Below, one piece after another: positions 1 to 32,000 of a stretch of 32,000 nucleotides of DNA. The DNA is from Synechocystis sp. PCC 6803 substr. PCC-P (GTDB lineage: Bacteria > Cyanobacteriota > Cyanobacteriia > Cyanobacteriales > Microcystaceae), in the NCBI RefSeq assembly GCF_000284455.1, contig NC_017039.1, positions 2,910,001 through 2,942,000 of the forward strand. Direction: 5' to 3'. Positions within the stretch are counted from its first letter, which is position 1. Every line of letters begins with the position of its first letter. Both the position numbers and the translations under genes were made by a program. A model generated the notes under the pieces. That model did not search any database, had not been told where the DNA came from, and saw only the letters and a list, made by a program, of their open reading frames with translations.

Positions 1-876
1 CAAATCTTTCCGGCAAGCAATGAAGCCCCCAAGATTGTTGAATTGGCCAATGGCTGTCTCTGTTGCACTGTGCAGGAGGAATTTTTGCCCACCATGCAGG
101 CTTTGTTGGAGCGGCGAGAGGAAATTGACTGCATTGTGGTGGAAACTTCCGGCTTAGCCCTGCCCAAACCTCTCATTCAAGCTTTTCGTTGGCCAGAAAT
201 TCGCACTGGGGCCACGGTGGATGGAGTAATTACTGTGGTAGATGGGGATGCCCTCGCCAGGGGGGCCATGGTAGGGGATTTGGAAGCTTTGGAAGCCCAA
301 CGGCAGGCCGATGATAGCCTCGACCACGAAACTCCCATTGAAGAATTGTTTGAAGACCAGTTGGCCTGTGCGGATATGGTGCTGTTGACCAAAACCGATT
401 TGTTGGGGGATGGGGATCAACAACGGCTGGAAAATTGGTTAGGTGACCAGTTACCCACAGGAGTCAAAGTGGTGCCCTGTCACCAAGGGCAAATTAGTCC
501 AGAAATTCTCCTCGGCTTTAATGCGGCGGTGGAAGACAACCTGGACAGTCGCCCCAGTCACCATGACCATGAAGAAGACCACGACCACGATGAGGATATT
601 AATGCGGTGTATGTGGCCCTAGACCAGGAATTTGACCCGGCGCATTTGGTTCAAGGTTTAACTGATTTGGTGCAAGACCATGAGATTTATCGCATTAAGG
701 GTTTTGTCGCCGTGCCCAAAAAAGCAATGCGCCTAGTACTCCAGGGAGTTGGGCAACGATTTGATTATTTTTATGATCGCCTCTGGACAGAAGAAGATAG
801 CAGGCAAACCCGCTTGGTGGTCATTGGCCAGGGCTTGGAATCGGAAAAGATCAAAATGGCGATCGCCAACATTTAG
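1..876 (+). CDS. COG0523/CobW-family G3E GTPase metallochaperone, 5' end cut by window edge
   Basis: The frame of the listed ORF is open from base 1 (QIFPASNEAPKIVELANGCLCCT...), so the ATG at 43 is internal. Motifs seen: GCxCC-type metal motif NGCLCCT, ETSGLA, TKTDL (NKxD-like), a His/Asp/Glu-rich stretch SHHDHEEDHDHDED, and a CobW C-terminal-like segment (YRIKGF...RLVVIG). Confidence 0.9.
   Translation, partial: QIFPASNEAPKIVELANGCLCCTVQEEFLPTMQALLERREEIDCIVVETSGLALPKPLIQAFRWPEIRTGATVDGVITVVDGDALARGAMVGDLEALEAQRQADDSLDHETPIEELFEDQLACADMVLLTKTDLLGDGDQQRLENWLGDQLPTGVKVVPCHQGQISPEILLGFNAAVEDNLDSRPSHHDHEEDHDHDEDINAVYVALDQEFDPAHLVQGLTDLVQDHEIYRIKGFVAVPKKAMRLVLQGVGQRFDYFYDRLWTEEDSRQTRLVVIGQGLESEKIKMAIANI
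859..866. repeat. HIP1 octamer GCGATCGC (representative of at least 25 perfect copies in the window)
   Basis: Perfect GCGATCGC copies found by eye start at 859, 1699, 2063, 5066, 6405, 6620, 7579, 11338, 13264, 13438, 13970, 16521, 17687, 18459, 18760, 18990, 20521, 21553, 24812, 28098, 28476, 29647, 30735, 31420 and 31920. Most are embedded in GGCGATCGCC. About a dozen one-mismatch variants were also seen. Confidence 0.95.
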
Positions 877-938
877 ACCCCTTCGGCCATCAACAGAATC
901 GGCTACCATGGAGCAGAGAAACACAAGCTTTCAAGGTA

Positions 939-1952
939 ATGGTAAATTTCGGGCTTAATTCAGCTAGCATCCTTGGTATTTTTCTTGCAGTGGCCGGGGC
1001 CGGGCTCTATTTCCTGCGCTCAGTGCGGCCGGAGGTGTCCCGGGATTACGACATCTTTTTCTCCGCTGTGGGCTTACTGTGTGGACTAATTTTGCTATTC
1101 CAAGGTTGGCGGCTCGACCCGATTTTACAATTTGGACAACTTCTATTAAGTGGTTCCACCGTGTTTTTTGCCGCTGAAACCATTCGTTTGCGGGGCATCA
1201 CCACCGAACAGGCCCGGCGCAGTGCCCCCTACGCAGACGATCGCCGGGTGAGCAAAACCAGGGTCTATACGGAAGCGGAATTGGATCAGTTGGAACCGGA
1301 AGATGAACCCGTGGCCCGCAATAATCGCCGCCTGAGGGGTTATGACGATGATGCCCGCAGTGGCCGTCCCGATGGCTATGGAGAAGCGGAAGCCCGCCCC
1401 AGACCCCGTTCCCAAGGCCGTAACGCTCCCCCCACTAACCCCAACCCCAGACCAACCCGTTCCCGTCCCTCCGCTGGCCGCAGTGCCCCCCAAAGACCCG
1501 GCCCCGCCCCTGGTTACAACGATAACTACGGTTACGAAGACGATTATTCCGGTTGGGAGAGTGGTGCCAATGATGTGTGGGATGATCCCACCCCTAGCCG
1601 TCGGCCGCCTACCCGTCGTCCCCGTCCCGAAGCTGGTAATGATCCGGCCCCTTCCCGTCGTCCCCGTCCTAGTAATAATCCCCCCAATGATTCCTTTGGC
1701 GATCGCCCGGAGAGAAATGCCCCCCGCAATGCCCGTCCCTACGAAGATGAACCGCCCGCGGCCTATGTGGACTATCAACCCATTGACGAAGCCGATTTAA
1801 CTCCCCGCCCCACCACTCCCGAGGACCCTGCCGATAGGAACCAGGAACAGAGTCGCAGTGGTAATCCCCGCAGTCAACGCCCTAGTCGCTCCCCCGTCGA
1901 TGGCGAAGAGCCCCCCATCGGAGCTGATGACCAAGAACGGTTTGATTATTAG
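939..1952 (+). CDS. ycf66: Ycf66-family membrane protein with a long Pro/Arg/Asp/Asn-rich low-complexity C-terminal tail
   Basis: The N-terminal ~85 aa (MVNFGLNSASILGIFLAVAGAGLYFLRSVRPEVSRDYDIFFSAVGLLCGLILLFQGWRLDPILQFGQLLL) matches the Ycf66 family as I recall it, with three hydrophobic helices. AAGG lies just upstream of the ATG. The remaining ~250 aa are low complexity. Confidence 0.85.
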   Translation: MVNFGLNSASILGIFLAVAGAGLYFLRSVRPEVSRDYDIFFSAVGLLCGLILLFQGWRLDPILQFGQLLLSGSTVFFAAETIRLRGITTEQARRSAPYADDRRVSKTRVYTEAELDQLEPEDEPVARNNRRLRGYDDDARSGRPDGYGEAEARPRPRSQGRNAPPTNPNPRPTRSRPSAGRSAPQRPGPAPGYNDNYGYEDDYSGWESGANDVWDDPTPSRRPPTRRPRPEAGNDPAPSRRPRPSNNPPNDSFGDRPERNAPRNARPYEDEPPAAYVDYQPIDEADLTPRPTTPEDPADRNQEQSRSGNPRSQRPSRSPVDGEEPPIGADDQERFDY

Positions 1953-1961
1953 TTTTTCCCA

Positions 1962-2534
1962 GTGAACAGGGTGAGAATTTGGAGTAGTTTAGGGCGGACT
2001 CCATGGTTATGGTTGGCAATAATACTAGTCCCCCTAGCGCTCAGTGGTTGTAATAACGTCAGGCGATCGCCATTGGATCAGAGCTTAAATAGCCGCTTCA
2101 ATGACGAACAGCCCAGCCTCAGTGGTGACGGTCGCTGGTTGGCCCTAGTTTCTAACCGCAACGGCACCAGGGAAATTCTGGTCTATGACCTGCGCAACAA
2201 TCAATTGGTCAACCTACCGGGATTGAACCAAGCCAACACCATTGCCGAAAGTCCCAGTCTGAGCCGCACCGGCCGTTATTTGGTTTATCTGTCCAGCATT
2301 CAAGGGCGGCCTGACATCGCCTTATACGATCGCCTGACCAAAAAAACTGACCTGTTAACCCTCAACTATCGCCAGTGGGTACGCAATCCCAGGATTAGCC
2401 CCGATGGTCGCTATATCGTTTTTGAAACCGCTAAACGGGGACAATGGGACATTGAAATCCTTGATCGAGGTCCCCAAATTGAATTGGATATTGCCGAAGG
2501 TGCTCCCGTGGAAAGCCCCCCCACTGCACCATGA
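1962..2534 (+). CDS. TolB-like PD40 (WD40-like beta-propeller repeat) lipoprotein
   Basis: GTG start 9 nt after the ycf66 stop. Signal peptide with lipobox LALSGC. Repeated PD40-like motifs: PSLSGDGRWLALVSNRNG, PSLSRTGRYLVYLS and PRISPDGRYIVFE. Confidence 0.75.
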   Translation: MNRVRIWSSLGRTPWLWLAIILVPLALSGCNNVRRSPLDQSLNSRFNDEQPSLSGDGRWLALVSNRNGTREILVYDLRNNQLVNLPGLNQANTIAESPSLSRTGRYLVYLSSIQGRPDIALYDRLTKKTDLLTLNYRQWVRNPRISPDGRYIVFETAKRGQWDIEILDRGPQIELDIAEGAPVESPPTAP

Positions 2535-2637
2535 TCAACCATTGGTAAAACTGAATTTTGCTTAAAGCTCCTTCACAAAAGCGGCTTCAACATTGTGCGA
2601 TCCTAAAGAATGGCAAAGTTTAACCACTAACAATTAA

Positions 2638-3624
<987 letters not shown>

Positions 3625-3638
3625 TTCACCGATAAATT

Positions 3639-3657
3639 CCCCCCAGCCTTGGGGGGG
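3639..3657. terminator. GC-rich hairpin between convergent por and lipase genes (possible bidirectional terminator)
   Basis: CCCCCCA-gcct-TGGGGGG forms a 7-bp stem with a 4-nt loop. A second G6 run at 3661-3666 could pair alternatively. There is no clear U-tract on either strand, so function is uncertain. Confidence 0.4.
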
Positions 3658-3680
3658 TCAGGGGGGCAGTTCAAAAACGA

Positions 3681-4838
3681 TCAAACGGCGGCGATTGGAT
3701 AATCTCTGGACTGATCCGTTTCCACTTCCCTATCCACTGCTCCCTGGTAGGTATCCACCACATGGTTGGGTAAGATGTCCCCTCCTTGGCTGAGGAAACT
3801 CCAACTTTGCCCGACATGGACATAGGTGCCTAACCCCGTAGTGGGGGGCAGGAGGGGAATCACGTCTGCGAGGTTAACAATACGGTAACTGTTGGGCACT
3901 TGGCGGGAATGGAGTTGGGCAAAGGTCACATCGCCGACCCTGGGGCAGGCATAGCTATAAAGTTGAATCTGGGACCGTAAGTTGGGGAGGTTAACCGCTA
4001 GATCCAACGCCGCCAGCACCGCCAGGGAAGCCCCCAAACTATGGCCAGTGACGTAACAGGGCACGGCCGGGTCTAACTGCTGGGCAATTTCCCTCGGAAT
4101 GGGACTGACAATACGGAGATAATTTTCGATAAAGCCCTGGTGAATTTTGCCAAAATATTGCCCCGATCGCCGTTCGGTGAAGGGAATTTGTTGGGCCCGG
4201 AGATTATTGACCCATTCCATGGTGGTTTGGGTACCCCGAAAAACAATGAGATTGCGGCGGGGAGAACTGAGGATAAAACCCAGGTAAACGGGGATTTCCT
4301 GGGTTACTTTGACCACTTGACGAATGGTTTCCCCCAGGGAATCTTCCGCTTGGTCCCAGGTTTTATCTAAGGGGTCACCGGTATTATCCAGGGGAATTTG
4401 CACCGCAACGGATTCGGAAATGTGAGCTTCCCTACCGCGAAAAGAAGCAATTTGTTTATACTCATCCAGGTCGGAGCTATAGGCCGGTAACTGGCGAATA
4501 TTGCCGTCGTAGCTAGGGATGGTTTTCCCAGTTAAGTATTGCTGGGTGGCGATTTTACTGCAACGGATCAGCAATTGGGAAATTTGGCGATCGTAGGGCA
4601 GGATAGGGGGAGTGAGCCTAACACTGTTAATAATTTCCTCGCCCCGGTAAATTTTTTCCGCATCCGCTTCAAAGGCGGCATTTAACATGCTGGTGCGGTC
4701 GGTGTTGGCCGCTTGGGCTTTGGCTAATGCCTGTAATTCCCTGATTTCCTGGCGATGGCGTTCCTCCCGGCCTATGGTGAATGCTCCCCCCAGGGCCACT
4801 CCCCCCAGCAATAGTCGGCGGCGGTTAAAGATGCCCAT
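3681..4838 (-). CDS. Class 3 (alpha/beta-hydrolase) lipase with twin-arginine signal peptide
   Basis: Nucleophile elbow GHSLGAS within VTGHSLGASLAVLAALDL. The preferred start is the ATG at 4838 (MGIFNRRRLLLGGVALGGAFTIG, Tat-like RRR plus hydrophobic core). The longer ORF to 4958 would run through the upstream gene. Confidence 0.8.
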   Translation of the reverse strand: MGIFNRRRLLLGGVALGGAFTIGREERHRQEIRELQALAKAQAANTDRTSMLNAAFEADAEKIYRGEEIINSVRLTPPILPYDRQISQLLIRCSKIATQQYLTGKTIPSYDGNIRQLPAYSSDLDEYKQIASFRGREAHISESVAVQIPLDNTGDPLDKTWDQAEDSLGETIRQVVKVTQEIPVYLGFILSSPRRNLIVFRGTQTTMEWVNNLRAQQIPFTERRSGQYFGKIHQGFIENYLRIVSPIPREIAQQLDPAVPCYVTGHSLGASLAVLAALDLAVNLPNLRSQIQLYSYACPRVGDVTFAQLHSRQVPNSYRIVNLADVIPLLPPTTGLGTYVHVGQSWSFLSQGGDILPNHVVDTYQGAVDREVETDQSRDYPIAAV

Positions 4839-5322
4839 GGTTGATGCTCTCCTGGTCGGGCTGGACTGGTTGATGGAAACGATGCCCCAAAGCGCCATTG
4901 GCATAGTACTGGTTGGTGCTTTGGCCCAACATCCAAGTGAGGGTAAACAGCCCCGCAAAGCCTTTAAAACTGTCGAAATAGGGCACCCAAATCCCGATCG
5001 CCAGTAGGGTGACCCAAACCACAGCGGCGGTAATTACTGCGCCAATGGCCCCAAAAATGTTACCGGCGATCGCCAACAGGTCTTGGCCCCGGGGAAATTG
5101 CCAAATCTTACCAATGTCCCGGCACATCTTCACCAGCAGAAATAACACCAACAGCAAGCGCAGGGAATAGTAACCGGCGATCGGCAACAGAGTAATTAAA
5201 CTGGTGCCCAAGGCGTAATCGAAAACTAAATCCCTGGCCTGCTTGGCCCGGTGCAGATTTTTTTGCCAAAGTTCGACGGTTGACTGCACCATGTTTTCAA
5301 ACCTTTCAAACTGGAATGGCAA
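4825..5322 (-). CDS. Hypothetical integral membrane protein (3-4 predicted helices)
   Basis: 165-aa ORF with hydrophobic segments: LGTSLITLLPIAGYYSLRLLLVLFLLV, IAGNIFGAIGAVITAAVVWVTLLAIGIWV and FAGLFTLTWML. Its stop (4825-4827) overlaps the lipase start by 14 nt. I recognise no family. Confidence 0.6.
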   Translation of the reverse strand: MPFQFERFENMVQSTVELWQKNLHRAKQARDLVFDYALGTSLITLLPIAGYYSLRLLLVLFLLVKMCRDIGKIWQFPRGQDLLAIAGNIFGAIGAVITAAVVWVTLLAIGIWVPYFDSFKGFAGLFTLTWMLGQSTNQYYANGALGHRFHQPVQPDQESINHGHL

Positions 5323-5363
5323 TTGATAAAGGCGTAGAGCTAGAGCTACCTTTGGGAGGGATT

Positions 5364-6602
5364 CTAACCCAATTTGAGGGTGGAAGTGATTCGTTCCATC
5401 GCTTCCTCCACATTGGCCCGACTATTGAAAGCCGAAATGCGGAAATAGCCTTCCCCCGCCGCGCCAAAGCCAGAGCCTGGAGTGCCCACCACATTAACTG
5501 TGTGTAATAACTTATCGAAAAAGTCCCAACTGCTCAGGCCATGGGGGGTTTTGACCCACACATAGGGAGCGTTAATGCCACCATAAACCTGCAAACCAGC
5601 GGCGGCTAATTTCTCCCGAATAATGCGAGCATTTTCCAAATAAAAAGCAATCAGTTCCTGTACTTGGGCTTGGCCTTCGGGGGAATAGACGGCCTCTGCC
5701 CCTCGCTGGATAATGTAGGAAACGCCATTAAATTTGGTGGATTGGCGGCGGTTCCAGAGTTTCCATAGCTCCACGTCACTGCCGTCGGCGGCTTTAGCCG
5801 TTAAGGTTTTGGGCACAACGGTTAACGCACAACGGGTACCGGTGAAACCAGCATTTTTAGAAAAAGAGCGAAACTCAATGGCGCAATCCCTCGCTCCTTC
5901 AATTTCATAGATGGAATGGGGCAAAGTGGGGTCAGTGATAAATGCCTCGTAGGCCGCATCGAAAAAGATGATCGAGCCGTGGGCCAGGGCATAATCTACC
6001 CACTGTTTCAAATAGGCCTTAGTGGCAGTGGCTCCGGTGGGGTTGTTGGGAAAACAGAGATAGATTAAATCTACTTTTTTGCTTGGTATGGCCGCGACAA
6101 AGTCATTTTCGGCCGAAATGGGGAGATAGACTAAACCACCGTATTCCCCTTTTTCATTGGCATCGCCGGTATGGCCCGCCATCACATTGGTGTCCACATA
6201 AACGGGATAAACAGGGTCAGTGACAGCGATGGTGTTATCTTTGCCGAAAATATCGAGGATATTGCCGGTGTCACATTTAGAACCGTCGGAGATGAAAATT
6301 TCTTCGGCGTTAACCTCACAGCCCCTAGCTTGGAAATCGTGCTGGGCAATTTTTTCCCGCAACCAAGCGTAACCCTGTTCCGGGCCGTATCCTTTGAAGG
6401 TTTGGCGATCGCCCATGTCGTCGATGGCTTTGGCCATGGCCTGGCGACAAGCAAGGGGCAGGGGTTCCGTTACATCTCCAATACCAAGTTTGATCACCTG
6501 GGCGTTAGGATTGGCAGTGGTGAAAGCATTTACCCGCCGAGCAATTTCGGGAAACAGGTAACCGGCTTTCAGTTTGAGATAGTTGTCGTTGATACTGGCC
6601 AT
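5364..6602 (-). CDS. dapL: LL-diaminopimelate aminotransferase (PLP-dependent, class I aminotransferase)
   Basis: 412 aa. The N-terminus [21 protein letters not shown] is typical of DapL. The PLP-lysine motif [12 protein letters not shown] and the NPTG motif are present. Confidence 0.9.
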
Positions 6603-6784
6603 GGCTTGGTGATTAAAGGGCGATCGCCATTATAAAAGGTGAGTTACCCCTCGCCCCAGGGGAAATGGCAATGGGTTTATGCTCGCTCCAATCAATACTG
6701 CTCCCGTTGGTTTAATCATGGTGACGGCCATAGCTAGTCCAAATTTCTGCTAAAACCTATCCTTAACACCCCCATCGAACATTT

Positions 6785-7402
6785 ATGTCCCAGTGGATCA
6801 CAGAATGGATTCCCCAAGTAATGAATCAATTGGGCTATGGGGGAATTAGCCTTTTAATGTTTTTGGAAAACTTATTTCCTCCCATTCCGTCTGAGTTGAT
6901 CATGCCCTTAGCTGGTTTTGCCGTTGCCCAGGGAAAATTGGAATTATTCCCGGCGATCGTTGCAGGTATTATCGGTACAATTCTGGGAGCTTATCCCTGG
7001 TACTACATCGGTAAATGGGTCAGCGAAGAAAGGCTAGAACAACTGGCTGACCGTTATGGTAAATGGATTGGCCTAGACGCCAAAGATATCCATAAATCGA
7101 ACGTTTGGTTTGGTCGCTATGGCCATCAATCCGTCTTTTTTGGACGCCTAGTGCCTGGTATTCGTACCATTGTTTCCTTGCCCGCAGGCGTCAATGCCAT
7201 GGGTTTGATTTCCTTTACTCTCTACAGTTTGGGGGGCATATCTCTCTGGGTAACTTTTTTAGCTAGCGCAGGTTACAAACTGGGTGATCATTACGAACTG
7301 GTGGAGCAATATTTGGGGCCAGTGTCAAAAATTGTCCTAGTTAGTATAGTCGCTATTCTTGTGCTGTTAATTGTTCGCAAACAGCTACGTCGAAGGGCTT
7401 AA
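6785..7402 (+). CDS. DedA/SNARE-associated family membrane protein
   Basis: LENLFPPIPSELIMPLAG and FFGRLVPGIRTIVSLPAG are the characteristic DedA motifs. Multiple transmembrane helices. Confidence 0.85.
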   Translation: MSQWITEWIPQVMNQLGYGGISLLMFLENLFPPIPSELIMPLAGFAVAQGKLELFPAIVAGIIGTILGAYPWYYIGKWVSEERLEQLADRYGKWIGLDAKDIHKSNVWFGRYGHQSVFFGRLVPGIRTIVSLPAGVNAMGLISFTLYSLGGISLWVTFLASAGYKLGDHYELVEQYLGPVSKIVLVSIVAILVLLIVRKQLRRRA

Positions 7403-7533
7403 TTTTTAGGATCCAGCTTCAATCCTATTTCGATGGTGAATTTTTCAGTTACCCATCCCCCTATCCCCATGAACCTTAGACTAAAATCGGGTCTTGGCCA
7501 CATTCAAACATCCCGATTCTGGGGAAACTTACT

Positions 7534-9051
7534 GTGATTGCACAAATTAATCCACCACCACAAGGACCAGGGCCCCAGGCGATCGCCAATGTGCTTGAAC
7601 AATGGCATTTCCTGAACATTTGGCTGTTTGAAACACTGAATACTCCCATCTTCAAATTGGGCACTGAAAGCATCACTTTATGGTGGATTATTCAAGCCTG
7701 TTTTCTCCTTTTGCTGGTAGGAGTATTCGCCAAAGCTACTAAACAATTCCTAAAAAAGTTCCTACTGCTCAAACTTAGATTTAGTGAAGGTAACCGAGAA
7801 GTAATTGGTACATTAACTAGTTTGGGGGTGGCCGTATTAGGCTTTATCGTTGTATTGCAAGCCATGGGCTTGGAACTAGCTAGCTTTGCAGTAATTATGG
7901 GGGGACTAGGGATTGGCATTGGTTTTGGCTTGCAGGAATTAACTAGGAATTTAGTCAGTGGTTTGACAATTTTCGGCGAAAATAAACTTAAAGTTGGTGA
8001 CTTAATTGAATTTAATAATCACATTGGTTACATCAAGGAAATTTCCATTCGCTCTACCATCATCCGTACCTTTAGAGGTAGTGACCTAGTGGTGCCCAAC
8101 ACGGATTTAACCAGCAATTTAGTTGTTAACTGGAATTATGAAAATTGTAGTGGCCGCCTGGAAGTACCAGTTAGTGTGGAATATGGCAGTGACCTAGTTT
8201 TGGTCACGGAAGTGCTATTGGAATCCGCCGCCATGGAAAAAAATATTGTCAGCGAGCCCGCACCAAAAGCAGTTTTCCTTGGATTTGGGGACAATTCTCT
8301 TAATTTTGAACTCTGGGTTTGGACTGAAAGAATTGACCAAAGATTTCTCATCTTTAGCTCCCTTAATCACATCATTCAATATAATTGTCGTCGTCGAGGA
8401 ATTAATATGCCCTTTCCCCAAAGGGATATCTGGTTGAGAAATCCAGAAAGTATCTGTCTAGCAGTTAGTGATCAAGACAACAACGCTACAGTCCCCGGGA
8501 AAGAAGTAGGTGAATCCCCTACCCTCACTCAGCTACTGAAGAAAAACTTCTGCTTTCAAAAACTCAACGATCTTGAAATTAGAAATGTGATTGAAATGGG
8601 TAAACGATGGCATTTACAGCCAGGAGAAATTTTAATTAAACAAAACCAATACCACAGCTATTTTTGTATTGTGCTAACTGGGGCGATAGATGCAATTTAT
8701 GAAAATGAAAAAATTAGCAACCGTATATTTACTTTCAAACAGGGAGAATTCTTTGGTGAGTTGCCATTAATGTTAGAAATTCCCTATCCCACTACTATGA
8801 TAGCGGCCGAAGATTCCACTTTATTTTTGATTGGGAAAGATTGTTTTCATATATTGTTAGCAAACCATCCCCAACTATCAAATCTTGTCGCAGAAGAATT
8901 GGGTAAGCGCCAGGATGCTCTCCAGGGCTATGAACAAAAACTGAAAGAAATGGGACTACTCGAAGAGGCAGATCTAAAGAACCCGGTGGAATGGATTCGG
9001 CAAAGAATTAATAAGATTTTTGGTGTCAGTCAAGAATCTGCATATCGTTAA
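7534..9051 (+). CDS. MscS-family mechanosensitive channel fused to a C-terminal cyclic-nucleotide-binding domain
   Basis: GTG start; there is no in-frame ATG before the first transmembrane helix. MscS pore/beta-domain signature: GLGIGIGFGLQELTRNLVSGLTIFGENKLKVGDLIEF...IRTFRGSDLVVPN. The C-terminal cNMP-binding fold includes FFGELPL. This architecture is known as the bCNG-type channel. Confidence 0.85.
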   Translation: MIAQINPPPQGPGPQAIANVLEQWHFLNIWLFETLNTPIFKLGTESITLWWIIQACFLLLLVGVFAKATKQFLKKFLLLKLRFSEGNREVIGTLTSLGVAVLGFIVVLQAMGLELASFAVIMGGLGIGIGFGLQELTRNLVSGLTIFGENKLKVGDLIEFNNHIGYIKEISIRSTIIRTFRGSDLVVPNTDLTSNLVVNWNYENCSGRLEVPVSVEYGSDLVLVTEVLLESAAMEKNIVSEPAPKAVFLGFGDNSLNFELWVWTERIDQRFLIFSSLNHIIQYNCRRRGINMPFPQRDIWLRNPESICLAVSDQDNNATVPGKEVGESPTLTQLLKKNFCFQKLNDLEIRNVIEMGKRWHLQPGEILIKQNQYHSYFCIVLTGAIDAIYENEKISNRIFTFKQGEFFGELPLMLEIPYPTTMIAAEDSTLFLIGKDCFHILLANHPQLSNLVAEELGKRQDALQGYEQKLKEMGLLEEADLKNPVEWIRQRINKIFGVSQESAYR

Positions 9052-9192
9052 ACCTATTTACGTTGTCGCCATACATTGACCTTAAATAAACCTCCAGCTT
9101 TCCTATTTTTATGAAAGATCAGAGGCTATCGCTCTTCTATCATTGTGGGTAGGATAAAATGGAGAAGATAGTCTGAAATGCAGAGGTGGTAT

Positions 9193-9420
9193 ATGGTTGC
9201 CCCACGTGAAGCAAAAGAAACAGTATAATTCATTGACAAATACTGCGAAGGATACAGAGACTTATTTCCAGAAGTGAGAAGCTTTGAATACTTTAAATAC
9301 TTGCATCTAGGATTAATTGCGAATATAAAGAGAAAAACCTTCCCAGAAATAGCTAAGGTAGTAGGACTAGAAAATGGACAAGGATTTGACTATTTCTTCG
9401 GTAACAGCCCTTGGTCGTTA
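9193..9420 (+). pseudogene. 5' fragment of a decayed IS701-like (DDE) transposase gene, interrupted by the IS at 9421
   Basis: Translation gives MVAPREAKETV*FIDKYCEGYRDLFPEVRSFEYFKYLHLGLIANIKRKTFPEIAKVVGLENGQGFDYFFGNSPWSL. This matches the usual IS701-family N-terminal pattern (F..F..LF...F..YL.GL....RK....IA......Q....F...SPW). An in-frame TAA lies at 9226-9228. Confidence 0.6.
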
Positions 9421-10285
9421 GAGCGTGTTTGAAAAGTAGGGTGAAGAATGGAAAATGGTGAAAAGAATAAAATTTTCACCATAATTAATGATAATCCGAG
9501 AATTTTACAGCACGGACATCACTGATAGCCAGTGGCAATTGGTAGAACCTCATTTACCCAAAGCAAAAACTGGGGGAAGAAAACGGAAAACTAGTCTGAG
9601 GGAGATACTCAATGCTATTTTTTACATGCTCAGAACGGGGTGTGCCTGGCGACTTCTGCCCCATGATTTTCCTAAATGGCGAACGGTCTATGGTTATTTC
9701 CAGCAATGGCACGAAGATGGTACCTGGAAAAAATTAAACCGTATCTTCCGTGAGAAAGTTCGGCTCAAAGCTGGAAGAAATACTCACCCTAGTGCCGGTT
9801 GTTTAGATTCACAGTCACTTAAAAAGGCTGGAACTGGCCAAGAAACTGGCTATGACGGCGGAAAAAAGGTCAATGGTCGTAAACGTACAATCCTCGTGGA
9901 TACCATGGGATTACTTCTCGATGTTGTCGGTGCCCATCGCTCTGACCATCAGGGTCTGATTCTACTTGGCACCTGGTTTGCTCCCCTGTGGCAGTGCCTG
10001 CAAGTTATATGGACTGACAGCACCTTTGGCGGAAAGGATTTTATTTTCTGGGTGGAGCATACTTTTGGTTGGACCTTGAATGTGGTCAGCAAAAAGCAGG
10101 GACAAAAAGGCTTTGAAGTCCTACCCCGCCGTTGGGTAGTCGAGCGCACTTTTGCTTGGTTTGGTCGTTATCGTCGTTTAAGCAAAGATTATGAATATTT
10201 ACCTACCACCAGTGAGACAATGCTCTATGTTGCCATGGTTCATCTCATGCTTCAAAGGCTTGCTTAAAACTTTTCAAACACTTTC
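9421..10285 (+). mobile_element. Intact small IS5-family (IS427/IS1031-like) insertion sequence, 865 bp
   Basis: The left end is GAGCGTGTTTGAAAAGT (9421-9437). The reverse complement of the right end is GAAAGTGTTTGAAAAGT (10269-10285), matching 15 of 17 with a perfect 13-bp core. It is flanked by direct TTA at 9418-9420 and 10286-10288. It carries a single transposase ORF. Confidence 0.85.
9488..10267 (+). CDS. IS5-family DDE transposase
   Basis: The N-terminal region has the pattern typical of IS427/IS1031-group transposases: TDSQWQLVEPHLPKAKTGGRKRKTSLREILNAIFYMLRTGCAWRLLPHDFPKWRTVYGYFQQWHEDGTW. The C-terminal DDE region includes VERTFAWFGRYRRLSKDYE. Confidence 0.9.
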   Translation: MIIREFYSTDITDSQWQLVEPHLPKAKTGGRKRKTSLREILNAIFYMLRTGCAWRLLPHDFPKWRTVYGYFQQWHEDGTWKKLNRIFREKVRLKAGRNTHPSAGCLDSQSLKKAGTGQETGYDGGKKVNGRKRTILVDTMGLLLDVVGAHRSDHQGLILLGTWFAPLWQCLQVIWTDSTFGGKDFIFWVEHTFGWTLNVVSKKQGQKGFEVLPRRWVVERTFAWFGRYRRLSKDYEYLPTTSETMLYVAMVHLMLQRLA

Positions 10286-10288
10286 TTA

Positions 10289-10597
10289 CAAAAAGTAGAT
10301 AAAATTGCATGGTTGATATTTAATGAATACCTAAAAGGATTTGCCGAAGTCGCTACTATTCCAGAAGAAGGAACTGGGTATATTGATAAGCTTTACATAT
10401 CAAAGAGACGATATTTACAACCAGCTAAAGTTAACATCAAAATCTTAGATTCTAATTGTAGTGTTTGGCTTCCTTTTGGAAAATCGCTTGAATTTAAAAA
10501 CTATGTAGATGCAAAAGAAGAAATTAAGAAACGTTTAAATAATGCTGGTTTTTCAAGTATAAAAATTTCCTTTAAGCAGGAATCAATTATTTCTTAA
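10289..10597 (+). pseudogene. 3' continuation of the decayed IS701-like transposase gene (truncated)
   Basis: This segment is in frame with 9229-9420 once the IS and one TTA copy are removed (...GNSPWSL|QKVDKIAWLIFNEYLK...). EEGTGYIDK and RRYLQPAKVNIKILDSNCSVWL weakly resemble the IS701 DDTG..KKG and RQY.G..GK..NCQ motifs. It ends after about 100 codons, far short of a full transposase. Confidence 0.45.
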
Positions 10598-10734
10598 AAA
10601 TTAGTAGAGGATTTTAGACAACCTCGGTTGATCGAACAGAAAAATATAAAAAATATCCTATTGGAGTGACAGAGAAAATCACTTTTTATCCAACACCTGT
10701 GTCGACTTATATTGATCATTGTTTCCATCCATAC

Positions 10735-11187
10735 TCAAGGCATGGCCCCAGCACCAATTAAGAGGGAAACCCGATCACCGCCCACTTCCTTCAAGCTAGA
10801 GAGAATTTCAATGGCACTTTGATAGGGAACGTCCCCTGACACCCGCAGGTAAACGTAGCGCTGGGGGGACTGTTGCAAATAGTTAGGTAACTGCTGTAGA
10901 AGTTGAGCTTTTTCCACAGGGCGATCATTTACCGAGAGTTTTCCCCCTGGGTGTAACACCACTGGGAGAAATTGCGGCTCTTCCGGGTTTTCTAATGGCG
11001 CTTCGGCGGATTGGACCTCCGTAGTTTCAGCTTCCTGGGGTAAACGAACCAGCAAAGATGCTCCCTCTTCCGCTAGGTTGGCGGCAACGGCGACAAAAAA
11101 GGCCAACACGACCAGCATCACATTGAGCATGGGGGTAATTTCTAGTTCCGGCAATTTGTCCCGGTCTTGTCGGTGTCTAAATTTCAT
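10735..11187 (-). CDS. exbD: ExbD/TolR-family protein, paralogue 2, with Asn at the conserved transmembrane Asp position
   Basis: LEITPMLNVMLVVLAFFV aligns with E. coli ExbD INVTPFIDVMLVLLIIFMV. A periplasmic domain follows (YVYLRVSGDVPYQSAIEILSSLKEVG). ATGA start/stop overlap with the upstream exbD. Confidence 0.85.
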   Translation of the reverse strand: MKFRHRQDRDKLPELEITPMLNVMLVVLAFFVAVAANLAEEGASLLVRLPQEAETTEVQSAEAPLENPEEPQFLPVVLHPGGKLSVNDRPVEKAQLLQQLPNYLQQSPQRYVYLRVSGDVPYQSAIEILSSLKEVGGDRVSLLIGAGAMP

Positions 11188-11627
11188 AGCTCTGGGTCTG
11201 ATTTATGAACCACCAAAAGGACCCGATCGCCGCCTACTTCCACCATTTGGACTAATAAATCATCCACTTGACGATAGTTTAACTGTCCGTCCACCGTTAA
11301 CCTCACCTCACCCTGGGGATGGGTCGCTAAAAAGGTGGCGATCGCCGTTAATAATTTATCCCTTTCGACGATATTGCCTCCCAGCAAAACGTCACCCTGA
11401 CGATTTAAACCCACATCTAAACTAGGTGCCTTGACCTTTGTTTGGGGGGATGAATCCTCTTCTTTGGCAAAACCGCCTGCGCTCTCCGGTGGCTCTAGAT
11501 CGGCGATCACCCTACCAGTCAAAGACATGGTTAAAATTACAAAAAAGGTTAATACCGACATCAAGACATCAATCATCGGTACTAAATTAATCCCTGGAGT
11601 CCTTGCCCCCCTGACTCGGCTTTTCAT
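11184..11627 (-). CDS. exbD: ExbD/TolR-family protein, paralogue 1 (canonical transmembrane Asp)
   Basis: INLVPMIDVLMSVLTFFVI carries the conserved Asp. Periplasmic domain: VRLTVDGQLNYRQVDDLLVQMVEVG. It starts 3 nt after the exbB stop. Confidence 0.9.
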   Translation of the reverse strand: MKSRVRGARTPGINLVPMIDVLMSVLTFFVILTMSLTGRVIADLEPPESAGGFAKEEDSSPQTKVKAPSLDVGLNRQGDVLLGGNIVERDKLLTAIATFLATHPQGEVRLTVDGQLNYRQVDDLLVQMVEVGGDRVLLVVHKSDPEL

Positions 11628-11630
11628 CGG

Positions 11631-12341
11631 TTATGGCTCAGCAATTCTAGCCGCCATTAATAAATTGGGCATTGGCTGATGAGGTTCGTACCAGACCTCA
11701 CGGTAAATAAGTTCTAATTCACTGCCCACTGCGGCAAAATAATCCATTTGTTGGGACTGTAAACTGACCAAAACCCTAAATACTAACAGGGCAAAAATCG
11801 CCACCATCATCCCCGCTGCCGTGGTAATCAACGCTTCTCCAATGCCCGAGGCGGCCTGGGTAGCCTCCGCACTGGAGCCTCCTCCCCCGATATTGAGATT
11901 GTTAAAAGTGCGAATTAAGCCCGTTACGGTGCCTAACAAGCCCAAGAGAGGAGCTAGGGCAATGATAGTTTCCAGGAGTTTATCCCCCCGTCGCATTCGG
12001 GCAAATTCTTTATCGGCGGTGGCTTCCATGGCCAAACGGAAAGTTTCTGGACTAGGATGGCGTAGTTTAAGGGGAGCCAGCAGAAAACGACCAATGGCTA
12101 AATGTCGAGCATGTTCAGCAATTTCCCGAGCCTTTACCAAATCCTCAACCGCCGCATCGAGCACATCCCGCACAACCTGGTCTTCTTGAATCAGTAGGCG
12201 ACTCCAAAACCAACCTCGTTCGAAGGCAGTGGTAAGGGCAAGGATGGACAGCAGTAACAAAGGAAACATCACTACCCCTCCCTTAAGAAACTCATCGAGT
12301 AGCCGCGGAGTTTGAGTCAAAAACAGGGGGGATGGGGCCAT
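11631..12341 (-). CDS. exbB: ExbB/TolQ/MotA-family proton-channel protein
   Basis: Motifs APLLGLLGTVTGLIRTF and GEALITTAAGMMVAIFALLVF. The preferred start is the ATG at 12341 (MAPSPLF...). The longer ORF starts at a GTG at 12395, inside the AT-rich putative operator region. Confidence 0.9.
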   Translation of the reverse strand: MAPSPLFLTQTPRLLDEFLKGGVVMFPLLLLSILALTTAFERGWFWSRLLIQEDQVVRDVLDAAVEDLVKAREIAEHARHLAIGRFLLAPLKLRHPSPETFRLAMEATADKEFARMRRGDKLLETIIALAPLLGLLGTVTGLIRTFNNLNIGGGGSSAEATQAASGIGEALITTAAGMMVAIFALLVFRVLVSLQSQQMDYFAAVGSELELIYREVWYEPHQPMPNLLMAARIAEP

Positions 12342-12365
12342 GGACAGAAAACAGGGAAATTTTCT

Positions 12366-12442
12366 AAATAATAATCTCTTGCAATTATCCAGCACAAGTG
12401 CTTCAATAATTTATGGATTATTGCACTTTATTTGCAATAAAG
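12366..12442. promoter_or_regulatory. Cluster of AT-rich inverted repeats / Fur-box-like elements in the exbB-futA2 divergent intergenic region
   Basis: CAATAAT-ttatgg-ATTATTG lies at 12404-12423 and CTTTATT-tgc-AATAAAG at 12426-12442. The motif T[GC]CAAT[AT]A recurs four times on both strands. ATAATC/GATTAT hexamers, as in the Fur consensus GATAATGATAATCATTATC, are present. The cluster lies 25-100 nt upstream of the exbB ATG. Confidence 0.4.
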
Positions 12443-12606
12443 TTGACTATCCGAGGTTGACCCACTCCAGATGCCCATTAAGCTATCTATCACTAGCCAA
12501 ACAAGCCCAGACATGGGGCCTAGTTCGGATTAAGGGGACTGGGTTGAGCCTGCACTATTGATTACTTTCATTTTAAATTGCCCACTATCCATTGCCCTAG
12601 ACTTCG

Positions 12607-13647
12607 ATGACAACTAAGATTTCCCGGCGGACTTTTTTTGTGGGCGGCACCGCCCTCACTGCCCTAGTGGTAGCTAATTTGCCCCGGCGGGCCTCTGCCC
12701 AGTCCCGCACGATCAACCTCTATTCTTCACGGCATTACAACACCGATGATGCCCTCTACGATGCTTTTGGCGAGGTTAACCTCATTGAGGCCAGTGCCGA
12801 AGAACTGATTGAGCGTATCCAAAGTGAAGGGGCTAATAGTCCAGGGGATATTTTATTCACCGTAGATGCCGGTATGTTATGGCGGGCGGAACAGGCGGGA
12901 CTTTTCCAACCGGTGCGCAGCGGCAAGCTGAATGAGCGCATTCCCGAAAATTTGCGCCACCCTGATGGGCTATGGTATGGCTTCACCCAGAGAGCCCGGG
13001 TGTTGTATTACAGTCGCGACCGGGTCAATCCAGCGGATCTCTCCACCTACGAAGCCCTGGCGGATCCCCAATGGCGAGGAAAAATTCTGGTGCGCCCTTC
13101 CAGTAATGTATATAACCTTTCCCTAACTGCTTCCCGCATTGCCATCCATGGAGAGCCAGAAACCCGCCGCTGGTTACAAGGCTTGGTGGGTAACTTTGCC
13201 CGGCAACCGGAGGGTAATGACACGGCACAAATTCGTGCTATTGCCGCCGGCATCGGAGATGTGGCGATCGCCAATAGCTACTACTATATCCGCCTGCAAA
13301 AGTCCACCGATCCCGCCGATCAAGAAGTGGTGGAAAAAGTCAGCCTTTTCTTTCCAAACACTGGCTCCGGAGAGCGGGGAACCCATGTCAATGTCAGTGG
13401 GGCTGGGGTGCTGAAAAATGCCCCCAATCGAGACGCGGCGATCGCCTTCCTGGAATATCTAGCCAGTGATGACGCCCAACGTTATTTTGCTGAGGGCAAC
13501 AATGAGTATCCGGTAATTCCAGGGGTACCCATTGATCCTGTGCTAGCCGCCCATGGCCAACTAAAAGGAGACCCCCTCAATGTTTCTAACTTGGGACGTT
13601 ACCAACCCGATTCAGCTCGTTTAATGAATGAAGTTGGCTGGCAGTAA
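12607..13647 (+). CDS. futA2: Periplasmic ferric-iron-binding protein of the Fut ABC transporter (FutA2/IdiA-like), Tat signal
   Basis: 346 aa. Twin-arginine signal SRRTFFVGGTALTALVV...ASA. Iron-binding SBP fold motifs: INLYSSRHYNTDDALYDAF and ANSYYY. I recognise it as Synechocystis FutA2 from memory. Confidence 0.9.
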   Translation: MTTKISRRTFFVGGTALTALVVANLPRRASAQSRTINLYSSRHYNTDDALYDAFGEVNLIEASAEELIERIQSEGANSPGDILFTVDAGMLWRAEQAGLFQPVRSGKLNERIPENLRHPDGLWYGFTQRARVLYYSRDRVNPADLSTYEALADPQWRGKILVRPSSNVYNLSLTASRIAIHGEPETRRWLQGLVGNFARQPEGNDTAQIRAIAAGIGDVAIANSYYYIRLQKSTDPADQEVVEKVSLFFPNTGSGERGTHVNVSGAGVLKNAPNRDAAIAFLEYLASDDAQRYFAEGNNEYPVIPGVPIDPVLAAHGQLKGDPLNVSNLGRYQPDSARLMNEVGWQ

Positions 13648-13685
13648 TGCAAAAAAAATTGGACAATTGCCGGAGTTTGGCCTCT

Positions 13686-13710
13686 GATTATTGCATATAA
13701 ATTGCATATA
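13686..13710. promoter_or_regulatory. Tandem 11-bp direct repeat (ATTGCATATAA/ATTGCATATAG) preceded by GATTATTGCA
   Basis: ATTGCATATA occurs at 13690-13699 and again at 13701-13710. The 10-mer GATTATTGCA (13686-13695) is identical to 12416-12425 in the exbB/futA2 operator region. Confidence 0.3.
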
Positions 13711-13819
13711 GGGGTTAGAACACGATATGGTTTTGGCAGGATCAAACGCCGTTCTCAAACTTTCAGAGGTACGGTGTTTTTGTTGCCAGTCTTCTGTTTC
13801 TTCCCTTTTTTTGGATTCC

Positions 13820-14614
13820 ATGTGGCCCCTCTCCTGGCATCAGTTAAAATTTCCCCTAGCATTTATCTGTGCTTCTACAATCCATGGAGGGTTACTCTGG
13901 TTACCCTTGCCCCCCCCAGCAGCGGAGTTGGAGCCTCTCCCCCCCCCATCAAAGGATTCTGCTTCCGAGGCGATCGCCACAGTGCCCCTCGCCGACCTAG
14001 TGACACCGGCCCCCATGGCAGAACCTCCGCCAAAGAAATCCCCCCAAGTTTTAGCGCCTCTCCCTGGGTCTCAATCTGTTCGTGAAGTAGTGCCTGATGT
14101 TATAGCGCCACCACCATCTCCTCCCCAAACCACTCCTCTACCGAAAGCCTCCCCTAAAGCAGTAAAGGCACCCCAGGGCGAACCGAATCAAAGGCAGGAC
14201 AACGAAAAAATTGAGCCTGAATCGGTTCCAGAATCCCGCTCTGACCAAGGGCAGGAGGTTGAGAATGAGATTAAAAGTATTGAACCCTCCTCCTTCCCTC
14301 AGCCTAAGAGGGAACTCATCGCTGGCATTGCCCACTTAGAAGGAGCTCAATCAGGATGCTACGGCTCAGAGGATTGTCATTTTCTGGCAGGGGCCACGGT
14401 GCGGGACGTCACCCAAGACCTCCAAGCCCGTTTGGAGGCACAAGGCTTCCGTCTGAGTGAGAGTTATCGAGATACGGGATTGCGGGTATATGAGGTTTAT
14501 CGGCAAGACAAACTACCCCAATTTCTCCACATCGTCAGTGATAATGCGGGACGGGATGCGTTTTATCTTCTCTCCCCCCAACAAAAAACCTTAGAGGAAC
14601 TTAGATCGCAATGA
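13820..14614 (+). CDS. Membrane-anchored Pro-rich protein with TonB-like N-terminus and an unrecognised C-terminal domain
   Basis: The ATG at 13820 gives MWPLSWHQLKFPLAFICASTIHGGLLWLPLPPP. This is a single transmembrane helix with an IHG motif, followed by ~130 aa rich in Pro/Lys/Glu and a ~100-aa C-terminal globular region. An alternative ATG at 13727 would add a T-rich, Cys-rich leader that looks non-coding. Confidence 0.65.
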   Translation: MWPLSWHQLKFPLAFICASTIHGGLLWLPLPPPAAELEPLPPPSKDSASEAIATVPLADLVTPAPMAEPPPKKSPQVLAPLPGSQSVREVVPDVIAPPPSPPQTTPLPKASPKAVKAPQGEPNQRQDNEKIEPESVPESRSDQGQEVENEIKSIEPSSFPQPKRELIAGIAHLEGAQSGCYGSEDCHFLAGATVRDVTQDLQARLEAQGFRLSESYRDTGLRVYEVYRQDKLPQFLHIVSDNAGRDAFYLLSPQQKTLEELRSQ

Positions 14615-15111
14615 ATAACAAAAAACTCAGCCTAACCCTGCCATTGGTAGGAATCCTAGCTCTGACGGCTTGTAATCAGCCCAAGGAAGAAATTGATCCC
14701 CTATCCCAGTTGCGGGAGAAAGGGGAATGTCTTGATTGCAATCTAGCGGGGGCAGACCTGCGGGAGTTTAATTTGGAAAATGCCCGCTTGAACCGTTCTG
14801 ATTTATCGGGGGCAAATTTATCGGGGGTGAATTTACGGCGGGCGTTGTTGGACCGGGCCAACTTGACAGGGGCAAATCTGAGTGAAACGGATTTAACCGA
14901 AGCGGCCTTAACTGAAGCCAATCTGGCCGGGGCGGATTTGAGCGGCGCTAATTTGGAACGGAGTTTTCTGCGGGATGTGGATTTAACTGGAGCTAATCTG
15001 AAAGGAGCCAACCTAGCCTGGGCCAATTTAACGGCGGCCAACTTAACCGATGTCGATTTGGAGGAGGCGGAATTTTGGGAAACAACCATGCCCGATGGTT
15101 CTCGTCGTTAA
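14611..15111 (+). CDS. Pentapeptide-repeat lipoprotein
   Basis: Signal peptide with lipobox LTAC. About 20 consecutive A(D/N)LxG-type pentapeptides follow (CNLAGADLREFNLENARLNRSDLSGANLSGVNL...). ATGA overlap with the upstream gene. Confidence 0.85.
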   Translation: MNNKKLSLTLPLVGILALTACNQPKEEIDPLSQLREKGECLDCNLAGADLREFNLENARLNRSDLSGANLSGVNLRRALLDRANLTGANLSETDLTEAALTEANLAGADLSGANLERSFLRDVDLTGANLKGANLAWANLTAANLTDVDLEEAEFWETTMPDGSRR

Positions 15112-17528
15112 CGGGGAACGGGACAAGTCTCTTCCCGGACAATTTCCATTAAGCGATGGAAACGCACAGGTTTAACTAATAATTCGTTGGTGGCAATTTC
15201 TAGTTGGGCAATGTTACTTTTTGTCTGTTCTGTGGCATCCACTAAGGCAATAATTGTGATGGGGCTAGAGCCGAAAAATTTACGAATTTCATCCAATTTA
15301 TCCTTCACTTCTTCCCCGGTATTGGCTAAATCCATCACCAATACATGGCAGGATTGATCACCGATTTTGACTAATTGGGTTAATTCCGCTGCGGTTGGAT
15401 AAAGACAATTTAACCATTGCATTTGGTATCCTTTAGCTCGGAAATAACTACTTAGGGTGGTGGCATAGGCAGAATTTTTACTAATTAAAGTGATGATTAT
15501 CGGAGTCGGACTGCCGTGATTAGTAACCTCCACCAGTTGCCCCCGGTGGCGCGGCCCATCTTTATCTTGAAAAACACAGGGAATGGTAATCTTAAAACGA
15601 CTGCCCTCATTGAGCTTGCTGGTCACTGTCACTGAGCCGCCATGGAGTTCAACAATTTTTTTCACTAAAGATAAGCCCAATCCAGTGCCGTCATAGCGAC
15701 GGTTAAGGGCGCTATCAATCTGCACAAACGGCTCAAAAATATTGTTTAGTCTATCCGCCTCAATGCCAATGCCAGTATCGAAAACAGTGAAACTTAACTG
15801 TGGTGGCGACTGGCTATTTTCTTTCCCCTGCTCCTTTATTAAGTCAGCCTGTACGACTACTTTTCCCCCTTCTGGGGTAAATTTAATGGCGTTATTCAGT
15901 AGGTTAATTAAAACTTGACAAAGTCGTCGCTTATCCACTAGCACATCAGGCAAATTGGGAATAATTTCAGACGACAAATTAATTTGTTTTTGGATCGCAA
16001 ATTGTTGGACAAAAGTTAAACTATGATTGACCAATGCTGACACGCTGGTGGGGTTTAAATCCAAATCCATTCTGCCCGCTTCAATTTTAGAAAGGTCAAG
16101 AATATCATTAATTAATGAAAGTAAGTGTCGGCCACTATTTTCTACTATTTCTAACGACTGGACTTGTTTACCGTTGAGGGGACCATAAACTTGGTTTTGT
16201 AGAGTCTCTATCATGCCCAAAATGGAGTTGAGGGGAGTGCGTAATTCGTGGCTCATATTGGCCAGAAATTCGTCTTTGAGTTGAGTGGCTTTGGCTAAAA
16301 TTTTGTTGGAAAGTTTTAGTTGTTCTTCTGCTTTTTTAATCTCCGTAATATCGGCGATCGTACCGATAATTTTCACAAATGCCTCCCCTTGTTCCTGATG
16401 GATTTGCCCCCGCAACAAACAATGATAAATTTCCCCATTGGCCGCTTCCAAACGGAGTTCTGTGGATAGTTCCATGGTGGGATCTTCCAAGCTTTGCTCA
16501 ATGGCCTGCCAAAACATTGGGCGATCGCCAAGGTGAATGAAAAAATCCCCATCTGCCGGTTCAAGGGGTTGCTCAAAGCCAAGCCAAGTAATCAAATTGG
16601 GGTCCACTTCAAAGTAGTGTATTTTAGGCTGACATTCCCACACCCATACCCTTGTGGCCTGGGAAGCTAATTCATAGCGTTGGGCAATTTCCACATATTT
16701 TCTTTCGGCAATTTCTAGGGCTTCTCGTTGATAAATCTGCAATTGATTGAAGGTCTGCACCAGGGTTTGGCCCAAAAAACCAATTTCATTGCTCGGTAGA
16801 GGGGGCAAATTAAACTGCTCAGTATTGTCATAGTTAATTAAGGCCCGGTGCAGTTTCCCCAAAGGGAGCAACACCGCATATCTAATTAATAACCCTAAAA
16901 GCAGGAGAATTACTACTATCCCAATAATGAACGAACCCACCACGAGCAAAAGTCCCTGGTTAACCTCTCGGTTTAATTCCTGTTTTGATAGAATGGTGAT
17001 TGCTACTCCCCGTCGGTGACTATTTTGATCACGGTAACTTTCTCCCTGCTCAGGGAAAGAGTAAGTGTTAAAGGGAAGAGCGTAAACCACCACTTCTTCT
17101 TCTTCAATTTGGGTAATTAGGGATTGGGGGATACCGCTGATGGAAACCTGTTCAAAAATAGGAAAAAGAGCTGGTGTGACTTGGGCATATTTTTCTCCCC
17201 GTACCATTTTTATTTCTCCACCATGGGCAATGAGAATGCCATTGGGATCAACGATTGAAATTGTTTGTACGTTGGGCCAAGTCGCATAGTTTTGGGCCAA
17301 ACGATTGAGGCGATAAACATCCTTGGTTTCCACCAAACCTTCCGCCGCAAACTCTAAACCTTCGGTTAATCGCTGGGCCCTTGTGATAATATTAATTCTT
17401 GATTTTTCTTGTAATTGTTGCCTGGTTAAAACTACGGCTATGGCGCTGGTGATCATCAAAATAAGGGCGCAACCAGCTAGCAACTGGTAACGGAGAGGCC
17501 GGGTAAAACGTGGTTTCTCCTGAACCAT
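15108..17528 (-). CDS. Hybrid sensor histidine kinase: TM, periplasmic domain, TM, HAMP, PAS, HisKA, HATPase_c and a degenerate receiver
   Basis: H-box MSHELRTPLNSILG, N-box LINLLNNAIKFTPEGG, G1 DTGIGI and G2 GTGLGLSLV are present. Two transmembrane segments flank a ~155-aa extracytoplasmic region. The C-terminal receiver-like fold has VLVMDL and LVKP. It may be the gene I recall as hik28, but I cannot verify that. Confidence 0.9.
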   Translation of the reverse strand: MVQEKPRFTRPLRYQLLAGCALILMITSAIAVVLTRQQLQEKSRINIITRAQRLTEGLEFAAEGLVETKDVYRLNRLAQNYATWPNVQTISIVDPNGILIAHGGEIKMVRGEKYAQVTPALFPIFEQVSISGIPQSLITQIEEEEVVVYALPFNTYSFPEQGESYRDQNSHRRGVAITILSKQELNREVNQGLLLVVGSFIIGIVVILLLLGLLIRYAVLLPLGKLHRALINYDNTEQFNLPPLPSNEIGFLGQTLVQTFNQLQIYQREALEIAERKYVEIAQRYELASQATRVWVWECQPKIHYFEVDPNLITWLGFEQPLEPADGDFFIHLGDRPMFWQAIEQSLEDPTMELSTELRLEAANGEIYHCLLRGQIHQEQGEAFVKIIGTIADITEIKKAEEQLKLSNKILAKATQLKDEFLANMSHELRTPLNSILGMIETLQNQVYGPLNGKQVQSLEIVENSGRHLLSLINDILDLSKIEAGRMDLDLNPTSVSALVNHSLTFVQQFAIQKQINLSSEIIPNLPDVLVDKRRLCQVLINLLNNAIKFTPEGGKVVVQADLIKEQGKENSQSPPQLSFTVFDTGIGIEADRLNNIFEPFVQIDSALNRRYDGTGLGLSLVKKIVELHGGSVTVTSKLNEGSRFKITIPCVFQDKDGPRHRGQLVEVTNHGSPTPIIITLISKNSAYATTLSSYFRAKGYQMQWLNCLYPTAAELTQLVKIGDQSCHVLVMDLANTGEEVKDKLDEIRKFFGSSPITIIALVDATEQTKSNIAQLEIATNELLVKPVRFHRLMEIVREETCPVPR

Positions 17529-17530
17529 TC

Positions 17531-18520
17531 TTAAGACCGCTCCACAGCTTGGGAAAACAGTCGAGAATTGATGACAATATCATCTCGAATAATCAGGCGA
17601 TGACCATAACTTTCTAGTAGCAACCGATAGCCTCTAGAAATGACGGATTCTAATTGTCTTTGCACTAACATTTTTTCATTCAAGAGGCGATCGCCGTGAA
17701 TCATCCCCTGGAAACCTTGGACAAAGACCTCCACAGGCACATCCAACTGTTGGGCCACAATGGTAAAAACTTCTTCGGGATTAGTTTCCACCGCATCCAT
17801 CACCTCCAGCCATACCTGAATAAACCGAATTAATTCCTCCTGTTTTTCTTCAACTACTGCTGGACGGGTTATCAGACCATCCACCACCATGCTGTCGATT
17901 TCGGCCGTGGTGTAGATAATGTTTCCCCCAATTTCTTCTGCTGTTTTCTCCAACAGGGGGTCCCAAAGCACCGCTGCGTCAATGGAACCATCTTTGAGGT
18001 GATTGACTCCTTCTTCGTTCGATATGTCAATAATTTCCACTTCATCCAGGTCTAGGTCGTTGGCCCACAGAGCTTCTAGCAAAATTACGTGGGCAAGACT
18101 ACCAAACCGGGCGCTAATCTTTTTGCCAGGCATCTGGGCCATGAAATTTAATCTCGGCCGGGCCACAATGCCGTCGGAACCGGCCGAAACATCGGCAACC
18201 AGGATAAACTCTGGGGTGTCTTGGGGAAAATCCAATTGCATGGCCTGGGGTAGGGGGGCAAAACTGGCATCCTGGTAGCCCCGCATTGTGGCCCGGAGAT
18301 TATCATTCTGTTCTTCAAAATGAACTAATTTAACGTCTAGTCCCCGCTTGGTGAATAGACCCTTAGATTCGGCATACAGAATCACGCTATAGCCAGGCCA
18401 GTCATTCATGCCTACTATGAGCGGCTGTAAAACTTGCTTGGGACGCAGGCTAATTAAGGCGATCGCCGTTAGGATGAGGATAAGCCCAAACCCCAACAGC
18501 TTTTTAAGGGAATACTTCAT
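17531..18520 (-). CDS. Membrane-anchored NitT/TauT (SsuA/TauA/NMT1-like) substrate-binding-protein homologue
   Basis: The preferred start is the ATG at 18520 (MKYSLKKLLGFGLILILTAIALISL, an N-terminal anchor). SBP-like core: IVGMNDWPGYSVILYAESKGLF...DAAVLWDPL. Its stop is 2 nt upstream of the kinase start codon. No ABC permease or ATPase genes lie nearby. Confidence 0.7.
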   Translation of the reverse strand: MKYSLKKLLGFGLILILTAIALISLRPKQVLQPLIVGMNDWPGYSVILYAESKGLFTKRGLDVKLVHFEEQNDNLRATMRGYQDASFAPLPQAMQLDFPQDTPEFILVADVSAGSDGIVARPRLNFMAQMPGKKISARFGSLAHVILLEALWANDLDLDEVEIIDISNEEGVNHLKDGSIDAAVLWDPLLEKTAEEIGGNIIYTTAEIDSMVVDGLITRPAVVEEKQEELIRFIQVWLEVMDAVETNPEEVFTIVAQQLDVPVEVFVQGFQGMIHGDRLLNEKMLVQRQLESVISRGYRLLLESYGHRLIIRDDIVINSRLFSQAVERS

Positions 18521-18595
18521 TGCGGTCTGGGAAATATTAAGGGAATTGGCAAATCTGATCAATGCACCTATTCCGGCCAACACATTCAGTAACCT

Positions 18596-19210
18596 ATGGA
18601 AAAATCACCGTTGAGTCCCCCCGGCTATTGCCTTTATAAAGGGACTACCAGAGATCGGCGGTTACTGGTGGATTTTCTGGAGCGTACCTACCATTCCCTT
18701 TTCCCGGAACTGTGCGACTTTCCCCATTTAGAACAAACAGTGGAAAGCTATTTTTCTTGGCGATCGCCATTGTGGTGGGTTGTGCCGGAAACGACCCAAG
18801 GAAATTCTAATCATAACGACCATGATAGCCCTTTTTTTCCACGGGAAGATCCCCTGGGATTAATGGCCCAAATCAATCCGACAATTGGGCCAGCCGATGG
18901 TTTTAATCAAACAAATTCGGCAGAGAAAATCACTCGTCCCCAACCCATTGCCGGCCTTTGGTTAGGTAACGCCATTGATCAGGTCACAGGCGATCGCCAT
19001 GGACATATTTTCATGCTCTATGTGGAGCCGGCCCACCGTCGTCGGGGCATTGCTACTTCCTTGATGGAACAGGCCCAACAATGGGGCCAACAAAGAGGTG
19101 ATCGATTAATAGCATTGCAGGTTTTTAGCCATAACCAAGGGGCAATGAAATTATATGAAAAATTTGGTTTTACTCCCCATGCTTTGGTCATGCAAAAAAG
19201 CTTGATATAA
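18596..19210 (+). CDS. GNAT-family N-acetyltransferase
   Basis: Acetyl-CoA-binding motif VEPAHRRRGIATSLMEQA and C-terminal NQGAMKLYEKFGF. It carries a ~55-aa low-complexity insertion (TTQGNSNHNDHDSPFFPREDP...NQTNSAEKITRPQP) ahead of the core. Confidence 0.8.
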   Translation: MEKSPLSPPGYCLYKGTTRDRRLLVDFLERTYHSLFPELCDFPHLEQTVESYFSWRSPLWWVVPETTQGNSNHNDHDSPFFPREDPLGLMAQINPTIGPADGFNQTNSAEKITRPQPIAGLWLGNAIDQVTGDRHGHIFMLYVEPAHRRRGIATSLMEQAQQWGQQRGDRLIALQVFSHNQGAMKLYEKFGFTPHALVMQKSLI

Positions 19211-19303
19211 TCGAGATATATCTAGGAAATAGGTTCACCAAAAAAGAGTCTAAGTATTAATTTACCAGCCTAGATTGTCGGATTAAACGGAAGGTAAAAT
19301 AAA

Positions 19304-19837
19304 ATGAAACTTTTACCACTTCTCCCCCTATTTGGCTTGACAGTGGCCTTAGCGATTCCCTCTATGGCTATTTTGGGTGGACCTAGGCAAATCCAAGCCC
19401 AAAGCCCTTATGTTCGTTATGAGTCAGTCAATTATCCCCAGCGTTACATACGTCACAGAAACTATCTGGGCTACATTGAACCCGTCAAGACAAGCTTAGA
19501 TGAATTGGATTCTAGTTTTCGCGTCACAACAGGATTAGCAAACCCTAATTGCATTTCTTTAGAATCTAGAAACTTTCCGAATTACTTCCTAAGACATAGA
19601 AACTATCGCATAATTTTGTCTGCCAATGAAAACAATGATCTTTTTAGGCAGGATGCAACTTTTTGTCCAAGAAATGGATTAAATTCCCAAGGGGGAGTAT
19701 CATTTGAATCAAACAATTATCCAGGTCACTATATTCGACATCGAAACTTTGAACTGTGGCTTGATAAATTTAGCGGATTTACAGAAAGCACAATTTTCAG
19801 AAATGACGCTACTTTCATTCAAAGAGATGTACCTTAA
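19304..19837 (+). CDS. Secreted AbfB-type (alpha-L-arabinofuranosidase B carbohydrate-binding) beta-trefoil domain protein, with no catalytic domain
   Basis: Signal peptide MKLLPLLPLFGLTVALAIPSMA. Three-fold internal repeat: NYPQRYIRHRNY, NFPNYFLRHRNY and NYPGHYIRHRNF, each followed by F/DATF. GGAAGG lies upstream of the ATG. Confidence 0.75.
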   Translation: MKLLPLLPLFGLTVALAIPSMAILGGPRQIQAQSPYVRYESVNYPQRYIRHRNYLGYIEPVKTSLDELDSSFRVTTGLANPNCISLESRNFPNYFLRHRNYRIILSANENNDLFRQDATFCPRNGLNSQGGVSFESNNYPGHYIRHRNFELWLDKFSGFTESTIFRNDATFIQRDVP

Positions 19838-20065
19838 AATAGTTGTCAGTTTTTAACCCAACTCAAAGTCGTTAGCATCGCTTATTTTCAGCATAATTTG
19901 GCTAAGTGCCTTGGAATCAATAAAGCCTAGTTATGCACAAAATAATCCGGCGCTCTTTAGCAGTAAAGTGATTTCATTTTCGAGATCTAGATTTGGGGCT
20001 AGTCTTGCCGAGAAAGACTTTCTAAGGCAGGATTAACAGTGGCAGATTCCCCGGTAAGGCCCTCC

Positions 20066-20341
20066 ATGTCCCATTCCTACCATTGTCGTATTTACGTTAC
20101 CCTACGTCCCTCCGTGCTTGACCCCGCTGGGACTGCTGTGCAATCTGGTTTGCAACAATTGGGCTACGATGGCGTTTCCCAGGTCAGAATTGGTAAATAC
20201 ATTGAGTTAACCCTCGAGGCCCCGGACGAAGCCACCGCTTCCCAACAGCTAGACACCATGTGTGACCAACTATTGGCCAATACGGTGATCGAAAATTATT
20301 GCTTTGAAATTACCGCCCTAGAAGGTGCCGTCACACCATGA
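20066..20341 (+). CDS. purS: Phosphoribosylformylglycinamidine synthase subunit PurS
   Basis: [43 protein letters not shown] is the PurS signature. I prefer the ATG at 20066, but the listed GTG at 20039 is possible. ATGA overlap with purQ. Confidence 0.85.
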
Positions 20342-21012
20342 CCAGTTTTGGTATTATTGTTTTCCCCGGTTCCAACTGCGATCGGGACATTGCCACCGTC
20401 ACCGCCGGTTTATTAGACCAGCCAACTCGATTTATTTGGCACCAAGAAACCGATCTCCACGGGGTAGATGTGGTGGTTTTGCCAGGGGGCTTCAGCTACG
20501 GTGATTATCTCCGCTGTGGGGCGATCGCCAGATTTTCTCCTATTATGACCGCCATCATTGACCATGCCAACGCAGGCAAAAGGGTGTTGGGTATCTGTAA
20601 CGGTTTTCAGGTGCTAACGGAAGTTGGTTTACTGCCGGGGGCTTTAATTCGCAATCGGGATTTACATTTCATCTGTGACCGGGTGACCGTGCGGGTTGAA
20701 AGTAACCAGACAGTCTGGACAAAGGGTTACCAATCCCAACAGGTAATCACCCTTCCCATTGCCCACGGCGAGGGCCGCTATTTTGCTGATGGGGATACGT
20801 TGAAAGCCTTGGAGGATAACGAGCAAATTCTCTTCCGCTACAGCAACGCCCAGGGGGAATTGACAACGGACAGCAATCCCAACGGTTCTTTGCACAATAT
20901 TGCTGGCATTACCAATGTCCAAGGTAATGTGCTGGGCATGATGCCCCACCCAGAACGGGCGGCCGATCGCCTACTCAAGGCCACTGATGGCCTGGCCATG
21001 TTTATCAGTTAG
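20338..21012 (+). CDS. purQ: Phosphoribosylformylglycinamidine synthase I, glutaminase subunit PurQ
   Basis: Class I glutamine amidotransferase. Nucleophile Cys in GICNGFQVL, plus FSYGDYL, HGEGR and MPHPER motifs. Confidence 0.95.
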
Positions 21013-22000
21013 GTTAGTCCATGAAGGCAAGTATGGCCTATTCACATCTAAACGAAGAGGATCATTAACTTTGCTCACCGGAGCTAAACGCTTAACGTTA
21101 ACGGAGTGGAAAACCATTGGCCTCCTGCTGACCATGGTCACTACCCAGGTGTTGGGGGATATTTGGCTCAGCCGGGGCATGAAAGTGTTCGGCGCAGTGG
21201 AAGATTATAGTCTTGCAGGTTTGTGGACATTGTTTCTCTATCTGCTCACTTCCCCCTGGATTGTGGTGGGGGTAATCACGTTACTGTTTGCCCTGTTTCT
21301 CTATTTCACCGCTACATCCCGGCTGGATTTAAGTTTAGTTCTGCCCCTATTTTCTTCCAGCTACATTCTCAATGCCCTACTGGCATGGCTAATACTGGGG
21401 GAAGAAGTTTCCTTTTACCGTTGGCTGGCCACTTTTATGATCGCCAGTGGAGTATTTATTGTCTGTTGGTCAGAACATCGCCACCGTTCCCAACTAATGG
21501 GGGAAAAGTTTAGCCCGACCCCAGCCCCGGTCGTACCAGTTAAGTCTTCCCGGCGATCGCCATTGTGGTTATTTCCTGTGGGCATTGCCCTTTCTCGGGT
21601 TTGGTTTGGCATTTTGATTTTAATTTTCACCGATTCCGCTGGGGACGTACTCATTGCCCGGGGCATGAAACAAATTGGCCCTGTGAGGTTACAATCGCCC
21701 CTGAAAATGGTCAAGTTAATTGGTCGTATTCTTTCCCATCCCTCAGTGTTAGGGGGCATTGGTTGCCAAACCATCAGTTTTGTTACTTTTATTTCCCTGC
21801 TCAGTTGGACCGATATTAGCCTGATCCGACCAGCGGGGGCATTGGGTTACGTCATGAGCCTATTGGGGGCCAAATTTTTGCTGAAAGAAACCATTCCCCT
21901 GGCTCGGTGGCTGGGCATCGGCGTGATTACCGCTGGGGTAGCCCTTATCGCCCTCGACGAAGTTAATTTGGTGGATCAAATTTTGCTATTTTTCCTGTAG
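20987..22000 (+). CDS. DMT-superfamily (EamA-like) ten-helix membrane transporter
   Basis: Two homologous halves of 4-5 helices each are joined by a charged linker ([19 protein letters not shown]...). The start is uncertain. The ATG at 20987 overlaps purQ by 26 nt and a TTG at 21071 is possible. The ATG at 21134 would cut the first helix. Confidence 0.7.
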
Positions 22001-22257
22001 ACAAAGCAATTTGGCGATCGGCCTAGTTGTTTATTCTAGTCCCATCAAGGAGCAGTGGAATAGCAAGATCCATTACTAAAAGCATTTTAAAAATTATTCA
22101 ATGGAATTATTTTATTTGTCCCAAAGTATTGACATAGCTATTGATTAACTTTCTGACTAAAATAGTCCACCATCACAGTTAATCAATTTACACAATTCCA
22201 CCCATAAATAACCCACTTCCTCATTAAAATTGAGATATCCGAATTGGAATTTTAATT

Positions 22258-23148
22258 ATGAAGACTTCTATTTTATCTGCATCAACTTTGCTGATTCTTG
22301 GCTTAACCAGTTTAATTCCAGCCATGGCCCAATCTCAAAGTATTACCTGCTTGAGGGAGGGCAGTTTTATTACCTGTCCTGGCTATGGACGTTTTGATTA
22401 TACTTCTGATAATCGTTATAACCGTGAGTCAGAGATAAATAACCTTTTTATACAGGTTTTGGGGCGTAACGCCACCAGCAATGAATTACGGGACTTTACC
22501 CAGACTATTAATAACCGAGGTTGGTCTTTGGCACAAGTCAGAGAAAACCTAGTTAATAGTGAAGAATTTTACCAATCTGTTAATAGCTTTTACCGAGAAT
22601 CCTTAGGCCGAAATATTGATGACAATGGCTTAATGCATTATCGTAGTGTAGTTGTTAATGGCCAAAACTTAGGAAATATTCGCAACGAAATCAACAATAG
22701 CACTGAAGCCAGAAACTTAAATAATGGCGGTAATTATAACCAAGGCAATAATTCTGTACGACAACGTCAATTCAATGACATGTATGTTCAAGTGTTGGGT
22801 CGTAATGCCAACTCCAACGATGTAAGGGATTACAATCGGTCAATGAACAGTAATCGTAATTATTCCTTGCTCGAAGCCCGTCAAGATTTGGTAAACAGCC
22901 AAAAATTTAAAACAGCAATGGATAGCTTATATCAACAATATTTAGGACGTAATGCTGACACAGTGGGGCTACAAGGTTATCGCAATGCAGTCATGGCTGG
23001 TAGTACTTTTGATAATATCAAAAATGAAATCTCCAATAGTCCTGAAGCTGAACGATATCAAGACAATAGCGATAATTCAAGCAATCCATCCAGTGGGACT
23101 TCAATCATGAAAGGGCTTCTTTGTGGAATTACTAATATATGTTTTTGA
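22258..23148 (+). CDS. Secreted Asn-rich protein with four DUF4214-like repeats
   Basis: Signal peptide ending PAMAQS. The LGRN core motif occurs at aa 68, 116, 180 and 229 in an A-B-A-B arrangement (FIQVLGRNATSNELRDF / FYRESLGRNIDDNGLMHYR / YVQVLGRNANSNDVRDY / YQQYLGRNADTVGLQGYR). It lies in a visibly AT-rich segment. Confidence 0.7.
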   Translation: MKTSILSASTLLILGLTSLIPAMAQSQSITCLREGSFITCPGYGRFDYTSDNRYNRESEINNLFIQVLGRNATSNELRDFTQTINNRGWSLAQVRENLVNSEEFYQSVNSFYRESLGRNIDDNGLMHYRSVVVNGQNLGNIRNEINNSTEARNLNNGGNYNQGNNSVRQRQFNDMYVQVLGRNANSNDVRDYNRSMNSNRNYSLLEARQDLVNSQKFKTAMDSLYQQYLGRNADTVGLQGYRNAVMAGSTFDNIKNEISNSPEAERYQDNSDNSSNPSSGTSIMKGLLCGITNICF

Positions 23149-23181
23149 TGAATTTCACAAATAAAATCAAGGAGTTCATTT

Positions 23182-23231
23182 AAAAAAAATTGAGAGAAAG
23201 GGGTAAAGGCAGCAATATCTCTCTTTTTTTT
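23182..23231. terminator. Possible bidirectional intrinsic terminator between convergent genes
   Basis: An A8 run (23182-23189) is followed by the stem GAGAGA (23192-23197) and TCTCTC (23218-23223), then a T8 run (23224-23231). The stem is only 6 bp and the loop is 20 nt, so the hairpin is weak. Confidence 0.4.
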
Positions 23232-23298
23232 AAATTTATAGCGGCAGCAAAAGCATATTTCAATTAAGGAAAAATACAAAATTAGAACTTTAAAACTC

Positions 23299-25356
23299 CT
23301 ATTTCCAATTTTCAAAGCTGGTGAAAATAGACGTGTTGGGAAAAGCTGTCGGGTTGCCAGTACTGTCAATTTTGCGCCGCAACTGTAACAATTTTTGATT
23401 GGCAATTAAAGCGGTTTGATTTACCAATTGATAGGGTAAATAATCATTTTGCAACGCATCCGCCGCCACAATACCCGCCGCCGCCCCAGAAGACCATTCA
23501 AAGGAATGCACCCGATAGGCCGCCGCCGCAATATGACTAGTGGCAATGGTTTTTCCCACCACTAAGAGATTATCGACGCGTTGGGGAATCATGGCCCGCA
23601 GGGGAATTTGGAACGGGTAGGAAGGAGTATGGGCTTGGCGTTCCCCCGGTCGCTCGATGTTGCCGGGTTTTTCCACTGGATATTCCAGATAACAGGGATG
23701 AAAATCAATGTTGTAATGGCCAATGCCCACGGAATCAGGATACATGGTGGCCCGCTGGCGACGCTCCACTGCATCGGGGGAAAGGCTACCATCAAGCACA
23801 TCCAAACCGTCAATGCCCGCTAGCTCTGCGTGTAAACGACGGTAATCCCTAGGAGAAAGATTTTCCCGGTAAAAATCGTCTTTAAAATCCTGGCGGGAAA
23901 TATCCGTTTCATTGATTTCAAATCCGTTGGGGTAAATAAAATCCGGCCGGCCAATGATTCTGCGCCCTTCCCGAATATAGGGAAACTTGGAAAGACCATG
24001 CTCGGTGCCCATGGGACTATCCAGCCCCTTCAGCAAACGGTTATTGGGATTGGGCGTTTTGACATTGTCGCCCAGCTTGGCATCGGTGGTACCCGCCACT
24101 AACCAATGGTAAAAACCCAAGGCGATTTTTTCGCCATTGGCTAAGCTTTCCGTCCGCAGTCCCCCTAGCCAACCCCCTGGTTCCAGTTGTCCTGTTTGTT
24201 GTAGTTGCTCTCTGGTGTAAACAAAATTGTCCCTAGGAGTACCGGGAGTGTAATCGTTTCCCGGCAACCAGTTTTGCATGGAAATTTCCCCTGGCTGGGT
24301 GGGACTAACCCCAAAGCGATTTTTCGGTTGGTTAGGGGTAGCAGGCTCAAAAATACCTAGCCCATCGGGACTCCAAATGCGTCGATAGGTAAACAGCGCA
24401 TCAAAATCAAACCGGGATTGGTCGTAGCTGTAATAGGGAGTAAATCTTTGGTAAAAATCCGGCTCTGGTTGGGGTTGGGGCTCGGTGGTGGCCTCCATGG
24501 CAAAGGTGTAGGTGAAGCCCTGGGTACAGTAGGCAAAGCCTTCCACACTAGAAGAGGAGGGATCAAGATAGGTGCGGGGATCCACTCCTACCCGGTAGGG
24601 CACATCTGCTAAACCAATTAATTCCCCGGTTTCCGTAGCTTCCACCACCAACCATTGGGCTGTTCTACCCTGGTTACTTTGGGGCGCAGTGAAGTTAATG
24701 ATAGTTTTAGTGAATTGCTCCGAATCTTCGTAGCGGTAACTATCTTCAATGGTCTGGGATAAAAACTGACTGTTCAACGGTGGGGCGTTGGGAGCCGGTT
24801 GGTGCTGAATGGCGATCGCCTGAATAATTTCTTCTCCTGCTTCCCCAAGGGCGGTGGGGGCTAAGACTAATTCTTTGATAACCGTGTTAGGAAACCATTG
24901 CAGAGTGCCCTGGCCTTTCTTTTCTGCATCCTCCAGCATTGCCATCAGAATGTCATGGCCATCCTTGGGTAGGAAACAAGAAGAGCGGCTTACCCAGCAT
25001 TTGCCGGGATTTTGCACACCGTAGAAATCCTTAATCCGTTGCCGTAGCTCCAGATAACCCCGGGGATAAAACAACTTATCCGTTTGGGTTGGCCGTTCAT
25101 CGAGGGCGGCGGTGCCCTGGGAAGTAAGTTGACCCCCCACCCAATCCGTCAGCTCCGTCATGCAAACATTTTTCCCCGCCAACAGACCTTCATAGGCCGT
25201 TGCTGTGCCGGCTAATCCACCCCCCACTATCAAAATTTCGCACTCCACTGTCTTGTCCACTGGCCTGGGAGGAGCAGTTTGCCCAGGGGCGATCGGCCAG
25301 GAAAAAATTGCCAGAAAAATAGCCGCAACAGTTCGGCGGCAGTAGGTAATCATCAA
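23299..25356 (-). CDS. Exported FAD-dependent oxidoreductase (FAD_oxidored/GIDA-like N-terminus), 685 aa
   Basis: Dinucleotide-binding motif ILIVGGGLAGTATAYEGLLAGKNVCMTE...WVGGQLTSQG. The N-terminal signal MMITYCRRTVAAIFLAIFSWPIAPGQTA has an RR pair, which would fit Tat export of a folded flavoprotein. Confidence 0.75.
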   Translation of the reverse strand: MMITYCRRTVAAIFLAIFSWPIAPGQTAPPRPVDKTVECEILIVGGGLAGTATAYEGLLAGKNVCMTELTDWVGGQLTSQGTAALDERPTQTDKLFYPRGYLELRQRIKDFYGVQNPGKCWVSRSSCFLPKDGHDILMAMLEDAEKKGQGTLQWFPNTVIKELVLAPTALGEAGEEIIQAIAIQHQPAPNAPPLNSQFLSQTIEDSYRYEDSEQFTKTIINFTAPQSNQGRTAQWLVVEATETGELIGLADVPYRVGVDPRTYLDPSSSSVEGFAYCTQGFTYTFAMEATTEPQPQPEPDFYQRFTPYYSYDQSRFDFDALFTYRRIWSPDGLGIFEPATPNQPKNRFGVSPTQPGEISMQNWLPGNDYTPGTPRDNFVYTREQLQQTGQLEPGGWLGGLRTESLANGEKIALGFYHWLVAGTTDAKLGDNVKTPNPNNRLLKGLDSPMGTEHGLSKFPYIREGRRIIGRPDFIYPNGFEINETDISRQDFKDDFYRENLSPRDYRRLHAELAGIDGLDVLDGSLSPDAVERRQRATMYPDSVGIGHYNIDFHPCYLEYPVEKPGNIERPGERQAHTPSYPFQIPLRAMIPQRVDNLLVVGKTIATSHIAAAAYRVHSFEWSSGAAAGIVAADALQNDYLPYQLVNQTALIANQKLLQLRRKIDSTGNPTAFPNTSIFTSFENWK

Positions 25357-25575
25357 AGTTATCGCTACTCAATGCAATTAATAAAAACCAAGGAAATGCC
25401 GTTGGTAAAGATCACACAGATAAGATTGAATTAGTGTCAATCTAACCTGAATCTAAACCTGAGGGACAATTTAAAATCACAGGTTCAGAAGGCGGGGACA
25501 AAAATTATCCTTGACCCGTCTTTGCCAGTCTTGTCAATCGAAACCCCGACAAAAGTCCCCCATAGGATAAACCAA

Positions 25576-26136
25576 CTAGCGGTTAATACTCACAATCCAA
25601 GTCCCTAAATAAACTCGGACGGGAATATCACCGGATACCATGGCATCGGCCACCATGTAATAAGTTCCAAGGCTGGGGTTAGTAACATTGGAAAGGGTAA
25701 TGGTCACCTGACTGTTGGGTTCTGCTGGCTCTGCCAAAACAATCTGTAAAAAGCGACTTTCTTTGTCCCAAACCACATCTTCAATTTCAATGTTTCCCTG
25801 GCGTTTAGTTTCAACCCGGACTTTATCTACATCGAAAGTGCCATCAAAATTTTCGGGGTAGGAAACGTATAGAACTTTCGCCCCCTGGGTCATTTTCTTG
25901 GCGGGGATATACAGTTTATAGCGGTCCCTTTGACCAGAACGACCGTTGAATTGTAAGTAGTAATCCAGAATATCGCTACGATTATCCACCCCACTAAAAA
26001 TAGTGAATCCAGAGTTACCTTGGGCAAAACCAATGGCAGGCAACCCCATCACCAAAACACCACTTAGGGAGAGAAGCGCGAGTAGTTTTTTGGACAATTT
26101 AGCTTGGGAAAATTTAGGCATAGATGGCATAGACAT
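25576..26136 (-). CDS. Secreted hypothetical protein (possibly the cyanobacterial DUF2808 family)
   Basis: Signal peptide KKLLALLSLSGVLVMGLPAIGFAQG. GGAGG lies 7-11 nt upstream of the ATG at 26136. The family assignment is from memory only. Confidence 0.65.
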   Translation of the reverse strand: MSMPSMPKFSQAKLSKKLLALLSLSGVLVMGLPAIGFAQGNSGFTIFSGVDNRSDILDYYLQFNGRSGQRDRYKLYIPAKKMTQGAKVLYVSYPENFDGTFDVDKVRVETKRQGNIEIEDVVWDKESRFLQIVLAEPAEPNSQVTITLSNVTNPSLGTYYMVADAMVSGDIPVRVYLGTWIVSINR

Positions 26137-26457
26137 GGCTTGGCCTCCGAGGAAATTGAGATGGAAAAGGGGGAATGTCTAGTGGAAATCTATTTGAGAA
26201 ATCCTCAAGAGTTAGCAATTGAGGCAACAGAACCGGGCATAGAACAAAGCTTGCAAACAAGCCTGAGCCCGAAAATAGTAACTGGATGACGGCATTGACC
26301 GCCCAACTACTAGCATAGCCAAAGAAATTGCCGAACCAAGGCATGGCCCAAGGCGGCATCAGCTTCAAATTACTTAACCAAGACTATCACCCCGTCCCAG
26401 CTTTGGCCAGCCTGGCTATCCAGCTTTACCATTGTCCACAAAAAATTATTGTTATTC

Positions 26458-27459
26458 CTAGCGGAACATACTGCTGACGGAGCTTTCCTCGTGGATGCGC
26501 CAAATCGCTTCCCCAATTAAATTAGCCACGGAAAGAATAGTCAGTTGGGGAAAATGATGATCGTCAGGCACGGGAATGGTATTGGTAACAATCACCTCTT
26601 CAAACAAGCCACCAGAAAGGCGATTGATGGCCGGCTCCGAGAAAACAGCATGGGTGGCACAGGCATAGACCTGACGAGCGCCCTGGGCCCGGAGCAAACG
26701 GGAGCCTTCCGACAAAGTACCAGCGGTGTCGATCATGTCATCCACTAGCACGGCGGTTTTTCCGTCCACGTCACCTATGAGATTTAATACTTCTGCAACG
26801 TTATGGCTCTGACGACGTTTATCAATAATGGCCAGGGGGGCATCGTTTAACTTTTTGGCAAAGGCCCGAGCCCGGGCTACCCCTCCCACGTCGGGGGAAA
26901 CCACCACTAAGTCAGTTAGTTGCTTACTTTTTAGGTAGTCGATAATAACGGGGGAACCGTACATGTGGTCGCAGGGAATGTCAAAATAACCCTGGATCTG
27001 GGCAGAGTGGAGGTCCATAGCTAAAACCCGTTGGGCCCCGGCACCGGTGATGAGATTAGCAACTAACTTGGCCGAGATGGATTCCCGACCAGCGGTTTTA
27101 CGATCTGCCCTCGCATAACCGTAATAGGGCAACACGGCGGTAATCTGGCGGGCTGAAGCACGACGGCAGGCATCGATCATGATCAGCAATTCCATCAAGT
27201 TATCGTTAACCGGATGGCAGCAGGGTTGGATCAGATAAACGTCACCGCCCCGAATGGATTCCTGGATTTGAATGTAGAGTTCTCCATCGGCAAACCGTTT
27301 CCGCAACATGGGGCCGATGTCCATGCCCAAATAACGGGCCACTTCTTGGGATAAAGATGGGTTGGATGATCCGGAAAAAAGACGTAAGCGATTGTTGTCA
27401 GATAAGGCAGACAGCATCGATTGACGTGTTAAAGTAGCGATACGGCTCACGGCAGACAC
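26458..27459 (-). CDS. prs: Ribose-phosphate pyrophosphokinase (PRPP synthetase)
   Basis: LRLFSGSSNPSLSQEVARYLG, the PRPP-binding loop VLVDDMIDTAGT and DLHSAQIQGYF are present. The listed start is GTG at 27459, and an ATG at 27417 is an alternative. Confidence 0.95.
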   Translation of the reverse strand: MSAVSRIATLTRQSMLSALSDNNRLRLFSGSSNPSLSQEVARYLGMDIGPMLRKRFADGELYIQIQESIRGGDVYLIQPCCHPVNDNLMELLIMIDACRRASARQITAVLPYYGYARADRKTAGRESISAKLVANLITGAGAQRVLAMDLHSAQIQGYFDIPCDHMYGSPVIIDYLKSKQLTDLVVVSPDVGGVARARAFAKKLNDAPLAIIDKRRQSHNVAEVLNLIGDVDGKTAVLVDDMIDTAGTLSEGSRLLRAQGARQVYACATHAVFSEPAINRLSGGLFEEVIVTNTIPVPDDHHFPQLTILSVANLIGEAIWRIHEESSVSSMFR

Positions 27460-27629
27460 TTTACCCCCATGTCATGGCAGATTACTGGTGTTTCCCTTAG
27501 TCGGGTGCCCGGAAGCAAACCCAGGGTTTTCGATCCAATCATAGCGGATTCTTTCCTCGCCAATCTCTTTAGGTTTTGCAAAACTTAAATTAACCTCCAA
27601 TAAATTTCTCTTCCCAGTTTTTGCTCCCC

Positions 27630-28343
27630 ATGTCGAATTTTTCCCGAGCCGTTGACCAAAAAACTTTATTAGTTGCGGGTTGCGACACAGGGGTGGGGAA
27701 AACGGTAACTACTTCGGCGTTGGCGGCCTACTGGTGGAAGTGTGGCAAAGATCAGTCTTTCGGACTAATGAAGTTGATGCAGACTGGTCTGGGGGATGAC
27801 GAGCTTTACCAACAATTATTCGGCCATCTGACCCGCTGGGATGTGGTGACGCCGCTGAAATTTGCTACGCCCCTAGCTCCTCCTTTGGCCGCTGACCAAG
27901 AAGGAAAAACCATTGATTTGGGAGTAGTCTGGCAGACTTTGCAGACAATGCAACAAAACCATGACCATGTACTGGTGGAAGCCCTGGGTAGTTTGGGTTC
28001 CCCCGTTACCCACGAACTGACAGTGGCGGATATTGCCGCCCTTTGGCGTTTGGAAACTATTTTGGTGGTGCCGGTGCAACTGGGGGCCATGGGCCAGGCG
28101 ATCGCCCAGGTGGCCTTGGCCAGACAAACTAAGGTCAAACTGAAGGGCTTAGTGCTCAGTTGTGCTAGCCCGGAGGCGGAGGGCAAGGTGGAAGACTGGG
28201 CCACTCCAGCTATGTTGGAATCCTTTACCCATTTGCCGGTTTTGGGGATTGTGCCCTACCTAACCGAGTCGGAGCGGGAAAATTTATCTCGTTTAGCGGA
28301 GATTACGGCCCGATTTGGCCTGGAAAAATTAGCCTATTTTTAG
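27630..28343 (+). CDS. bioD: Dethiobiotin synthetase
   Basis: P-loop VAGCDTGVGKTVTTSAL (the BioD GTDTxVGKT motif) and EALGSLGSPV are present. I prefer the ATG at 27630 over the listed TTG at 27621. Confidence 0.85.
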   Translation: MSNFSRAVDQKTLLVAGCDTGVGKTVTTSALAAYWWKCGKDQSFGLMKLMQTGLGDDELYQQLFGHLTRWDVVTPLKFATPLAPPLAADQEGKTIDLGVVWQTLQTMQQNHDHVLVEALGSLGSPVTHELTVADIAALWRLETILVVPVQLGAMGQAIAQVALARQTKVKLKGLVLSCASPEAEGKVEDWATPAMLESFTHLPVLGIVPYLTESERENLSRLAEITARFGLEKLAYF

Positions 28344-28349
28344 GTTAAT

Positions 28350-28368
28350 TCGGTTGAATATAAACCGA
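28350..28368 (+). terminator. Weak hairpin after bioD
   Basis: TCGGTT-gaatata-AACCGA followed by TTTAAAT. The stem is 6 bp and the T-tract is short. Confidence 0.3.
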
Positions 28369-28393
28369 TTTAAATAATACCCAGCCCCTAGTT

Positions 28394-29494
28394 TTATCGA
28401 ATTTTTTCCTGTCCTCGGCAAGCTTCCGGCAGAATCACCATGGCATCTCCAAAGGAGTAAAATCGGTACCCTTTGGCGATCGCCGTTTCGTAAATGGCCA
28501 TTAACCGGGGGCGGCTGATTAGGGCACTGACCAACATTAATAAACTGGATTTGGGCAAGTGAAAATTGGTAATCAGCCCATCCACTAAGCGCCATTGATA
28601 ACCGGGGTAAATAAACAAATCCGTCTGGCCCCGAAAGGGTTGCAGGGGTTGCCGGGGAAAATCACTTTCCTGGGCCATGCCTTCCAAACAGCGCACCACC
28701 GTGGTGCCCACCGCAAAAATTCTGCCCCCACTGGCCCTAGTTTTTTCAATCACTTCCACCGTCGTTGGAGGTACATCAATCCATTCTTGGTGCATTACGT
28801 GGTCGAGAATATTTTCCGCTTCCACGGGGCGAAAGGTGCCAATGCCCACATGGAGAGTAACTTTCGCTGTCTGTACTCCCTGTTGGGCTAGTTTTGTGAA
28901 CAATTCCTCGGTGAAATGTAACCCCGCTGTGGGGGCCGCCACCGCTCCTAATTTTTCCGCATAGATGGTTTGATATTGGTCATTCGTGGCTTGGCGATCA
29001 CCGATGTAGGGAGGAAAGGGAATTTCACCATAGTCTGGCAACACATCCCAGAGTCTTTGTCCCGGCTCCAAAACAAATTCTAATAACCGTCCCCCCGTGG
29101 CATCGTCCCGTTGCAAAATGGTGGCCCAGAGGTCGGGCTTTTCCCCATCCCTGGCGGGAAATTTAACTTTGGCCCCCAGCTTTAATCTTTTGCCTGGCTT
29201 GACTAGGGCAATCCATTGGTTTTCAGTACACTCTGTCAAGAGTAAAATCTCCACTGCCACGCCATTTTCTTTTTGGCCATGGAGACGGGCGGGCATTACC
29301 TTCGTGTCATTGAGGACTAATAAATCCCCCGGTTTCAGATAGTTACCCAAATCATAAAAATGTTGGTGGTCCACGGTGAATGGGTCTTTCACCACCAGTA
29401 GACGGGAATGATCCCGGGGAACGGCGGGGGTTTGGGCAATACAATCTGCAGGGAGATGGTAATCGTAACTACTAAGATATTTGTCCTGGTCCAT
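28394..29494 (-). CDS. queA: S-adenosylmethionine:tRNA ribosyltransferase-isomerase
   Basis: [50 protein letters not shown] and FYSFGDAM are hallmark QueA motifs. Confidence 0.95.
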
Positions 29495-29535
29495 GGATGG
29501 TCGAAATGCGAAAAATTTTAAAAGACAGAGACAGT

Positions 29536-29559
29536 AAAAAATAAAGTCCTACAGGCTTT
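29536..29559 (-). terminator. Putative intrinsic terminator of the AI-2E transporter gene
   Basis: On the minus strand, AAAGCC-tgta-GGACTTT (a stem with one bulged A) is followed by ATTTTTT. Confidence 0.4.
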
Positions 29560-29583
29560 AACCCTTAACAATTATCCAAAAAT

Positions 29584-30711
29584 TTAGGTCGAAACCACTG
29601 AAACTTCAGCGGGCTGTTCCCCAGATTTTTTCGGTAATCCCCGCAGGCGATCGCTCGTTGCTTTGATAACGCTGGCTAGGGGCACCGCCACCAACAGACC
29701 CAAAACTCCCCCTAATTTACTGCCTACAAACAAAGAAACAATAATCCAAGCAGGATTTAAACCGGTGCGGTTACCCATCAAACGAGGGGAGATGACATTA
29801 TCATTAATTTGCCCCACAATCACCGCCGCCAAAAGAATTTTTACCCCCAACCAAAAGTTTTCCAACATTAGCAACAGACTAATGACAATAATGCTTAAAG
29901 CACTGGCAAAAGGAATCAAAGTGCTTAGACCGATGGTAATGGCAAAAAGGATGGCATAGGGGGCTTGGAGTAGGGTAAACACAACCATTTGAGCCACCGA
30001 GAGAATACCCGCTAAAATTGCCTGGGTGGCAAAATATCCTTCAAAGGTATCCCGAATTAAATTTTGCAAATCTCTCTGCCAAGGATGGGGAAACCAGCTA
30101 AAAATGCCATCCCAAATTTTTTCTCCCCCCAGCACCAGGAAAATGGTCAGCACTAACAGGATCAAGCCATTAATACTGGTGCTAATGGTGACCCCCACTA
30201 GCCCCAACAGTTGATTGCCAAAGGAATTGAGAATGCGGCTTAACTTTTCAATTGCCTGACTGATCAGGGGTTGGAGGTCCACCTGGAGATTGGCGTAATG
30301 CTCATTGACCCAAGCTTGTAGCATCAGCAGTTGGGCGTTGCCGGAACGGAACCAGCCGGGTAAGTTATCCAGCAGTTGTCCCAATTGGTCGATCGCCAGG
30401 GGAATGACGATTAACAGAAAAAGACTGATGACGACCAGGGCAATGAGTAGAACGCTAGCCACCGCCCAGGGTCGTTTGAGACCTTTTTCCACCAAAATTC
30501 GGACGGGAATATCTAATAAAAAAGCTAGTAGGGCGGCCGCCACCAACAAACTACTGAGGGGTTGCAAAAAACCCATGGCTTTGTAGATTAACCAACCGTT
30601 GAGGAAAAAGAGAGGAAAGAGCAGACTCAGCCGGAGCCAAGGGGGGGATTGTTTCAGTTCTTCCAACATGGCGGGCGCAGACAGACTATCAACTACGGGG
30701 GCAATGTTCAC
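29584..30711 (-). CDS. AI-2E family transporter (PerM/YdiK, UPF0118) membrane protein
   Basis: Eight or so hydrophobic helices with a family-typical C-terminal region (NPAWIIVSLFVGSKLGGVLGLLVAVPLASVIKA). The listed start is GTG at 30711, and an ATG at 30669 is an alternative. Confidence 0.8.
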   Translation of the reverse strand: MNIAPVVDSLSAPAMLEELKQSPPWLRLSLLFPLFFLNGWLIYKAMGFLQPLSSLLVAAALLAFLLDIPVRILVEKGLKRPWAVASVLLIALVVISLFLLIVIPLAIDQLGQLLDNLPGWFRSGNAQLLMLQAWVNEHYANLQVDLQPLISQAIEKLSRILNSFGNQLLGLVGVTISTSINGLILLVLTIFLVLGGEKIWDGIFSWFPHPWQRDLQNLIRDTFEGYFATQAILAGILSVAQMVVFTLLQAPYAILFAITIGLSTLIPFASALSIIVISLLLMLENFWLGVKILLAAVIVGQINDNVISPRLMGNRTGLNPAWIIVSLFVGSKLGGVLGLLVAVPLASVIKATSDRLRGLPKKSGEQPAEVSVVST

Positions 30712-30827
30712 CTTAACCTAGCCAGGGGCATTTGGCGATCGCCGATCGGGGGGTTCAGTTTATTACTGCCAGTTTTCCTAGAAAGATTAAGTAATCCGCC
30801 CATTGGGGAAATTTGGCTGAATTGAAG

Positions 30828-31562
30828 CTAATTTTCTGCCAAAAACCGCTGATAGCTCTCACTTAATTCCTTCACTGCCACTTCATAAAACCGTTGGCCA
30901 TGTTCTGGGGTAGCCAGGGCCGGATTGGAGCCCATGCGGCCATCAGAATAATGGGCCCGGAAATCTTGGGCACTATAAATACTATGGCCTGAGGCAACTT
31001 CCGAATTTAACGGCGCAGTTTTAATCGCTTCGGGGTAAACAAATTGGGTTACAGCCACTTCACTGGGGGTGGCGTGGGAACCTTCTTGGTCACTGTAGAG
31101 TTCCTTGGCTAATTGATATACTCCCCTGGCCATGAACCAATTACCCACCTGACAACGGACATCTTGGCCATGGCTGCCCAAATGGTGATAGGTTTCGGAA
31201 AAAGCGGCTTTGAGGGTGGCAATATTTCCCCCATGGCCATTGATGAAGTAAAAACGGCTAAAACCGGCGTTGGCTAAACTACTGACGTAATCCATAACAA
31301 CCTGGATCAGGGTACTGGGACGCAAACTAATACTGCCGGGAAAGGCCAAATGATGCAAAGCCATGCCGACGTTAATGGTTGGCCCCACCATTGCTCCAGT
31401 TGCTTCCCCCACTCCTTTGGCGATCGCCTCCGCACAAATGGCATCGGTACCGATCAGACCAGTGGGGCCGTGCTGTTCCGTAGAACCAATGGGAAAAATA
31501 ATGCCGCTGGAAGACTGTAGATAATTTTCGACTTCGGGCCAGGTGGAGAGGTGCAATTGCAT
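30828..31562 (-). CDS. Creatininase-family metal-dependent amidohydrolase
   Basis: PIGSTEQHGPTGLIGTD, FINGHGGN and HATPSE motifs are typical of the creatinine amidohydrolase fold. The substrate cannot be inferred. Confidence 0.8.
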   Translation of the reverse strand: MQLHLSTWPEVENYLQSSSGIIFPIGSTEQHGPTGLIGTDAICAEAIAKGVGEATGAMVGPTINVGMALHHLAFPGSISLRPSTLIQVVMDYVSSLANAGFSRFYFINGHGGNIATLKAAFSETYHHLGSHGQDVRCQVGNWFMARGVYQLAKELYSDQEGSHATPSEVAVTQFVYPEAIKTAPLNSEVASGHSIYSAQDFRAHYSDGRMGSNPALATPEHGQRFYEVAVKELSESYQRFLAEN

Positions 31563-31597
31563 GGTGGGCTTGGGCTAAATGGGCTAACTAGTTCCAT

Positions 31598-32000
31598 CTA
31601 CCTTAAAACAGGTTCAGAGAAAATAGTTTTACCATTCTTGGTTACCCGTAACTGTTGCCGGTCCACCCAATAGGTATAGGCTCCATTGGTGGCGTAGTAG
31701 GTGCCGCTGTCGGTGATTAGCACATCCATCACATTAATCTGGTCGCCATTGTTTTTATTAACGCCCCGGTAGAAAATTTGTCCGTCGTAGGTTTGGCAAA
31801 TATAGGCTAGATAAGTTTTGGTTTCATAGGCTTCCACCACTTCCGCCCTGGGACAACCTCGAATAATTTCCGCTAGTAACAATTGGGATGGTAATGTTTG
31901 TAACCCAGTTAGCGGAGAGGCGATCGCCGTTGCACTACCAGCTTTTAATGGGATGGGGGCCAGCAAAGTCGTTGCTACTGTCAAAGCCCCAAGCCATCGA
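31598..32000 (-). CDS. Hypothetical secreted protein, 5' end probably beyond the window
   Basis: The frame stays open upstream of the listed TTG start (31984) to the window edge (..RWLGALTVATTLLAPIPLKAGSATAIA looks like a signal peptide). No family recognised. Confidence 0.5.
   Translation of the reverse strand, partial: RWLGALTVATTLLAPIPLKAGSATAIASPLTGLQTLPSQLLLAEIIRGCPRAEVVEAYETKTYLAYICQTYDGQIFYRGVNKNNGDQINVMDVLITDSGTYYATNGAYTYWVDRQQLRVTKNGKTIFSEPVLR

Follow-up and report, generated by a model that had tools for sequence, protein, structure and literature searches.

An unnamed cyanobacterial protein family linked to Fut iron transporter genes, with Slr0514 of Synechocystis sp. PCC 6803 as a candidate non-canonical TonB-type transducer

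The locus sll0479-sll0478-sll0477 <> slr0513(futA2)-slr0514-slr0516 is a Fur-controlled iron-stress locus of Synechocystis sp. PCC 6803. By sequence comparison, Slr0514 is the founding member of a widespread, unnamed cyanobacterial family. Genes of this family adjoin futA, futB, futC or fur across cyanobacterial orders, and fut clusters repeatedly contain a second gene, for a pentapeptide lipoprotein of the Slr0516 type. Both slr0514 and slr0516, annotated as hypothetical, fall in unnamed cyanobacterial families whose genes stand beside Fut transporter genes in many lineages, and on this ground slr0514 is a candidate for a second TonB-type energy transducer of a non-canonical kind. The predicted Fur boxes and the induction of sll0477-79, slr0513 and slr0514 by iron stress are already published; the slr0514 family, its architecture and its fut synteny are new.

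Six genes were identified in the window (the whole stretch of DNA analysed, 32,000 nucleotides), with an exbD-exbD-exbB arm divergent from futA2-slr0514-slr0516. An exact-sequence look-up returned sll0479, sll0478, sll0477, 'Iron uptake protein A2' (FutA2) and slr0514 of Synechocystis sp. PCC 6803, and the pentapeptide gene was named slr0516 from its description in PMC9258054. The slr0513 gene (futA2; 12607..13647, plus strand) encodes a periplasmic Fe(III)-binding protein with Pfam matches to SBP_bac_8/6/1/11, and its FutA/IdiA identity is given by an exact match to the characterised FutA2. Coordinates, Pfam matches and exact matches bear out the six-gene set proposed by an earlier sequence-only reading, namely an ExbB, two ExbDs, FutA2, a TonB-like protein and a pentapeptide lipoprotein. 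Most of its gene coordinates also stood, except for two starts. The start of slr0514 was moved from 13727 to 13820, in line with homologues of 241-267 aa and the 264 aa of RefSeq; the ORF as first drawn (13727-14614) has no Pfam match. The sll0477 ORF reaches a GTG at 12395, where its start had been placed, while its orthologues are called at 236 aa, and a start at 12341 (236 aa) is most likely on sequence grounds. No Plug/TonB_dep_Rec or TonB_C domain was found by Pfam in the 26 larger ORFs scanned in the window, in agreement with the reported absence of a TonB-dependent receptor gene nearby. The histidine kinase gene Hik28 lies directly downstream.

The sll0477 product (11631..12341, minus strand) is an ExbB of the MotA/TolQ/ExbB proton-channel family (Pfam MotA_ExbB, PF01618; 110.5 bits against a cut-off of 22.9, E 6e-32). 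It was given no subfamily because none of the NCBIfam equivalog models (TolQ, ExbB) comes near its cut-off. Two non-equivalent ExbDs, as first suspected, accompany it. The sll0478 gene (11184..11627, minus strand) encodes an ExbD (Pfam ExbD, E 1.5e-17) and sll0479 (10735..11187, minus strand), whose start shares 4 nt with the sll0478 stop, an ExbD paralogue with the family signature at residues 9-144 (PF02472; 94.6 bits against a cut-off of 25.4, E 6e-27). In the alignment with E. coli ExbD, the conserved transmembrane relay aspartate (D25) is present in sll0478 (VPMIDVLM) and replaced by Asn22 in sll0479 (TPMLNVML). In E. coli, ExbD D25N and TonB H20A are inactive (PMC11658791). Asn22 is kept throughout an alignment of 12 orthologues, down to 39% identity, and in 13 orthologues in all, and a related ExbD in locus L019 has Gly at this position. 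ExbDs that lack the relay Asp, with Asn or Gly instead, form a conserved paralogue and always occur alongside an Asp-ExbD. The Asn-ExbD is not required, because the locus of Leptolyngbya FACHB-261 (L021) has a single Asp-ExbD without an Asn partner.

One ExbB/TolQ-type subunit encoded with two different ExbD/TolR-type subunits is also seen in Myxococcus TonB1-ExbB-ExbD1-ExbD2 and AglR-AglQ-AglS. The Agl motor has TonB-like partners (GltG/GltJ) with unusual outputs, and 12 of 55 slr0514-family members weakly match the NCBIfam GltJ model, in a region that may be low-complexity spacer. GltG and GltJ carry TonB_C domains. The Synechocystis-type motor differs from the Myxococcus motors in the conserved loss of the relay Asp from one of its ExbDs. 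In a limited literature search, no published two-ExbD motor is known to have such a conserved loss in one ExbD.

Slr0514 (13820..14614, plus strand; 264 aa, as delimited by homologues, profiles and RefSeq) comprises a transmembrane anchor, a Pro-rich spacer and a C-terminal head. Its single N-terminal transmembrane helix contains a His, is oriented N-in and carries the motif (S/A)-x3-H-G-x2-L-x2-P. This type-II single-pass anchor resembles that of TonB. In hhalign comparisons, the family S-x3-H falls in register with E. coli TonB S16/H20 (score 18.5, 16 columns) and TolA S18/H22 (score 19.2), compared with 13.5 for the best of 79 other window ORFs, in a match of only 14-16 residues with an hhalign probability of ~10%. 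A PDB search using the anchor profile returned no TonB and no TolA. The ~130 residues between anchor and head are Pro-rich, as in the periplasm-spanning spacer of TonB, and are predicted by AF2 to be disordered; Pro makes up 15% of Slr0514. On the cytoplasmic side, ~10-20 domain-free residues remain. It seems very improbable that Slr0514 is a FecR-like or anti-sigma-like transmembrane signalling component that informs the cytoplasm of the state of periplasmic iron or of FutA2, since so short a part leaves it nothing to transmit a signal with. The fur gene neighbours the family gene in L011, L013, L014 and L022 and Hik28 is immediately downstream in Synechocystis, as such a role might predict, but no sigma or anti-sigma domain was matched in the Slr0514 family by Pfam or NCBIfam.

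The head, ~100 aa at the C-terminus, carries H-x7-C-x5-C-H. Its AF2 model (pLDDT 84.5, pTM 0.77) predicts a beta-hairpin, a helix and a four-stranded sheet; the two conserved Cys sit within the hairpin or adjacent to it. In this respect Slr0514 differs from TonB. TonB_C (PF03544) has no match in Pfam or NCBIfam in Slr0514 or any of the 55 members, the TonB C-terminal domain is absent among the 50 listed Foldseek PDB matches of the model, and PDB profile searches were negative. The Slr0514 head is not a TonB C-terminal domain. It has no recognisable structural relative by Foldseek (best E ~0.1). PepSY_2 is weakly matched in 14 of the 55 members (best E 1.5e-4) and not in Slr0514 itself; the predicted topology is compatible with PepSY, and no PepSY entry was recognised among the listed Foldseek matches. 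A TonB-like anchor and Pro-rich spacer joined to a different C-terminal domain, as the sequence-only reading described it, is supported by the S-x3-H register, the Pro content and the lack of TonB_C. Among the profile searches it had suggested, MotA_ExbB, ExbD and Pentapeptide matched and TonB_C was not found.

A profile of the head was used to retrieve the family, with clusters at 50% identity and E <= 1e-3. At least 144 clusters were retrieved at this threshold and 16 at E <= 1e-10. Every named member comes from a cyanobacterium and carries the annotation 'hypothetical protein'. Most range from 230 to 300 aa with the head at the C-terminus, and Pro content is 9-23% in most. The anchor motif and C-x5-C recur across the clusters. 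Among 55 sequences, His22, Pro29 and Cys186 are invariant and S/A-x3-H-G is near-universal in a family that is overall only 22% identical.

The slr0516 gene (14611..15111, plus strand) encodes a predicted lipoprotein with tandem A(D/N)LXX repeats (Pfam Pentapeptide, 118.7 bits against a cut-off of 20.2, E 7e-35). Its signal peptide has the lipobox LTAC at residues 18-21, which fits [LVI][ASTVI][GAS]C. In the orthologue alignment, the lipobox Cys is invariant in 8 orthologues, including those of L021 and L022, two distant fut clusters that contain slr0516 homologues. C-x2-C at residues 40/43 is also invariant, and the C-terminus has PDG. The slr0514 stop and slr0516 start overlap in ATGA, and the 4-nt overlap is found also in L001-L003, in keeping with the proposed translational coupling of the pentapeptide lipoprotein gene. 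A precedent is YjbI of Caulobacter, a secreted pentapeptide protein that controls outer-membrane properties and TBDR levels (PMC12864828). Slr0516 is comparable to YjbI by its repeats alone and differs in being a predicted lipoprotein, in its invariant C-x2-C before the repeats and in its place in iron-uptake clusters.

This precedent would also suit a Tol-Pal-like envelope system, in which Slr0514 would be a TolA analogue, Slr0516 a Pal-like outer-membrane partner and ExbB-ExbD-ExbD' the motor. The role of such a system would be to maintain the tethering or the permeability of the outer membrane during iron stress, with only indirect effects on iron entry. The parts of the locus (motor, spanning protein, soluble periplasmic protein and lipoprotein) parallel Tol-Pal, the anchor S-x3-H aligns with TolA, and in NCBIfam sll0477-79 match TolQ and TolR best, with every score far short of cut-off. 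Besides the GltJ matches, 6 of the 55 family members weakly match tolA_full (best 0.007), where the matched region may again be low-complexity spacer. We nevertheless consider this reading improbable. The locus has no helical domain II, TolA domain III, TolB or Pal homologue, and its recurrent close neighbours are futA/B/C and fur instead of envelope or cell division genes. A TolA identity for Slr0514 itself was rejected, the spacer being Pro-rich and disordered rather than a helical domain II and the head being unrelated to domain III.

The genomic context of the family was compared across loci, which are not phylogenetically independent. The complete six-gene set recurs in another nine loci of Synechocystis and Sodalinema/[Phormidium] (L001-L007, L017, L018), where its flanks differ. 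Outside this clade (L008-L014 and L021-L023, n=10), futA, futB or futC adjoins the slr0514-family gene in all 10 loci, often with fur, and the arrangements number at least six. Genes for the family protein and for the pentapeptide lipoprotein lie within or beside clusters of futA/B/C, fur, dps, idiB and isiA. The exbBD genes are absent within ~7-8 kb from 9 of these 10 loci. The exception, L021, has the order futB-PRP-futA<>family-futC-exbB-exbD. Family genes adjoin exbB-exbD in Synechocystis, Sodalinema and Leptolyngbya FACHB-261, giving two arrangements for the family proper. A third is found for a relative of the anchor protein without the slr0514-type head (L015/L016; SBP-anchor relative-exbB-exbD(Asp)-exbD(Asn)). 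The conserved linkage of the family is to the Fut ABC system, not ExbBD, and its conserved neighbours are Fut transporter genes, unlike TonB with its TBDTs. The predicted co-occurrence held for fut genes in every locus examined, and for exbBD in one of the 10 loci. The outcome that the sequence-only reading had named as refuting it was not observed: slr0514 is iron-induced, it co-occurs with fut genes, and exbBD adjacency returns in L021. For the pentapeptide family, it likewise held for the fut clusters of L021 and L022, with exbBD adjoining in the former. As a component of the locus, futA2 belongs to the defined FutABC/IdiA system; Slr0514 and Slr0516 are not part of the Fut system as described in the PMC papers cited.

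Together, we see about an even chance that Slr0514 is a Fut-associated, probably ExbBD-docked, periplasm-spanning transducer. Its His-containing helix would dock onto an ExbB pentamer, whose interior would hold an ExbD(Asp)/ExbD(Asn) heterodimer in the case of Synechocystis and an ordinary ExbD dimer elsewhere. The Pro-rich spacer would carry Slr0514 across the periplasm, and the head, powered by the proton-motive force, would act on a FutA-dependent step of inorganic Fe(III) acquisition. Opening or holding a route of entry through the outer membrane is one possible action of the head, and loading or unloading of FutA2 is another; the lipoprotein Slr0516 would be the likely envelope-side partner of Slr0514. 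If this is true, ExbB-ExbD complexes would have an output independent of TBDTs and TonB_C. Uptake of inorganic iron is reported to require ExbB-ExbD, and PCC 6803 has a single recognised TonB (PMC7676907).

The canonical TonB (Slr1484) and TBDTs already explain part of Fe' uptake (PMC7676907). Another account, which we hold to be possible but rather unlikely, is that the genes are only co-regulated neighbours. ExbB-ExbD-ExbD' would then serve Slr1484 and the TBDTs, and Slr0514 would be a passive tethered periplasmic Fut accessory, such as a FutA docking or holdase factor or a FutB assembly factor, whose transmembrane His is not coupled to the proton-motive force. With exbBD missing from the neighbourhood of nine of the 10 loci, a common control by Fur might by itself account for the adjacency seen in Synechocystis, where bidirectional promoters under Fur are frequent (PMC8634477). 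A head other than TonB_C fits this account as well. However, the transmembrane His and S-x3-H-G, (near-)invariant in so divergent a family, are hard to explain for a passive tether, such a His context being a hallmark of TonB and TolA anchors. An inner-membrane accessory would also need no long Pro-rich spacer, and exbBD is adjacent again, in a rearranged order, in L021 and also, next to the related anchor protein, in L015/L016.

Regulatory features of the locus bear on both the transducer reading and the co-regulation account. The promoter region from which exbB and futA2 diverge holds a conserved, Fur-box-like operator block (12365..12445). Within it are several palindromes of TTGCAATTAT / ATTATTGCA, among them CAATAAT-N6-ATTATTG at 12404-12423, and the inverted repeats I1, I4, I7 and I8. 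A second conserved motif, TGATTATTGCATATAAATTGCATATA (13684..13712, plus strand), lies in the futA2-slr0514 gap and contains the same ATTATTGCA. Exact ATTATTGCA occurs in the whole window only at 12417 and 13687, and 4 of its 12 window matches with <=1 mismatch fall inside 12380-12441. The first block is near-invariant and the second is kept in 7 orthologous loci, where the remaining spacer has diverged, so the shared AT-rich operator-like motifs of the sequence-only reading are real. A Fur box has been reported for the exbD3/D4 transcription unit (PMC8634477). The sll0477-79 and slr0513 genes are iron-induced transcription units, with slr0513 alone forming TU3085 (PMC4195498). The TonB-like gene slr0514 is iron-induced as well (log2 1.4-1.8), as in TonB, with a smaller response than futA2 (PMC3516471).

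A conserved terminator-like hairpin of 12-13 bp running into a U-rich tract (13744..13787, plus strand) is located ~40 nt upstream of the slr0514 start. It is probably a leaky futA2 terminator or an attenuator. By separating futA2 from slr0514, it weakens the idea of one simple operon and favours co-regulated neighbours. The view of the locus as one Ton-type functional unit is supported in part, by Fut linkage, iron induction and shared motifs, and is weakened by this hairpin and by the sparser ExbBD linkage. The hairpin has an RNAalifold consensus of 12 pairs in six loci (-13.7 kcal/mol, no compensatory changes) and a single-sequence fold of -15.7 kcal/mol (z = -2.0).

The six genes that the sequence-only reading had assigned to a non-canonical iron module were all recovered at their positions by ORF listing and Pfam scans. 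On the minus strand, sll0479 (10735–11187) and sll0478 (11184–11627) encode ExbD proteins, and sll0477 encodes a MotA/ExbB protein (ORF 11631–12395; likely start at 12341, giving 236 aa). On the plus strand, slr0513 (12607–13647) encodes FutA2 (SBP_bac_8/6/1/11), slr0514 lies in an ORF without family match (13727–14614), and slr0516 (14611–15111) encodes a pentapeptide-repeat protein identified by Pfam. The start of slr0514 is placed at 13820; its homologues have 241–267 aa and the RefSeq protein has 264 aa. Five of the six genes (sll0479, sll0478, sll0477, slr0513 and slr0514 of Synechocystis sp. PCC 6803) were named by exact-sequence look-up, in which Slr0514 is only called a "hypothetical protein". 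The pentapeptide gene corresponds to slr0516, which has been described as lying just upstream of Hik28 (PMC9258054). Neither Plug/TonB_dep_Rec nor TonB_C was found in the 26 larger window ORFs scanned, in agreement with the earlier statement that no TonB-dependent transporter (TBDT) or TonB_C gene is visible. Neither the locus nor its iron regulation is new. For the family-level reading of slr0514 and slr0516 and for the conserved non-Asp ExbD, no published description was found, and both are directly testable in a model organism. In the literature searched, slr0514, slr0515 or slr0516 are mentioned only in the Hik28 paper (slr0516) and in a microarray table.

A profile of the C-terminal ~105 residues of Slr0514, the head, retrieved 144 clusters at E ≤ 1e-3 from 1.84 billion representative proteins. 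A word-indexed homologue search with full-length Slr0514 retrieved 10 clusters, all Synechocystis-like, and the same type of search with the family profile retrieved only 25, since the list of candidates was dominated by the Pro-rich spacer. The family was revealed solely by the head-only profile against the representative library, and an alignment narrower than the 55-sequence set yielded 6 loci. All source-named members are cyanobacterial and annotated as "hypothetical". They come from Synechocystis, Sodalinema/[Phormidium], Leptolyngbya, Phormidesmis, Vacuolonema, Oculatellaceae, Elainellaceae, Coleofasciculaceae, Spirulina, Pseudanabaena and Leptothermofonsia. Most members consist of a short basic N-terminus, a TM helix with the motif (S/A)-x3-H-[GSA]-x2-[LF]-x2-P, a Pro-rich or acidic spacer, and a head starting with FPH..GA..GC-x5-C-[HRWQY]. 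Some members of 350–380 aa carry a further C-terminal domain. In the 55-sequence alignment, the mean column identity is 22%, and the TM His, one Pro and the second Cys are invariant. The two head Cys (C180 and C186 in Slr0514) are assumed to form a disulfide staple. A role of C-x5-C-H in heme attachment was discarded for the family as a whole, since the position following the second Cys can be H, R, W, Q or Y.

The likeness of Slr0514 to TonB, proposed earlier for its anchor and spacer together with a different C-terminal domain, holds for the anchor and the spacer, and the head is not a TonB C-terminal domain. In profile-sequence alignments, the family S-x3-H falls exactly on S16/H20 of TonB (score 18.5) and on S18/H22 of TolA (score 19.2). 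This anchor match is short, with a probability of about 10%, and a PDB search with the anchor profile recovered neither TonB nor TolA. Among 80 long window ORFs used as a control, the only higher score was that of slr0514 itself (41.1), and the next best was 13.5. The spacer is TonB-like, and TonB_C is absent from all 55 members in both Pfam and NCBIfam. The TonB-like proteins of Anabaena all retain the TonB-box-binding region (PMC8597729), and the Slr0514 family differs from them in this respect. Some members weakly match GltJ/TolA models, possibly through the low-complexity spacer; when 10 selected members were scanned with NCBIfam to place the matching region, nothing useful emerged. The AlphaFold model of the head alone (pLDDT 84.5, pTM 0.77) consists of a beta-hairpin, a helix, a four-stranded sheet and a short helix, with the two conserved Cys in or beside the hairpin. 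A Foldseek search of the PDB with this model listed 50 matches without any TonB C-terminal domain. The matches include the spermine synthase N-domain, the BamC C-domain, Flpp3 and KA1, none with an E-value better than about 0.1, and the head was not assigned to a fold family. Sequence and profile searches of the PDB with the head gave no meaningful match. PepSY_2 is weakly matched by 14 of the 55 members (best 1.5e-4), a tentative resemblance with which the head topology is compatible. For full-length Slr0514, AF2 gave a poor model (pLDDT 52), and a Foldseek run on it was uninformative.

Nine other loci, belonging to Synechocystis and to Sodalinema/[Phormidium] and "Oscillatoria" assemblies, also carry the intact six-gene block. 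The 4-nt overlap of slr0514 and slr0516 is also present in three of them (L001–L003). The flanks vary, with gdhA or glmS upstream and hik28 or plsY downstream. In the NCBI taxonomy, Synechocystis (Synechococcales) and Sodalinema/[Phormidium]/"Oscillatoria" (Oscillatoriales) belong to different orders. FutA2 and ExbB of the window share 84–85% and 83–88% identity with those of L002, L004–L007, L017 and L018, yet the flanks differ, suggesting that the block may have been transferred as a unit between these lineages.

Outside this clade, a fut gene adjoins the Slr0514 family gene or lies within about two genes of it in 10 of 10 loci, which had been picked by sequence pattern or contig size independently of context. 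futA is divergent from the family gene in L008, L009 and L012, and lies directly upstream on the same strand in L010. In L011, L013 and L014, a dps-type ferritin gene and futA-fur are found opposite an 87-aa ORF followed by the family gene, and idiB-, idiC- and isiA-like genes are also nearby in L014. The order in L021 is futB-PRP-futA divergent from family gene-futC-exbB-exbD, where PRP is a pentapeptide-repeat protein gene; in L022, fur is divergent from family gene-futB-PRP-futA, and L023 has family gene-futC-futB. Here futB and futC were inferred from Pfam architecture (fused double BPD_transp_1 of 557–596 aa, and ABC_tran with TOBE_2, respectively). Because a fut gene stands beside or close to the family gene in all 10 loci, the conserved association, judged by gene order, is that of the Slr0514 family with Fut, and the pentapeptide lipoprotein is a second, rarer companion. 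The family is considered likely to be functionally linked to Fut. The earlier interpretation of one iron-acquisition unit stands in part, with its emphasis moved to the Fut system as the conserved partner. The conserved ORF directly upstream of the family gene (87–89 aa; L011 6668–6931, L013 5850–6113, L014 6226–6495) has one predicted TM helix (WSHWLL...SAWGL) and no family match. In L009, the flanks of the family gene hold an isiA-like CP43' gene and a gene pair for MbnP/MbnH (di-haem peroxidase) (4134–5072 and 8414–10746), which is another metal-acquisition context.

Iron regulation of the locus is documented in published data. Iron-stress-induced units include TU3083 (sll0477-0479) and TU3085 (slr0513) (PMC4195498), and slr0514 is among the significantly induced "unknown" genes, with log2 values of 1.4–1.8 vs 3.3–4.0 for slr0513 (PMC3516471). 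The Fur-regulon study names exbB, exbD3 and exbD4, assigns a Fur box to this transcription unit in strain 6803, and describes bidirectional Fur promoters as common (PMC8634477). The exbB/futA2 spacer contains a palindrome cluster built on TTGCAATTAT/ATTATTGCA. The exact 9-mer occurs twice in the window, in this spacer and 40 nt downstream of the futA2 stop. Matches with ≤1 mismatch are not above chance window-wide (12 vs 11.4 expected), and four of them lie within 62 nt. In seven orthologous loci, the two motif blocks are almost unchanged although the spacer around them has diverged, and they probably correspond to the Fur boxes of Riediger et al. A conserved 12–13-bp hairpin followed by a U-tract (13744–13787) lies between the second motif (13684–13712) and the slr0514 start. 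Its position fits the end of TU3085 after slr0513 (PMC4195498) and the weaker iron response of slr0514 (PMC3516471). A transcript starting at the Fur-box-like motif would run straight into this hairpin, for which a leaky terminator, an attenuator and a small-RNA 3' end are possible roles. A consensus promoter/terminator scanner found sites no more numerous than in shuffles and missed the hairpin.

The ExbBD link of the Slr0514 family is weaker than the Fut link. exbBD adjoins the family gene in the Synechocystis/Sodalinema block and in L021, there with a single Asp-ExbD. In a third case (L015/L016), a 348-aa protein is encoded directly upstream of exbB-exbD(Asp)-exbD(Asn). It has an anchor of the same kind (RWLLARPMLLVAVGIHLLVL..LP), an acidic spacer and a C-terminal domain matching the extra domain of two-domain family members (BLASTP 3e-6), and it lacks the two-Cys head. 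These genes form an operon-like row (L015 4443–8468, L016 240–3108) headed by a solute-binding protein (SBP) that is PBP_like_2 and not FutA-like; such anchor proteins may thus also work with SBPs other than FutA. No exbBD was found within about 7–8 kb in the other nine fut-linked loci outside the clade, and neither a family member nor futA was found beside exbB-exbD-exbD in L019 and L020 (L020 by tblastn only). Outside the clade, adjacency to exbBD is seen in L021 and, for a related protein, in L015/L016. The main alternative makes Slr0514 a passive Fut accessory whose only tie to exbBD in Synechocystis is a common Fur promoter. The loci with fut and no nearby exbBD are in line with it, the gene orders of L021 and L015/L016 are not, and we regard it as rather doubtful. 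For the preferred reading, that Slr0514 is coupled to ExbBD, the chances are about even.

At the position equivalent to D25 of E. coli ExbD, alignment shows Asp in sll0478 and Asn in sll0479. This Asn and the entire TM segment (EITPMLNVMLVVLAFFV) are unchanged in 13 orthologues, down to 39% identity. In L019, a more distant exbB-exbD-exbD cluster (5995–6850), the relay position is Gly in the first ExbD (PMLGVMLVVLAFFV) and Asp in the second, the reverse of the order in Synechocystis. L020 (6001–6879) is a similar locus by tblastn only, and the Gly reading comes from the L019 sequence alone. The non-Asp ExbD, always accompanied by an Asp-ExbD, is therefore a conserved paralogue and not a decaying copy. 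The E. coli ExbD D25N variant is inactive, and two ExbD helices are enclosed by ExbB5 (PMC11658791); a heteromeric ExbD axle with one carboxylate is therefore a reasonable hypothesis. The conserved Asp/non-Asp pair is a natural experiment on whether the 5:2 stator needs both relay carboxylates. The three genes are tightly packed, with a 3-nt gap (11627–11631) and a 4-nt ATGA-type overlap (11184–11187), which probably keeps the synthesis of the two ExbDs at a constant ratio.

ExbB-ExbD has been reported as essential for inorganic iron (Fe') uptake in Synechocystis (PMC7676907). The current model has a single TonB (Slr1484), and residual Fe' uptake remains without TBDTs, a part that this model leaves unexplained (PMC7676907). 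In the proposed mechanism, the His helix of Slr0514 would dock on ExbB, and the protein, partnered by Slr0516, would span the periplasm and use the proton-motive force to drive a step that depends on FutA. In the most far-reaching reading, this would be a third cyanobacterial PMF-driven envelope-spanning machine besides Ton and Tol, driving TBDT-independent capture of inorganic Fe(III) by FutA. Its motor would consist of a heteromeric ExbD(Asp)/ExbD(Asn or Gly) axle enclosed by five ExbB subunits, its transducer an Slr0514-type protein with a two-Cys PepSY-like head in place of TonB_C, and its outer-membrane part the pentapeptide lipoprotein Slr0516. Such a complete machine is a speculative and, on balance, unlikely proposal. 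If true, it would be the missing link explaining why ExbB-ExbD is essential for inorganic iron uptake, which limits cyanobacterial growth. A second TonB/TolA-anchored protein with another head, encoded beside fut genes in several orders, makes Slr0514 a testable candidate for the gap in TBDT-independent uptake. Synechocystis is genetically tractable and open to slr0514/slr0516 knock-outs, an H22 point mutation and 55Fe' uptake assays. Two "hypothetical" families would gain an iron-uptake context absent from their current annotation.

The PRP genes of L021 and L022 (167 and 170 aa) are full-length slr0516 homologues with 42–48% identity (E 4e-27 and 9e-34). A lipobox Cys, a D-P pair, a C-x2-C and a C-terminal PDG are common to all three proteins. 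The C-x2-C is kept in L021 and L022, down to 42% identity, and might serve a periplasmic iron module as a redox or metal site. In the alignment of slr0516 orthologues, this invariant pair (residues 40–43, window 14728–14739) lies just ahead of the first pentapeptide repeat. In the Hik28 paper, slr0516 is a STRING neighbour of "biopolymer transporters", and FutA2 abundance depends on Hik28 (PMC9258054). slr0516 and hik28 (sll0474; 15108–17528, minus strand) are convergent, and their stop codons overlap by 4 nt (15108–15111). At the other edge of the block, sll0479 is adjoined by an IS4/5-family transposase gene (DUF4096 + DDE_Tnp_1; 9488–10267) and by two short ORFs without family match, within 9274–10597.

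Follow-up and report, generated by a model that had tools for sequence, protein, structure and literature searches.

How an ExbB-ExbD-type motor could operate with an ExbD subunit that lacks Asp at the proton-binding position is the question raised by the window, the whole stretch of 32,000 nucleotides analyzed here, in which the second of two tandem exbD genes encodes Asn at the place of this residue. In cryo-EM structures, two ExbD helices lie inside an ExbB pentamer, with Asp25 beside a ring of Thr148 and Thr181, and the rotary model holds that the two Asp residues of the axle are protonated in turn, with a rotation of 36 degrees per proton. All 19 substitutions of Asp25 have been tested in E. 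coli ExbD, of which only Glu was active (5-10%), and the D25N variant was dominant negative, yet still assembled with ExbB and dimerized. The literature supported the background on which an initial reading of the DNA (the sequence-only reading) had relied, namely the inactivity of D25N, the retention of the Asp in TolR and MotB, and the presence of an ExbD dimer inside an ExbB pentamer.

Organization and iron-regulated expression of the exbB-exbD-exbD cluster

The three genes are all located on the minus strand in the order exbB-exbD-exbD (Table 1). The end of exbB is separated from paralogue 1 by 3 nt, and the two exbD paralogues share 4 nt (ATGA), an overlap that, to judge from the sequence, is a translational coupling. 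The earlier description of two ATGA-coupled exbD genes, one encoding Asp and the other Asn, was thus confirmed from the ORF coordinates and the sequence. For exbB, the true start is probably the ATG at 12341 rather than the GTG at 12395, because the alignments with orthologues start at residues 17-29. The gene arrangement matches that of sll0477-sll0478-sll0479 adjoining slr0513 in Synechocystis sp. PCC 6803. Proteins identical to those of the window occur on more than 300 contigs of the public collection, and the cluster mates are Synechocystis strains. ExbB is 64-86% identical across all the related loci, and in the nearest related loci (L001-L004, L010 and L011) the futA2-like protein adjoins the cluster at 84-86% identity.

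Table 1. Coordinates of the exbB-exbD-exbD cluster and neighboring features in the window.
Feature	Coordinates	Strand	Basis or remark
exbD paralogue 2, non-Asp type, sll0479-like, 150 aa	10735..11187	-	Pfam PF02472, 94.6 bits
AAT codon, Asn22 of paralogue 2, essential-Asp position	11122..11124	-	Sequence read; phmmer to 6tyi, 7ajq and TolR
exbD paralogue 1, Asp-type, sll0478-like, 147 aa	11184..11627	-	Pfam PF02472, 64.3 bits
ATGA overlap, paralogue 1 stop / paralogue 2 start	11184..11187	-	ORF coordinates; sequence gagctATGAaattt
GAT codon, Asp20 of paralogue 1 (= ExbD Asp25, TolR Asp23)	11568..11570	-	Sequence read and TolR alignment
exbB (MotA/TolQ/ExbB family)	11631..12395	-	Longest ORF, GTG start 12395; Pfam PF01618, 110.5 bits
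exbB-futA2 divergent intergenic region	12396..12606	.	Presumed site of iron-regulated promoters
futA2-like gene (periplasmic Fe(III)-binding protein), transcribed away from exbB	12607..13647	+	Pfam SBP_bac_8/6/1/11
Conserved hypothetical protein, TonB-like layout	13820..14614	+	N-terminal TM helix with IHG, Pro-rich spacer, C-terminal domain

Published transcriptome data are available for these genes. Kopf et al. assigned sll0477-0479 to one transcriptional unit (TU3083), which was induced 6.7-fold by iron depletion, and slr0513 is reported to be up 3.6-fold under iron depletion; the intergenic region between exbB and futA2 presumably carries the iron-regulated promoters. Riediger et al. named the two exbD genes exbD3/exbD4, and found the genes to be iron-responsive in two strains and associated with a Fur box in strain 6803. 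According to reviews citing Jiang et al. (2015), iron uptake requires the three ExbB-ExbD clusters of Synechocystis. As sll0477-0479 form one iron-induced transcript, paralogue 2 is expressed, together with its neighbors; the co-transcription and the induction by iron starvation described in the literature thus settle the concern of the sequence-only reading that this gene might be silent.

Both exbD products passed the Pfam PF02472 cut-off of 25.4 bits, with a full-length match for paralogue 2, and ExbB passed PF01618. The comparison of ExbB with ExbB and TolQ structures by phmmer showed that the pore residues are kept, since LGTV (Thr148 equivalent) and GEALITTA (Glu176 and Thr181 equivalents) align with LFGTV and AEALLATA of the reference ExbB. 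The exbD genes adjoin a MotA/TolQ/ExbB-family gene, which is the exbB directly upstream in the window, and the same is seen in nearly all the related loci. None of the three cluster proteins reached the NCBIfam equivalog cut-offs for ExbB, ExbD, TolQ and TolR, and the shortfall was wide. With the ExbD/TolR models tested (TIGR02803, TIGR02804, NF008429, TIGR02801, and NF008248), the best scores of paralogue 2 were 47.3 bits for tolR (cut-off 127.3) and 39.5 bits for ExbD (cut-off 216), and those of paralogue 1 were lower still.

Neither a tonB nor a TBDT gene was found among the window ORFs of the cluster. The product of the ORF at 13820-14614 has an N-terminal TM helix in which IHG is invariant, followed by a long Pro-rich spacer and by a folded C-terminal domain of about 80 residues (about 100 conserved residues), and the ORF is syntenic in 6 related loci. 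Its 11 homologues, of which 9 were aligned, are unnamed or labeled "hypothetical protein", and the named ones come from Synechocystis. The ORF gave no match in Pfam or NCBIfam, no TonB_C domain was detected in it by Pfam, NCBIfam, or Foldseek, and its C-terminal domain was modeled by AF2 with a pLDDT of about 76-88. The Foldseek search against the PDB returned nothing significant for this domain, and the likeness of the ORF to TonB is confined to the N-terminal layout; a force-transducing partner is one possible role of its product.

Asn at the proton-binding position and its distribution in cyanobacteria

The ORF of paralogue 1 reads GINLVPMIDVLMSVL (longer reading, GINLVPMIDVLMSVLTFF), with the TM motif NLVPMIDVLMSVLTFF and Asp20 encoded by GAT at 11570-11568, and the ORF of paralogue 2 reads ELEITPMLNVMLVVL (longer reading, ELEITPMLNVMLVVLAFF), with the TM motif EITPMLNVMLVVLAFF and Asn22 encoded by AAT at 11124-11122. 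The codon positions and residues given by the sequence-only reading were all correct. A single G-to-A change separates GAT from AAT. To place the two residues in the family, the proteins were compared with PDB chains by phmmer. The segment "eleitpmlNvmlvvl" of paralogue 2 aligned on "hdinvtpfiDvmlvll" of E. coli ExbD (6tyi), and paralogue 2 also aligned with Serratia ExbD (7ajq) and with "einivpllDvllvll" of TolR, so that Asn22 falls on Asp25 of ExbD and Asp23 of TolR. Asp20 of paralogue 1 aligned with Asp23 of TolR. Thus, the mid-membrane Asp that is the hallmark of the family (ExbD D25, TolR D23, and MotB D32) is present in paralogue 1 and absent in paralogue 2. The central claim of the earlier reading, that paralogue 2 has Asn at the Asp25-equivalent site, was borne out by these alignments, which also dispose of the possibility that the Asn lies off that position.

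The Asn was kept in all 15 orthologues of paralogue 2 (39-98% identity), in which residues E16-V23 are invariant, and it can therefore be neither a sequencing slip nor a strain mutation. From 1.84 billion cluster representatives, a profile (HMM) search retrieved 2,923 matches. We tallied the best 150 of them in one set with E. coli ExbD, both paralogues of the window, and the 15 orthologues. The residue at the site was Asp in 113 proteins of this set, Asn in 42, and Thr in 7, and 4 were unaligned. The best 150 of the 2,923 matches included 27 further Asn clusters and 7 Thr clusters, the remaining matches having Asp, and the signature IPML[N/T]VMMxVLAFF was common to all the non-Asp proteins in the tally. 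When a profile built from 36 non-Asp sequences served as the query in a second search, 1,415 proteins were retrieved at E < 1e-10. Of the best 120 of these, 118 had a readable motif, with Asn in 95, Thr in 17, and Asp in 6, and the named matches were all cyanobacteria. The names include Coleofasciculus, Symploca, Lyngbya, Leptolyngbyaceae, Oscillatoria, Desertifilum, Phormidesmis, and Elainellaceae. Gly was found at the site in one genome locus (L005). These results reveal a lineage of ExbD proteins with Asn, Thr, or in rare cases Gly in place of the Asp (the non-Asp lineage), which is conserved and widespread in cyanobacteria, with well over 100 members.

In a neighbor-joining tree of 149 representatives, the non-Asp proteins did not form a single clade, and Asp and non-Asp tips were interleaved. 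When the periplasmic part alone was compared, 84-89% of the proteins had a nearest neighbor of their own type, which amounts to a partial separation. Because the proteins are short and neighbor-joining is crude, we do not claim a single origin of the lineage. Asn at the proton site has also been engineered, in MotB D22N/D32N and ExbD D25N, where it is used as a mimic of protonated Asp. Those engineered stators are loss-of-function homodimers, whereas the Asn of paralogue 2 occurs naturally, is conserved, and goes together with a partner that has the Asp. Moreover, the natural substitutes include Thr and Gly, and the residue is therefore not simply a protonated-Asp mimic.

Pairing with an Asp-type ExbD and constraint on the second helix

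To examine what accompanies the non-Asp exbD genes, 65 loci were pooled from genome scans, metagenome scans, and exact-protein look-ups, and every ExbB and ExbD ORF in them was scored. The genome-contig scan gave just 6 loci, owing to over-specific patterns. As the locus search patterns selected Asn or Thr, the sampling is biased, and the census describes the company of a non-Asp ExbD, not the frequency of such genes. Pairing was decidable in the 53 of the 65 loci that had enough flanking DNA. The results showed that an ExbD gene adjoins the non-Asp exbD in 48 of these 53 loci, and that the residue of the partner is Asp in every readable case (46/46), the other 2 partners being cut by contig ends. 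A single exbB was adjacent in the paired loci wherever the contig extended far enough upstream. The order was Asp-Asn in 13 loci, Asn-Asp in 9, Thr-Asp in 23, and Gly-Asp in 1; both gene orders thus occur, which means that the pairing is conserved and the layout is not. An Asp-type partner lay 1 kb away in L031. Five decidable loci (L013, L021, L034, L047, and L058) lacked an Asp-type ExbD gene within about 4 kb; four of them consist of ExbB plus a non-Asp ExbD, and in the fifth the non-Asp gene is an orphan. Accordingly, the pattern that the sequence-only reading had put up for checking, that Asn-type copies always go with an Asp-type copy, holds as far as the prevalence of an adjacent partner and its Asp are concerned, but fails as an absolute rule.

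A different combination was found on a cyanobacterial contig (L066/L067; psaM nearby) with the order phoU-exbB-exbD-exbD-pstS-like, where both ExbDs carry the Asp and the Thr/Thr signature, and the periplasmic part of the first ExbD is nearer to the non-Asp lineage (71 versus 63 mean bits). The two-ExbD architecture therefore occurs both with and without the second Asp. Taken over all these loci, the site is Asn, Thr, Gly, or Asp in one paralogue and always Asp in the other, and a variable site in one paralogue beside a fixed Asp in the other is the pattern expected if one Asp suffices. An apparent natural fusion of a non-Asp and an Asp ExbD (P0165, 260 aa) proved to be an artefact, as the DNA showed frameshifts in a draft MAG.

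The conservation of the two helices was then compared. In the non-Asp lineage, the mean identity was 68% for the unique TM segments versus 42% for the periplasmic parts, and in the Asp-type partners the corresponding values were 78% and 39%. The two types differ at defined positions of the helix. At position +7 relative to the site, Ala was present in all 65 non-Asp proteins, and Thr, Ile, or once Leu in the partners. At position +4, 62 of the 65 non-Asp proteins had Gly, Ala, or Val, whereas all 46 partners had Ser or Thr. The window conforms to this pattern, with Val26 and Ala29 in paralogue 2 versus Ser24 and Thr27 in paralogue 1.

A proposed heteromeric motor with one proton-binding site and its alternatives

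We narrowly favor, as the probable reading, a heteromeric ExbB5-ExbD(Asp)-ExbD(non-Asp) motor with a single proton-binding site, because there is a single exbB, because the two exbD genes are co-transcribed and coupled, because one product has Asp where the other has Asn, Thr, or Gly, and because both helices are constrained. In this proton-driven motor of the 5:2 kind, one copy each of the Asp-type ExbD (paralogue 1) and the non-Asp ExbD (paralogue 2) would form the axle inside the ExbB pentamer, and proton binding and release at the Thr ring of ExbB would fall to the Asp-type helix alone. The non-Asp helix, without the Asp and without Ser/Thr one and two turns below, may have a passive role, in which its tight packing would serve to complete both the axle and the periplasmic dimer, so that one proton site would take the place of two alternating sites. 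In Synechocystis, the motor would be made in iron starvation and would serve outer-membrane iron uptake. The sequence-only reading had suggested either such a heterodimer or a regulatory or inactive subunit, and the heterodimer gains plausibility from the comparative data. The 5:1:1 stoichiometry, the placement of the two helices within the pore, and the operation with a single site are what we infer from the gene pairing and the conservation. More tentatively, it may be suggested that much of the cyanobacterial phylum uses an ExbB-type 5:2 motor with an obligate heterodimer as axle and a single Asp, the second helix being chemically inert (Asn/Thr/Gly).

A single-site motor would be surprising, because the E. 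coli Asp25 substitutions other than Glu are dead and the rotary models alternate between two Asp residues. Since D25N is in addition dominant negative, a mixed Asp/Asn dimer should, naively, fail, unless a co-adapted face of small residues on the non-Asp helix allows it to work despite the E. coli result. The same observations invite another explanation, which we consider unlikely though worth serious attention, in which the two ExbDs form separate homodimers: ExbB5-(Asp-type)2 would be the working motor, and ExbB5-(non-Asp)2 or a mixed complex would be a proton-dead brake, scaffold, or peptidoglycan anchor, with the non-Asp ExbD acting as a natural dominant-negative or regulatory subunit. The assembly of E. 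coli ExbD D25N with ExbB, its homodimerization, and its dominant-negative effect are in line with such a role, as are the few loci that have ExbB and a non-Asp ExbD only, and the finding that either Bacteroides ExbD alone restores function indicates that two ExbDs need not share an axle. On the other side, co-transcription and the coupling in the window would fix the ratio of the two proteins and leave no obvious regulatory handle, and a single exbB serves both ExbDs. A TM helix that is retained phylum-wide, constrained like the active one, and marked by its own small-residue signature is also unlike what would be expected of a mere poison subunit.

The proton-handling group may instead have moved within paralogue 2. 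Position -6, the canonical Asn of xINxxPxxD, is Asn in 46 of 46 partners and Asp or Glu in 50 of the 65 non-Asp proteins; it is Glu16 in paralogue 2 and Asp in most relatives, and a relocated carboxylate at this position could handle protons from the cytoplasmic side. We regard this as improbable, since the remaining 15 of the 65 non-Asp proteins keep Asn there, Glu at -6 coexists with the normal Asp in other ExbD families, and the position precedes the Pro at the membrane boundary, away from the ExbB Thr ring. A placement of paralogue 2 outside the ExbB pore, where it would have acquired a new function at the periphery of the complex as a TonB/TolA-like or peptidoglycan-binding accessory, would accord with the absence of tonB from the cluster and with the NCBIfam scores below the ExbD and TolR equivalog cut-offs. 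It is more doubtful still, as paralogue 2 keeps the full ExbD pore-helix motif (PxxxV...FF), matches the Pfam ExbD family over its full length with a score above that of its Asp-type neighbor, and has neither the Pro-rich spacer nor the S/H motor box of TonB, and a separate TonB-like ORF lies nearby. Finally, that paralogue 2 is a decaying duplicate, or its Asn a strain mutation or sequencing error, would take no more than the one G-to-A change, but is effectively refuted by the intact ORF, the invariance of the Asn and the TM helix in the 15 orthologues, the well over 100 lineage members across cyanobacteria, and the reported expression under iron stress.

The heteromeric single-site motor can be set against several known systems. 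The ExbB5-ExbD2 Ton motor of E. coli, Pseudomonas, and Serratia (6tyi, 7ajq) resembles the window cluster in its Pfam families, the pore-helix motif, and the Thr ring and Glu of ExbB; both are iron-regulated and are implicated in iron uptake by the literature. It differs in that a single exbD supplies both subunits of a homodimeric axle, each with the same Asp25, whereas the window has two different ExbDs, one of them without the Asp. Asn, Thr, or Gly at Asp25 abolishes the activity of E. coli ExbD, whereas the cyanobacterial lineage has these residues naturally. The nearest architectural analogue of the window cluster is AglR-AglQ-AglS of Myxococcus xanthus, which likewise combines one TolQ/ExbB-like protein with two different TolR/ExbD-like proteins. 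An AglQ-AglS heterodimer inside an AglR pentamer has been predicted by AlphaFold, and so provides a predicted precedent for a heteromeric axle. Unlike the window proteins, AglQ and AglS are both described as keeping the mid-membrane Asp, and they drive gliding rather than nutrient uptake. Heterologous pairs of single-helix axle proteins in one TolQ-like pentamer have also been predicted for the TPH-vWA proteins (MBE 2025), whose monomers, in contrast to those of the window, each keep the Asp (as a conserved pair) and have different periplasmic domains. Two exbD genes per ton locus, as in the window, are known from the tandem ExbD1/ExbD2 of Bacteroides (also Xanthomonas, Myxococcus, and others), and in Bacteroides fragilis one of the two exbD genes, no matter which, is enough to restore transport, which points to redundant copies. 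Asp loss is not reported for these tandem clusters in the literature examined, and neither a natural ExbD without the Asp nor an Asp/non-Asp ExbD asymmetry is described in the open-access papers and bioRxiv preprints searched.

If the heteromeric single-site motor is real, the alternating protonation of two Asp residues, on which the rotary models of ExbBD, TolQR, and MotAB are built, would not be required for function. A conserved axle of one Asp-bearing and one Asp-less helix would then offer a natural asymmetric system in which to address the number of proton sites, the step per proton, and the role of the second helix, and single-residue swaps are practical because Synechocystis is genetically tractable and has a measurable iron-uptake phenotype. 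The finding would also be relevant to cyanobacterial iron physiology. For annotation, it cautions against treating Asp-less "ExbD" genes as equivalent to canonical ExbD.

The Pro-rich ORF and its TonB-like layout

Six related loci preserve the synteny of the Pro-rich ORF with exbB-exbD-exbD and with futA2, the gene for the futA2-like periplasmic Fe(III)-binding protein, beyond which the ORF lies in the window. Its product, a conserved hypothetical protein, showed a TonB-like layout, in which a TM helix (FPLAFICASTIHGGLLWL), carrying an invariant His in 'IHG', was followed by an extended Pro-rich spacer and then by a C-terminal region in which about 100 residues are conserved, among them an invariant GC..GS..CHFL motif. 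'IHG' with its His is found in the TM helix of E. coli TonB. No match was obtained in Pfam or NCBIfam, and the 11 homologues were either unnamed or labelled 'hypothetical protein'. In the AF2 model about 80 residues of the C-terminal region fold (pLDDT about 80), and comparison of this domain with the PDB returned nothing significant. Neither Pfam, NCBIfam nor Foldseek identified it as TonB_C. The protein could be a force-transducing partner of the ExbB-ExbD-ExbD motor, the proposed proton motor.

Neighbouring genes in the window

The Pro-rich ORF and the pentapeptide-repeat gene share four nucleotides, the stop of the former and the start of the latter forming ATGA at 14611-14614, and the two may therefore be co-translated; the pentapeptide-repeat protein is probably exported. 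On the other side, some 470 bp separate the Asn-type exbD, in which the mid-membrane Asp is replaced, from a transposase gene downstream of it, and the ORF between them gave no match in Pfam.

Features around the exbB-exbD-exbD cluster (window coordinates)
Feature	Position	Strand	Details
MscS-type mechanosensitive channel with C-terminal cyclic-nucleotide-binding domain	7534-9051	+	Pfam MS_channel_1st/2nd/3rd, cNMP_binding
Transposase, IS4/IS5 family	9488-10267	+	DUF4096, DDE_Tnp_1
Unannotated ORF, 94 aa	10313-10597		Between transposase and Asn-type exbD
Conserved hypothetical protein, TonB-like layout	13820-14614	+	Inside ORF 13727-14614
Small pentapeptide-repeat protein	14611-15111	+	Pfam Pentapeptide, 118.7 bits

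Clusters in other cyanobacteria

Inspection of the flanks in the cyanobacterial loci L007, L009 and L066-L068 showed that genes for ABC permeases and a PstS-like binding protein (PBP_like_2), as well as for a 360-380 aa protein lacking a Pfam match, repeatedly adjoin exbB-exbD-exbD; phoU adjoins it in L066, and FutA/FutB-like genes in L068. Periplasmic binding-protein transporters are recurrent neighbours of these clusters.

At L066/L067 (3001-3867), both ExbDs of the exbB-exbD-exbD cluster retain the Asp and the Thr/Thr signature, a state that is either ancestral or else arose when the TM segment reverted or underwent gene conversion. The apparent 260-aa fusion of Thr-type and Asp-type ExbDs in L068 (P0165, 2900-3800) was not a natural fusion, and reflected frameshifts in a draft MAG.

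A block shared with Phormidium and Oscillatoria

The entire futA2/Pro-rich ORF/exbB-exbD-exbD block is common to Synechocystis and to Phormidium or Oscillatoria isolates and MAGs. When window positions 11631-13647 were compared with the Phormidium/Oscillatoria loci L001-L004, L010 and L011, ExbB was 83-86% and FutA2 84-86% identical, whereas the two ExbDs reached only 65-68% and 58-68%, far below both. The shared block with its uneven identities suggests a mobile iron-uptake cassette, or else very uneven rates of change.

Follow-up and report, generated by a model that had tools for sequence, protein, structure and literature searches.

Through the [S/A]xxxH signature, TonB and TolA engage their proton motors, ExbB-ExbD or TolQ-TolR. 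As a side activity of the canonical protein, E. coli TonB also serves as a scaffold for the periplasmic binding proteins FhuD and BtuF. In many cyanobacteria the main iron route is FutABC inorganic iron uptake. In Synechocystis, ExbB-ExbD is reported to be essential for the uptake of inorganic iron, according to Jiang 2015 as cited in PMC7676907. In molecular terms this need lacks a clear explanation, since neither FutA2 nor FutBC is a TonB-dependent receptor.

The window analysed here, a stretch of 32,000 nucleotides from Synechocystis sp. PCC 6803, contains a gene for a TonB-like protein directly downstream of futA2. The features of this gene and its surroundings are as follows.

10735..11187, minus strand: second exbD-like gene, in which Asn replaces the membrane Asp (ExbD domain; alignment with E. 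coli TolR and other ExbD proteins)
11184..11627, minus strand: exbD-like gene with the conserved membrane Asp (ExbD domain; alignment)
11631..12395, minus strand: exbB-like gene (sll0477), divergent from futA2 (MotA_ExbB, E=5.9e-32)
12607..13647, plus strand: futA2, encoding a periplasmic Fe(III)-binding protein, directly upstream of the gene for the TonB-like protein, probably slr0514 (SBP_bac_8/6/1 domains)
13648..13819, plus strand: unusually conserved 172-nt spacer between futA2 and slr0514, with the direct repeat ATTGCATATA at 13690-13699 and 13701-13710
13820..14614, plus strand: coding sequence of the 264-aa TonB-like protein, stop codon included
13850..13903, plus strand: signal-anchor helix, residues 11-28 (FPLAFICASTIHGGLLWL), with His22, then P-L-P; the sole hydrophobic segment
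13904..14308, plus strand: variable Pro-rich spacer, residues 29-163 (135 aa), predicted to be disordered (pLDDT <50)
13970..13990, plus strand: post-anchor motif AIATVPL, residues 51-57, the window version of [IV]-x-[VLI]-[TV]-x-L-P (aligned family columns)
14309..14611, plus strand: globular domain, residues 164-264, modelled by AlphaFold2 as a Cys180/Cys186 beta-hairpin, a helix, four strands and a helix
14611..15111, plus strand: pentapeptide-repeat lipoprotein gene (Pentapeptide domains; lipobox LTAC), whose start overlaps the slr0514 stop (ATGA)

Comparison with described systems

The protein belongs to an unannotated family with a C-terminal domain of its own, referred to below as the slr0514 family. 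With TonB, as represented by E. coli TonB and Synechocystis Slr1484, the family shares a short, predicted cytoplasmic N-terminus, one signal-anchor helix in which Ser precedes His by four residues, a hydrophobic segment of the I-x-V type some 25-35 residues past the His and a Pro-rich, putatively periplasmic spacer, as well as adjacency to exbB-exbD in several lineages and induction by iron starvation. It differs from TonB in the absence of TonB_C, in a helix truncated by a conserved P-x-P located seven residues beyond the His, and in its conserved gene partners, which encode the FutABC ABC importer and not TonB-dependent receptors; the window protein itself has Ala at position -4 relative to the His and Ser at -3.

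TolA of the Tol-Pal system has an anchor of the same class, with S18/H22 in register, and is a three-domain, periplasm-spanning protein driven by a motor of the MotA/ExbB family, an organisation that the slr0514 family appears to share. However, the family has neither the helical domain II nor domain III of TolA and no tolB/pal neighbours; it occurs in an iron-uptake context, with fut, exb and pentapeptide genes as neighbours.

A TonB-like anchor, a Pro/Ser/Thr-rich periplasmic region and a truncated or replaced C-terminal module are also found in the atypical TonB-like proteins of cyanobacteria and myxobacteria, SjdR/TonB1 of Anabaena and GltJ/AgmX (PMC8262864), whereas the C-terminal domain of the slr0514 family is conserved and its own, and the genes lie in a fut context. 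SjdR is extended at its N-terminus by about 65 cytoplasmic aa, is active at the septum and shows no induction by iron. With PepSY_2 (PF13670) the family shares a helix packed on an antiparallel sheet, and weak matches span the helix and the first strands, but the family has an extra N-terminal Cys-x5-Cys hairpin. The contact of E. coli TonB with FhuD and BtuF is a precedent for an interaction between a TonB-class protein and the binding protein of an ABC importer, such as the linkage to futA2 suggests, although in the present case a dedicated, paralogue-like family that bears another C-terminal domain would have this contact as its main role.

The slr0514 gene and its surroundings

The open reading frame at 13820-14614 is present on the plus strand as originally predicted and encodes a real, conserved protein, which is probably Slr0514 of Synechocystis. 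A protein of this type is kept in 11 Synechocystis homologues, and the identical 264-aa sequence was found on 223 contigs, including one chromosome of 3.57 Mb. The N-termini of the homologues all read MW.(P)SWHQLKF, which supports the start at 13820. An ATG further upstream at 13727, giving a 295-aa version, was rejected, since Synechocystis PCC 7339 has ATT at this place and the ATG is thus not conserved there. A 243-aa frameshift variant (P0002), affecting a poly-C tract, occurred on one contig versus 223 for the intact protein and probably reflects either an error of assembly or a private mutation; phase variation was dismissed, the variant being limited to this single contig. Searches of Pfam and NCBIfam returned no model that names the protein.

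The 211-nt stretch 13630-13840, which includes the spacer before the gene, is 88% identical to that of Synechocystis PCC 7339, as against only 54% identity for the slr0514 proteins. The claim that no clear terminator precedes the gene was borne out, no terminator-like site being found on the plus strand between futA2 and slr0514. On the published transcript map slr0513 stands alone in TU3085 (PMC4195498), and therefore co-transcription of slr0514 with futA2 is not established. On the opposite strand sll0477 is part of the iron-stress-induced unit TU3083, and the unit sll0477-0479 is induced by iron stress (PMC4195498); slr0514 is itself up by 1.4-1.8 log2 under iron deprivation (PMC3516471). 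The match of the futA2 product to a TAT signal was weak and sub-threshold (E=0.036, 14.5 bits; cut-off 22.7).

Membrane anchor, spacer and C-terminal domain

In the 93 family members having an N-terminus, the anchor follows the pattern [S/A]-x3-H-G-x2-L-x-L-P-x-P. The His is invariant (93/93), position -4 is occupied by Ser (71/93) or Ala (22/93) and by no other residue, position +4 is Leu in 78 members, and position +7 is Pro in 88. The window protein, with His22 encoded by cat at 13883-13885, shows the minority state: as the original prediction noted, its Ser (Ser19) lies three and not four residues before the His, and position -4 is taken by Ala18.

The family anchor profile was compared by hhalign with TonB and TolA and with 170 decoys, which were proteins of at least 200 aa and included multi-pass permeases. 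Over the whole length of E. coli TonB the best local match was to residues 12-24 with S16/H20 in register (score 20.2-21.6, P=5.5e-4 to 1.8e-3), and in TolA it was to residues 14-27 with S18/H22 in register (score 17.3-21.1), compared with 16.3-17.0 for the best decoy. The TonB-like character proposed for the anchor is thus upheld, the profile having selected the Ser/His pairs of both proteins above all decoys; the aligned segment behind this likeness is about 13 residues long, and the hhalign probabilities are only 7-30%. In a PDB sequence search the anchor profile also weakly matched His-containing helices of light-harvesting proteins.

A second motif, I-x-V-x-x-L-P, is conserved in the family downstream of the anchor. 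Its columns contain I/V in 80, V/L/I in 81, L in 72 and P in 76 of the 93 members, and 56 of them match the corresponding regular expression, versus 6.5 expected after shuffling. By eye, the motif resembles P-I-S-V-T-M-V-T-P (residues 44-52) of E. coli TonB and S-I-D-A-V-M-V of TolA.

The spacer of the window protein consists of 24% Pro, 10% Glu, 10% Ser, 10% Ala and 7% Lys, so that Pro dominates and Lys is scarcer than in E. coli TonB. Among 74 members the spacer has a median length of 122 aa (range 92-160) and a median Pro content of 25%; its sequence varies across the family while length and composition are kept.

The AlphaFold2 model of the C-terminal domain, built from a 77-sequence alignment, had a pLDDT of 83 and a pTM of 0.76. 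The two Cys residues of its hairpin, Cys180 (codon 14357-14359) and Cys186 (codon 14375-14377), are nearly invariant, being present in 110 and 113 of 113 members, respectively. This conservation fits an oxidising periplasm, and the domain is probably held by a predicted disulfide. The His of the FPH motif occurs in 84 of the 113 members, and the residue after the second Cys is Arg in 35, Trp in 30 and His in 29.

It had been stated that the last 100 or so residues do not show the TonB C-terminal pattern, and the searches agree. The domain of the window protein gave no TonB_C or TonB_2 match at E<=1 (PF03544/TIGR01352; Pfam, NCBIfam), none of 144 family members matched TonB_C at E<=0.01, and alignment of the C-terminal profile by hhalign yielded P=0.34 with E. 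coli TonB and P=0.13 with TolA. Since TonB_C was found neither by Pfam nor by profile comparison or Foldseek, the canonical delivery of energy by TonB, through beta-strand pairing with a TonB box, is unsupported. The domain does not fall into a well-known unrelated family either. PDB sequence searches with the protein and with the C-terminal profile retrieved no significant chain, only chance or irrelevant matches such as designed proteins, and Foldseek searches with two models gave no PDB match with E<=0.001 or a TM-score above 0.5. The best Foldseek matches were the BamC C-terminal domain, Flpp3 and KA1, all with E of at least 0.03 and a TM-score below 0.5, and no TonB, TolA or PepSY structure was among the 50 matches listed. 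Some relatives show a weak likeness to PepSY_2 (14 of 144 members at E<=0.01, best E=4.5e-6); the ten inspected scored 13-22 bits, below the Pfam gathering cut-off of 24.3 bits, and the window protein had no match at E<=1.

Definition and extent of the family

The C-terminal domain profile retrieved 141 representatives of 50%-identity clusters. Every named representative is a cyanobacterial "hypothetical protein", and the family is confined to cyanobacteria wherever the source organism is recorded. It represents a new family of Fut-associated TonB-like proteins, characterised by the [S/A]xxxH anchor, P-x-P, the I-x-V-x-x-L-P segment, the Pro-rich spacer, fut neighbours and a C-terminal domain with the signature (F-P-H)-x2-G-A-x2-G-C-x-G-x3-C. 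All of these features are present in the window protein, with IAH as a variant of FPH and AIATVPL as a variant of the second motif.

The NCBIfam model of GltJ weakly matched four family members; the matches inspected individually covered the anchor plus spacer or the spacer only, far below threshold. Weak NCBIfam matches to GltJ, TolA and TonB were not accepted as a family assignment, being far below the cut-offs, and were treated as hints only. Identification of the long two-domain members with IrpA of Synechococcus was likewise rejected, as IrpA is described as imelysin-like.

Genomic context

The search for related loci used a degenerate DNA-level pattern of FPH..GA..GC[FY]G, which gave 33 matches. 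Three non-cyanobacterial ones (L009, L018 and L023) were without the C-terminal domain and were discarded as chance; the other 30, together with L001 and L002, make up the 32 family-positive loci among L001-L035.

At 34 of 37 related loci from other genomes, futA, futB or futC lies within a few kb of the family gene. The number of loci with an iron-uptake context rises to 35 with L007, where the family gene is located between dps and an idiC-like gene. Seven of the 37 loci came from look-ups made irrespective of the motif, and a fut gene adjoins the family gene in all seven. The examined stretch (8 kb in most cases) contains futA or futB at 28 of the 32 family-positive loci among L001-L035. 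FutA2-like genes (55-65% identity) adjoin the family gene at 16 of these 32; L028 has a weaker FutA2-like match (31% identity), and futA-like binding-protein genes adjoin the family gene in L039, L042 and L043. The family gene is directly upstream of futB on the same strand in ten loci, overlapping it in places, and likewise in L040. Among the other neighbours are a gene for an idiC-like 2Fe-2S protein (9 loci) and homologues of the pentapeptide gene, which adjoin family genes in L001, L006, L008, L015, L017 and L039 and have the same position in L036.

An exbB-exbD pair adjoins the family gene in the window and in L036 (PCC 7339), L012, L028 and L039; the taxa concerned are Synechocystis PCC 7339, two Thermosynechococcaceae and Leptolyngbya FACHB-261, so that three lineages besides Synechocystis show this adjacency. 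In L039 a region of 8 kb comprises futB, the pentapeptide gene, futA, the family gene, futC and exbB-exbD. ExbBD was not found within +/-10 kb in L040, L041 and L043, and most 8-kb blocks from the motif scan had no exbB/exbD match. The homologues are thus located near fut or exb genes, as the original prediction required of a Ton-related protein, and the universal linkage of the family is to fut, not exb. No TonB_C gene was detected in the Pfam-annotated stretches of L001, L002, L036 and L039-L043, no TonB-dependent receptor gene was among the neighbours at the Pfam-annotated loci, and no tolB or pal was seen near the family genes of the 37 related loci.

Proposed function and alternative explanations

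Since the gene is nearly always located beside Fut genes and its product has an anchor of the TonB/TolA type, it may connect the uptake of inorganic iron with the ExbB-ExbD motor. The chances are about evenly balanced that Slr0514 is a Fut-dedicated transducer of the TonB/TolA class, driven by the neighbouring ExbB-ExbD-ExbD. Such a protein would be anchored in the plasma membrane and span the periplasm with a TonB/TolA architecture of four parts, namely the anchor, the short I-x-V-x-x-L-P segment, a Pro-rich spacer of about 90-160 residues and an alpha/beta domain of about 100 residues in place of TonB_C. Its single N-in/C-out helix with [S/A]xxxH would engage the ExbB-ExbD motor, the divergently transcribed ExbB-ExbD-ExbD (sll0477-0479) would energise it, and the C-terminal domain would pass energy to the Fut ferric-iron pathway or act there as a scaffold. 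The partner would likely be FutA2 or a component at the level of the outer membrane or peptidoglycan, and not the TonB box of a siderophore receptor; it is this partner, together with the periplasmic topology, the disulfide and the coupling to ExbBD, that we infer. In favour of a transducer speak the anchor and post-anchor motif, the Pro-rich spacer, the confidently modelled C-terminal domain with its Cys pair, the fut and exbBD context, the induction of slr0514 and of sll0477-0479 by iron stress and the reported need for ExbB-ExbD in inorganic iron uptake. The absence of TonB_C, the absence of exbBD at many loci, the short and weak anchor match, the weak likeness of the anchor profile to light-harvesting helices, the Ala at -4 and the solitary position of slr0513 in TU3085 are points against a transducer.

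Its main rival is an accessory subunit of Fut that makes no use of ExbB-ExbD. Here the helix would dock on FutB or serve as a tether, the spacer and C-terminal domain would capture or position FutA2 or bind iron species, and no proton-motive energy would be transduced. The strongest and most general linkage of the family, to futA, futB and futC, is what this explanation would lead one to expect, and the position directly upstream of futB, often overlapping, in ten loci and in L040 suggests translational coupling and matched amounts; the lack of ExbBD within +/-10 kb in L040, L041 and L043 and a C-terminal domain that shares nothing with TonB_C point the same way. Yet the invariant mid-membrane His with Ser/Ala at -4, matching TonB and TolA above decoys, is left unexplained, a spacer of about 90-160 residues exceeds the reach needed for a permease in the same membrane, and exbB-exbD adjoins the gene in four lineages, with no canonical tonB at the Pfam-annotated loci. 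On balance the accessory subunit is considered rather unlikely. A redox or metal-binding component of reductive iron uptake is improbable. Within an oligomer the membrane His would then ligate haem, as happens in cytochrome b559 or PepSY_TM reductases, or H-x7-C-x5-C-H would bind a metal, with the PepSY-like domain acting on FutA2-bound Fe(III). This proposal draws on the weak PepSY_2 matches of 14 of the 144 members, the pigment-binding, His-containing helices that are the best PDB sequence matches of the anchor profile, the nearly invariant Cys pair with the frequent FPH His (84/113), and the frequent neighbourhood of the idiC-like 2Fe-2S protein (9 loci). However, a single His in a single helix offers little ground for proposing a haem site, the variability of the residue following the second Cys speaks against a fixed metal site, the 50 Foldseek matches listed contain no PepSY structure, and both the Pro-rich spacer and the TonB/TolA-like anchor would be left without explanation.

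Two further possibilities take the likeness to known transducers literally. The anchor fits TolA almost as well as TonB, two members have N-termini with a weak match to positions 2-66 or 2-74 of the tolA_full model (E=0.07 and 0.38), and the neighbouring ExbB/ExbD proteins score slightly higher on TolQ/TolR than on ExbB/ExbD models, all scores being far below the cut-offs. That the protein is a TolA-like envelope-integrity or division protein, found in iron islands by chance, is nevertheless very improbable, given the iron-uptake context in 35 of 37 loci without tolB or pal, a spacer that is Pro-rich and predicted to be disordered and is not the Ala/Lys/Glu helix of TolA domain II, a C-terminal domain that does not match TolA domain III, and the induction by iron deprivation (PMC3516471). 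The three-part architecture and the exbBD neighbourhood would also suit a canonical extra TonB, energising TonB-dependent outer-membrane receptors by means of a divergent TonB-box-binding domain. We hold this to be exceedingly improbable: TonB_C occurs in 0 of 144 members, the 50 Foldseek matches listed include no TonB C-terminal-domain structure and none with E<=0.001, no TonB-dependent receptor gene is among the neighbours at Pfam-annotated loci, and Synechocystis already has a TonB, slr1484, beside receptor genes (PMC8634477).

Significance for cyanobacterial iron uptake

Returning to the Fut-dedicated transducer, the wider proposal is that the family constitutes a third class of ExbB/ExbD-powered, periplasm-spanning transducer in cyanobacteria, beside TonB and TolA, which would be dedicated to FutABC; the target of its C-terminal domain would be FutA2 or a partner at the porin or peptidoglycan level, and not TonB boxes. 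This proposal is tentative, plausible rather than probable. If true, it would give a mechanistic reason for the ExbB-ExbD requirement in inorganic iron uptake by Synechocystis and would provide the ExbB/TolQ motor family with a third output module. The slr0514 family is a concrete candidate for the missing link between ExbB-ExbD and Fut uptake, and it offers genome annotators a new marker of Fut loci.

Gene and immediate neighbours

The gene follows futA2 in the window, in this arrangement:

12395-10735, minus strand: exbB-exbD-exbD cluster, divergent from futA2
12607-13647, plus strand: futA2, gene for a FutA2-type Fe(III)-binding protein, 172 nt upstream of the 13820-14614 ORF
13820-14614, plus strand: ORF of 264 codons
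14611-15111, plus strand: pentapeptide-repeat lipoprotein gene, its start overlapping the stop of the 13820-14614 ORF (ATGA)

The exact 264-aa protein is carried by 223 public contigs, a 3.57-Mb chromosome among them, and Synechocystis is the organism name of all its close homologues. Since PMC8634477 gives slr0513 as futA2 and sll0477-0479 as exbB, exbD3 and exbD4, the ORF should, by locus-tag numbering and gene order, be slr0514 of PCC 6803. The start at 13820 is preferred over the upstream ATG at 13727 because all homologues begin at the equivalent Met, while position 13727 corresponds to ATT in Synechocystis PCC 7339. Runs of 8 C (13910-13917) and 9 C (13949-13957) encode PPP stretches just past the anchor; one public contig has an additional C in the second run, giving a 243-aa call (P0002) with a frame-shifted N-terminus, against 223 contigs with the intact protein. 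Just beyond the exbD genes, a 259-aa ORF (9488-10267, plus strand) appears from its translation to be IS-type transposase-like; PCC 7339 has no such gene at that place.

The second exbD-like gene (10735-11187, minus strand) encodes Asn (PMLNV) at the position of the membrane Asp, the presumed proton carrier, that is found in the first ExbD, in E. coli TolR (D23) and in the ExbD of Leptolyngbya. The substitution points to a pair of unlike ExbD subunits, only one of them protonatable. The lipoprotein (about 166 aa, lipobox LTAC) appears, by the ATGA overlap, to be translationally coupled to the gene under study. Its homologues (42-46% identity) recur beside family and fut genes in distant cyanobacteria (loci L001, L006, L008, L015, L017, L036 and L039), so that the lipoprotein seems to be a further part of the Fut neighbourhood that has gone unrecognised.

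N-terminal anchor and spacer

Residues 11-28, originally predicted to be the anchor, are the sole hydrophobic segment of the protein; the His22 codon (cat) lies at 13883-13885, and Ser19 is at position -3 with Ala18 at -4, as had been read. Among 93 family members aligned on the membrane His, this residue is invariant, and only two residues occur at position -4, Ser (71 members) and Ala (22). The SxxxH motif, inexact in the window protein as noted originally, is therefore exact in the family majority, and Synechocystis belongs to the Ala minority. Gly at +1 (54/93), Leu at +4 (78/93), and Pro at +7 (88/93) and +9 (63/93) complete the signature.

E. coli tonB and tolA, taken from the annotated K-12 genome, were aligned to the family anchor profile. 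The top local alignment of TonB (239 aa) covers residues 12-24 with S16/H20 in register (score 20.2, P=5.5e-4), and that of TolA (421 aa) residues 14-27 with S18/H22 in register (score 17.3). Both scores lie above those of all 170 decoys, which were proteins of 200 aa or more from the retrieved loci and included FutB permeases (top decoy 16.3), and a longer profile gave 21.6 for TonB and 21.1 for TolA against 17.0 for the top decoy; the similarity is short, apparently a motif-level match to the TonB/TolA anchor class and no proof of homology. A second motif, [IV]-x-[VLI]-[TV]-x-L-P, lies about 25-45 residues past the His in 56 of the 93 members (6.5 expected after shuffling), the window version being AIATVPL (13970-13990). 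It looks similar, by eye, to residues 44-52 of E. coli TonB (P-I-S-V-T-M-V-T-P) and to S-I-D-A-V-M-V in TolA.

The proline-rich spacer that had been described (residues 29-163) is 24% Pro. Across 74 members the spacer varies in sequence and is constant in kind (median 122 residues, 25% Pro), and AlphaFold2 predicts it to be disordered.

C-terminal domain

No Pfam or NCBIfam match was found for the window protein. The original prediction had seen no TonB pattern in the last ~100 residues and proposed profile and structure searches; in these, none of 144 family members matched TonB_C or TonB_2, hhalign gave P=0.34 against E. coli TonB and P=0.13 against TolA, and a profile search of PDB sequences returned nothing real. 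The domain is not TonB_C. AlphaFold2, run on a 77-sequence alignment, gave a confident fold (pLDDT 83, pTM 0.76) with the predicted order beta-hairpin, helix, four strands, helix. Foldseek found no PDB match with E<=0.001 or TM-score >0.5, the top ones being the BamC C-terminal domain, Flpp3 and KA1. Weak PepSY_2 matches in 14 of the 144 members (best E=4.5e-6; ten inspected scored 13-22 bits against a 24.3-bit cut-off) suggest that the domain may be distantly related in fold to PepSY, the hairpin being an addition. The hairpin holds the nearly invariant Cys180 and Cys186, within the motif (F-P-H)-x2-G-A-x2-G-C-x-G-x3-C, and these probably form a periplasmic disulfide.

Family and its members

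A word-indexed search returned only 11 relatives, Synechocystis wherever named. Searched against 1.84 billion cluster representatives, a profile built on the last ~100 residues yielded 141 proteins at E<=0.001, of which 14 reach E<=1e-10. The usual member has 240-290 aa with the domain C-terminal; a long form of 340-410 aa has an additional degenerate domain copy (P0015, P0018, P0025, P0030, P0035; loci L012, L021, L028, L039), and the three loci outside Synechocystis where exbB-exbD is adjacent (L012, L028, L039) all carry it. The organisms include Leptolyngbya, Phormidesmis, Spirulina, Lusitaniella, Leptothermofonsia, Oculatellaceae and Coleofasciculaceae, and a genome scan added further cyanobacteria, such as Thermosynechococcaceae. 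The family is conserved and so far cyanobacteria-only; every member that any source names is a "hypothetical protein", and no curated model or paper describing the family was found in the libraries searched.

Gene context across genomes

The strongest new result is the gene context. One genome per GTDB species was scanned with a degenerate DNA pattern encoding FPH..GA..GC[FY]G, and 33 loci matched. Thirty are cyanobacterial and carry the domain; three lack it, come from outside the cyanobacteria and were treated as chance. The 30 loci, with L001 and L002 from look-ups added, were searched using the proteins encoded in the window. In 16 loci the family gene adjoins a FutA2-like gene (55-65% identity), in every orientation, with a weaker match (31%) in L028. 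A FutB-like permease gene is nearby in 12; in ten of these it follows the family gene directly on the same strand, with overlap in places. The original prediction had pointed to the genomic context of homologues, and in look-ups chosen regardless of the motif a fut gene was next door in seven of seven.

The exbB-exbD pair adjoins the family gene in L012 and L028 (Thermosynechococcaceae). The clearest case is L039 (Leptolyngbya FACHB-261), with futB, a pentapeptide lipoprotein gene, futA, the family gene, futC and exbB-exbD within 8 kb, and no TonB_C gene listed within 10 kb on either side. The window arrangement is kept exactly in PCC 7339; ExbBD is absent within 10 kb on either side in L040, L041 and L043.

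In our own sequence reading of loci L004-L035, Fur (8 loci), Dps (7), an IdiC-like 2Fe-2S protein (9) and a Crp-type, IdiB-like regulator (6) recur as neighbours, marking putative iron-homeostasis islands. These echo the idiA-idiB-idiC-dpsA cluster of Synechococcus elongatus. The stretches examined of L007, where the family gene lies between dps and an idiC-like gene, and of L003, where it lies at the block edge, contain no fut gene. An exception to the iron context is a divergent long-form gene without fut neighbours beside a pstS-pstC-pstA-pstB-like phosphate transporter operon in L010 (7130-7999) and L021 (3522-4607).

Expression and the futA2-to-gene spacer

PMC3516471 has slr0514 ("unknown protein") up 1.4-1.8 log2 under iron deprivation; in the libraries searched a single paper mentions the gene, where it figures among unknown iron-induced genes. 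In PMC4195498, the iron-stress regulon includes the exbB-exbD-exbD unit TU3083 and futA2 TU3085, the latter listed with slr0513 alone. No terminator-like site separates futA2 from the gene, in line with the original reading. Between the window and PCC 7339 the 211-nt stretch 13630-13840, which includes the 172-nt spacer 13648-13819, shares 88% identity, against 54% for the proteins; this suggests that the spacer contains a regulatory element of its own. Such an element may be a promoter or operator under iron control, or a leader with RNA structure; a tandem ATTGCATATA repeat occupies 13690-13699 and 13701-13710, and the RNA fold z-score is only -2.0.

Proposed role

The family joins an anchor of the TonB/TolA type to a Pro-rich spacer and a C-terminal domain of a new kind, and its genes lie in Fut loci. 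Judged by sequence, the N-terminus would work like that of TonB or TolA. The anchor would engage the neighbouring ExbB-ExbD-ExbD motor and the C-terminal domain would hand energy or scaffold to the Fut pathway, a reading to which about an even chance is given. E. coli TonB, which binds the periplasmic binding proteins FhuD and BtuF, offers a precedent.

In the main rival reading the protein is an accessory Fut subunit that works without ExbBD. This is favoured by a fut linkage that is universal and an exb linkage that is patchy; the conserved His/Ser signature of the anchor, the long spacer and the repeated exbBD adjacency speak against it, and it is held to be possible at a clearly lower probability. 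A redox or metal-handling protein is unlikely. A TolA-like protein is very unlikely; the window protein is not TolA because it has neither domain II nor domain III. Least probable is a canonical TonB: TonB_C was tested for and is absent, so that the protein falls outside the Pfam and TIGRFAM definitions of the TonB family.

The protein is classed here with TonB and TolA, with an output domain and a partner system that are both new.

Motor coupling of Fut through this protein would explain why ExbB-ExbD is reportedly needed for inorganic iron uptake (Jiang 2015, as cited in PMC7676907).
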